48,472 nt of DNA from Desulfobacca acetoxidans (lineage in GTDB: Bacteria; Desulfobacterota; Desulfobaccia; Desulfobaccales; 0-14-0-80-60-11), in NCBI GenBank assembly GCA_020722205.1, contig DYLF01000007.1, positions 1 to 48,472 of the forward strand, written 5' to 3'. Both the position numbers and the translations under genes were made by a program. Positions 1 to 48,472 of this stretch are shown one piece after another. The notes below the pieces were generated by a model. That model worked only from the letters and a program-made list of their open reading frames with translations. It was not told the DNA's origin and did not search any database. The first letter of the stretch is position 1. Every line of letters starts with the position of its first letter.

Positions 1-1
1 C

Positions 2-1357
2 AGGCGTCCCAGCGTGATGAAGAACATCCTAGTCCGCCACCGGGCCGCCCAGGTCGCCCGCCAGTTCCTGAATGAGCATGGCTTCATCGAAGTGGAAACC
101 CCCATTCTCACCCGCAGCACCCCGGAGGGGGCCCGGGACTATCTTGTAGCCAGCCGATTGCAAGCCGGTCACTTCTATGCCCTGCCCCAGTCGCCCCAGC
201 TCTTCAAACAACTGCTCATGATGGCGGGGCTGGGACGTTATTACCAGTTGTGCCGCTGTTTCCGGGATGAAGACCTGCGGGCCGACCGGCAGCCGGAATT
301 CACCCAGATCGACTTGGAGATGTCCTTTGTCACCGAAGAGGATATCTTCCGGGTGGTGGAGGGCCTGATCTGCTCTTTGTTCAGCCAGGTACGGGGAATT
401 GACTTGAACAGGCCCTTCCCCCGCCTCACCTACGAGGAGTGCTTGGCTCGTTTCGGTCTTGACCGTCCGGAAATCCGCTTCGGCATGGAACTCACCGACC
501 TCACCGATCTGATACCTGCAACGGAATTTCGTCAATTCCGGGAGGTAGTGGATCAGGGGGGCATGGTCAAGGGCCTGTGCGCCTCGGGACTGAACCGTTT
601 ATCCAGAAAGGAGTTGGACGACCTCATCGACCTGGCCGGGGTCTATGGGGCTCGGGGCTTGGCTTGGGTCAAGGTTCAGCTCCAGGGCTGGCAATCGCCT
701 CTGGCCAAATATTTTCCCGAGGGAGTGCAAACAACCATTAATAACCGGTTTCAGGCCCAAGAGGGTGATCTGCTTCTCTTTGTGGCCGATGCTCCAGAGG
801 TGGCCAACACGGCCTTGGGTCAGTTGCGCCTTCATCTGGCACAGAAAGAGGGGCTGATCCCTGCCGACACCTACAGTTTGGTGTGGGTCACCGATTTTCC
901 CCTGCTGGAGTACGATCTGGAGGCTGGACGATACACGGCTATGCACCACCCCTTCACCGCACCCAAAGAAGAAGATCTTCCTCTGCTGGCCAGCCAGCCG
1001 GATAAAGTACGGGCCCGGGCCTACGATCTGGTGTTGAACGGCACCGAAATCGGCGGCGGCAGCATCCGCAACCATCGCCGCGACATCCAGGAAAAAGTTT
1101 TTCAGGTTCTGAGCATCTCGCCCCGCCAAGCCGAAGAAAAATTCGGCTTCCTGCTGGAGGCATTGGAATACGGCGCTCCCCCCCACGGGGGGGTGGCTTT
1201 CGGCTTTGATCGGCTGGTGGCTATCTTGTGCGGGGTCCGCTCCATTAGGGAGGTCATCGCCTTTCCCAAGACCCAGAAAGGGGTCTGCCCACTGACCCGG
1301 GCCCCCGCCCGGGTTGAACCGGAACAACTCCTGGAGTTGTCCCTGAGGTTGGAATAA
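2..1357 (+). CDS. aspS: Aspartyl-tRNA synthetase, 5'-truncated by the window edge
   Basis: Frame open from base 2 (RRP of the YLDLRRP motif); TPEGARDYLV, LPQSPQLFKQLLM, FRDEDLRADRQPEFTQID, GAPPHGGVAFGFDRL motifs. Confidence 0.98.
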   Translation, partial: RRPSVMKNILVRHRAAQVARQFLNEHGFIEVETPILTRSTPEGARDYLVASRLQAGHFYALPQSPQLFKQLLMMAGLGRYYQLCRCFRDEDLRADRQPEFTQIDLEMSFVTEEDIFRVVEGLICSLFSQVRGIDLNRPFPRLTYEECLARFGLDRPEIRFGMELTDLTDLIPATEFRQFREVVDQGGMVKGLCASGLNRLSRKELDDLIDLAGVYGARGLAWVKVQLQGWQSPLAKYFPEGVQTTINNRFQAQEGDLLLFVADAPEVANTALGQLRLHLAQKEGLIPADTYSLVWVTDFPLLEYDLEAGRYTAMHHPFTAPKEEDLPLLASQPDKVRARAYDLVLNGTEIGGGSIRNHRRDIQEKVFQVLSISPRQAEEKFGFLLEALEYGAPPHGGVAFGFDRLVAILCGVRSIREVIAFPKTQKGVCPLTRAPARVEPEQLLELSLRLE

Positions 1358-1360
1358 TCA

Positions 1361-1382
1361 AACCAGTGAGAGGTTACTGGTT
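1361..1382 (+). terminator. Stem-loop just after the aspS stop, possible terminator
   Basis: AACCAGTGA-gagg-TTACTGGTT, 9-bp stem with one G-U pair; weak U tract. Confidence 0.4.
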
Positions 1383-1478
1383 ATAAACAATGATCTTTAG
1401 GAGATTCCCCTTGCCCAGTTCTTTTCAAAGAAGAGACTACAGAAACAGAATACGGGAAAATTGAACATATGGTGCTTT

Positions 1479-3308
1479 ATGTCACGGTGGAATCCTGAAC
1501 GGCGGTTATTGGATCATCAGCACACCCCCTTCTGGCGGTATAAGCTGGTGGAAGTAGATCAACCCAATCTGATGCGGGAAATCTTCCCTTACTCGGAGGT
1601 GGCCTGCATCGACTTTGATTACAAATTTGTCATGCCCCAACCTCCGGAGCAGATGCTGATCACCGACACCACATTCCGGGATGGCCAGCAGGCCCGGCCA
1701 CCCTATACGGTTCAGCAGATCGTGGATATTTTTGATATGCTGCACCGGCTTTCCGGCCCCCAAGGGGTTATCCGGCAAAGTGAATTCTTCCTCTACAGCG
1801 CTAAAGACAAGGAAGCGGTTCAGCGCTGCCGGGAGCGGGGATACCAATATCCAGAGATTACCGGCTGGATCAGGGCTAAGGCCGAAGATCTTAACCTGGT
1901 GAAGGAGATGGGTCTGCCAGAGACCGGAATCCTGACCTCCGTCTCTGATTATCATATCTTCCTGAAACTGGAATGGAATCGGCGCCGGGCGTTTGAAAAT
2001 TACCTCGCCATTGTTAAGGCTGCCTTGGATCTCGGAATAGTACCCCGCTGCCACTTTGAAGATATCACTCGCGCCGATATTTATGGCTTCTGCATCCCCT
2101 TTGCCATCGAACTCATGAAACTCCGGGAGGAAAGTGGCATCGACGTCAAAATCCGTCTGTGCGACACCATGGGCTACGGCGTGCCCTATCCCGGCGCCGC
2201 CCTGCCTCGCAGTGTCCCCCGGTTGGTGCGGGCCATGATCGAAGAAGCCGGGGTGCCTGGCCACCTCCTGGAGTGGCATGGACACAATGACTTCCACAAA
2301 GTCCTCGTCAACGGCGTAACCGCCTGGCTTTACGGGTGCAGCGCCGTAAATGGCACCCTGCTGGGCTTTGGGGAGCGTACCGGCAATTCGCCCATCGAAG
2401 GGCTCATCATAGAGTACATCTCCCTCCGGGGCCAAACCAACGGCATCGACACTACGGTGATTACCGATATCGCCGAATACTTTGAAAAAGAGTTGCATTA
2501 CCACATACCTCCCAATTATCCCTTTGTAGGGCAAAACTTCAACGCCACCAGCGCCGGCATCCATGCCGATGGGCTCTTGAAAAATGAAGAAATTTACAAC
2601 CCCTTTGACACCAGCCGCATCTTGAAGCGGCCGCCCACCATCTCCATTACCGACAAATCCGGCAAATCCGGCATCGTCCATTGGCTCAATACTCGCCTCA
2701 ACCTTACCGGCGGCAAAATGGTGGACAAAGATCATCCCGGGGTGGGAAAAATCAACAAGAGAATTAAGGAGATGTACGATGCCGGACGCTGCACCGCTAT
2801 CTCCCACGAAGAAATGGAGAGTCTGGCGCGTAAATATCTCCCGGAACTCTTCGTTTCTGAGTTCGACCGCCTGAAAGAGAAGGCCCACAAGCTGGCGGCC
2901 CACTTGGCCGAAGACCTGGCCGCCCGGGAGGAAATCCGCTCCATGGAGCCAGCCTCGCAAGAACCGGTCTTACAGCGGGTGTTGGACCTCAATCCTTTCA
3001 TCCAATTCATGTATGTGGTCAACTTGGAAGGCCGGAAAATCACTCGCAATATCACCCATGTGGTAGACCGTGCCAAATATGAAACCATGAACCCGAACGA
3101 AGACCTCTCTAATCGTCAGTGGTTTATCGAACCCGTCAAGACCGGCAAGGTGTACGTGTCCGACTTTTACACTTCCCGCTTCACCGGCGCCTTGTGCATT
3201 ACCGTGAGTGTGCCGGTGCGGGACGAGGCTGATGATATTCAGGGAGTCTTGGGCATGGACATCCGCTTCGAGGCTTTGGCCAAAATGGAGGCAGACGGAG
3301 AAATTTAA
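1479..3308 (+). CDS. Re-citrate synthase-like DRE-TIM metallolyase (LeuA/HMGL-like) with a C-terminal Cache/PDC-type domain
   Basis: ITDTTFRDGQQ, HFEDITRAD, CDTMG, EWHGHNDF, GFGERTGN, AGIHADG motifs; C-terminal DLSNRQWF...Y.S..TG..CITVSVPV...GVLGMDI. ATG 1479 preferred over TTG 1461. Confidence 0.85.
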   Translation: MSRWNPERRLLDHQHTPFWRYKLVEVDQPNLMREIFPYSEVACIDFDYKFVMPQPPEQMLITDTTFRDGQQARPPYTVQQIVDIFDMLHRLSGPQGVIRQSEFFLYSAKDKEAVQRCRERGYQYPEITGWIRAKAEDLNLVKEMGLPETGILTSVSDYHIFLKLEWNRRRAFENYLAIVKAALDLGIVPRCHFEDITRADIYGFCIPFAIELMKLREESGIDVKIRLCDTMGYGVPYPGAALPRSVPRLVRAMIEEAGVPGHLLEWHGHNDFHKVLVNGVTAWLYGCSAVNGTLLGFGERTGNSPIEGLIIEYISLRGQTNGIDTTVITDIAEYFEKELHYHIPPNYPFVGQNFNATSAGIHADGLLKNEEIYNPFDTSRILKRPPTISITDKSGKSGIVHWLNTRLNLTGGKMVDKDHPGVGKINKRIKEMYDAGRCTAISHEEMESLARKYLPELFVSEFDRLKEKAHKLAAHLAEDLAAREEIRSMEPASQEPVLQRVLDLNPFIQFMYVVNLEGRKITRNITHVVDRAKYETMNPNEDLSNRQWFIEPVKTGKVYVSDFYTSRFTGALCITVSVPVRDEADDIQGVLGMDIRFEALAKMEADGEI

Positions 3309-3386
3309 CTGACCTGCATTGGCAGGTCCTGGAGGGATTGGCAGTCCTCTCCTTGGTAACTCACATCTCACAAGTGAGGCAAACTT

Positions 3387-5057
3387 ATGGACGATTGGGA
3401 AAAATTAAAAGAGTTAAAGGTCAAATATGACGCTCAGGTAGAAAAAGTGCTGAAAAAATTCCCGGAGCGCCGACCTGAGTTTGTCAACACCTCCGGCATC
3501 CCCATCCACCGGGTGTACACGCCTCTTCAAATGCAGGACTTTGACTACGCCGAAAAGCTGGGTATGCCAGGGCAGTATCCCTTCACCCGAGCGGTGCAGC
3601 CGACAGCCTACCGCGGCCGCTTCTGGACCATGCGCCAATATGCCGGCTTCGGCACCGCGGAGGAAACCAACAAGCGTTATCACTTCCTTTTGAAGTCCGG
3701 ACAGACCGGGCTATCGGTAGCCTTTGATCTGCCCACCCAGATCGGCTACGATTCCGACCACGAACTGGCCCGCGGGGAAGTGGGTAAAGTGGGCGTAGCC
3801 ATTGACTCCCTTTGGGATATGGAACGTCTCTTCGCCGGCATCCCGTTGGACCAGGTAAGCACCTCCATGACCATCAACTCCCCCTGCGCCGTTATTTTGG
3901 CCATGTACCTGGCAGTCGCCGAAAAGCAAGGCGTTCCCTTCAGCCAACTCCGGGGTACGGTGCAGAATGACATCCTAAAAGAATATCCGGCCCGAGGAAC
4001 TTACATCTTCGGACCCCGGCGATCCATGCGCCTCATTACCGACATCTTCGCCTACTGCACCAAAGAGGTGCCTCAGTGGAACACCATCAGCATCAGCGGC
4101 TACCACATCCGGGAGGCCGGCTCCACCGCAGTGCAGGAGGTGGCCTTCACCTTGGCCAATGGCATCGCTTACGTGGAGGCAGCCATCCAGGCGGGCCTGA
4201 AAGTGGACGAGTTCGCTCCCCGATTATCCTTCTTTTTTAATTCTCATAACGACTTTTTGGAGGAGGTGGCCAAATTTCGAGCCGCCCGCCGGCTGTGGGC
4301 CAAGATCATGAAAGAGCGCTTCGGGGCCCAGGACCCCCGCTCTCAGATGCTGCGCTTCCACACCCAAACGGCCGGCTGCACCCTGACCGCCCAGCAGCCC
4401 CTGAACAACATCATGCGGGTAGCCTTTCAGGCCATGGCCGCGGTTCTCGGCGGCACCCAGTCCCTGCATACCAACTCCTTCGACGAAGCCTTGGCTCTGC
4501 CCTCAGAGCAGGCCGTGCAAGTGGCTCTGCGCACCCAACAGGTCATTGCCTATGAAACCGCCGTCTGTGACACAGTTGACCCCTTGGCCGGCTCCTACTA
4601 TATCGAATACCTGACAGACCAGATAGAGGCCAGAGCCCAAGATTACATCGACCAGATCGACCGCCTGGGCGGTGCAGTGGCAGCCATCGAAAAAGGCTTC
4701 ATCCAAAAGGAAATCCAGGACAGCGCCTACCGCTACCAGAGGGAAATCGAAAAAGGCGACCGGATCATCGTGGGACTGAACAAATTCCAGGTGAAGGAGG
4801 AGGCCAAGCCCGCAGACTTGTTGAAAGTGGACCCGGCGGTGGGCGACCGGCAAGTGGCCAGACTAAAGGAACTCAAGGCTACCCGCGATAACTCTGCGGT
4901 GCAAACCGCCCTGGCGGAACTGAAAAGCGCTGCCGAAGGCGATCTCAACCTGATGCCGCCCATCCTCAAAGCGGTCAAATCCTTGGCCACTCTGGGGGAA
5001 ATCTGCGACACCCTGCGTGCCGTCTGGGGTGAATACGAAGCCACGGCATTTGTCTAA
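3387..5057 (+). CDS. mcmA: Methylmalonyl-CoA mutase family, large (substrate-binding) subunit
   Basis: [65 protein letters not shown]. Tyr in RQYAGF and Arg in ARGTY are the MCM-type specificity residues. Confidence 0.92.
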
Positions 5058-5115
5058 AGCCGTGAGCCGAAAATCTCATTGCTCAGTCAGCGGCTCCCGG
5101 CTGATAATAAGAGAG

Positions 5116-5136
5116 GCAGGGTGCGCCCGGCGCACC
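5116..5136. repeat. REP-like GC-rich palindrome
   Basis: GCAG followed by the perfect inverted repeat GGTGCGCC-c-GGCGCACC, intergenic. Confidence 0.45.
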
Positions 5137-5192
5137 ATTTCTGCCATGCAAGGAAAAGCTGAATCCTTGGTTTAGCAGTGAGGAGAGGTAAA

Positions 5193-5597
5193 ATGACCGA
5201 AGCCAAAAAAATTCGCGTGCTGGCCGCCAAACCGGGACTGGACGGTCATGACCGGGGTATCAAGGTGATTTGCGCCGCCCTCCGGGACGCCGGCATGGAA
5301 GTGGTCTATACCGGCTTGCGGCAGACCCCCGAGCAGATCGTGGCGGCTGCCGTGCAGGAGGACGTGGACGTCATCGCTATGAGTTGTCTGTCCGGGGCTC
5401 ACAGCTACCTTTTCCCCCGGGTCATGGAAATTCTCAAGGACAAGCAAATCGCCGATATCCTGGTGCTGGGCGGCGGCATCATACCCGATGAGGATCTCCC
5501 GGCCCTGAAGGCCAACGGCATCGCCGAAATTTTCCGACCCGGCACCGATACCAACGATATCGTCAAATTCATTCAAGACCACGTGCGAAGAAACTGA
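5193..5597 (+). CDS. mcmB: Methylmalonyl-CoA mutase small (cobalamin-binding) subunit
   Basis: [10 protein letters not shown] (DxHxxG), SCLSGAH, GGGIIP; RBS GGAGAGGT before ATG 5193. Confidence 0.93.
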
Positions 5598-5708
5598 CAC
5601 TCATGAAAGGCAAGAGGCTCGGGACAATTGGCAAAATCGGCAAATTCCTTTGTAACCCACGCCCCTCCCCTCTTGCCGCTTATTATTTGCACATCGCCAC
5701 TAACCAAA

Positions 5709-5729
5709 AGCCTATAGCCTACAGCCTAT
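5709..5729. repeat. Heptamer tandem repeat x3
   Basis: AGCCTAT AGCCTAC AGCCTAT, 15 nt upstream of the ATG at 5745. Confidence 0.6.
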
Positions 5730-5744
5730 ACAGAAGGGTTCTAT

Positions 5745-6197
5745 ATGGAGGCCAGTATCCTGAGCCTCCTGGTCGACTTGGTGGTGCTCTGCCACTTGAC
5801 CTTTGTGGTGTTTGTCGTTCTGGGCGGCCTTCTTCTGCTGCGTTGGCCCCGCTTGGCTTGGCTGCACTTGCCGGCGGCGGGCTGGGGAGCCTGGGTGGAA
5901 ATCTCTGGTAGTGTCTGCCCCCTCACCCTTCTGGAAATCTGGCTGCGCCAGCTGACCGGCGCCAGCACCTACCAGAGCGACTTTACACATCGCTATCTCC
6001 TCCCCCTCCTCTATCCCGTCGGCCTCACCCGGCAACATCAAATCATCCTGGGACTGTTGGCGCTGGCCCTGAATCTGGGGATCTACACCTACCTGGGGCG
6101 CCGTCTTATAAAAAGGCTCCTTTTTCAACGCCTAGCGCCTCGTGTCCCCATATGTGGCCAACGCCTACCTGCCCACCCTGGCAAACGACTGGTTTAA
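5745..6197 (+). CDS. DUF2784 family membrane protein
   Basis: D.VV..H..FVVFVVLGG, WLHLPAA.WG, CPLT.LE.WLR, F..RYLLPLLYP.GLTR. Confidence 0.85.
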   Translation: MEASILSLLVDLVVLCHLTFVVFVVLGGLLLLRWPRLAWLHLPAAGWGAWVEISGSVCPLTLLEIWLRQLTGASTYQSDFTHRYLLPLLYPVGLTRQHQIILGLLALALNLGIYTYLGRRLIKRLLFQRLAPRVPICGQRLPAHPGKRLV

Positions 6198-6203
6198 TGC
6201 TCC

Positions 6204-6995
6204 ATGACCGACATTTTCGCCTCCCTCAGATCTGCCATTCAGACCGCCCGGCGGGGACGGCCGCTGCTCCTTTTATTGGACTATGACGGCACCCTGGTGG
6301 AGATCGCTCCCCGCCCCGAGTTGGCCATACCTTCTCCGGAACTGCTGGCACTGTTGGCCCGCCTGGCGGCTCAGCCTTATCTCAAAGTGATGGTTGTCTC
6401 CGGGCGCCCCCTGGAGGACCTACAACAACTCCTCCCGCTTCCGGGCCTGGATTTCCTGGCCTCCCACGGCGGTGAAGCCTTCATTTCCGGACGGCTTCAC
6501 CCCTTGCCAGTAGCTGCCGCCTACCAGCAGGAACTTACCCGTTGGCGCCAACAGCTGCAGGAAAATCTGCTCCCCTTTCAGGGATGGTGGTTGGAAGACA
6601 AGCCTCTGGGGTTCGCCCTGCATTATCGACAGCTCCCCCCTGAGCAGAAATATGAATTCCTCAACGTACTGGCCAAATGGCAGGAACAGCCTCGACAGGC
6701 GGCAGGCCTTCAGCTACTGCCCGGGAAGAAGGTACTGGAAATACTGCCCCGGGGGGTCAGCAAAGGGGCGGCCATCCAGGAAATATTGCTCTTGCCTGGT
6801 TTTATTGAGTTATTTCCGATATACTTAGGTGATGATTTTACTGACGAAAGCGCCTTCCAGATCCTGGCCCATCGGGGGCTGACCATCAAAGTCGGCCCCC
6901 CCACTGACCAGACGGCGGCTTCCTACTTTCTTCCTGATCCCAATGCAGTCAGACATTTTTTGACCGGGCTGACCTTCCCCCTGGAGGAACTCTAA
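6204..6995 (+). CDS. otsB: Trehalose-6-phosphate phosphatase (HAD IIB)
   Basis: LLDYDGTL, VSGR, ALHYR, GKKVLEI.P..VSKG.A, YLGDDFTDE.AF. Confidence 0.95.
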   Translation: MTDIFASLRSAIQTARRGRPLLLLLDYDGTLVEIAPRPELAIPSPELLALLARLAAQPYLKVMVVSGRPLEDLQQLLPLPGLDFLASHGGEAFISGRLHPLPVAAAYQQELTRWRQQLQENLLPFQGWWLEDKPLGFALHYRQLPPEQKYEFLNVLAKWQEQPRQAAGLQLLPGKKVLEILPRGVSKGAAIQEILLLPGFIELFPIYLGDDFTDESAFQILAHRGLTIKVGPPTDQTAASYFLPDPNAVRHFLTGLTFPLEEL

Positions 6996-7687
6996 TGACT
7001 GAGATCCTGAACCAGATGGCAGCAAACCCCTTCTGGTTCCACGAGTGCTTCCTAATGTCCATGCCCTTGGGCAAGAAGGTGGTGAACCTGCGGGAACTGC
7101 TGGATAACCTGCGGGAGGTGGACGAATCCGTGCTATTCTATCACCTCATTCAATCCCGCTTGCTTCTGGACCAGCCAGCCGCGGAATACCCCAACGACTT
7201 TGCCCTCTGGGCCGCCCACGCCCTGCAGGACACCAGACTGGCCGAAAAGCTTAGCTCCTTTGATCCCTTTGAATATCAGACCCTCGGAGAAGTGCGCCAG
7301 GCGGTGGTGGACATCTTGGAGGAATACCTCTGGGACCTGCCTTTCGTGCCCTGGGCCCGCCCAGGCTTTGAGTTTCACTTCTGCCAAGCTTCGGTGGTGG
7401 TGATGCATTCTTTGATTTCCGCCCACAACTTGAAAGAATTCTGCAGCGCCCTCACCCGGGTAGGACTTGACTCCATCTATTACCATTTCTTTGAAGCACG
7501 CTGGCGCCTGGGCGAGTTGAAAAGCGACGATTTCTCTTTCTGGATCGAAACCAACTTCGACTTGCCGACATTGGTCGAAGATATCCGCAGCATCGACGTT
7601 TATTTTTACACCCTGAAAGAAGTGCGCGCTTCCCTTGTCGGCTTGATCCATCAGCACCTGGGAGAACTCTGTGATCACCCTGAATGA
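6995..7687 (+). CDS. DUF5752-like protein with an internal two-fold repeat
   Basis: Repeated NL.E....L..V......YH....(N/D)DF..W unit; TAATG overlap with the otsB stop; overlaps the treT start. Confidence 0.8.
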   Translation: MTEILNQMAANPFWFHECFLMSMPLGKKVVNLRELLDNLREVDESVLFYHLIQSRLLLDQPAAEYPNDFALWAAHALQDTRLAEKLSSFDPFEYQTLGEVRQAVVDILEEYLWDLPFVPWARPGFEFHFCQASVVVMHSLISAHNLKEFCSALTRVGLDSIYYHFFEARWRLGELKSDDFSFWIETNFDLPTLVEDIRSIDVYFYTLKEVRASLVGLIHQHLGELCDHPE

Positions 7688-8894
7688 TTACACCCCCATC
7701 GTCGGGGAAGAAGTAGTGAGCCAGCTCTATCGTCTGGCCGAACGCCTTAAAGGCCGCCGCTTTGTCCATATCAACTCCACCGCCGTCGGCGGCGGCGTAG
7801 CGGAAATGCTTGCCCGAGCCATACCGCTCTTGAACCAGCTCGGCCTGGAGACCACCTGGGAGGTCATCATGGGTGACCCTTTTTTCTTCGAGGTTACCAA
7901 GGCCTTCCACAACGGCCTGCAAGGCTTCAGGGTGCAGCTGACCCCCAGCATGCTGGAGCATTACCGCCAAGTTAACCTGGAAAACGCCAAGCGATTTGCC
8001 TGGGAAGCGGATGTGGTGATGGTGCATGACCCCCAACCGGCTAGCTTGATTGAAGTATTGCGCCCCCAAGCCCGGCGCTGGGTCTGGCGCTGCCACGTAG
8101 ATGTCTCCCGCCCCCACCTGCCGGTGTGGCGTTTCCTGCGGAAAATCGTCAGACAATACGACGCCTCCGTCTTTTCCATGCCCCAGTTCGCCCAGAACCT
8201 CCCTCACCCCCAATACCTCATCCACCCCTCAATCGATCCTCTGAGCGAAAAAAACCGGGAGCTGACCGAGAAGGAAATCCAAACAGTCCTTTACCGCCTG
8301 GGGATTGAGAAAGACAAACCCCTGATCCTGCAAATATCTCGCTTTGACTCCTTCAAAAACCCTGTGGGAGTGATCCAGGCCTTTCGCCTGGTGCGCCGTC
8401 ATACTCCTTGCAAACTGGTGCTGGCCGGCGGTGAAGCCACCGACGATCCCGAAGGCCCTGCCATTCTGGCCCAGGTCCAGGAAGCGGCCCACGGCGACCC
8501 CGATATCCAGGTGCTGCTCCTCCCCCCGGATGCACACCACGAGGTTAACGCCCTGCAACGGGCCGCCGACCTCATCGTCCAAAAATCCACCCGTGAAGGC
8601 TTCGGCCTCACCGTCACCGAGGCCATGTGGAAGGGCAAACCGGTCATCGGCGGCGCCGTGGGCGGCATCGTCCTGCAACTCAGAGATTACCATACCGGCT
8701 TTCTGGTGCAGTCCCCTGAGGGCTGCGCCTTCCGCATCCGCTACTTGTTGCACCGCCCGCAACTGGCCCACCGCATGGGTCAGATGGCCCGGGAGTTTGT
8801 CCGCCTGCACTTTCTCATCACCCGCCATCTCCGGGACTATCTCACCCTGTTGATCTTACAGGCCAACCCCGATCGCCGTTTGGTCGAGTTCTAG
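7671..8894 (+). CDS. treT: Trehalose glycosyltransferring synthase (GT4)
   Basis: HINSTAVGGGVAEML, TKAFHNGLQG, VHDPQP, WRCHVD, PSIDPLSEKN, QISRFD.FK, EGFGLTVTEAMWKGKPVIG. Confidence 0.92.
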   Translation: MITLNDYTPIVGEEVVSQLYRLAERLKGRRFVHINSTAVGGGVAEMLARAIPLLNQLGLETTWEVIMGDPFFFEVTKAFHNGLQGFRVQLTPSMLEHYRQVNLENAKRFAWEADVVMVHDPQPASLIEVLRPQARRWVWRCHVDVSRPHLPVWRFLRKIVRQYDASVFSMPQFAQNLPHPQYLIHPSIDPLSEKNRELTEKEIQTVLYRLGIEKDKPLILQISRFDSFKNPVGVIQAFRLVRRHTPCKLVLAGGEATDDPEGPAILAQVQEAAHGDPDIQVLLLPPDAHHEVNALQRAADLIVQKSTREGFGLTVTEAMWKGKPVIGGAVGGIVLQLRDYHTGFLVQSPEGCAFRIRYLLHRPQLAHRMGQMAREFVRLHFLITRHLRDYLTLLILQANPDRRLVEF

Positions 8895-8916
8895 CCAGTT
8901 CGAAAAGGAAGTCACC

Positions 8917-10398
<1,482 letters not shown>

Positions 10399-10462
10399 TT
10401 ACCGAAACATTGGTGCAGTTGTTGGCAGGGGGAAAATTTCTAACCGGCGGGGAAAAGAAAAA

Positions 10463-10996
10463 CTAGGTGGACTCCGCAGACTGCCTCGAAAACTTGCCAA
10501 GGTACTCCTGAAGCGCCTGCCGTCGCGGCAACGAAAGCACTGGACAGGCATCACTCACCGCCTTGCCCTCGCTCACCCGGACGGCAAACACCATGCAGGT
10601 CGGATACCCGCAGGCTCGACAATTGCTGCGGGGCAAAAGCTTCAGAATCTCCAGCACCCGGGGTTTCGGGGCCACCCGACAGCTGGGCGCAATCTTTCCC
10701 CGCTTCTCCCAGGTCTCATTGATCACCTCCACCAACCACCTTATGATCTCCTCCGCCTCTTCTTCATCCCGCAGGATATTGATGGCGATCTGCCGGGCAG
10801 AAATATTAATCAGTTTGGCCCGGTACTTGAGAATTAATGACGGCGGCTCCTGACAATACAAATCCCCTCTCAGGACAGTGTTTAAATAAGGAAGCAACTC
10901 TCCAATATCTTTGTCCAGATAGGCTACCCCCCGCAGGTGCTGGGCCTGCGGGTTGGGCGGCCGGCAAAACTCCCACCGATATCCCCTGATCAACAT
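10463..10996 (-). CDS. Fe-S cluster domain protein (C-terminal 4-Cys module as in AcsC/CdhE and RnfB N-termini)
   Basis: LP.SNCRACGYPTCMVFA...CP; N-terminal DI.ELLPYLN motif typical of this deltaproteobacterial family. Confidence 0.85.
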   Translation of the reverse strand: MLIRGYRWEFCRPPNPQAQHLRGVAYLDKDIGELLPYLNTVLRGDLYCQEPPSLILKYRAKLINISARQIAINILRDEEEAEEIIRWLVEVINETWEKRGKIAPSCRVAPKPRVLEILKLLPRSNCRACGYPTCMVFAVRVSEGKAVSDACPVLSLPRRQALQEYLGKFSRQSAEST

Positions 10997-11015
10997 GCCC
11001 GACCCAATTCCTTAA

Positions 11016-11453
11016 TCAACCCCTGCCCTCTCCACTCCCTGGCGCCTTGGCCGCCGCCTTCGCCCTGAACCGCGCCGCATCGATGACAAATCTCTCATGG
11101 CTGCCCTCGGAAATCACCTCCACTTCATCCTCCGCCCGCACCCCAAAGGTCAGCTTCCGCCCCTCCACCGACAAAAGCTCCACCCTGATGGTCACTCTAA
11201 GCCCCGGCGGCGTAGCCGCTATGTGGGACAGCCTAAACCCAATCCCCACCGTCTGCTCCGCCGGCCAGTCCAGATGCGGATTCACCGCCTGAATACAGGC
11301 CCATTCAATCAGCCCCACCATATACCCTGAGGCCAACACCTCCGGCATGGCTCGAAACTCCGGCGACTCCGGCAAAAGATGGGGCACCGTCCGCTGCACC
11401 GGCACCGAGTAGGTGAAGACCAAACCCAAACCTGGCTGCAGAGACTCCTTCAT
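11016..11453 (-). CDS. Fluoroacetyl-CoA thioesterase (FlK)-like hotdog thioesterase
   Basis: MPEVLASGYMVGLIEWAC, TVG, SHIAATPPG, HERF; RBS GGAGG before ATG 11453. Confidence 0.9.
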   Translation of the reverse strand: MKESLQPGLGLVFTYSVPVQRTVPHLLPESPEFRAMPEVLASGYMVGLIEWACIQAVNPHLDWPAEQTVGIGFRLSHIAATPPGLRVTIRVELLSVEGRKLTFGVRAEDEVEVISEGSHERFVIDAARFRAKAAAKAPGSGEGRG

Positions 11454-11756
11454 AACCAAACCTCCCATAAGCTTTTTTTAATTATGAAAGAAGTTTTAAT
11501 ATCTGTAAAACTCATAATTTTAATATTATTAATAAATTAATCTTATAATAAACAAGACAAAGGCGCAGGCTGCATAGGTTTTTACCGCGCGGGCCAAGGA
11601 CATAAGCTTATTGCAAGCTGCGCCGCCGCCAGAAGGAGGATAGTCCGGAAAAAATGAAACAAATCAGGAGAGTGATAATTGACCGAAAGGACCGCCGTCC
11701 CGGCTTACCGAGAGCGGTTGTTCGATATTTCTGGATTTCGACCCCAAAAGACTTAT

Positions 11757-11785
11757 AGCCTTGTTGATATCTGATCAACAAGGCT
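11757..11785. terminator. Perfect 12-bp hairpin, possibly a bidirectional terminator at the end of the pse locus
   Basis: AGCCTTGTTGAT-atctg-ATCAACAAGGCT. Confidence 0.6.
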
Positions 11786-11889
11786 CTTTAGGGCGCGAAA
11801 CATTTACTCTAACAGCTTGCCAAGACCAACTATTGGCTTGCTGCCGCAAAGGCAATTCCCAAGGAGTGGTGAGAGCATAATGGCCGATC

Positions 11890-12474
11890 TCAGTTATGCT
11901 GGATTTCGGCCTTCAGGGCCAGAGCCTGGGGATGTTCTGGCTCAAAGAGCAAGATTTTCCCCACCATCTCCAAGGCTTCCTCCACCTGGCCCAGCCTGTG
12001 TCTGACTTCCGCCAGGGCGTAAAGCACCTGGAAATCCAGAAGGTGACGCTCTACGTACTCTTGAAGGCAAGGTAAAACCATTTTCAGCTTCTCCAGGTCC
12101 TCGGCGGCCTCCACTAAACCGAGAAGGGTATCTTTATCCCCGTCATTTAATTCCAGGGCCCGTTGGAAGCACTCCCAAGCCGCCCCGCGGTTCCCCCGGG
12201 CCAGCATCACACCCCCCAAAACGCTCAGGGCCTCATCCGCCTCCGGCTTAAGCTCCAGGGCCCTTAACAGATACGACTCTGCCTTGTCCAGGTGCTCTCC
12301 CCGCACCGCCACCCTGGCCAAACTGATATAAGACCTCGGATTCATAGGTTGCAAATCCAAAGCCTCCGCCAAGTTGAGTTCCGCCGCCCACATATCCCCC
12401 AGGGCGGCATAACATTCCCCCAGCTCCAGACAAATCTCAAACAGCAGATGTTTCTTGCGATACGAGGCAGCCAA
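11890..12474 (-). CDS. Tetratricopeptide repeat protein
   Basis: About 5 TPR-like helical repeats (LGECY..LG....A, A...F.RALEL.., LAEV...LG..EEA); TTG start 8 nt after AGGAGG. Confidence 0.85.
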   Translation of the reverse strand: MAASYRKKHLLFEICLELGECYAALGDMWAAELNLAEALDLQPMNPRSYISLARVAVRGEHLDKAESYLLRALELKPEADEALSVLGGVMLARGNRGAAWECFQRALELNDGDKDTLLGLVEAAEDLEKLKMVLPCLQEYVERHLLDFQVLYALAEVRHRLGQVEEALEMVGKILLFEPEHPQALALKAEIQHN

Positions 12475-15400
12475 TGGTCATACCTCCTATTATCCCTTCT
12501 CCTCCTGAAAAACCCTGTGCCCTTCCTCCTCGCTCTGGGAGAGAGCTAAGGTGACGGCCATCCTGTCCGGAAGCCTCTGTAGCTTTTAAAATTGCCTTGG
12601 CCTTTTCCAGGTTCTCGACGGCCTCCTTAAGCTTCCCCAGCTTTTTCTGCAGGCGCCCCAGTTCATACGGATACCTCGGCTCCGGCGTGCAACCCACCAG
12701 AAATTGATACATCTGGGCCGCCTCAAAGTACTTGCCCATGGCCCGGTAGGTCTCCGCCAATTCAGCGGTTATCAGATACCGGCGGTTATCATAGGGGTTG
12801 ATGCGCAAGGCCTGACGGTAGCTGTCCACAGCCTGGGGAAAGAGCCCCTGCTTCCTTAAGGTGACCGCCTGTTGCCAAAGCAACGTCACCTGATGGTCCC
12901 GCATAATATAGAGCGGCTTCCCTTGCTCGTCATACTCTATCAGTTCCAAGGAAATCCCGTCTTCTTCATGATAAGTCAGCCAGTCGCTTTGCACCTGCTC
13001 CTGCCATCTGCTCTGAAAATAAAGGGAATTTTCCCTTTCCTTGGCGTGCCGGCCGGGAGTCTTGCTCTCCAAATGATAGACCACACATTCGGGAGTATAA
13101 AAAACCTTGTGCCCCAAGCTTCTCACCTGAAAACACAGATCCACATCTTCAAAACCGTTCTGATAGTGCTCATCAAACCCCCCGGCGGCGAAAAACACGG
13201 ACTTCCTGATCATCATGCAGGCCGCCGTCACCACCTGAAATTCCCGCCCCTTGTTGACTGCCGGATGGCTCTCATGGAAACCCCGATAGATATGGCCCAC
13301 CCGCTTATGGTCATCAAAGGCCACCCCCGCATGTTGAATGGTCTTGTCAGGGTAGAGCAATTTGGCCCCCACAATACCGATGCGCTCATCTTTCTCAAGT
13401 ACCTTGCTCAACCCCTGCAACCACCCGGAGGTTACAATGGTGTCATTATTCAGGAATATCAGATAATCCCCCCTTGCCGCCCGCGCCCCTTGGTTGCAGG
13501 CTTTGGCAAATCCCAGATTGCTGGTGTTGGCCACCAGCCGCACCCGCCTCTCTTTTTCCTCCCGGCGCAGGTAGTCGCTGGAACCGTCCGTGGAGCCGTT
13601 GTCCACCACGATGATCTCCACCCCGGTAAGCTCAGTGTTATTATAAATGCTTTCCAGACATTGGCGGTTCAAATCCAGATGGTTAAACACCGGGATGATG
13701 ATGGAGGTGGTGACTCCCTCTTCCCCTTTACCGATTTGTCCTATCGGTTCCAGTTTGCCCAAGGTTTCAAAGGATTGGCTGCTGCGGCCATCCAAGGACT
13801 CCTCGGGCCGGAACGCCGGGGTCCTCTCTTCCAGCACTTGGCGGTAGTACTCTTCGATATCCTGAGCATCCTCCACTATTGACTTGACCGGTTTGATGCC
13901 GGCCCGCCACTCCTCGATTATCTCCGGCTGCGCAATCACCATTTCCAACTTGGCGGCTAAATCTGCCGGGTCATTGGCGCGAAAAAGCAGCCCGTTACAG
14001 TTGTCCGTAATGATTTCCGGGATACCGGCCACCGCCGCGGCAATCACCGGCACTCCGCCGTGTAGGATCTCCCGAATCACAAAAGGGAAATTCTCCCCCC
14101 GGGATGGCACCACCGCCACATCCGTGCCGACCAGAATCCGGGGCAGATCAGCCGGACTGTAGCCGCCGTGGAAAATCACCCTTTCCCCCGCCCGGTTATT
14201 CGCTTTAACCTTGTCGAAATACCCCTGTTCGACAACGTTGCCGTACACATGCAGCTCAGCTTCCCTAGTGTTTATCTGATTAAAGGCCTCCACCAAGATA
14301 TCCAGGCCCTTGCGATAACAGATGGTTCCCAAATAGGAAAATCTTACCGGTGGCGGTCTGTGCCCCCCTCTTTCCAAGGCCTTGAAAAGATTGGCCCCTT
14401 GCGGCAGGTGCACCATCTTCTGATTGACGAACTGATATCGCTGGAAAAGCTCCATCTGAAACCGGGCCGGAAAGAAAAGCCGATCAAGGAGCTTAACCGC
14501 CCGGTGATTGGTGTAATAACGGTCTGCCAGGTAATAGAAGAATTGGGGTATCTGGTCTTCTGTTATCTCGGTTAAATATTTCATCATACAGTGGACGCAC
14601 TGGTCGATGGTTTCTGGGCCTTCGCACACCATACCGCCGGCTTTCACCAGATGAATCTGGTTGCATAACAGCCAGTAATCATTGGCCGTCATCACTACCG
14701 GAATCTGCATCTCCTTCAGGACTTCCAAAAAAGAGATGGTGAGTCCCATGAGATGTTGCACGTGCACCAGGTCCGGCCGATGCTTCTGCAAATATTGTCG
14801 GAGCACTGGTTTTAGGGCTTCGTTGCGGATGGCGGAATAAATATGCAGCGGCGCCACAAGTTGGGCCACTGCCAGACCCTCGAAATCCCCCTCTTTGATA
14901 ACAAATTCCGGCTCCCCCGGTCTTTTCTGCACCGGCCGGGGGTAGAGTACCCGCACCTGATGCCCTCTGGCCTGCATGGCCAGAGCCAGGTCCCGGGTAT
15001 AAATCTCCGTGCCGGCATAACTATGGGGCAAGAAATTGTGCGCTGCATATAGAAGTTTCAGATCGAATGTTCTGCTTCTCATTTCTGCTCCACGCTGGCC
15101 CCGCCCCCGACATTTAGAGGGTTGCCCGGCCAGCTCCACGATCAAAGACCTCACCCTCTCGCTGGCGCAACCATCATGCCCCTCGTTGATGTCCGGCAAG
15201 GCCTCCTGCTGCTGCCGCCGAACCTCTTCCCGGAGCCCGGCATCAGACAGCAGCTTGTCTAGCACCTCCGGTAGTTTTTCGTCCTCGGCGGCAATGATAA
15301 CCCCGTCTTCCCGGCCAAAGGTCCGAGCCTCTTCGGGAAACAGCGGCAGCGACACCACCGGGCGCTCTAAAATCATGGCCTCCGGGATGACCGATGATTG

Positions 15401-16417
15401 CCCGCTGACTACAATGACATCCGCCGCGCGTATGGCTTCCATTTTATGGGAACGGCAAAGGCGCACCTGCAGACCGTGGTGCTCCGCCAAATAATCCAAG
15501 TAAGCTTGATCCAGCAACGCAATCTGCTGCGGCGGTAGACTCAGGCGCCCCACTTCATTGGGATGAGGACGCACCAACAGTTGCACCCCGCCGCCCATAC
15601 ACCCCACCGCCCGCAGCACTGCCTCATGAATCGCCTGGTAGCGCCGGGCAATAGCCGAAAAGAAGGCCGACGAACCGTCCACATAACTGGTGGTTAACAT
15701 GACCACCGGCCGGTGTGGCTCCAGACCCATCCGGCGTCTGGCCTCCAGACGGTCAATCCGGCTTTCTGCCCGATAAAATTGGTCCCATAAAGGCGCTCCC
15801 GTAAGAAAAATGCGTTCCGCCTGGTTCCCCTGAGATACCAAAAAATTCCGGCTTCGACGCCCATAAGCCGCCAGATACCTGGCATACAGCGTATGCATCT
15901 CCCCCGCCACCCGTCCCCAGCTCGGGCCCAACATGCCGTGAGCCAACTGCAGCGTGGGAATCCCCGTCTCCTTTGCCGCCAGTACCAACGTTCGTTGCGA
16001 GGGGCTGTTGTCGCACCCCAATACTATCAAACGAGGACGGTGCCGGCGCCACAGCGCCTGCCAGGTCTCTATGACGCCGATCTCCATATGGAGTATCTGC
16101 ACCAGTTGATTAATAAAAGAATTACAGATATACCTCAGTAAATCTCCCCTCCGGCCGACAAAGGCCTGGCGCACCTCGGGGGCCAGAAAGGCTTGACCCA
16201 ACTCGGTGGCTAAGCGTTCCATCTCGCCTTTGGCCAACGCCGGGAAATCCTTTGGGGTATAAGACTCCCAGGAGATCAGATACATACCCTCCCGCCGACA
16301 TTCCTCCGCCAAAACCCCGCCGGTCATAATGGGGGTGAAGCCCTCTTCCACCACGGCCCGTATCAGAGGAAGATAATCCGGATTATGAACATCAAAAAAC
16401 AGCAGACAATCCCTCAC
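12437..16417 (-). CDS. Multidomain glycosyltransferase: GT-B nonulosonate-transferase-like domain + GT4 + GT2 + TPR
   Basis: N-terminal QLAHG, TGAP.WD, VRPHPNE; middle YAGTEIYT, HVQHL, KGLDILVEAF, VVPS.GENFP; GT2 SIIIPVFN, VVDNGSTD, FLNNDT, FEDVDLC; C-terminal TPRs. GTG 16417 overlaps the upstream stop (GTGA). Confidence 0.88.
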   Translation of the reverse strand: MRDCLLFFDVHNPDYLPLIRAVVEEGFTPIMTGGVLAEECRREGMYLISWESYTPKDFPALAKGEMERLATELGQAFLAPEVRQAFVGRRGDLLRYICNSFINQLVQILHMEIGVIETWQALWRRHRPRLIVLGCDNSPSQRTLVLAAKETGIPTLQLAHGMLGPSWGRVAGEMHTLYARYLAAYGRRSRNFLVSQGNQAERIFLTGAPLWDQFYRAESRIDRLEARRRMGLEPHRPVVMLTTSYVDGSSAFFSAIARRYQAIHEAVLRAVGCMGGGVQLLVRPHPNEVGRLSLPPQQIALLDQAYLDYLAEHHGLQVRLCRSHKMEAIRAADVIVVSGQSSVIPEAMILERPVVSLPLFPEEARTFGREDGVIIAAEDEKLPEVLDKLLSDAGLREEVRRQQQEALPDINEGHDGCASERVRSLIVELAGQPSKCRGRGQRGAEMRSRTFDLKLLYAAHNFLPHSYAGTEIYTRDLALAMQARGHQVRVLYPRPVQKRPGEPEFVIKEGDFEGLAVAQLVAPLHIYSAIRNEALKPVLRQYLQKHRPDLVHVQHLMGLTISFLEVLKEMQIPVVMTANDYWLLCNQIHLVKAGGMVCEGPETIDQCVHCMMKYLTEITEDQIPQFFYYLADRYYTNHRAVKLLDRLFFPARFQMELFQRYQFVNQKMVHLPQGANLFKALERGGHRPPPVRFSYLGTICYRKGLDILVEAFNQINTREAELHVYGNVVEQGYFDKVKANNRAGERVIFHGGYSPADLPRILVGTDVAVVPSRGENFPFVIREILHGGVPVIAAAVAGIPEIITDNCNGLLFRANDPADLAAKLEMVIAQPEIIEEWRAGIKPVKSIVEDAQDIEEYYRQVLEERTPAFRPEESLDGRSSQSFETLGKLEPIGQIGKGEEGVTTSIIIPVFNHLDLNRQCLESIYNNTELTGVEIIVVDNGSTDGSSDYLRREEKERRVRLVANTSNLGFAKACNQGARAARGDYLIFLNNDTIVTSGWLQGLSKVLEKDERIGIVGAKLLYPDKTIQHAGVAFDDHKRVGHIYRGFHESHPAVNKGREFQVVTAACMMIRKSVFFAAGGFDEHYQNGFEDVDLCFQVRSLGHKVFYTPECVVYHLESKTPGRHAKERENSLYFQSRWQEQVQSDWLTYHEEDGISLELIEYDEQGKPLYIMRDHQVTLLWQQAVTLRKQGLFPQAVDSYRQALRINPYDNRRYLITAELAETYRAMGKYFEAAQMYQFLVGCTPEPRYPYELGRLQKKLGKLKEAVENLEKAKAILKATEASGQDGRHLSSLPERGGRAQGFSGGEGIIGGMTIGCLVSQETSAV

Positions 16418-16851
16418 GCTTCTTCCCCCCCATCTTTCAGTGTCTGGAGCAGTCCCTGAACGAAAAAGGCGGCCAGCCACCTTTCAGTCGGCTCCCCCAG
16501 ATTGATCCCCCGGTAGCTGAGTACCCGGGGCAACGGTTTCACCTGATGCCAATTCTCCGCCAGCCTAGCCGCTTCCTCTGTCAACCCCGCCATTTCCTGG
16601 TACGAATAGCTCGGGAAAAATCTTACCAACGCCTCCTCTAGGGTTTCCGGCAACACTTCCGACCTTACTCCGCATTGCGGGCAGACGTGACCTCCCACGG
16701 CAATGCCGGCCACCGTGGGCTGATACACTTCAAAGATTTTCCGGCAGCCGCGACAGCGCAGAGTTAAATAAAGCCCCCACACACTACCCCGCAACCCCAC
16801 CACCACCGCGGGCCGGGAGCTATTACTCGAAGCTAAAGGTTTATTAATCAT
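16414..16851 (-). CDS. Hypothetical protein with a CxxC...CxxC zinc-ribbon motif
   Basis: CRGC and CPQC; overlaps both neighbours in operon fashion. Confidence 0.65.
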   Translation of the reverse strand: MINKPLASSNSSRPAVVVGLRGSVWGLYLTLRCRGCRKIFEVYQPTVAGIAVGGHVCPQCGVRSEVLPETLEEALVRFFPSYSYQEMAGLTEEAARLAENWHQVKPLPRVLSYRGINLGEPTERWLAAFFVQGLLQTLKDGGEEA

Positions 16852-17662
16852 GATCTTCCTTACATTCCCTTTCCCTCATCCTTGGCCTCACCCCAGATTG
16901 TGGTCTGTGACTAAACCCCCACTGACCATCGGCCCAGTTGAGATGGTTAAAGTTAACTTCCCGATTCATTGGCGATAAACCACCATCTCCCTTTTCAAAC
17001 AACCACCAGTTCAGGTTGTCAAAAATCGGTAACTCCCGCTGCCAAAGAAAACCGTATGCTAACGGGCGCAGCCGTGGGTAACGGTCCAGATAAAAAGCCC
17101 CGAAATCCCGTTTATACAGGAGGCCCGACCGTCCTCGATAGGGGATTTCCTGAGGAGCATGGGAAAAATACTCCACACAAAGAATATACCTTCGGGACAC
17201 CCGGACAATTTCGTCTGTCGCCCGGCCCAGATCATTCGGAGCAATATGAATGAGCACCCCGGCGGTGAAAACCAGATCGACGCTGGCGGCAGGCAGGGGC
17301 AGCTCAAAAGCGGACACGTTCCAGACCTTTTCCACCTTAATCCGTGAATCCTTCCGGAGATGCTCAAAGGCTTTCCGGTTGGGTTCCACCGCCCACAGCT
17401 TCACCTCGGCGCCGAAAAGTTCCCGCAGAAACCAGAGGTTAAGTCCGATATTGCTCCCTACTTCCAGCACGCTGACAAATGAAATCCTCCCCAACATCCG
17501 CCGGAAGGCCTCTTTACCATACTCAAGCTTCCAATCAGCAAATTCATTGCGCGCCAGATACTCATCTCCGAAATCACTCGTCCAGGCGGCCAGCTGCGGG
17601 CTGGCGTGGAAAAATGGGTTGCCTTCCGAAGTGGCCGTGCCGGTAACCGACTCCTTCCCCAT
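16844..17662 (-). CDS. Pseudaminic acid biosynthesis-associated SAM-dependent methylase
   Basis: W..DFGDEY..RN, VLEVGSNIGLNL, DLVFTAGVLIHI.P, YRG..GLL.KRDFG, WWLFEK. Confidence 0.9.
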   Translation of the reverse strand: MGKESVTGTATSEGNPFFHASPQLAAWTSDFGDEYLARNEFADWKLEYGKEAFRRMLGRISFVSVLEVGSNIGLNLWFLRELFGAEVKLWAVEPNRKAFEHLRKDSRIKVEKVWNVSAFELPLPAASVDLVFTAGVLIHIAPNDLGRATDEIVRVSRRYILCVEYFSHAPQEIPYRGRSGLLYKRDFGAFYLDRYPRLRPLAYGFLWQRELPIFDNLNWWLFEKGDGGLSPMNREVNFNHLNWADGQWGFSHRPQSGVRPRMRERECKEDHD

Positions 17663-17693
17663 AAACCTTATCTCTCGTGCCCCTTATCTGAAC

Positions 17694-18998
17694 TTACAAC
17701 ACTATAAAATCCCGCTGCTCATTATGACTCTCAATCCTGAGCCACGGGTTTGTAAATGCCTGATTGTCAAACCGGCCATCTGAATAATAAAGGTGCCGGT
17801 TCCATTCGCTGAACGTCCGGTCCGCCACCTGAGGCACCCGGGCTGCCCCCACCCACGGGTCATAAATATGATTGGCCACCGTATCCTTTGCTACCCACGT
17901 CCCGTCAACCTTCTTCTCCCAGATATCCGGGTCCCGCATGGGTTCGATCCATTCATAAAACTCTTCCTCACTGAGACCCAGGAACTTCAGATAGGTGTCC
18001 AGGGTGCTGGGACGCACATGATCATATAATTTGACCATCTCCACCCCTTCTTCCCGGGTCATCCTGCCATGACGAATCTCCATACTGGCATCATCAGTGG
18101 CCCGGCCATAACCAAACTTCAGATACTTGAGGTAGTCATGGACATCATTGGCATGGTCGTCCGTCTTGCCATAAAGCAAAAAGCTGCGCTCCCGCCGCGC
18201 GGAAAATGGGGCGAAACCATAATTCTTAATAACGAAATCCGCTTGTTCTTTGGCATTCCAATACACAAAGTTACTCAGATAAATACCCCGCACTCCTAGT
18301 TCCTCAATCTCCTCATCGGACGGGTATTGATACGGCACCACCTCCCGCCAGGTGATCCCACTTTCCTCGTTTATCAGGTCTTCCGGTTCGAATCCCCGCA
18401 TGTCATGTTCCTGGCGGGTCCATTTCGTAAATTCCACCATGTCCTCCAGGGTTACCAGCCCCGTCAGTTCAGCAAAGCCATGCTCCCCCCAAACAATCAG
18501 GGGAATCCGGTACTTAACCGCCACCTGGAAGGGGAAGGTTCGGATGCCGGCATGGTAATGCCAGGTTAAATCTCCCACCTTCTTCAGCATATAGCGCGAA
18601 ATCTTGCGCACCGCTTCCGGACTGGCGGTAAAACGAATCAGGTCACACCCGAAACGACTCACCAGGTTGTTCAGATTGCGAATCCCCAACGGCGTATTGA
18701 AAGCATGATTGTAGGTCACTAACAAAGGATTCATGCCATAGACCACCTTGAGCAGGTATGTCTGATAATGGCTGTCTTTGCCGCCGCTCACCGGGATAAT
18801 GCAGTCGTACGGATTGCCCGCTTCCCAAGCCCGGCGGCGATGCTCCTCCAAAATCTCTCTCAGCAGCTTTTCCCGCTCGACCCAGTCGATCCTCTGTCTT
18901 GATTCATGATAGCGGCAACCGCTGCAAACCCCTTGCTCGTCGAAAATAATAGTGGGCTTGGCATTGGCCGGATAGAGGCAGCGAGCACAGTATTCCAT
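17694..18998 (-). CDS. N-acetyl sugar amidotransferase (WbuX/PseA family)
   Basis: C..C.YP...C..C, YDCIIPVSGGKDS (PP-loop), WGE, HDYLKYLKFGYGRATD.AS.EIRHG.MTREE. Confidence 0.92.
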   Translation of the reverse strand: MEYCARCLYPANAKPTIIFDEQGVCSGCRYHESRQRIDWVEREKLLREILEEHRRRAWEAGNPYDCIIPVSGGKDSHYQTYLLKVVYGMNPLLVTYNHAFNTPLGIRNLNNLVSRFGCDLIRFTASPEAVRKISRYMLKKVGDLTWHYHAGIRTFPFQVAVKYRIPLIVWGEHGFAELTGLVTLEDMVEFTKWTRQEHDMRGFEPEDLINEESGITWREVVPYQYPSDEEIEELGVRGIYLSNFVYWNAKEQADFVIKNYGFAPFSARRERSFLLYGKTDDHANDVHDYLKYLKFGYGRATDDASMEIRHGRMTREEGVEMVKLYDHVRPSTLDTYLKFLGLSEEEFYEWIEPMRDPDIWEKKVDGTWVAKDTVANHIYDPWVGAARVPQVADRTFSEWNRHLYYSDGRFDNQAFTNPWLRIESHNEQRDFIVL

Positions 18999-19103
18999 AG
19001 CTTGCTCTCCTTGGGTTGGCAAAAGGTCTTCTTGCTTATATATTTAAGTCAGCTCCCTATTAATCTTTACCAAGCCTCTTCAGGCACCCCCCCCCACCTT
19101 TCC

Positions 19104-19922
19104 CTAAAACACCTTACTGCCCGCCCGGTCCTTAAATTTATGGTTGCCGGAGCTCACCTGTCGCACCTCAATGCCGGCCTCAGCTAAATAATTTTTGGCC
19201 TTCTTTGTACTATGCTCAGTGTAGTGAAAAATATTCGCCGCCGCCACAGCCTCGGCGCCACCCAAGAGTATGCCGTCCACCAGATGCTGCCAGCTAAATA
19301 CACCCCCCATGGCAATGACCGGAATGCTTACGGTCTCCACCACTCCCCGGAGCAGCCGCAGATCATAACCCTGGCGATATCCATCTCGGTCGATGCAGTT
19401 GAGAAATATCTCCCCGGCGCCCATCTCCTGCACCCGGCGGGCCCAAGCAAAGGGACACAGACCCGTGGGCTCCCGCCCCCGGTCAATATATACCTCATAG
19501 CCCTTACCCTGGTGATCCTTCACATCGATTGAAACCACCATGCATTGGCTGCCAAAAATCCCCGCTGCTTCCGGCAGGAGCTCCGGGTTTCTTACCACCG
19601 CCGTATTTAGACTCACCTTGTCGGCCCCCAAATGCAGCAAACGTCGGATTTCTGCCACCGAGTCAACCCATCCCCCGACAGTCAGCGGGACAAAACACTT
19701 GCCCGCCAGCTCCTCCAATACCTGATAAAACTTCTCCCGTTTCTTCATCCCTGGGCTGACATCCAGCACCACTATCTCGTCCGCCGCCCAGCGATCAAAA
19801 AAGTCCACTGCCGTGGCGCTCTTCCAATGGATGACGTTGGTATGCTTAAATCTGACACTCTGCACCACCAAACCATCGCGCAGCACCAAAACCGGAATCA
19901 GGCGTTTCTTGAGCATAAGCAT
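19104..19922 (-). CDS. HisF-like cyclase subunit associated with glycan amidotransferase (WbuZ-like)
   Basis: MLKKRLIP, FVPLTVGG, GADKV, FGSQC.VVSID, GAGEI...IDRDG; located inside the glycan locus. Confidence 0.88.
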   Translation of the reverse strand: MLMLKKRLIPVLVLRDGLVVQSVRFKHTNVIHWKSATAVDFFDRWAADEIVVLDVSPGMKKREKFYQVLEELAGKCFVPLTVGGWVDSVAEIRRLLHLGADKVSLNTAVVRNPELLPEAAGIFGSQCMVVSIDVKDHQGKGYEVYIDRGREPTGLCPFAWARRVQEMGAGEIFLNCIDRDGYRQGYDLRLLRGVVETVSIPVIAMGGVFSWQHLVDGILLGGAEAVAAANIFHYTEHSTKKAKNYLAEAGIEVRQVSSGNHKFKDRAGSKVF

Positions 19923-20550
19923 CTCCCTCGCCGGTCAACCTGATAAAATTACTCAAGAGCTTCAACCCGAACCATTGGCTCTTCTCCGGATGAAACTGCA
20001 CCCCGAAAATCTTGCCCCATTGCACCGCGGCCACTATCTCCGTCCCATGCCAACAATTGGCCGTCACCCTATCGGCAGCCTCAGGGGCTAACTTCACCTG
20101 AAAGCTGTGGACGAAATAAAACACCGGCGCTTCTCCCAGGCCGGAAAATAACGGGCAAGGTCTTACCACCTGCACATCATTCCACCCCATGTGGGGGACG
20201 CGAAACCGCGGGTCAGAGGGGAGGATAGGCTGCACCGTGCCAGGAAGCCAGCCCAACCCCTGATGACAGCCGTGTTCCAGGCTTTCCTGCACCAAAAACT
20301 GCAAACCTAAACAAATACCCAGGTAAGGCTTCCCCTTCTCCAATACCTCCTCGCCGAGGGGCCCGATCAGGTCCAAACTCCGAAGCTTGGCCATGCCAGC
20401 CCCAAAGGCCCCCACCCCCGGTAGCACAATGGCTCGGCTCCGAGCCAACTCGGCCCGGTCATGGGTCACCCGGGTGGGGCAGCCCAAGGCCTTGAAGGCA
20501 TTGACTACCGACAAGAGATTTCCGGCGCCGTAATCTATGATGGCGATCAT
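19846..20550 (-). CDS. HisH-like glutamine amidotransferase subunit (WbuY-like)
   Basis: IDYGAGNL.SV, LPGVGAF, GICLG, PHMGWN, YFVHS, QFHPEKS. Confidence 0.92.
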   Translation of the reverse strand: MIAIIDYGAGNLLSVVNAFKALGCPTRVTHDRAELARSRAIVLPGVGAFGAGMAKLRSLDLIGPLGEEVLEKGKPYLGICLGLQFLVQESLEHGCHQGLGWLPGTVQPILPSDPRFRVPHMGWNDVQVVRPCPLFSGLGEAPVFYFVHSFQVKLAPEAADRVTANCWHGTEIVAAVQWGKIFGVQFHPEKSQWFGLKLLSNFIRLTGEGDAYAQETPDSGFGAARWFGGAECQI

Positions 20551-21590
20551 GCCTCCTCCACCAGGTCCCAGGACAAAGGGGTGCCCCGTTCGATGTCCAC
20601 CCGAGCCCGGCGTCCAAGAATCTGCGGCAGGTATTTGGGAGACAGGCCATGCCCCGGCCGGATGGAGCGGACATTGTCAACGGTAAAACTTTCGCCCGCC
20701 GCCACCTTCCGGCAGACAAACAGGGAACGGCGAAAAACCCGGCTGGCCCCTTCCGCCTCCTGGCACCCATATTGACAAACCCCCAGCGCCTTCTCGGTAG
20801 TGCGGATGGCCTCCACCATAGCCCTGAACTCGTGTGGCTCCAGAGAAAACGCACTGTCCGGCCCCGGCCGAGAGCGGGACAGGGTAAAATGCTTTTCCAC
20901 CACACAGGCCCCCAGAGCCACCGCAGCCACCGGCACCGTCCACCCCAGGGTGTGGTCCGACAACCCCACCGGCACTCCAAAGGTCTCGGCCATATGCGGG
21001 ATGGTCCGTAAATTCATGCTCTCCGCCGGGGCCGGATAGGCGCTGGTGCACTTTAACAGCGCCACCTCCACCGCCCCGCCCCGCCGGGCCGCCGCCACCG
21101 CCTCCTGAATCTCTTCATAGGTGGCCAAGCCGGTGGACATGATCAGAGGCTTGCCTTTGCCGGCCATATATTCAATCAAAGGCAGGTCCACCAGTTCAAA
21201 CGAAGCTACTTTAAAGGCCGGCACCCCCAGATCCGCCAGGAAATCGACGGCATTCCTATCGAAAGGGGTCGAGAAAAATATCAATCCTTGAGCCTCTGCG
21301 TGCTGCTGCAAGAGAAAATGCCAATCCCCCGGTAGGGATGCCTGTTCATAAAGGTGATAGAGGGTCATGCCGGACCATATGGTGTCTTGGATTACAAAGT
21401 AGTCGTTATCACAAGCCAAAGTTAGGGAATCGGCTGTGTAGGTTTGAACTTTGACGGCGTCAGCGCCGCATTCCCCTGCTTTCTGAATCAGTTGCAGAAC
21501 CGCCGCCAGATCCCGATGGTGATTGGCGGAAATCTCCGCCACGATGAAAACCGGATGTCCGGGGCCGATACTCCTTCCGGCAATTTGCAT
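20547..21590 (-). CDS. pseI: Pseudaminic acid synthase
   Basis: AEISANH, KVQTYTAD, KVASFE, LLKCTSAYP, GLSDHT, EKHFTLSR..GPDSAFSLEP, FRRSL, SAF domain. Confidence 0.92.
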   Translation of the reverse strand: MQIAGRSIGPGHPVFIVAEISANHHRDLAAVLQLIQKAGECGADAVKVQTYTADSLTLACDNDYFVIQDTIWSGMTLYHLYEQASLPGDWHFLLQQHAEAQGLIFFSTPFDRNAVDFLADLGVPAFKVASFELVDLPLIEYMAGKGKPLIMSTGLATYEEIQEAVAAARRGGAVEVALLKCTSAYPAPAESMNLRTIPHMAETFGVPVGLSDHTLGWTVPVAAVALGACVVEKHFTLSRSRPGPDSAFSLEPHEFRAMVEAIRTTEKALGVCQYGCQEAEGASRVFRRSLFVCRKVAAGESFTVDNVRSIRPGHGLSPKYLPQILGRRARVDIERGTPLSWDLVEEA

Positions 21591-21632
21591 GCCGCTGTCT
21601 TCCTCCTGGGACCACCTGAAAAACAGGTCAAT

Positions 21633-23177
21633 TCAACAGGAATATTTTAGAGACATCCGCACAACTTTAGTGACCACGCCGCCTCGTTTAACATAATTGA
21701 CTCCCTCTTCCAAGGTGAAACCAAATTTTTTATAGAAATTTATGGCAGTTATATTCTCTGCAAGGATATCACAGATAAAATATGTCAAGTTCAGAAAGTT
21801 AAAACCAAGATTCAAAAGGTTTTGCATTATTATCTTTCCTTTACCTTTTGAGACCGTGTAAATGCCAAGATGAGTTTTTCCGTTATAAATATCTATATGT
21901 TGAAAATTTCCGACTCCTATTGGCTTGTTATTTTCAAAAACAATCCAATAACTATTAAAATTGTCATATAATAACCTATTGATAAAACTATTGTGCTCTG
22001 CTTGAGAAATTATATGGTTAGTTAACATCCATTGTCTAATTTCAGGAGAATTGCGCCATTGCAAGACCATATATTTATCATCTTCGCTAAGATTTACAAA
22101 ATTCTTAAAAGTTATATTGCCAAAAAAGTAATCTTTTTTTAAGGATTCATTAAAATCAATCTTATGATTGATCTGCATTTCATGCACAACACGATATCCC
22201 CCACTACCGTCAACAAGGTTTTTGCACCTTGTGTGCAACTCTTCCCTTAGGTTTCGGTTCTCAAGCAACATGTTTAAAGCATCTCCGATCTGATTCGGCT
22301 GGACCTTATTCAAGTGGCCGACCGACAGGACATATCCGCCTTGGGTCAGATTGGATACCGGAAACTCTTGGTTATCGGCGATTATGCCGACCAGGGCCGG
22401 CACCCCCAGGAAACACAATTCCCACAAGGTAGAGCCCCCAGCAGTCACCGCAATATCCGCCCAAGCCATAACCTTTGCCATGTCCGGCACAGCTTCAAAA
22501 AATTCCAGGCGTTGGCGAAGGCTGGCGCCGGCCGTCAGCAAGCTGGCTCGGTGCGGATTCTGTGGCCCCACAACCACCTTGACTTGGAGGGGAATGTCAG
22601 ATCGATTCAGTGCCTTAATAACTTTCTGGGTAAGATTGTTAGGATCGGCTCCCCCAAGGGTAATAAGGAGCTTGGTGGCCACAGATGGCATCTCTCGAGG
22701 TTTTTGGCCATATTCCCGAAACTCCCGCCGCAGCAGGGCATAAGTCGGCCCCAGCAGAAACCTGCTCCCGGCTTCTCCTTGATAAGGCAGTTTCTCCGCC
22801 CCAAAATTCTGGTTCACCACCAAGTCGGCACAGTAACACGGCAGATGGGCATAGTCGTCCATCACCAGCAACTTGGCCCCCAACTTCTTAATCTCCCGCT
22901 GGTGAACAGAAGTAAAGTGATACCCGTCCAGCACCACCCAGTCCGGCTGTTCTTGCCCAATCACAGCCAGAGTCTTGTCGAAGCCATCCCGGGGCTGCAA
23001 CTGCCTAACCTGACAACCCTCCTTGACAAGCCGCTCCACCAGAGCTTTATGCCCCCCCGCCGTCAGGAAAAGCACCTCCCCCCCCTTCTCCTGCCACGCC
23101 TGGGCCAAGGCCAAACCGCGCATCACATGGCCGGTGCCTATAACTGTGTCGGCGTCAGCCCGGATGACCAGCTTCAT
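21633..23177 (-). CDS. pseG: Fused PseG (UDP-sugar hydrolase) and PseH (GNAT N-acetyltransferase)
   Basis: IRADA...IGTGHVMR..LA, LDGYH, YALLRREF, TLGGADP, AGGST.WE; then NF.NL.......L.WRN..IR.WM.....I...EH..F and N..AI.FYKKFGF. ATG 23177. Confidence 0.9.
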   Translation of the reverse strand: MKLVIRADADTVIGTGHVMRGLALAQAWQEKGGEVLFLTAGGHKALVERLVKEGCQVRQLQPRDGFDKTLAVIGQEQPDWVVLDGYHFTSVHQREIKKLGAKLLVMDDYAHLPCYCADLVVNQNFGAEKLPYQGEAGSRFLLGPTYALLRREFREYGQKPREMPSVATKLLITLGGADPNNLTQKVIKALNRSDIPLQVKVVVGPQNPHRASLLTAGASLRQRLEFFEAVPDMAKVMAWADIAVTAGGSTLWELCFLGVPALVGIIADNQEFPVSNLTQGGYVLSVGHLNKVQPNQIGDALNMLLENRNLREELHTRCKNLVDGSGGYRVVHEMQINHKIDFNESLKKDYFFGNITFKNFVNLSEDDKYMVLQWRNSPEIRQWMLTNHIISQAEHNSFINRLLYDNFNSYWIVFENNKPIGVGNFQHIDIYNGKTHLGIYTVSKGKGKIIMQNLLNLGFNFLNLTYFICDILAENITAINFYKKFGFTLEEGVNYVKRGGVVTKVVRMSLKYSC

Positions 23178-23862
23178 GTGACCTCCGCCGCAGCAGAAAC
23201 TCCGCCCAGGCCAGATCCAGAGGACTGTCGATGTCCACCGACCATTCTTTCGAAACAAAATACGCTGCCACCCTGGAGCCGTAAAACTCCCGCTCCCTGA
23301 GAAACACCTTGGTCTTGCCGAAGATGAAAGACCCGTCATGTCGGTAGAGAGGAGCCAGTTGTTGCGCCCGCTGCATATACTGACCCCCGAAATACGGCTC
23401 CACAAACCCCCCTGGCGCCCATACCGCCCGCTGGGGCGGATGGGAATAGGGTACCAAACTCATGACGTAGTGAACCTCCGGGTCTTTGAGCATCTCATAC
23501 GCCCCCCGTAAATCCTCCACCCGCCGCAGGGGACTGGTAGGCAACAATACTGCAAACTCCTCAAACTCCTCCCCTTGCGCCCAAAAATGCTCCAGCACCT
23601 GGACGCATACCTCCTTCACCATGACCGAATCCCCCGCCAAGGCCAGCGGCCGCCGCAGCGCCACATGGGCCCCATACTCCTTCGCCACTGCCAGAATCTC
23701 CTCATCCTCCGAGGACACACAGACCAGTCCGAAGATGCCGCTGGCCAAAGCCGCTTCCACCGCATAACTCAACAGCGGTCTCCCCCCAAGCTTGGCAATA
23801 TTTTTCCGGCAGAAGCGCCGGGACCCGCCACGGGCCGGAATAATACACAAGGGCCCCCTCAT
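23155..23862 (-). CDS. pseF: CMP-nonulosonate (pseudaminic acid) cytidylyltransferase, NeuA/PseF family
   Basis: IIPARGGSRR...KNI, VSSEDEEI, PTSPLR, SVDID...D. Confidence 0.85.
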   Translation of the reverse strand: MRGPLCIIPARGGSRRFCRKNIAKLGGRPLLSYAVEAALASGIFGLVCVSSEDEEILAVAKEYGAHVALRRPLALAGDSVMVKEVCVQVLEHFWAQGEEFEEFAVLLPTSPLRRVEDLRGAYEMLKDPEVHYVMSLVPYSHPPQRAVWAPGGFVEPYFGGQYMQRAQQLAPLYRHDGSFIFGKTKVFLREREFYGSRVAAYFVSKEWSVDIDSPLDLAWAEFLLRRRSHEAGHPG

Positions 23863-24905
23863 CTCACATCCTGCCAGCTAAGGGCTTCGTTGTATTTCAA
23901 GTCCCGGGTGGTGACTCGGCCGATGAAAGCCTCCAAAAATTCCGGGGATATACCCTCTTCCGGTCTCTTGGCAGCCAACATCCCCGGCGTCAGCATCGTC
24001 CCCCGGGGAATATCCTGGTCCGCTACCAGATGCCGAAACCAACGCCGCCGTTCCTTCAAATCCGCCGCGCTGGGTCGCAAACTCAAACTGCCCAAGGCCT
24101 TCTTCAGTCTCTGCATTCGGGCTACATAAGCACAAAATTCCTCAGGCTCCTTGGCTAGGAGATGATGGTGCCCCGGCAGGTTCCGACTCATGGTTAGGCG
24201 TTTCTCCAGCACCACCGCCCCCAGGGCCACCGCCATGATATCCAGGTCATCCTCCCGCCCCTCCGCCGAAAAACCCATGTGGACGTGAAATGTCTGCCGC
24301 AGATAAGGAATGCTCCGCAAATTGATCTCCGCCGGGTTCTTCGTATGACTGCAATGCAGAAGCACCAGATCACGGTTCCCCTCTTCCTCCAGCAGATGGA
24401 TGACCCGGGCCAGTTCAAACAAGGTGACCGGCCCTAAATCCATCAACAGGGGTTTCCCCGAAACCGCTACCTCCCGAAACAGCGGCAGATAATTATAGTC
24501 CCAGGAACTCAACTTTATGGCCTCACAGTTCAGAAAGCGGGCCAGCTCCAACCCCCCTGGTGAGTTGACCGTGGCAAACATGATAACCCCTTGTTCCCGG
24601 CAATAACCTTGCACCTCCTGCCATTGTTCCCGGCTGAATCTAAGCTTGTTTAACATCTCATACATGTTCTCCGTTACCCAGCCATGAACCGTTTGATAAC
24701 TGTAAGTAATCGAACGATCACTCATGATCTCATCCGGAAACCAGAAGATAAACTTGACCGCATCCGCTGCCGCTTCCTTAACCGCCGCAATTAACTCTTT
24801 GGTCAGGGATAAATCATAATTGCAGGTGACCCCGATCTCTGCAATGATGAACAAAGGGTGCTCTTCGCCGATCACTTTGCCGCCTATTTTTATTTCTCTG
24901 CACAT
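23859..24905 (-). CDS. NeuB-family synthase paralog with a degenerate active site and SAF domain
   Basis: FIIAEIG, ADAVKF, LLHC, INL.SIP, AVALGA..LEK, C-terminal SAF (KRP..GISP); canonical SDH and EKH read SAE and EKR. Confidence 0.85.
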   Translation of the reverse strand: MCREIKIGGKVIGEEHPLFIIAEIGVTCNYDLSLTKELIAAVKEAAADAVKFIFWFPDEIMSDRSITYSYQTVHGWVTENMYEMLNKLRFSREQWQEVQGYCREQGVIMFATVNSPGGLELARFLNCEAIKLSSWDYNYLPLFREVAVSGKPLLMDLGPVTLFELARVIHLLEEEGNRDLVLLHCSHTKNPAEINLRSIPYLRQTFHVHMGFSAEGREDDLDIMAVALGAVVLEKRLTMSRNLPGHHHLLAKEPEEFCAYVARMQRLKKALGSLSLRPSAADLKERRRWFRHLVADQDIPRGTMLTPGMLAAKRPEEGISPEFLEAFIGRVTTRDLKYNEALSWQDVR

Positions 24906-26113
24906 ACTCTCATAGCTTCATCATGGGCGGTGAGGGAAACAAGGTACCTTTGCGCTGGCGCCAAACCAGGGTCCAGAATCTCCCTCACTATCATAATCAC
25001 CCGCTCCACCTCTGCCTCCGACATGGCCGGGTACAGAGGCAGAGTCAATAGACGCTCATAAGCCGCTTCGGCCAGAGGACACACACCACCCGGAATAGCG
25101 AAACGGCTTTGATAATAGGTGTGCCGATAGACCGGCAGATAATGAACGTTGACCCCCAAACCCGCAGCCCGCAAGTCTTGAAAAATTTCATCCCGTCCCC
25201 GCCCCCCTACCTCTAAGTTCAGCAAAATAACATATAGGTGATAAGCATGGCTGACTCCCTCCCTGACGCGGGGCCGGGACAAGGCGGGAAGCCCTTCAAA
25301 GGCCAAATCATAGCGGCGCGCCACTTCACGCCGGCGGGCCAGAAATTCCGGCAGCCGGCGCAGTTGGCTCATCCCCAAGGCGCACTGCAGGTCGCTCAGG
25401 CGGTAATTGTATCCCAACTCTACCATCTCATAGCGCCAGGTGCCCTCTCGAAACCGTTGGTGGTGATCGCTGTCCAGACCGTGATTGCGGAAGCGCCGCA
25501 TCCGGGCCGCCAGCTCCGGGTCATCGGTTACCACCATGCCCCCCTCACCGCTGGTAATGTGTTTCACCGGATGAAAACTGAAGACCGTCAGATCAGCCAA
25601 ACTGCCCACCCGTCGCCCATGATACTCTGCTCCCAGGGAATGACAGGCATCCGCTACCAAAAATATGCCGGCACGTCGCGCAATATCCCTTAAGGCATCA
25701 TAATCACAGGGTTGCCCGGCGTAATCCACCGCGATTACCGCCTTCGTGCGCGGGCTGATCTTCTTCTCCACCTCCTCAGGAGCAAGCAGCAAAGTCTCAG
25801 GATCAATGTCGGCAAATACCGGCCTCCCCCCCTGATACACCACCGCATTGGCCGTGGCCACAAAGGTCAGCGCCGGCACAATCACCTCATCTCCAGCCTT
25901 CACTCCGATGGCATCCATGGCGGCATGCAAGGCGGCAGTACCGCTGCTCACCGCTACTGCTGCCTGCACCCCTACATAAGCCGCCACTGCCTGCTCAAAC
26001 TCCACCACCTTGGGTCCCGTGGTCAGCCACTCGGAGTGCAACACCTCCACCGCGGCCGCCACGTCCTGCTCATCAACCCAGGGCCGCCCGTAAGGTATGA
26101 CTTTCTGCTTCAT
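24890..26113 (-). CDS. pseC: UDP-4-amino-4,6-dideoxy-N-acetyl-L-altrosamine transaminase
   Basis: IPYGR, LTTGP, SGTAALH, DACHSLG, FSFHPVKHITSGEGG, LGYNYRLSD. Confidence 0.92.
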   Translation of the reverse strand: MKQKVIPYGRPWVDEQDVAAAVEVLHSEWLTTGPKVVEFEQAVAAYVGVQAAVAVSSGTAALHAAMDAIGVKAGDEVIVPALTFVATANAVVYQGGRPVFADIDPETLLLAPEEVEKKISPRTKAVIAVDYAGQPCDYDALRDIARRAGIFLVADACHSLGAEYHGRRVGSLADLTVFSFHPVKHITSGEGGMVVTDDPELAARMRRFRNHGLDSDHHQRFREGTWRYEMVELGYNYRLSDLQCALGMSQLRRLPEFLARRREVARRYDLAFEGLPALSRPRVREGVSHAYHLYVILLNLEVGGRGRDEIFQDLRAAGLGVNVHYLPVYRHTYYQSRFAIPGGVCPLAEAAYERLLTLPLYPAMSEAEVERVIMIVREILDPGLAPAQRYLVSLTAHDEAMRVCAEK

Positions 26114-27095
26114 CTAATCCCAAAAGACGACCCAGTTCCACCACGCTTAAACGCCATCTGTTTAGGTCGCTGCGATATTGAAAATCCTTGGCCACCGGCC
26201 GACAGCCCGGCAAATGGCCATTGTCCCACCAGCGCAGAAAAGGACCGGGCTGTACCACATAAAAATCCTCAAATTCCAAAGTCCGCCTGGCTTCATCCTC
26301 CGTCATCAGAGTCTCGTGCAGTTTCTCCCCTGGCCGGATGCCGGTGATTTCCACCCGGCAATCCGGCCCCACGGCCCGGGCCAAATCCATTACCCGGGCG
26401 CTGGGCAACCGCGGCACAAAAATTTCCCCCCCTCGCATAATCTCCAGGCAGCGACACACAAAACTCACCGCCTGCTCCAATGTCATCCAAAAACGCGTCA
26501 TCCTGGGGTCCGTTACCGACAACACGCCCCGTTGGCGCTGTTCCAAAAACAGGGGGATGACACTCCCCCGGCTGCCTAATACATTGCCGTATCGCACTAC
26601 ACTAAAACGGGTCTTCCTGGCGCCGGCATAAACCTCAGCCGCCAAAAAGAGCTTCTCCGCACACAGCTTGGTGGCCCCATACAGGTTGATCGGATTCACC
26701 GCCTTGTCCGTGCTCAAGGCAATGACCTTCTGCACCCCGCAATCAATGGCGGCGTCAATAATGTTGGCCGATCCCATGATGTTGGTCAGGATGACCTCTA
26801 AGGGATTGTACTCTGCTGTCGGCACCTGCTTGAGAGCAGCCGCGTGAATTACCACCTCTACCCCCTGCAAGGCCCGATATAATCTATTTTTGTCCCTGAC
26901 ATCGCCGATAAAATAGCGCAGGGGGGAATTATGGCGATCCCCTAAATTTTGCCGCATCTCCAACTGCTTGACCTCATCCCGGCTGAAGACGATGAGACGA
27001 CGGGGAAGGTGGCGATGCAGCACCGTCTCAATGAATTTTTTCCCGAAAGAACCGGTGCCGCCGGTGATTAAAATGCTTAAGTCTTTCCAGTCCAT
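26073..27095 (-). CDS. pseB: UDP-GlcNAc 4,6-dehydratase (inverting)
   Basis: ITGGTGSFG, FSRDE.KQ, HAAALKQVP, LSTDKAVNPINLYGATK, RYGNV.GSRGSVIP, MTRFW, GIRPGEKLHE. Confidence 0.95.
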   Translation of the reverse strand: MDWKDLSILITGGTGSFGKKFIETVLHRHLPRRLIVFSRDEVKQLEMRQNLGDRHNSPLRYFIGDVRDKNRLYRALQGVEVVIHAAALKQVPTAEYNPLEVILTNIMGSANIIDAAIDCGVQKVIALSTDKAVNPINLYGATKLCAEKLFLAAEVYAGARKTRFSVVRYGNVLGSRGSVIPLFLEQRQRGVLSVTDPRMTRFWMTLEQAVSFVCRCLEIMRGGEIFVPRLPSARVMDLARAVGPDCRVEITGIRPGEKLHETLMTEDEARRTLEFEDFYVVQPGPFLRWWDNGHLPGCRPVAKDFQYRSDLNRWRLSVVELGRLLGLDEAESHTLRAALG

Positions 27096-27199
27096 AGATG
27101 ATCGACCTGCACTATCTGTGATTTTAGAATAAACCCCAACTGCCCCCCCTCGACGGGGAGACCATTAAACCATACCGGCGAAGGTTTGCCTTCTTACCT

Positions 27200-27215
27200 T
27201 GCAACAACCGGACCA
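27200..27215 (-). promoter_or_regulatory. Candidate sigma54 promoter for the pse operon
   Basis: Minus strand reads TGGTCCGGTTGTTGCA (GG-N10-GC), about 105 nt upstream of pseB. Confidence 0.4.
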
Positions 27216-27409
27216 TTACCTAATACATTATTATTCTTGCAAATTATTAATCCTCCCACCAAGTCTGGGTCTTTTCCGCGGAAATTTTTGCCTGGCCGAG
27301 GCTCAAAATCTCTGACTGCCAGCGCCTCTCCTCGCCGACAGGGCAGGAGAAAAAATCGGACAGGCTAGGTTTATGTTTACCAAGCAAAAAATCACTCCGG
27401 ATTATTTCC

Positions 27410-27438
27410 TTGACTTAATGGCTAAAATGCCTTACTAA
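27410..27438 (+). promoter_or_regulatory. Candidate sigma70 promoter upstream of the beta-barrel gene
   Basis: TTGACT-N17-TACTAA. Confidence 0.4.
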
Positions 27439-27540
27439 CGCCAAGAAAAGGGGAAACCTGGCTTTTCCCCCTGTATCTACTGGGTGGTGGCCAGGAGAAA
27501 CGAGGTTACCCAGTTCCTACAATGGACTTTAGTAAGGCTG

Positions 27541-27575
27541 CCCACTCTCTCTTTGGGAGAGGGTTAGGGGAAGGG
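27541..27575. repeat. REP-like element of the CCCTC...GGGAGAGGGTTAGGG type
   Basis: CCCACTCTCTCTTTGGGAGAGGGTTAGGGGAAGGG resembles the common proteobacterial extragenic palindrome. Confidence 0.55.
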
Positions 27576-27657
27576 AACCTTGGGTCTATGGTGCGTTATT
27601 CAACTTCTGCTCTTTATTAAAAATCAGCCACTAGATAACTCGAAGAGGAATGGCCAC

Positions 27658-28560
27658 ATGAAGAGATTGCTTATTTCGAGTCTGATGGTTTTTCTGCTCT
27701 TGTTGCCTTTCGCAGCCACTGGCACGGAACTCGGTTTGACCTCGTATCCCGACGGCATCGAAAACTTCTTTGCCGGCGCCTTCCCGCCTCCCGGGTTTTA
27801 TTTCCAGAATTACTGGCTATTTTATAAGGCCGACCAATTCCGGGGCGGCCCCCCCAATCCCAAGGCCTTTGTCTTCGTGGAAGCCCTGCGCTTCATCTAT
27901 TCCAGTAAAATCAACATCCTCGGCGCCAATTGGGGCACCCATCTGGTGGTGCCTTTGGTCTACACCGACCTTAGTTCCAGGGTCGGAAGAATGGTTATTG
28001 CCGACGATAACCGCTTCGGCTTCGGCAACATCGCTTTTGACCCTGTCATCCTGGCTTGGCATTTCGGGGATTTCCATGTCACTTCGGCCTTCGAAATCCA
28101 GTTCCCCGGCTCTTATAATCGTAATAATCCCGCCAGCCCCTCACGTAATTATTTTACCTTTGAACCCATCCTCGCCTTCGGCTGGCTGCCCAAGTGGGGG
28201 CTGGGAGTCAATGTCAAAATGATGTATGACTTCCCCACTCGCAACAATGACCCCCTGACCATCACTGGCGCCCGGAACTATTATCATTCCGGCCAGGCCT
28301 TCCATTTCGACTACTGCGTCGATTATGCCGTCCTCCCCCAGCTGCGTCTGGGCGTCGCCGGCTATTATTACACCCAGACTACCGGCGACTGCGCGGATGA
28401 CGTCAGGGTCGGCTTCCATGGCCGCGAATTCGCCGTCGGCCCCGCCATCAAATTTGACTACGGCCGCTTCAGTTTCTGCGTCATCAATCAGTTCGAACTG
28501 GCCGCCCTCAACCGTCCCGAAGGCGTGCGCAACTGGGTCAGAATCTGGTATGCCTTTTAA
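27658..28560 (+). CDS. SphA / Phenol_MetA_deg family outer-membrane beta-barrel
   Basis: Signal peptide; YPDG.E.F.AGA.PPPG.Y, G.YN.....SP.RNY.TF.P, Y.SGQ.FH.DY, G.AGYYY.Q.T.D, C-terminal Phe; RBS GAGG before ATG 27658. Confidence 0.85.
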   Translation: MKRLLISSLMVFLLLLPFAATGTELGLTSYPDGIENFFAGAFPPPGFYFQNYWLFYKADQFRGGPPNPKAFVFVEALRFIYSSKINILGANWGTHLVVPLVYTDLSSRVGRMVIADDNRFGFGNIAFDPVILAWHFGDFHVTSAFEIQFPGSYNRNNPASPSRNYFTFEPILAFGWLPKWGLGVNVKMMYDFPTRNNDPLTITGARNYYHSGQAFHFDYCVDYAVLPQLRLGVAGYYYTQTTGDCADDVRVGFHGREFAVGPAIKFDYGRFSFCVINQFELAALNRPEGVRNWVRIWYAF

Positions 28561-29104
28561 TCACCGCAACTTATATTAGCCTCTGATAAAACCTCTCTCT
28601 CAGACTCAACTTCGGTGGCACCGACTTGCCGGCCCGTGCAGGACTCGACTGCCTTAAATCTTCTCTGCTCTCCCCTTTCATACCTGACACACTCTTTCAC
28701 CGCTTTCCATCCACTGCCAGCCAAGTCATGACCGACTACCTATCTTGCAGCTGACTAATTATCCCCCATAAATTGTGACTCTTGTTTCATGTGTGTTAGC
28801 CCTTCCCCTCCTTTCCTGCCTCCGGCCACTGGTCCGGGAGAAAAAAGAGAGGAACCACCCACCATGCTATAAAGTCTGCCGCCCCAGGGAAGGTTCCCAA
28901 GGTGGTAACTGCCCCAAAGACTTATTTTCTTGACAATGCTGCCGGACAAGACCTAATCTGCGGATAAGATAAAGGGTTCATTTCTACAATTGGTCTAGCT
29001 AACGGGGGGGGTAATTGACAGGCTGTGGAAAAACCCTGCTTAAGGGAAAATGATGGGTTAGAAAGGACAATCTCCCCTCCCTGGGTGCAGACAAAGCCAC
29101 CTTT

Positions 29105-31459
29105 TCAGGGAGTCGGGGCTGGTTCATTGGCAGCCGCTTCCTGATAGCCGCAACCCTCTCGGGGGCAGACCCATTTCTTGCCCTTCTGCCGCAGCCACGG
29201 GAAGCCACACTGCGGGCAAGCCTTGGCCAGGAGGGGGTAGTTGAGGGTGTAGGAACAAGCGGGATAGCGGCTGCACCCGAAGAAAAAGCCCCGCCGGGAG
29301 CGCCGCTTGACCAGATGGCCGTCACAGTCGGTTTCCGGACAGGGGAGGTCCGTGTCGTTGGGCCCGTTCTCCCGGGGCACAATCCGTCCCTCTGAATCAC
29401 GGCTGAAATTCTGGGTGAACTTGCACTTGGGATAGCCGGCACAGCCAAGAAATTCCCCGCGCCCCCCCCGCCGCACCACCAGCTCTTTCTGGCATTGGGG
29501 ACAGCTCAGACCGGTTCCCGCAGCCTGAGGCCCGGCATCCTGCCCGACGCCGGAGGCTGCTGCCGCCCCGCTCCCGAGCTCGGAGGTTAACTCCGCAAGG
29601 ATGATGTTTCCCTGCGAATCCCGCCTGATATTCCGGGTAAAACTGCATTGCGGATAGCCCGCACACCCCACAAACTCACCGTTACGCCCCCAGCGTATAA
29701 CAAGTTCCCCCTGGCAGCGAGGGCAGGTCAACCCTGTAGGCAGGCTCTTGACCCGACGCATCCGGCTCCGGGCTTCCTCCAGGGCCTGCGAAAAAGGCCC
29801 ATAAAAACGGCGCATCACCTCCTGCCAGGGCACTTCCCCCTCAGCCACCCGGTCCAAATCCTCCTCCATATGGGCGGTAAATTTGGGATCCATGACCTCG
29901 GGAAAGTTTTCCACCAACAGATCGCTGACCACCAGCCCCAACTCCGTGGGGCGCAAATGCGTCTTGAGTTTCAGGATGTAGAGGCGGTCCTGCAGATTGC
30001 TCAGGATAGTGGCATAGGTGCTGGGGCGGCCGATGCCCTGCACCTCCAGCTCCTTGATCAGACTGGCCTCAGTGAACCGCGGGGGCGGTTTGGTAAAATG
30101 CCGCTGCGGGTCAAAATCCCTGAGCGTCAAAAGATCACCGACGGCAAGCAGCGGCAGCTTGGCCGCTTTCTCGCCGTTCCCCTCCTCTTCCTGAGTTTCC
30201 TGGTAAAGGCTCATAAAGCCCGGGAACTGCAACACGGCAGCACCGGCCCTGAAGAGATAGTCAGCCGCCTTAATGTCCACCGTCGTCTGGTGATAAATGG
30301 CCGCCGCCATCTGGGAAGCCACAAACCGCCGCCAGATCAGATCGTACAGGGCCAGCTCATCCTTCTTCAAATACCTTTTCAGATCCTCGGGCCGCCTTAA
30401 AACGCTGGTGGGCCGGATGGCCTCGTGAGCTTCCTGAGCTCCCCGGGGGCTCTTGTACTTGTGGGGTGTTTTGGGAAGATATTCCTGGCCGAAGGTCTCC
30501 CTGATGAAGCCCCGCACTGCCCCCAGAGCTTCTGCCGCCACCCGCGTGGAGTCCGTGCGCATATAGGTGATCAGTCCCACCGGCCCCTCCGGCCCCAGTT
30601 CAATCCCTTCATAAAGCCGCTGGGCCAGCCGCATGGTCCGGGACGGAGCCAGACGAAGTTTGCGGGAGGCTTCCATCTGTAAACTGCTGGTGATGAACGG
30701 CGGCAAAGGAACGCGCCGGCGGGGCTTCTGCTCCACCTTGGCCACCCGGAAGTCGGCCCCTTCTAAATCTTCGATCACCTTCTCCACTTCCCCGGCATCT
30801 GTCAGCTTGATCCTTTTCCCTTGGTGGCTAGCCAGCTCCGCCACAAACGCCGGCGGCTCCCGGCCTTCCAGGCAAGCCGCCAAAGACCAGTATTCTTCCG
30901 GCACAAAGGACAAAATGGCCCGCTCCCGATCGCACACCAGACGAAGGGCCACCGACTGCACCCGCCCGGCGCTCAGACCTCTTTTCACCTTGTCCCACAA
31001 TAAGGGGCTTATCTGGTAGCCCACCAGTCGATCCAGGATGCGCCGGGCCTGCTGGGAATCATAACGGGGCCGGTGCAGCTCCCCCGGCGCCGCCAACGCC
31101 GAGAAAATCGCCTCCTTGGTCAGTTCCATGAACAAAACCCGATGAAAACGGCGATCCTTCGACCCCAAGGCCTCAGCAATATGCCAGGCGATGGCCTCCC
31201 CTTCCCGGTCCGGGTCCGGTCCCAGATAGATATCCCTGATACCTGCGGCCGCCTTTTTCAGCTCCTCGATAACCTTGGCCTTCCCCAGGATGGTGACGTA
31301 CTGGGGGCGGAAATCATGCTCCAGGTCCACCCCCAACTCGTTCTTGGGCAAATCTTTGATATGCCCCTGACTCGCGCACACCTTGAACTCGGCACCCAAA
31401 TATTTTTGCAGGGTCTTGGCCTTGGTGGGTGATTCGACAATCAACAGTGACTTTGCCAT
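29105..31459 (-). CDS. topA: DNA topoisomerase I with C-terminal zinc ribbons
   Basis: LIVESPTKAKT, DPDREGEAIAWH, SAGRVQS, GLITYMRTDS, QEAHEAIRPT, GIGRPSTYA; repeated C4 zinc ribbons. Confidence 0.98.
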   Translation of the reverse strand: MAKSLLIVESPTKAKTLQKYLGAEFKVCASQGHIKDLPKNELGVDLEHDFRPQYVTILGKAKVIEELKKAAAGIRDIYLGPDPDREGEAIAWHIAEALGSKDRRFHRVLFMELTKEAIFSALAAPGELHRPRYDSQQARRILDRLVGYQISPLLWDKVKRGLSAGRVQSVALRLVCDRERAILSFVPEEYWSLAACLEGREPPAFVAELASHQGKRIKLTDAGEVEKVIEDLEGADFRVAKVEQKPRRRVPLPPFITSSLQMEASRKLRLAPSRTMRLAQRLYEGIELGPEGPVGLITYMRTDSTRVAAEALGAVRGFIRETFGQEYLPKTPHKYKSPRGAQEAHEAIRPTSVLRRPEDLKRYLKKDELALYDLIWRRFVASQMAAAIYHQTTVDIKAADYLFRAGAAVLQFPGFMSLYQETQEEEGNGEKAAKLPLLAVGDLLTLRDFDPQRHFTKPPPRFTEASLIKELEVQGIGRPSTYATILSNLQDRLYILKLKTHLRPTELGLVVSDLLVENFPEVMDPKFTAHMEEDLDRVAEGEVPWQEVMRRFYGPFSQALEEARSRMRRVKSLPTGLTCPRCQGELVIRWGRNGEFVGCAGYPQCSFTRNIRRDSQGNIILAELTSELGSGAAAASGVGQDAGPQAAGTGLSCPQCQKELVVRRGGRGEFLGCAGYPKCKFTQNFSRDSEGRIVPRENGPNDTDLPCPETDCDGHLVKRRSRRGFFFGCSRYPACSYTLNYPLLAKACPQCGFPWLRQKGKKWVCPREGCGYQEAAANEPAPTP

Positions 31460-31466
31460 AGAAATA

Positions 31467-31487
31467 GTTTTCAGTTCTCGGTTTTCA
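31467..31487. repeat. Heptamer tandem repeat x3 immediately upstream of topA
   Basis: GTTTTCA GTTCTCG GTTTTCA. Confidence 0.5.
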
Positions 31488-31587
31488 GGAAAAGCGTTTA
31501 GGCCAAAGATGCCATTATCATAAAAACCCTCGCTTCAAAGATCGGCGGACGGCAGTTGATCGCTTCGGTTGGCTAAACCAAGGTATG

Positions 31588-32676
31588 TCAACCTTCCAGG
31601 ACATAACACTGGCCGGGCAACTCCCGGATCAACCCCTGCAGTTCCAGCATGGTGACCCGGCTCATGACTTCCGGGGCTGACAACCCGGAGGCTTGGACCA
31701 ACTCTTCCAACTGAACAGGTTCAGTCCCCAGGATGTCAAGTACCGGGTCATCCACTGTGAGTCGCGGGGAGGCGGGGGGAGCGCTTTTGGCGGAAGCTTG
31801 GAAGGTGGGGGAAATCTCTTCCAGGATATCCCGCACGTCGTGTACCAGCTTGGCGCCTTGCTGAATAAGGCGGTGAGCACCAGCACTGGTGGGGGAATTG
31901 ATGGGGCCGGGCACCGCCATGACTTCCCGGCCTTGCTCCAAGGCCCGGTCGGCAGTGATAAGAGCCCCGCTCTTAAGCGGCGCTTCCACCACCACCACCC
32001 CCCGGGACAGGCCGCTGATGAGGCGGTTGCGAATGGGAAAATTATGCGGCTCCGGCGGCGTCCCCAAGGGAAACTCGCTGATCAAAGCCCCCTGCTGGGG
32101 GATGCGGCGATAAAACTCCCGGTTTTCCGGGGGATAGACTACGTCCAAACCGCAGCCCAACACGGCCAGGGTGCGCCCCCCACCCTCCAGCGCCCCCTGG
32201 TGGGCCGCAATATCAATGCCCCGGGCCAAACCGCTCACCACTGTAACCTTCTGAGCTGTCAAATCCCGGGCCAGGCTGCGGCTTACCCTCATCCCATAAT
32301 GGCTGGCCTGGCGGGTGCCCACCAGCGCCACCGCCAAGTCATCTTCAGGTCGAAGATCACCTTGGACGAACAGAAAAGACGGTGGATACCCAATATTCTT
32401 CAAGCGCTCGGGGTAGCGCCCGTCATCTAAGGTGACAAGTTCTATACCCAGGTTCTGCAGGCGAAAAAGCTGAGCCTCCACCTGATCCCAATCCCGAAAG
32501 TTGACAATAGCCCTGACCACTGACGGAGATATGCCCTTGACGGCAGCGAGTTCTTTCTGTGAAGCTTCAAATACTGCCGCCGGACTGCCAAACTTAAGGA
32601 GCAGGCGTCGAAACAGCACCAGTCCCACCCCGGAAATACCTCGCAGAGCCAGCCACGGAAGCTTGTTCATCATCAT
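31588..32676 (-). CDS. dprA: DNA-processing protein DprA/Smf
   Basis: VGTR.AS.YG, VSGLARGID..AH, FP.RNRLISGLS, SGALITA, C-terminal LEL.G winged helix. Confidence 0.96.
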   Translation of the reverse strand: MMMNKLPWLALRGISGVGLVLFRRLLLKFGSPAAVFEASQKELAAVKGISPSVVRAIVNFRDWDQVEAQLFRLQNLGIELVTLDDGRYPERLKNIGYPPSFLFVQGDLRPEDDLAVALVGTRQASHYGMRVSRSLARDLTAQKVTVVSGLARGIDIAAHQGALEGGGRTLAVLGCGLDVVYPPENREFYRRIPQQGALISEFPLGTPPEPHNFPIRNRLISGLSRGVVVVEAPLKSGALITADRALEQGREVMAVPGPINSPTSAGAHRLIQQGAKLVHDVRDILEEISPTFQASAKSAPPASPRLTVDDPVLDILGTEPVQLEELVQASGLSAPEVMSRVTMLELQGLIRELPGQCYVLEG

Positions 32677-32746
32677 CGTCTGAGTGAGCCTGAACCATCA
32701 GCGCAATCTTTCACTGCCTAAGACTCACTGCTTGACCTTTCCCTCC

Positions 32747-34975
32747 TTATTCCACTGAGATCTCATATCCTTCACTTAACTGCCTCTCAATGGCTTGCGC
32801 CCGGGGGATAAGTTCCTGGAGCCGTGCCAAACCGGCCCGACGCTCCTCCTCGGCCTGCCGGGTGGCGGCAGCCAACCCCGCCAGATCCGCCACCAGCGAA
32901 CCCAGATAGTTTTCCCAATCAATCTCCTGTTTCCTGGCATAATAATCTATTAAGGGGAAGAAATACCGGAATTTCAAACGCTCGCCATAGTCCAGCACCT
33001 GAAGCCTTGCCTGCTCCAGAAACCAAGTCTGCATGGCCGCCAAGGCCCGCTGCAACTCGCCCAGCACCTGAGCCCGGGGGTCGGTCACCGCCTTAACGCC
33101 CAGCCGGCCCTTGACATACCGCCAAGCTCGCTTGAAAACTTCCAGGCCGGAACGCACATAGGCTTCACCGGCCCAACGCCACCCCTGCTCCACTTGGAAG
33201 GTCATGACCGGCAGCTCCAGGTTCTGGGGGGGCGGCGGGAATTCCAGCGCAGGCGCCGCCAAAGAAGCCGCTAAGCCCAAGGCGGCAATCTCCCGATAAT
33301 ACAGGGTCAGGGCTTCCTGCAAGGCCAGGGATAATGGCGTGCAAATCTGGGCCAATTCCTGCCGCACTTGAGTTTCTTGGGCCCGAATGAATTCCAACAC
33401 CTGCCTGGTGAATTCGCCGGCCACAAACCGGCCCACCTCTTTCTGGAATTCCTGAAACATCTGATAGAGCAGCAGGCGAAAAGGCCTGGCGTTCTCTGGC
33501 GGCACCAACTCCCGCCAATCCGGTTCATATCCCCGGATAAACCCAGCGAGAGAGGACGCCAGCCCGCTCTGCAGGTCCAGCGCGCCGGTGATTTGCCCCT
33601 TCAACACCTGTTTAAGATGGTCACCGGCTCCCTTCAGGGTCTGTTTAATGCTGTGCCGGGTGGCCTCCAGGGGCTGGCGGCGCTCCCGCAACCGCTGGGC
33701 CAATTCCTGAAAAGCCGACTGATCCCGGCTAAGCAGGTCCTGTACCAAACCCAGTTGCTCCGCCAGTCCCTTGGCCACCATGCGCGCTTGGGCCAGGCTC
33801 CCCCCTGACAGTCGTTGGCTTCGCAGTTTCTGAATAGCGCCGGTGAAATCAGCCGAGAACCTCTGCGCTTCAGAGTCGCTGAACGCCAGCATGCCGCCCT
33901 TCCCAGCCCAGACCGACAGCAGGGCGCCCTCTGGGGTGTCCAACTTTTCCCCCCGCTCCTGACGCCGCTCAAAAAGCAACTTCAGGGCGGAGAAGGCATA
34001 AAGGGCTGCCCCCGATACCACCGCCGAAATTTCCTCCCCGCTCCTCTTGATTAGGCTGTTGATTTCCTCAAGATTACGATGTTCCGTCAGGTCCAAGTTG
34101 ATGATAAACCGGATATAAGGGGCCAACCCCAGGCGCTTGAGCTCGCCCAGGAAGTGAAAGTCCGCCTGTCTGAGTCCCACCCGGGAACTGACAAGATAGA
34201 GCACCAAGTCGCATCTTAACAGGTAGGTCAATACCTGAGCCAAGTGCTGCGGCATCGGCGAATCGCTCCCTTGACAGTCCCCCAGTTCCAGGCCGACCGG
34301 CAACCAGGGACTGGGTATCGTGAGAGAAACGTCCTTGAGGTAAACGGCAGTGGCCTGCCGGCTCACCAGCTCTTGATGGCTCGAAAGCGAGGGGCCGACC
34401 AGGGTATGGAGGCTCCCCTGGGATAGATAGTCGGCCACCAGGGGGTAGCCTTCCAGGTAGGCCTTGAGGAGAAGATAATCCTGGTTCAGACTGCCGCCGC
34501 GCCAGTAACCGGCAGTCTCCCCGTCCGCCAAAATCTGAGACAACAGCTCCCGGTCTGAATCATTTCTCAGGTCCAAGGGGGAAGCGCGCTCAACCAGCCT
34601 GTCGTTGGGCAACAAACCCAGGGATTGAGCCACCTCGCCGTGAATCTCCTCCCAGCCCTTAAACCTGAGGACGGCCTGCGGTTCCGACCCGGAAATTACC
34701 CGCGTCACCATGGCCGTCAGGATACCGGCTCCCCGCGCTAGCACGTCATGCCCCACTAAGGCGTTCACCAGGGTGCTTTTACCGGCTTTCACCGTACCCA
34801 CCACCGCCACCCGGAGACAATCTTCCCAGAGATGAGCCTGCACCTGTGAGAGTACCTTAAGCCAGTGTTGGGCCGGAGACTCCGCCTGTGGAAAGATCTG
34901 GCTCCAGGCCCATGCCATCTCCTTTAAATCATCGAGACAGCGGTTGACTTGTTGGGTGGTGGAATCAGCAGGCAC
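32747..34975 (-). CDS. Bacterial dynamin-like GTPase
   Basis: G1 VAVVGTVKAGKSTLVNAL, G2 ILTAMVT, G3-like LGDCQG, long helical C-terminus. Start uncertain (GTG 34975 chosen). Confidence 0.85.
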   Translation of the reverse strand: MPADSTTQQVNRCLDDLKEMAWAWSQIFPQAESPAQHWLKVLSQVQAHLWEDCLRVAVVGTVKAGKSTLVNALVGHDVLARGAGILTAMVTRVISGSEPQAVLRFKGWEEIHGEVAQSLGLLPNDRLVERASPLDLRNDSDRELLSQILADGETAGYWRGGSLNQDYLLLKAYLEGYPLVADYLSQGSLHTLVGPSLSSHQELVSRQATAVYLKDVSLTIPSPWLPVGLELGDCQGSDSPMPQHLAQVLTYLLRCDLVLYLVSSRVGLRQADFHFLGELKRLGLAPYIRFIINLDLTEHRNLEEINSLIKRSGEEISAVVSGAALYAFSALKLLFERRQERGEKLDTPEGALLSVWAGKGGMLAFSDSEAQRFSADFTGAIQKLRSQRLSGGSLAQARMVAKGLAEQLGLVQDLLSRDQSAFQELAQRLRERRQPLEATRHSIKQTLKGAGDHLKQVLKGQITGALDLQSGLASSLAGFIRGYEPDWRELVPPENARPFRLLLYQMFQEFQKEVGRFVAGEFTRQVLEFIRAQETQVRQELAQICTPLSLALQEALTLYYREIAALGLAASLAAPALEFPPPPQNLELPVMTFQVEQGWRWAGEAYVRSGLEVFKRAWRYVKGRLGVKAVTDPRAQVLGELQRALAAMQTWFLEQARLQVLDYGERLKFRYFFPLIDYYARKQEIDWENYLGSLVADLAGLAAATRQAEEERRAGLARLQELIPRAQAIERQLSEGYEISVE

Positions 34976-35006
34976 ACCAAGTTCCGTACTAGGCAGCAAC
35001 AAGCAC

Positions 35007-35342
35007 TTACCCGGATTTCTTTGGGGCAAAACCGGCTATGTAGCCGCGTCCCACCTCTACCCTGATCTTATCCGCAATTTCGAGGGTCAAAGTGTTATCG
35101 CCCAGCGCCGTGATTTCCCCGCACAGCCCCCCCGCGGTGATCACCCGATCACCCCGCTTCAGATTCTCCAGGAACTGCTTGTGCTCCTTCGCCTTGCGTT
35201 GTTGCGGGCGAATCAACAGGAAGTAAAAGATCCCGACCATGAGGACCATCGGCACTACAAAGGTCCACATGGCGCCGCCTGCTTCAGGTGCACCGGCACC
35301 GGCCGCGTAAGCCCAATTTACCACGTGTTCTTCCTCCTCCAA
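35007..35342 (-). CDS. yajC: Preprotein translocase subunit YajC
   Basis: IFYFLLIRPQQRK.KEH, LKRGDRVITAGG; start uncertain. Confidence 0.95.
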   Translation of the reverse strand: MEEEEHVVNWAYAAGAGAPEAGGAMWTFVVPMVLMVGIFYFLLIRPQQRKAKEHKQFLENLKRGDRVITAGGLCGEITALGDNTLTLEIADKIRVEVGRGYIAGFAPKKSG

Positions 35343-35368
35343 AAAAGTTCAACGTCAACTAGGTGAGG

Positions 35369-36478
<1,110 letters not shown>

Positions 36479-36564
36479 CTAGTCTAAAGGTAAGATTAGT
36501 TCATTAGACAGAATTATTCACCAAAGAAGTCTGCGTCCCTTCCATTTGGCCACTCGCCTTGGGG

Positions 36565-37617
36565 TCAAATTATCAACATGGCGTCGCCGTAACTATAAAA
36601 ACGGTATTTTTGTTCAATGGCCGCTTGATAGGCCGCCAAGATCAACTCCCGCCCGGCAAAAGCGCTCACCAGCAGCAATAAGGTGGAGCGGGGCAGGTGA
36701 AAATTGGTGAGCAGACGATCCACCGTTTTGAACTGATAGCCCGGGTAGATATAGAGGTCGCACCAGCCATGGCTTGCGTTGAAACCTTGAGGTGAGGCGC
36801 AGTACTCCAGCACCCTGACCGTCGTAGTGCCCACCGCCACCAGGCGTTGGCCCCGGTCTTTGGCGTTATTGAGCCTGGCTGCGGTCTGACCTGACAACTC
36901 AAAATATTCCGGCTGCAGACGGTGTCTGGTAAAGTCGGCCAAGCGCACCGGCAGGAAGGTTCCGACTCCCACATGCAGGGTGATGGTGGCCACCTCCGTG
37001 CCGCGCCGAGCCAACTCCTCTAGTATCTCCTCCGTAAAGTGCAGCCCGGCGGTGGGACAGGCGATGGCTCCCGGACAGCGGGCGAACACCGTCTGATAGC
37101 GCTCCCAATCAACCTCCTCCGGTGGTCTCCTAAGATATGGCGGCAAAGGCACTTCTCCATAAATGTTGACGGCTTGGTGAACCGACTGAGATGAAGATTG
37201 AAACAACAAGGTGCTCCCCTGAGAGTCACAGGAGATGATGTCGGCCCATAAATCCGGGCCGAAAACCAACCTCTGGCCGACTCTGAGGCGATGCCCCCTG
37301 ATGAACGCCCTGACTTTGGCCTTTCTGGGGGAAGCCCCGTTATCCACTGCTTCCGGCAGGTGATGAAGCAGGACTTCCACTCTGCCGCCACTCTTCTTTA
37401 CCCCCCGCAGACGGGCCGGAAAGACCTGGGTGTTGTTGGCCACCAGGAGGTCGTCCTCGTCGAGCCAGCTAAACAGGTCCTGAAATTGGGCGTGACACCA
37501 TCGGCCCTTACCTCGATCCACTACCAAAAGCCGGGAATCCTGCCGGCGGGCCAATGGATAGCGGGCAATCAGTTCCGGCGGCAAGTGATAATCGTATTCG
37601 TCGATCCGGGTATTCAT
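36565..37617 (-). CDS. queA: S-adenosylmethionine:tRNA ribosyltransferase-isomerase
   Basis: LP.ELIA, PLPPY, RYQTV, PTAGLHF, LHVG.GTF, TNFHLP.STL, YRFYSYGDAM. Confidence 0.98.
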   Translation of the reverse strand: MNTRIDEYDYHLPPELIARYPLARRQDSRLLVVDRGKGRWCHAQFQDLFSWLDEDDLLVANNTQVFPARLRGVKKSGGRVEVLLHHLPEAVDNGASPRKAKVRAFIRGHRLRVGQRLVFGPDLWADIISCDSQGSTLLFQSSSQSVHQAVNIYGEVPLPPYLRRPPEEVDWERYQTVFARCPGAIACPTAGLHFTEEILEELARRGTEVATITLHVGVGTFLPVRLADFTRHRLQPEYFELSGQTAARLNNAKDRGQRLVAVGTTTVRVLEYCASPQGFNASHGWCDLYIYPGYQFKTVDRLLTNFHLPRSTLLLLVSAFAGRELILAAYQAAIEQKYRFYSYGDAMLII

Positions 37618-37738
37618 AAACTAAAAAATATCTAAAATACAACCCCTCCGATATCCAGGCTGGTGCACCTGTCAGCGATAATAGTTATAATCAATAATTC
37701 TATAAGGCAACAGATTTCTCATCAGGAGAGCAATCCGG

Positions 37739-38419
37739 ATGAACCTTCTTTGCTTGTTGTTTCTGTCTGTTTGGCTGATTTGGCCTGGTAATCTGTGGGC
37801 CGGCCCGACTCCTCAGGAGGTCATGACCCGGGTGCAGGCCCAGTATGATCGCACCTCCGGGTTCAAAGCCCACTTTCGCCAAACCTCCCGCCTCCGGGCC
37901 GTCAACCAGGAGGACACGGCGGAGGGCTGGCTTTATTTCCAGAAGCCCTGCCGCATGCGCTGGCAATACGAGACCCCTCCCGAACAGCAGAAAGAAATAA
38001 TTACCGATGGCCGGGAGGTCTGGCTGTATAATCCTCAGGACAATGTGGCGATGGTGTACCCTCTGAACCAGGTTTTACGGTCAGACCTGGTCATGCGGTT
38101 CTTTTCCGGCATGGGAAAATTTCGCCAGGACTTTGAGATATCGTGGCGCCGCCCACCGGACCAGTCTTTGCACTTTATCATCGACCTGTATCCCAAAGTC
38201 AGCCGCCCAGAGGTGAAGCGTCTCACCCTGACCATTAACCCCCAAACCTATCTGGTGGAAAATTTGGAATTCAGCAATGCCCTGGGGGAAGAGACCAGAT
38301 TTACCTTCTCCCGCTTGAGTATGGATGCTCGGCACCCCGCGGGCTTCTTTACCTTCACTCCACCGCCGGGAGTGCGGGTCGTCAGGGAGCGAGCCCAAGG
38401 CAACAAGGTAACAAGATAA
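37739..38419 (+). CDS. lolA: Outer-membrane lipoprotein carrier protein
   Basis: Signal peptide; F.A.F.Q, G.LYFQKP..MRW.Y, DG..VW.Y.P, F.F.PP.GV.V. Confidence 0.9.
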   Translation: MNLLCLLFLSVWLIWPGNLWAGPTPQEVMTRVQAQYDRTSGFKAHFRQTSRLRAVNQEDTAEGWLYFQKPCRMRWQYETPPEQQKEIITDGREVWLYNPQDNVAMVYPLNQVLRSDLVMRFFSGMGKFRQDFEISWRRPPDQSLHFIIDLYPKVSRPEVKRLTLTINPQTYLVENLEFSNALGEETRFTFSRLSMDARHPAGFFTFTPPPGVRVVRERAQGNKVTR

Positions 38420-38470
38420 ACCTATACATTACTTGGCATTGCTCCTATATGCCTAGACATTAGGTGTCAG

Positions 38471-39385
38471 ATGAGTCTTACCACTTTGCGGCAAGAAATC
38501 CGCCACTGGCTCCGGAAAAGACGGGCTATACTCTTGGCCCACAATTATCAGCCACCGGAGATTCAGGATCTGGCCGATTATTTGGGAGATTCCTTGGCCT
38601 TATCCATGATGGCGGCCAACACCCCGGCGGAAGTAATCGTCTTTTGCGGCGTCCATTTCATGGCGGAGACCGCCGCCATTCTCTGCCCGAACAAAACGGT
38701 GTTGCTGCCGCGGCTGGATGTGGGCTGCTACATGGCCGACACCATCACCCCCTCGCTCCTTCGGGAGCGCAAGGCCCAGCTTCCCGGGGTGCCGGTAGTC
38801 ACCTACGTCAACTCGAGCGCCGCAGTGAAAGCTGACAGCGACATCTGCTGCACCTCCGCCAATGCCATCAAGGTGGTCAACTCTTTGGACGCCCGGCGGG
38901 TGCTGATGGTGCCGGACCGCAATCTGGCTCTTTACACCGCCAGGCATACGGACAAAGAGGTGCTGAACTGGGAGGGTTGCTGCAACATTCACGACCGCCT
39001 CAGCGCCGCCGAAGTGCTGGCCTGTCGGCAGGCCCATCCCGAGGCCATCTTCCTCGCGCACCCGGAATGCCGCCCCGCAGTCCTGGACCTGGCGGACGTG
39101 ATTCGCAGCACCAGCGGCATGTTGGCCTATGTGCGACGGGCAAAGGCGACGGCATTCATCATCGGCACCGAAAGAGGCATCATCTACACTCTGCAAAAAG
39201 AAAATCCGACCAAGCAGTTCTACTCCCCTTCTCCGGGACTACTATGCCCAGACATGAAGCGCATCACCCTCCCGGATGTCCTAACGGCCCTGCAGGAAAA
39301 CCGTTATCAGATCACCATTGAAGAGGAGTGCCGGCAGCGCGCCCTGCGGGCGGTGGAGCGGATGTTGGCTGTGCCCCGGGACTGA
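38471..39385 (+). CDS. nadA: Quinolinate synthase A
   Basis: LAHNYQ, GDSL, FCGVHFMAETA, YVNSSA.VKA, CCTS.NA, HPEC, C..MK. Confidence 0.98.
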   Translation: MSLTTLRQEIRHWLRKRRAILLAHNYQPPEIQDLADYLGDSLALSMMAANTPAEVIVFCGVHFMAETAAILCPNKTVLLPRLDVGCYMADTITPSLLRERKAQLPGVPVVTYVNSSAAVKADSDICCTSANAIKVVNSLDARRVLMVPDRNLALYTARHTDKEVLNWEGCCNIHDRLSAAEVLACRQAHPEAIFLAHPECRPAVLDLADVIRSTSGMLAYVRRAKATAFIIGTERGIIYTLQKENPTKQFYSPSPGLLCPDMKRITLPDVLTALQENRYQITIEEECRQRALRAVERMLAVPRD

Positions 39386-39505
39386 TTCCCCTTCCTGCCC
39401 TTGCGTTCTTTAGGCTCCCAGGCCCCAGTTTCACTGGGAAAGAATAATCGCCAAATTAAAGGTAACTTCTTGTCTTGTCGATAAGTGTTATACCCTGGCA
39501 GAACC

Positions 39506-39521
39506 TGGCCTGCTTTTTGCT
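39506..39521 (+). promoter_or_regulatory. Candidate sigma54 (-24/-12) promoter
   Basis: TGGCCTGCTTTTTGCT, exact GG-N10-GC spacing, 40 nt upstream of the HisKA ORF. Confidence 0.6.
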
Positions 39522-39560
39522 ATTTTAATCTCTTAAAAAAAAGCAGACGAATAGTCTCGG

Positions 39561-39827
39561 GTGAAACGCATGGACGCCTCGGAAGCACTAAAAGTTATTC
39601 GGCACTCTCTGCACGACCTGGCTCAACCCTTGGCCGCGGTCACCGGGTTGGTTGACCTATTGCTCCTGGAACATCGCAACAATTGCAGTCAACCAGAAGA
39701 AATTCAGCTAATCAGTGACAAACTGGAAGAGGTGCTGGAAATTATTTCCCATATCCGGCAAACCGCTCGCGAAGCGGTGCCGGAGTTAAGTGAAGAGATA
39801 ATGCCGCCTGAGAGGCGGGTGAACTAA
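39561..39827 (+). CDS. Stand-alone HisKA/DHp (H-box) protein
   Basis: HDLAQPLAAVTGLVDLLL H-box helix plus a second helix; no CA or sensor domain. Confidence 0.7.
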   Translation: MKRMDASEALKVIRHSLHDLAQPLAAVTGLVDLLLLEHRNNCSQPEEIQLISDKLEEVLEIISHIRQTAREAVPELSEEIMPPERRVN

Positions 39828-39861
39828 CCCTCGGGGGCTCAGCCCGCAACCACGTTGATCC

Positions 39862-40314
39862 TCAAGGGGAGCTGTGCTTTAAATAACCACGTTGATTCTC
39901 AATTGCCGCCTTCACCTTCTTGGGATCAGCCACGCCGTACCACAACATCTCCTTTCCCCCCGACCGGTTTTGCAGGACCAAGTTGCCGACGTTGAGCAGG
40001 CTTTGAGTCAGGCCCCGTTTTACCTCAATCCTCCCCAGTTCCTGCCAGGCGATCTCCTGCCGGCTGGCCGGCCAGCGCCACACGTGGGCCACTCCCCGGG
40101 AGTCTGCCAGATACTCCTGTCCCCACAGCCAGTATGCCACCAAGATCAGAATAGGCACACCCAAAAGAATCCCCAGCCACTGCGGCAGCCCGGCTTCCGG
40201 GTTGATCAGGGGACCAAAAAAACATAGGAACAGCGCCACGTAATAAACGAAAAAAGCCCTGGGAGCAGGGCGCCAGCGCTGCACCTGATTGCCTTCCATG
40301 GTTGTCTGAGACAT
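39862..40314 (-). CDS. Membrane protein with a bacterial PH (bPH_2-like) domain
   Basis: Two TM helices, then I.....IEV..GL.Q.LLNVGNL and GV.DP..V. Confidence 0.75.
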   Translation of the reverse strand: MSQTTMEGNQVQRWRPAPRAFFVYYVALFLCFFGPLINPEAGLPQWLGILLGVPILILVAYWLWGQEYLADSRGVAHVWRWPASRQEIAWQELGRIEVKRGLTQSLLNVGNLVLQNRSGGKEMLWYGVADPKKVKAAIENQRGYLKHSSP

Positions 40315-40627
40315 CGTAGCACTCCCCTGTTAAGATAAGGTTAGTCCAGTTGGGCCCAGAAAATCGGCCAAGACCGCCGCACATCCGCCCGATATGGTCT
40401 CTTCCCTCAAATCCAGATACCCACAGAGGGCGTTGGTGAAGAAAAGTAATCATATATTAAGATTCTACCTAATCATTTCTCATCCGGAAAGCCCCCTTTG
40501 CCGGGACTTAGGACTCGGCACGGCCTGCCGCTACCAGTGAGGACCGAGGTTTCCGGATGGGCACCAATTAAAGTCCAATATGCCATGCGGTCTTGCTGAT
40601 GGACTGTTTTGTGGTACAGTAGGGTTG

Positions 40628-41425
40628 ATGACAAAGCAGGAGAACAGAGCCCCCCAACAGGTCGGGGTGCGGCTGGAACGGCTGGCCATTGTACTTAACC
40701 GTCCGCAGTTGCCGGAAAACATCGGCGCAGTGGCAAGAGCGGCCTGCAATACCGGCATCAAGCGCCTCATATTGGTCCAGCCGGAGAGTGTGGATTGGGA
40801 GCGCATGCGCATGATGTCCACCGGCGCAGCCGCCCATCTCCTAAAAAGTATGACCATCTACGATGACCTGGCCACGGCATTAGCGCCTTTTTCCTATGTG
40901 GTCGGCACCACCGCCCGATTGGGCGGCATCCGCAAGGAAGTTTTTACCCCGCGGGACATTGCCCAACGCCTCATTGAACTCTCCCCTCACAATGATATTG
41001 CCCTTCTCTTCGGCCCGGAAAACTGGGGACTGACCAACAAGGAATTGCCTCTCTGCCATGCTCTGGTGACGATCCCCACGGCTGACTGTTCCTCGCTGAA
41101 TCTGGCACAGGCAGTAATGGTCGTTGGATATGAGATTTTCGTCGCTTCTGCGACAAATCCCCGTTTCGAACCCCGTTGGGCCAACTCCCGGGAACTGGCA
41201 TCCATGTACGCCATGCTCCAGGAGACGTTGGTGAAGATCAATTTCATCAGTCATCAGAATCCGGAATATTGGATGTTGAAGGTGCGCCGCTTGTTCAACC
41301 GCCATGGGCTCAAGGCCCAGGAGACCCAGGTGATTAAAGGTATCTGCCGCCAGATCGACTGGTACGTCAAGAAAGAGCTGGCAACGGCCAGGATGGAAAA
41401 GGCTGGCAAGGCTGCCGGGGAGTGA
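40628..41425 (+). CDS. trmJ: tRNA/rRNA 2'-O-methyltransferase, TrmJ family (SPOUT)
   Basis: ENIGAVARA, VGTTAR, FGPE..GLTN.EL, SLNLAQAV. Confidence 0.88.
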   Translation: MTKQENRAPQQVGVRLERLAIVLNRPQLPENIGAVARAACNTGIKRLILVQPESVDWERMRMMSTGAAAHLLKSMTIYDDLATALAPFSYVVGTTARLGGIRKEVFTPRDIAQRLIELSPHNDIALLFGPENWGLTNKELPLCHALVTIPTADCSSLNLAQAVMVVGYEIFVASATNPRFEPRWANSRELASMYAMLQETLVKINFISHQNPEYWMLKVRRLFNRHGLKAQETQVIKGICRQIDWYVKKELATARMEKAGKAAGE

Positions 41426-41433
41426 GCGGAAGT

Positions 41434-42261
41434 CTAAGGTTTGTAATACATCAGACCCCGGGCAAAGGGGGCCACAGCTTTTTCCAGTTGATGTTGGGCC
41501 TGAGGGGAGAGGGGCTGAAAATCCCGGGCTGCTGTCACCAGTTCCTGGACCTGGTTCACCGAATCCGCGCCGATCACCACCAGGTTCACCGGTTGGCTCA
41601 ACGCCTAGGCGATTATCTCTGCTAAAGGCGCTATCTGGAGTTGCGGTAGCAAGCCCCGGCATAAGACTTTCATGCCGATCACCCCCAAACCACGGGCGGC
41701 GGCCTCTTGGGCCAAGGGGAGGAAGCTGCGGAAGTGGGGTTCCGCCGGATTAACCGGCAACAATACGGTGTCAAACTCATCCAGCTCCAACGACCGGCGC
41801 AGGATGCCGGGATCGTGGTGACCGGTGATGCCCAGGAAGCGGGTCAATCCCTCCTCTTTGGCCCAGCGGCAAGCCGTCAGCGCTCCCTCCGGAGCGCTAA
41901 GGGCAGTCAGATCTTCCTCCGTTCTCACCTCATGAACCTGCCAGAGGTCCAGATGGTCGGTCTGCAAATTTTTCAGGCTGGCGGCCAAGTGAGCCTCGGC
42001 TGCCACTCGACTGCGGGCGTGGGACTTGCTGCTCAGGAAGATTTTATCGCGGTATCCTCTGAGGCCTGAACCCAGATAGGCTTCGCTGCCCGCCTAGGCC
42101 CGGGCTGACTCAAAATAGGTGACGCCGGCCGCCAGCGCGGCCTCTATGACCGCCTGGGCTTGGCGCTCCTGTCCGCGGCTGCGCAACGCCCCCTCACCGC
42201 CCAAACCCAAAAGCGTTACCTCCGCCCCGGTGCTTCCCAAAAGTCTCTTTTCTAAGGTCAA
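41434..42261 (-). pseudogene. Aldo/keto reductase interrupted by two in-frame TAG codons (pseudogene or readthrough)
   Basis: One frame from TTG 42261 to TAG 41436-41434 (275 codons plus stop): MTLEKRLLGSTG...GLGGEG...YFESARA*AGSE...SK...TDHLDLWQVH...GITGHH...GMK...IIA*ALSQPV...MYYKP; internal TAGs at 42096-42094 and 41607-41605. Confidence 0.9.
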
Positions 42262-42286
42262 GACGCACCACTTTCTGTGGTCGAGC

Positions 42287-43351
42287 CTATTGCGGCGAGG
42301 CCTTTTCCAGGTTGAGGAATTCTCTCAGCAGCTCCTCTTGGTGGGGGGTCAGATTGGTGGGGGTGAGAAGCGACACCTGCACCACCAGATCACCACGCTT
42401 GTGGTTACGCAGATCAGGAACGCCCTCCCCCCGCAGGCGAAAGGTGGCGCCTGACTGCGTCCCCGGCGGTATGGTCAGCGTGGTTTGGCCGTTCATGGTG
42501 GGAACCTCAATTTCCGCTCCCAGGGCGGCAGCCACAAAGGACAACTCAGCCTGATAATAGAGGTCCTTGCCCTGCCGTTTGAACAGATGATGGGGGGCTA
42601 CTCTCACTTCAACGTAAAGGTCTCCGGCCGGACCACCGAAACGGCCGGGTTCGCCCTCTCCCCGCAGGCGCAAACGGGTGCCGTTATCCATGCCCGGCGG
42701 AATGCGTACCTGGACTCGGTCTCTCTTTCTGACGGTGCCGCCCCCGCCACAGGCTCGGCAAGGGGAAGAGATATAACTGCCCGTCCCCCGGCATCTGGGA
42801 CAGGTGGTGAAAACACGGAGGATGCCACGGCTCTGGCTGACTTGACCGCGGCCACCGCATTGGGGGCAGGCTTGCCGCTGGCTACCGGGTTCCATTCCCT
42901 GACCCTGACAATGGTCGCATACTTCCCGGCGCTCGACCTCGATCTCAGTCTCCAGACCCTTAACCACTTGTTCCAGGGTGAGGGTTATCTGATACCGCAG
43001 GTCTGCACCGGGTTGCGCCTGAGGAGCCTGGCTGTGACGCCGCCCTCCAAAGCCAAAAAATTCCTCAAAAATATCCCCGAAACTGCCGAAGATATCATCG
43101 AAACCGCTGAAACCGGCGCCAAGATCCAGGCCATTCAGGCCGGCATGACCATAAAGATCATACAATTGCCTTCGTTCCGCGTCGGAGAGAACCTGATAAG
43201 CTTCTGAAATCCTTTTAAATTGCTCCTCGGCGTTCTTGTTCCCAGGATTGCGATCGGGGTGATACTTCAGGGCCAACCGCCGGTAGGCGCTCTTGATTTC
43301 CTCCTGGGAGGCTTGGCGCGGCACTCCTAGAATTTCATAATAATCAAACAT
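42287..43351 (-). CDS. dnaJ: Chaperone DnaJ
   Basis: J domain with HPD, G/F region, four CxxCxGxG motifs, C-terminal domain. Confidence 0.97.
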
Positions 43352-43495
43352 TGTCGCTAGACTATATCGGCAGAGTCAGGGCAAACTACACCTCCTGGTA
43401 TTGTTTAAATAGTTATCACCCTTCAGCTCTTTGTCAAGATGATGGTGGTTGGCAATTAGGAGGAAAAAAGGCGCTGCGGAGGCAGGGAGTGGTGG

Positions 43496-43798
43496 TCAGG
43501 GAGAGGAGAGGAGCTCTTGCAGGCGAGCAGCCACCTCAGGGGAAAAATCTTGCACGGCCACCACTTTTTCCCGGCTGTGGGTTCCCAGGCGGAGATGCAA
43601 GGCGTTTGTTTTCAGCCCCAGGCGGCGCGCCAGAAATTTCAGCAGCTCTGCATTGGCCGCCCCTTTTTCCGGGGGGGCCGCCACCTTTATTTTCAAGCGC
43701 TCACCATGCAGGCCAGCCACCTCGGTGCGGGAAGCTCCCGGCACTACATGCAGGAGCAAGAGATAGCCCTGACAAGTCGGTTGGTAATAATTGGCCAT
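43496..43798 (-). CDS. yggU: DUF167/YggU family protein
   Basis: VVPGASR, LKIKVAAPPEKG.AN.EL, G..SR.K. Confidence 0.9.
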   Translation of the reverse strand: MANYYQPTCQGYLLLLHVVPGASRTEVAGLHGERLKIKVAAPPEKGAANAELLKFLARRLGLKTNALHLRLGTHSREKVVAVQDFSPEVAARLQELLSSP

Positions 43799-43808
43799 GG
43801 GTCAATGC

Positions 43809-44108
43809 TCACTGAATCAGGCGGGCATAGTCCAGGATAGTCTGCACCAGGAAAATCTTCAGGAAGAGGATGGCGGCCAAGATGACCAGGGGGGTAAAGT
43901 CCATCCCCCCGAACATCAGAGGCAGCCGGCGGCGCACAGCCGACAACAGTGGTTCGGTAATGCTATAGAGAAAGCGCACGATAGGGTTGTACGGATCAGG
44001 ATTAACCCAGGACAGAATGGCCCGGGCGATTATGAGCCACATATAAATGTCCAGGGCCCAGCCCACTACCGTGGCCACGGCTTCGAGTAAATGTCTTAAA
44101 GCGATCAT
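43809..44108 (-). CDS. yggT: YggT family membrane protein
   Basis: ILSWVNPDPYNPIVRFL..ITEP.L, G.DF.P. Confidence 0.93.
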   Translation of the reverse strand: MIALRHLLEAVATVVGWALDIYMWLIIARAILSWVNPDPYNPIVRFLYSITEPLLSAVRRRLPLMFGGMDFTPLVILAAILFLKIFLVQTILDYARLIQ

Positions 44109-44142
44109 GGCCAAACGTCCCCCCAAGTCATAAAATTCATTA

Positions 44143-44172
44143 AATTTAAGGCCTGCCGGCAGGAGTTGTCAA
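44143..44172 (-). promoter_or_regulatory. Candidate sigma70 promoter for yggT-yggU
   Basis: Minus strand TTGACA-N18-TAAATT. Confidence 0.4.
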
Positions 44173-44189
44173 GAGATAAGGGGAGCGGT

Positions 44190-45294
44190 TTATTGCCCTT
44201 TTAACAGATAAGCCTCAATAAATCCGTCCAGCTCACCAGCCAGCACCGCGTCCACGTTGCCCTCCTCGTATTTGGTGCGGTGGTCCTTGATGAGACGGTA
44301 AGGCTGGAGAGTGTAAGAGCGGATCTGGCTGCCCCAGGCAATGTCTTTCTGGGTCTCCTGGATTTCCTGTTTTTTGACGTTCCGTTTCTGACGTTCCAGG
44401 TCATAAAGTCGGGCCCGGAGGACTTTCATGGCCAATTCCCGGTTGCGGTGCTGGGATCTTTCGCTCTGGCAGGACACCACAATACCCGTGGGCAGATGCG
44501 TCAGGCGCACCGCGGAACTGGTCTTGTTGACGTGCTGGCCGCCGGGGCCGCTGGCCCGGAAGGTATCTATTCGCAGGTCTTTCTCATTGATGTCCACCAC
44601 AATGCGGTCATCCACTTCGGGGAGAATCTGGACGGCGGCAAACGAGGTGTGGCGGCGGCCGCTGGCATCAAAGGGTGAGATGCGCACCAGGCGGTGGATG
44701 CCGCTTTCACCCTTTAGGTGGCCATAAGCATAAGGCCCGCTGGCGGTGAAAGTGACGCTTTTGAGCCCAGCCTCATCACCCGGCAAGAGGTCCAACACTT
44801 GAACTTTATAGCCCTTCTGCTCGGCATAGCGCAGGTACATGCGCAATAACATTTCCGTCCAGTCTTGGGCTTCAGTGCCACCGGCGCCGGCGTGAATGGT
44901 GACGATGGCGTTTTTCTGATCATCCTCCCCCATCATGAGGAGTTGGAGTTGCCACTCTCTCAGGGCTTTTTCCAGGCCTTTTAGATTTCGGGTGACTTCC
45001 TGGAGAGCCTCCTGTTCGTTCTCCTCCTGGGCCAGTTCCAGGAGCACTGCCAAGTCCTCGATCTCATTGTCATATTTCTGCCAGGCTTCTATAGTCTGCA
45101 GCAACTGGCGGCGCTCCTTTTGGCAGGCGGCGGCCCGGGCCGCATCTTCCCAGAAATCCACAGCCCCCATCATTTCGTCCAACTGCTGAATACGCCTCTG
45201 TTTATCCTCCAGTTCAAAGATAACCTCTGAGGGCTATCAACCGCTCGCGAAAATCATTGAGCTTGTTTTTGACTTCAGAAACGTCCTCTATCAT
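44190..45294 (-). CDS. prfB: Peptide chain release factor 2, expressed via a programmed +1 frameshift
   Basis: ORF1 from ATG 45294, MIEDVSEVKNKLNDFRERLIALRGYL, ends in CTT TGA (45219-45214); the +1 frame continues ELEDKQ... and contains SPF and GGQ. Confidence 0.97.
45213..45228 (-). promoter_or_regulatory. prfB frameshift cassette
   Basis: AGAGGT TAT CTT TGA A: internal SD-like sequence, 3-nt spacer, slippery CTT-TGA. Confidence 0.92.
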
Positions 45295-45477
45295 AAGAAA
45301 TCCTCAATCTTACTTGATTCGGCAAAAGTAAAAGCCACCAGGCAACCAGGCCTTACCCTTAGCCCCTGCCCTGTTTAACCAGTTTAATAAGTTTTTATGG
45401 TGAAAGTCCGCGTTCCCAGGAACTCGCCCACGGCAAGCCGTGCCTTTAAGATCGGGGCCAGTTTTTGCGGACAATGT

Positions 45478-46770
45478 TTAATTATATTTTTTCCCCAGAA
45501 ATTTATCAAGGTATCCTGCACAGATGGTGAAAGCCACCGGCTCATAAGGGGTTCGGAAGCGGATGGCCCCCCAAAATATCAAGGTCACGGTCAGCGGCAC
45601 CAAAAAGCTGAGCAGCAGGACGACAAGGTCAGGAAACGCCGGTTGGCTGCGGATTAGGACACAAGATATCAGGAGCACCCCGAAGCTCAGATACAACAGA
45701 AAATAAGGGGTGACCAGGATCAGGTTCAGCCGCTCACAATTGAATTCTTTGCCCCAAGCCCGGAAACTGGGCTTAAAGGTTCTATGAAGTTTGTTTATTT
45801 CCAGGAACAAAAACTGCGGCCAAGTCAGGGTCTGAATTATCCGCCAGCCACGCTGCCAGAGATAGCGGTCGAAGTCGATTTCGCTCAGGGCGGCGGTTTT
45901 TTTAAGCTCTGCGGCGGAAGCGTAGGCCCCGAAGGCATACCAGGAGCCGGGATGGTGGGCCAGGGTCTTTTCGTTTTGTCCGCCGGCAAAGGTGAAGCCT
46001 CCTAGGCTGGAGAGGCCGGGAAATTTCAGGACGGCATAATTTCTACCTACCCAGGGGGCGATGACCGCGCCCGCGCAGATTAGATAGACCAGGACCAACC
46101 TGCCGCCCGGCCGCCAGGAGCGGCGGAAATGATACCAGAGATAAACCAGATACAAGGGAATAAGGAGGACGGCCTCAGGTCTGGTAAGGGCGGCCAGGCC
46201 CGCCAGAATACCGCTGCCACTGGCATACCATTGGTTTGGAGATTTTATCAGGCAGGTCAAAGAAACCAGGAAATAAATCAGCAAAACCGAGAGCAGAGCT
46301 TCGGCCTGCAGCCATAGGAACCAGTTAAAGGTGTGGGGACTGAATCCGGCCAGGGCCATGGCGATCAGCCCCGCCCTTGGTGACCAGTATAGCCTGCCCA
46401 GGAAATAGCACCCCAAGGCGGCAATGGCAGTGAGGAGACAGTTTATCCACAGGACCCAGGCGGCATTGGCGGTGAAGACTAATACAGGCGCCAGCAGCAA
46501 GGGATAAAGAGGAACCCGGCCGGCTGTGGGTTGGCGGCCGTTTAGGGTAAAGACGCCTTGGCGGCTCAGATGATGAGCCAGGGTGACATAGTCATATTCA
46601 TCGTCAAACAGGGCGAGGTGATAAAAACCGCCGGCCGGCGTCTTTCTTCCCGTTAGTCTCGTTTCCCTTTGGGGGAGCTGCACAAAAAAGACATAGAGCA
46701 GGTGAACGGCGAAAATAATAATGAACAGGTGGACGAGAATGACTTTATGATGTGATGAGGTAACCACCAT
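45478..46770 (-). CDS. Polytopic membrane glycosyltransferase, ArnT/PMT (GT-C) family
   Basis: DDE..Y...A, R.PLYP, E.L, GLAALTRPE, PW..RNY, RFR.P.EP; many TM helices. Confidence 0.8.
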   Translation of the reverse strand: MVVTSSHHKVILVHLFIIIFAVHLLYVFFVQLPQRETRLTGRKTPAGGFYHLALFDDEYDYVTLAHHLSRQGVFTLNGRQPTAGRVPLYPLLLAPVLVFTANAAWVLWINCLLTAIAALGCYFLGRLYWSPRAGLIAMALAGFSPHTFNWFLWLQAEALLSVLLIYFLVSLTCLIKSPNQWYASGSGILAGLAALTRPEAVLLIPLYLVYLWYHFRRSWRPGGRLVLVYLICAGAVIAPWVGRNYAVLKFPGLSSLGGFTFAGGQNEKTLAHHPGSWYAFGAYASAAELKKTAALSEIDFDRYLWQRGWRIIQTLTWPQFLFLEINKLHRTFKPSFRAWGKEFNCERLNLILVTPYFLLYLSFGVLLISCVLIRSQPAFPDLVVLLLSFLVPLTVTLIFWGAIRFRTPYEPVAFTICAGYLDKFLGKKYN

Positions 46771-46810
46771 GAACTCTGATGACCCCGCAAAATTGCTTTT
46801 TTCGCAACCA

Positions 46811-47551
46811 TCAAAGCTGGGCCGCTAATAAAGCCAGGACCAGGACTTCCAGTAGTTCGTTGACGGCTCCCAGGGTGTCGCCGGTGACCCCCCCCACTTG
46901 GCGTCGGAAGTAGCGGCTGGCAAGCCAGGTGACCACGGCGCTGACTCCGATAATTGGTAAGGCCTTGAGGCCGGCCGCGGCGGTGGCCAGCAGCAGGGTG
47001 CTCACTGTGGCCCCCAGAATGGTGCTGCCCCCAGCACCGCTGGTCATGGCCTGGCCCAAGCCGCCTTCGGGGCGGGCATAGGGGGAGAAGTAGGCCAAAA
47101 GCACCATCCCCCAGCGGCTGACGATGGGATAAAGGAGAAAGCCGCGGCTGAGGCCTTTATTTGCCAAGCCCAGGAACAGGGTATATTTCAGGAGGAGCAC
47201 CAGAACCAGGCTCATGGCCCCAAAGGCCCCCAGGCGGGAATCCTTCATGATGCGGCGGCGGGCTTCCGGGGTCTGTCCCCCGGCCAGCCCGTCGGCGGTG
47301 TCCGCCAGGCCGTCCAGGTGCAGCCCTCGGGTGATGACCACCGACAGCCCCAAAAGTAGGGCGGCGGCCACCAGGGTTGGGAAGACGATCGTCAAGCCCA
47401 GCCAGGAGCCCCAGAAGAGCAGTCCCAAAAGAGCCCCCACCCAAGGGAACCAGAACAGGGAACGGGCCAGCTCGGGGCCGGCAGCTAGAGGCAGGCGGGG
47501 CCAAGGCAGGATGGTGAGAAAGGTGAGAGCCAGGGGCAGGGTGCATTTCAT
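46811..47551 (-). CDS. cobS: Adenosylcobinamide-GDP ribazoletransferase
   Basis: [40 protein letters not shown]. Confidence 0.96.
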
Positions 47552-48472
47552 TTGGGCTTGGCGGCGACGCCGGCTTCGGCAAAGGTGGCCATTTCCTTAT
47601 AAATGCGCCAACCGGCTTCCAGGAGGCCAAAGCCGAGGGCGGCGCCGGTGCCTTCCCCCAGGCGCAGTTGCAGGTTGAGCAGGGGTTTCAGGCCGAGATG
47701 ATCGAGCATCAGCTGGTGGCCTGGTTCCACGGAGCGATGGGCGGCGATGAGATAATCCTGGGTTGCCGGAGCCAGGTGCACGGCCACTAGGGCGCCGGCG
47801 GTGGCGATGAAGCCATCCAGTAAAAGTGGTCGCCGAGCCGCGGCTGCTCCCAGGATGAGACCGGCGATGCCGGCGATTTCCAGCCCCCCCACTGCGGCTA
47901 AAGCCTCTAGGGGCTCCTGAGGGGAGGGGCAGTGCCTAGATAGGGCCCGATTGATCACGGCTACCTTGTGGCGCAAGGTAGCTTCAGTGATGCCGGTTCC
48001 CCGGCCGGTGACCGCCCCGACCGGTTTGCCCGTAAAGACCGCGGCTAGCGCCGCGGCTGGGGTGGTGTTGCCGATGCCCATGTCTCCGGCCGCCAAGGCG
48101 TCAACTCCGGCCGCCACGGCTTCCCGGGCCCGGTCAATCCCCACCCACAAGGCCTGTAGAGCCTCCGCCCGAGTCAGGGCCGGCTCCTGGGCCATGTTCC
48201 GGGAACCATAGGCCACTTTCTTGATAATGAGACCCGGCACAGAGCTGAAATCATAATTGACCCCGATGTCCACCACCTCCACCTGGGCGCCCATCTGGCG
48301 GGCCAGGACGTTGATGCCGGCGCCGCCTTGCAAGAAATTATAAACCATCTGAAAGGTGACCTCAGGAGGATAAGCACTTATGCCTTCGGCCACAACGCCA
48401 TGGTCGGCGGCGAAAACCACCACCCGCTTGTGGGCCAGCGGCGGGAACAATTCCTCTCGGATGGCCACGTAG
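47548..48472 (-). CDS. cobT: Nicotinate-nucleotide-dimethylbenzimidazole phosphoribosyltransferase, 5'-truncated
   Basis: [49 protein letters not shown]. Confidence 0.96.

Follow-up and report, generated by a model that had tools for sequence, protein, structure and literature searches.

Several described systems can account for in-frame amber codons in an otherwise open gene. The most ordinary is the nonsense pseudogene, in which premature stops stand where intact orthologs have conserved residues. UAG can also be read as an amino acid, either by a dedicated machinery, as in pyrrolysine decoding, or by a supF-type tRNA-Tyr (CUA) or near-cognate tRNAs; in one account of E. coli without RF1, the near-cognate insertions at UAG are given as Tyr and Gln (PMC6207430). 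On the side of mutation, template switches that perfect imperfect inverted repeats are described for E. coli as a well-established kind of event (PMC7202029), to which the quasi-palindrome (QP) events seen with lacZ QP reporters belong. The gene described here, an aldo-keto reductase (AKR) by descent, has points in common with each of these systems. It lies in a window of 48,472 nt, the whole stretch of DNA that we analysed, from a genome of 2.64 Mb (G000) that we compared with 40 relatives. We conclude that it is very probably a small AKR gene that was recently inactivated (pseudogenised), and not a sign of an altered genetic code: a case of ordinary gene loss, of a kind already known.

The gene is a single minus-strand frame with zero frameshifts, in which the only internal stops are two TAG codons spaced 489 nt apart (see the table); the ORF listing splits it into three pieces. 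Both TAGs occur in the identical context GCC TAG GCG, and each lies within a short palindrome, GCCTAGGC at the first and CGCCTAGGCG at the second. The initial annotation of this DNA had described just this arrangement, with one frame interrupted by two TAGs and a shared palindromic context, and the 275-codon frame with stops at codons 56 and 219 bears it out. Its further statement, that the frame shows no frameshift or visible decay, stands in its first half; the second half goes too far, given nine non-stop changes at columns that are otherwise invariant.

Table. Features of the AKR locus, in window coordinates.
Feature	Position	Strand	Details
Probable AKR pseudogene	41434..42261	-	TTG start 42261-42259, 275 codons, terminal TAG 41436-41434; PF00248, E 3.9e-19
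In-frame TAG 1, codon 56, active-site Tyr position	42094..42096	-	context GCC TAG GCG GGC
In-frame TAG 2, codon 219, conserved aromatic position	41605..41607	-	context ATC GCC TAG GCG TTG
8-bp palindrome GCCTAGGC at TAG 1	42092..42099	n/a	1 of 12 genome sites
10-bp palindrome CGCCTAGGCG at TAG 2	41602..41611	n/a	sole genome copy
G/T polymorphism in the source population	42127	n/a	two 61-nt bubble contigs, depths 5.7 and 5.4
dnaJ-like gene, upstream of AKR	42287..43351	-	ends TAG GCT; 25 nt separate it from the AKR start; orthologs in 41/41 genomes
Convergent downstream neighbour	40580..41425	+	adjoins the AKR ortholog in 2/11 loci (L002 68%, L005 76%), a count from short flanks in which the other 9 loci are uninformative

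With each internal TAG translated as X, the short product (275 aa) matches Pfam Aldo_ket_red over residues 19-206 with 69.3 bits (cut-off 24), which upholds the family assignment of the initial annotation. A match to this AKR is present in 39 of 41 genomes (this one and its 40 relatives), and the family appears from these matches to be widespread in Desulfobaccales-like bacteria. The best 30 full-length orthologs in other genomes share 60-72% identity with the gene, and none of the 30 contains an internal stop. We aligned the gene with 11 of these 30, to which we refer as the close orthologs. All 11 have Tyr in both TAG columns, as the initial annotation had anticipated for its homologs. At site 1 their codons read GCC TAY TCN GGC, and at site 2 a Tyr codon is followed by GCC in 11 of 11. 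A wider set of 80 relatives (36-71% identity), taken from Desulfobacca, Desulfobaccales, Syntrophobacterales and Thermodesulfobacteriota MAGs, is likewise free of internal stops (0/80). Tyr occupies site 1 in every one of the 79 wider relatives that cover the position, while at site 2 the 80 divide into 58 with Tyr and 22 with Phe, in agreement with the earlier claim that this second position is usually aromatic.

The orthologs were also compared with solved sequences. A profile of the orthologs matched 42 of them, mostly aldo-keto reductases and related oxidoreductases, the best being 9yeb_A ("Oxidoreductase", 8.7e-39, positions 3-266). The site 1 Tyr aligns to the motif FDTAASY in 9yeb_A and LDTADLY in 1ynp_A, that is, to the Tyr of D/E-x-A-x-x-Y, and site 2 aligns to Phe in the former and Tyr in the latter. 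The proposal that the first TAG stands at the AKR catalytic Tyr is thus confirmed, both by these two structures and by the wider relatives. E51, K79 and H110, which may correspond to the acidic residue, Lys and His of the AKR catalytic tetrad, are invariant in the close-ortholog alignment. The locus resembles the AKR superfamily in its Pfam match and in the Tyr motif aligned around site 1, and differs from it in that the product is short, that the active-site Tyr is not encoded and that no NCBIfam equivalog reached its cut-off with the product. Its AKR ancestry is clear; as encoded, lacking the active-site Tyr, this copy would not be an active member.

A first question is whether the two TAGs are real. 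The stretch is found in one public run, from a biofilm metagenome of 2014, and the assembly was probably built from that run. Its Logan contigs were made with a different assembler, so that their agreement with the assembly probably goes back to one and the same set of reads. One such contig covers positions 41000-42126, both TAGs included, with 0 differences and a depth of 13.3, and none of the contigs listed for this run at a 1% share offers an alternative at the AKR stretch. Two other runs checked for the stretch yielded short unrelated pieces only. The source population is polymorphic at position 42127, where the G/T change is synonymous (Ala45, GCC/GCA, by our own codon count), and the TAG-bearing contig is common to both haplotypes. 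These observations exclude an artefact of the assembler, as distinct from a systematic error in the reads, at both TAGs. We take both stops to be genuine features of this DNA, and they stand at conserved Tyr positions.

The initial annotation had also entertained a motif-specific sequencing artefact. On this reading the true bases would be TAC or TAT, and a palindrome-related fault of sequencing or assembly would have given the consensus G. The two sites do share one 9-mer, each copy within a short palindrome beside G+C-rich runs, and the depth is modest (~13x) in a lone run that is probably the assembly source. Against this, the second assembler gave identical bases from the same run, with no alternative among the contigs listed at 1% share and with a stretch common to two haplotypes, and GCC-TAY-GCN was read normally 49 times elsewhere. 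Moreover, a single miscall cannot yield site 1, because three bases within four differ there from the 11 orthologs (TAC TCC in place of which we find TAG GCG). We therefore hold this kind of artefact to be very unlikely.

The shared context of the two stops is unusual. By dinucleotide composition, the 2 copies of GCCTAGGC in the window are nothing out of the ordinary, compared with a mean of 1.08 in dinucleotide shuffles, of which 31 of 100 had at least two copies. Across the genome of 2.64 Mb it is rare, with 12 copies, because CTAG is itself strongly depleted (1400 sites), and with only these 12 available, two inside one 828-nt gene are unusual; by our own arithmetic, the probability of such a pair is ~0.02 genome-wide, before it is required that both be in frame. 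Among 346,635 validated codons, GCC-TAY is intact 493 times and GCC-TAY-GCN 49 times. GCC-TAG-GCG was found in them just twice, both times in the AKR gene, so that a search for further genes with the motif in frame, which the initial annotation had envisaged, added no case. The third GCC TAT of the AKR gene itself, at codon 62, is also intact. The GCC-TAY motif is no general target.

How surprising two such stops are depends on the mutational paths that were available. Approximately 3-4% of single-base changes in the AKR gene give a stop, Tyr to TAG accounts for 5-9 of its 73-96 one-step stop paths, and GCG makes up 18.8% of Ala codons. That independent mutations should strike two of the three GCC-TAY sites, with GCG following in both cases, is improbable, and this counts against the pseudogene reading. 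The initial annotation had called two random hits in the same 9-nt context unlikely; that judgement is fair, but the window was chosen from a very large scan. The identical 9-mer at the two stops may be a coincidence that such a scan brings up, or it may be the product of a short templated mutation, to which we return below.

We propose that the gene was lost in the following way. The codons for Tyr56 in the active site and for the aromatic residue Tyr219 would have mutated to TAG, and in the presence of an intact RF1 translation would terminate at codon 56, leaving a 55-residue fragment that is predicted to be without activity. The AKR would have been free to decay if it is dispensable in this clade, as it appears to be, since the ortholog in the relative G026 is a pseudogene of independent origin. 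Only residues 2-33 and 134-275 of our query are matched there, stops stand at Lys and Gln positions, and Tyr219 is intact. The genome is, moreover, small for its family (2.64 Mb, compared with mostly 2.6-4.2 Mb in relatives). The inactivation would be recent, with no frameshift and few extra substitutions so far. We infer both the loss of AKR function and its recency from these features together.

Substitutions at conserved positions may point in the same direction. Where the other 11 orthologs are all identical, the gene has 9 non-stop changes (P4E, T28S, S57A, E87A, D111E, E129T, F131C, A157S and V217I), compared with 0-4 in each of the others. One of these, S57A, is frequent among the wider relatives, with Ala in 22 of 79. 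Private residues at otherwise invariant columns make up 9/28 in this gene and 24/154 in the pooled 11 orthologs (OR 2.6, p = 0.058), a comparison gauged from the AKR alignment, dN/dS being unreliable at such divergence. The mild excess may reflect relaxed constraint. The marginal size of the signal is a point against the pseudogene reading. Identity between this gene and its counterpart in the relative G019 is 62% in the census described below (63% in the ortholog search), compared with a genome median of 64.6%. Because overall divergence is ordinary, the inactivation is likely to be recent; by the same token, the ordinary divergence and the lack of any frameshift leave little neutral time in which a second stop could have arisen.

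The surroundings of the gene have changed as well. In 12 relatives, the AKR gene and the dnaJ-like gene lie on one contig at a distance of 8.6-17.4 kb, compared with 25 nt in this genome, and approximately 10 kb beside the AKR gene have therefore presumably been lost or moved. The convergent downstream neighbour supports the orthology of the AKR locus, as judged from gene order. A search for a same-species AKR elsewhere gave none closer than 70% identity in the metagenome scan and 71% in the genome scan. Altogether, the locus resembles an ordinary nonsense pseudogene in that its stops replace conserved residues that are intact in relatives and in that the G026 copy decayed independently. It departs from that type in that the stops share GCC TAG GCG and both stand at Tyr, with no frameshift and near-normal divergence.

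We counted in-frame stops in a homology census against one relative, G019 (2.8 of its 3.45 Mb), in which ORFs of at least 80 residues were compared with our genome and the best-scoring frame was kept at each place. The census comprised 1704 alignments and 498,730 aligned residues, and covered 1.48 Mb, or 56% of the genome. Two simpler designs had been dropped: a greedy longest-ORF census, in which antisense shadow frames swamped the signal, and a simple codon log-odds scan, which had poor specificity. Thirty-five interior stops with good flanks were found, most of them off-frame or upstream of starts. TAG at Tyr occurred only in the AKR gene and in one IS family. In the latter, an IS4-like transposase, the TAG replaces the Tyr of ...Y-x-x-R-W-Q-I-E... 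in two copies (C10:291 and C44:25550), while a copy on C153 keeps the Tyr. In the TAG copies the bases right after the stop are also changed (TAC CAG to TAG AAA). This transposase, with its TAG at Tyr and its altered following bases, echoes the AKR pattern and in that respect runs counter to the pseudogene reading. The remaining credible cases were an IS1380-like element with TAA and TGA (C42, C150), a small HicB-like gene with one TGA (C107), and two Sec-type sites at which TGA aligns to Cys (C37, C131).

A Markov-model scan of all stops in the genome for same-frame coding signal on both sides returned 138 candidates, comprising 61 TAA, 45 TGA and 32 TAG. Six of the TAG candidates were spanned by a G019 alignment, ten fell between separate G019 genes, and the other 16 were taken to Pfam. 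TAA and TGA candidates were considered only if the 8 codons that follow the stop contained no start codon, which left 26; 22 of these were tested (C50:20110 and three with low scores, C57:298, C52:47796 and C77:13298, being omitted), so that this control is asymmetrical with respect to the TAG test. Among the 16 TAG candidates, a PF03601 membrane-protein domain spans the TAG at C113:11143, a position that is Gln in 3 of 3 orthologs, and stops were also seen in IS5- and IS66-type transposases. In-frame TAG in this genome is therefore not specific to Tyr, because the stop in the PF03601 gene replaces Gln. The 22 TAA and TGA candidates gave a TGA inside a photolyase domain, a TGA between two GT4 glycosyltransferase domains, a TGA in a TonB-receptor frame, a Sec-like TGA in an AhpC/TSA domain, and two ambiguous TAA cases. 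Some candidates were rejected on inspection: C35:18792 and C65:1098 are adjacent genes, the TAA at "Y" of C106:41176 comes from an off-frame reading, and a TAG within the G026 ortholog of the PF03601 gene lies upstream of its start. The genome thus contains several genes with a single nonsense codon, and the presence of these further nonsense-bearing genes is another feature that the AKR locus shares with ordinary pseudogenes.

We next consider whether TAG is decoded in this genome. Reassignment would be expected to leave TAG rare as a terminator with RF1 lost, and to place in-frame TAG at one residue type in many genes. Neither pattern is seen. The RF1 gene, prfA, is intact (543 bits), and an RF2-like gene is found within the window. 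Among 520 conserved genes with placeable ends, TGA terminates 219, TAA 196 and TAG 105 (20%), and the genome census gave no set of genes with TAG at a single residue type. The position taken in the initial annotation, that TAG is not globally reassigned, is upheld by these counts and by the intact RF1. Of the 105 genes that end in TAG, 39 have G as the next base, 30 have C, 21 have A and 15 have T. A TAG with GC after it is likewise an ordinary terminator here, because the dnaJ-like gene itself ends in this way.

The tRNA complement gave no decoder of UAG. ARAGORN reported 42 tRNA genes and a tmRNA, including one tRNA-Tyr (GTA) and a tRNA-SeC. None of the 42 in the bin has a CUA anticodon, and a search of the genome for a tRNA-Tyr paralog found none. 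The tRNA set in the bin has gaps, with tRNA-Ile and tRNA-Ala (TGC) missing from the listing, and the tRNA search was confined to the bin; this, too, counts against the pseudogene reading. Prediction at a relaxed threshold produced 131 tRNAs, with two "cta" and two "tta" among them; both "cta" candidates look like coding sequence by eye and were rejected. PylS is absent from the genome, the best match scoring 22.3 bits against a cut-off of 178. The locus resembles cases of pyrrolysine decoding in that in-frame UAG interrupts an enzyme gene that is otherwise open, and in that the genome is of anaerobe type and uses selenocysteine. It differs from them in its PylS score (22 vs 178 bits), in the lack of a credible tRNA-Pyl among the predictions, and in that the AKR sites require Tyr. 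No RNA structure was found after either TAG beyond that of shuffled controls (z -1.08 and -0.73). Nothing that we found supports recoding of TAG. The readthrough or recoding option of the initial annotation thus fares poorly, since relatives have Tyr codons at both sites, no tRNA with a CUA anticodon was found and the motif occurs nowhere else in validated frames.

Even without reassignment, the AKR could still be functional, with some full-length product made, if UAG were usefully read as Tyr, whether tRNA-Tyr (GUA) served as a near-cognate reader or a suppressor of the supF kind was encoded on unbinned or mobile DNA. We consider this very unlikely. There are several points on its side: both TAGs stand exactly at positions that require Tyr, two copies of the IS4-like transposase carry TAG where a Tyr is conserved, the AKR frame is otherwise clean, and the TAGs are carried by both co-existing haplotypes. 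The E. coli work cited above describes Tyr and Gln as the near-cognate insertions at UAG without RF1, and a third in-frame TAG of this genome stands at Gln; the incomplete tRNA set of the bin also leaves room for a suppressor. These points are opposed by the intact RF1 and by the failure to find either a CUA tRNA or a tRNA-Tyr paralog. TAG ends 20% of conserved genes, with TAG plus G being the commonest form, and the gene just upstream stops at TAG GCT. The 498,730 aligned residues of the census showed no further TAG at a Tyr site outside mobile genes, and no RNA structure lies downstream. In-frame TGA in other genes points to general gene decay, and two leaky stops in series would multiply the loss of yield. 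The locus is thus like supF-type or near-cognate suppression in having its TAGs at Tyr positions, and unlike it in that RF1 is present, TAG serves as an everyday stop and the tRNA search gave none with a CUA anticodon. That UAG means Tyr at a useful rate here, such that the reductase and the IS4-like transposase would both be functional but throttled by termination, seems to us very unlikely indeed. The case carries a caution, in that stops at catalytic positions of a frame that is otherwise clean look like recoding. In this genome, the genome-wide controls (tRNA set, release factor, stop usage, motif counts and homology census) point to normal use of TAG.

Within the reading of the gene as a recent pseudogene, the origin of the shared nine-base context can be considered separately. 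Compared with the consensus of the 11 orthologs, 3 of 4 consecutive bases are changed at site 1, from C TCC to G GCG. When ancestral states are taken from these orthologs, two of the three changes at site 1 go toward palindromic symmetry and one, the last C to G, goes against it; at site 2, with ancestral states inferred in the same way, both of two changes go toward the 10-bp palindrome. A longer donor for site 1 was sought, and a 12-nt match on C35 was rejected as being within chance by our own estimate.

One hypothesis that would explain these changes is that the two TAGs are not independent. One would have arisen first, and a template switch, a very short gene conversion or palindrome-perfecting synthesis would then have copied GCCTAGGCG to the other site. 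A single copy event from site 2 would explain the cluster of three bases at site 1, and both changes at site 2 create what is now the genome's sole CGCCTAGGCG. It is also improbable that mutation struck one and the same context twice independently. Template switches that perfect imperfect inverted repeats are, as noted, described as an established class in E. coli, and the IS4-like copies show a like cluster just after their TAG. Other features of the sites fit poorly with such an event. Identity between the sites stops at the 9-mer, so that a conversion tract would have had almost no flanking homology. The AKR palindromes do not have the form of a stem plus loop: they lack a spacer and the changed base is central, and a hairpin stem could not template it. 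Forty-nine other GCC-TAY-GCN motifs and the GCC TAT at codon 62 are untouched, and the change from GCC to GCG may be old, synonymous sites being saturated. On balance we regard a templated origin as rather unlikely.

Compared with the quasi-palindrome template switches recorded by lacZ QP reporters, the AKR changes are alike in perfecting inverted repeats, of 8 and 10 bp. They are unlike them in that the repeats are very short and spacerless, with one change at site 1 directed against symmetry, and in that the motif is unconverted elsewhere in the genome. The idea of quasi-palindrome mutagenesis put forward in the initial annotation may hold, but the fit is imperfect: at site 2 both changes perfect the 10 bp, at site 1 one of three goes the other way, and neither palindrome has a spacer from which a hairpin loop could form. 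Should short templated events lie behind such clusters, bacterial genes would be subject to a kind of multi-base change that is outside standard substitution models. The curiosity that remains at this locus is a mutational one: two stops fall in one nine-base palindromic context, and a like cluster of changes follows the TAG of an IS element in the same genome.

We compared the spacing of the genes around the aldo-keto reductase (AKR) pseudogene with that in related genomes. Here the pseudogene and the upstream dnaJ-like gene are separated by 25 nt (window 42262-42286), whereas 12 relatives have 8.6-17.4 kb between their AKR ortholog and their dnaJ-like gene, both of which are on one contig. 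From this difference in spacing, it seems that approximately 10 kb beside the pseudogene was deleted or relocated. The genome, at 2.64 Mb, is small within its family. In the source run, window position 42127 is polymorphic, with G and T at near-equal depth, which shows that two strains co-exist in the run. Within the AKR frame this difference is a synonymous one, and both in-frame TAGs are common to the two strains. The AKR ortholog of one relative (G026) is decayed, with stops where a Lys and a Gln are expected. It is a pseudogene that arose independently.

Genes outside of the AKR locus also contain in-frame nonsense codons (see table). All three copies of an IS4-like transposase are located at the ends of contigs, and in two of them TAG replaces the conserved Tyr preceding R-W-Q-I-E (ATC TAG AAA). 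The remaining copy reads ATC TAC CAG at the same place, so that three bases differ within four. This cluster of base changes resembles the one at the first AKR site, where TAC TCC in orthologs is TAG GCG. The frame of a PF03601 membrane-protein gene is clean apart from its one TAG, a position occupied by Gln in all three orthologs (70% identity). The four genes listed with an in-frame TGA are probably additional single-nonsense pseudogenes.

The genome also uses selenocysteine, as judged from its TGA sites and a tRNA-SeC gene. TGA stands opposite a relative's Cys in two redox proteins (C37:3555 and C131:10004), presumably HdrA-like and MvhD-like, and an AhpC/TSA domain contains an internal TGA (C161:398).

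Across the whole genome, CTAG is strongly depleted, with 1400 sites vs ~9900 expected by rough arithmetic from base composition; CCTAGG occurs 85 times. A restriction system, repair bias or avoidance of TAG may be the cause. Finally, an RF2-like release-factor gene, of a type usually subject to programmed frameshifting, lies ~2 kb from the AKR pseudogene and scores 300 bits against the prfA model, which is under the cut-off.

Features at and beyond the AKR locus (C, contigs of the assembly holding the window, or of G026 where so marked; L, labels of compared loci)
Feature	Location	Strand	Detail
Decayed AKR ortholog (L203)	G026:C95:17114-17623		matches only query residues 2-33 and 134-275
RF2-like release-factor gene	window 44196-45227	-	open frame, 347 residues
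IS4-like transposase, three copies	C10:60-440, C44:25401-25706, C153:28-282		outside the window
PF03601 (Cons_hypoth698) membrane-protein gene (L158/L173)	C113:10570-11625		one in-frame TAG (CTC TAG GCC)
DNA photolyase domain	C123:948		in-frame TGA
GT4 glycosyltransferase	C149:27824		in-frame TGA between its two domains
TonB-dependent receptor frame	C169:34220		in-frame TGA
Small HicB-like gene	C107:30563		in-frame TGA
tRNA-SeC gene	C78:2-99
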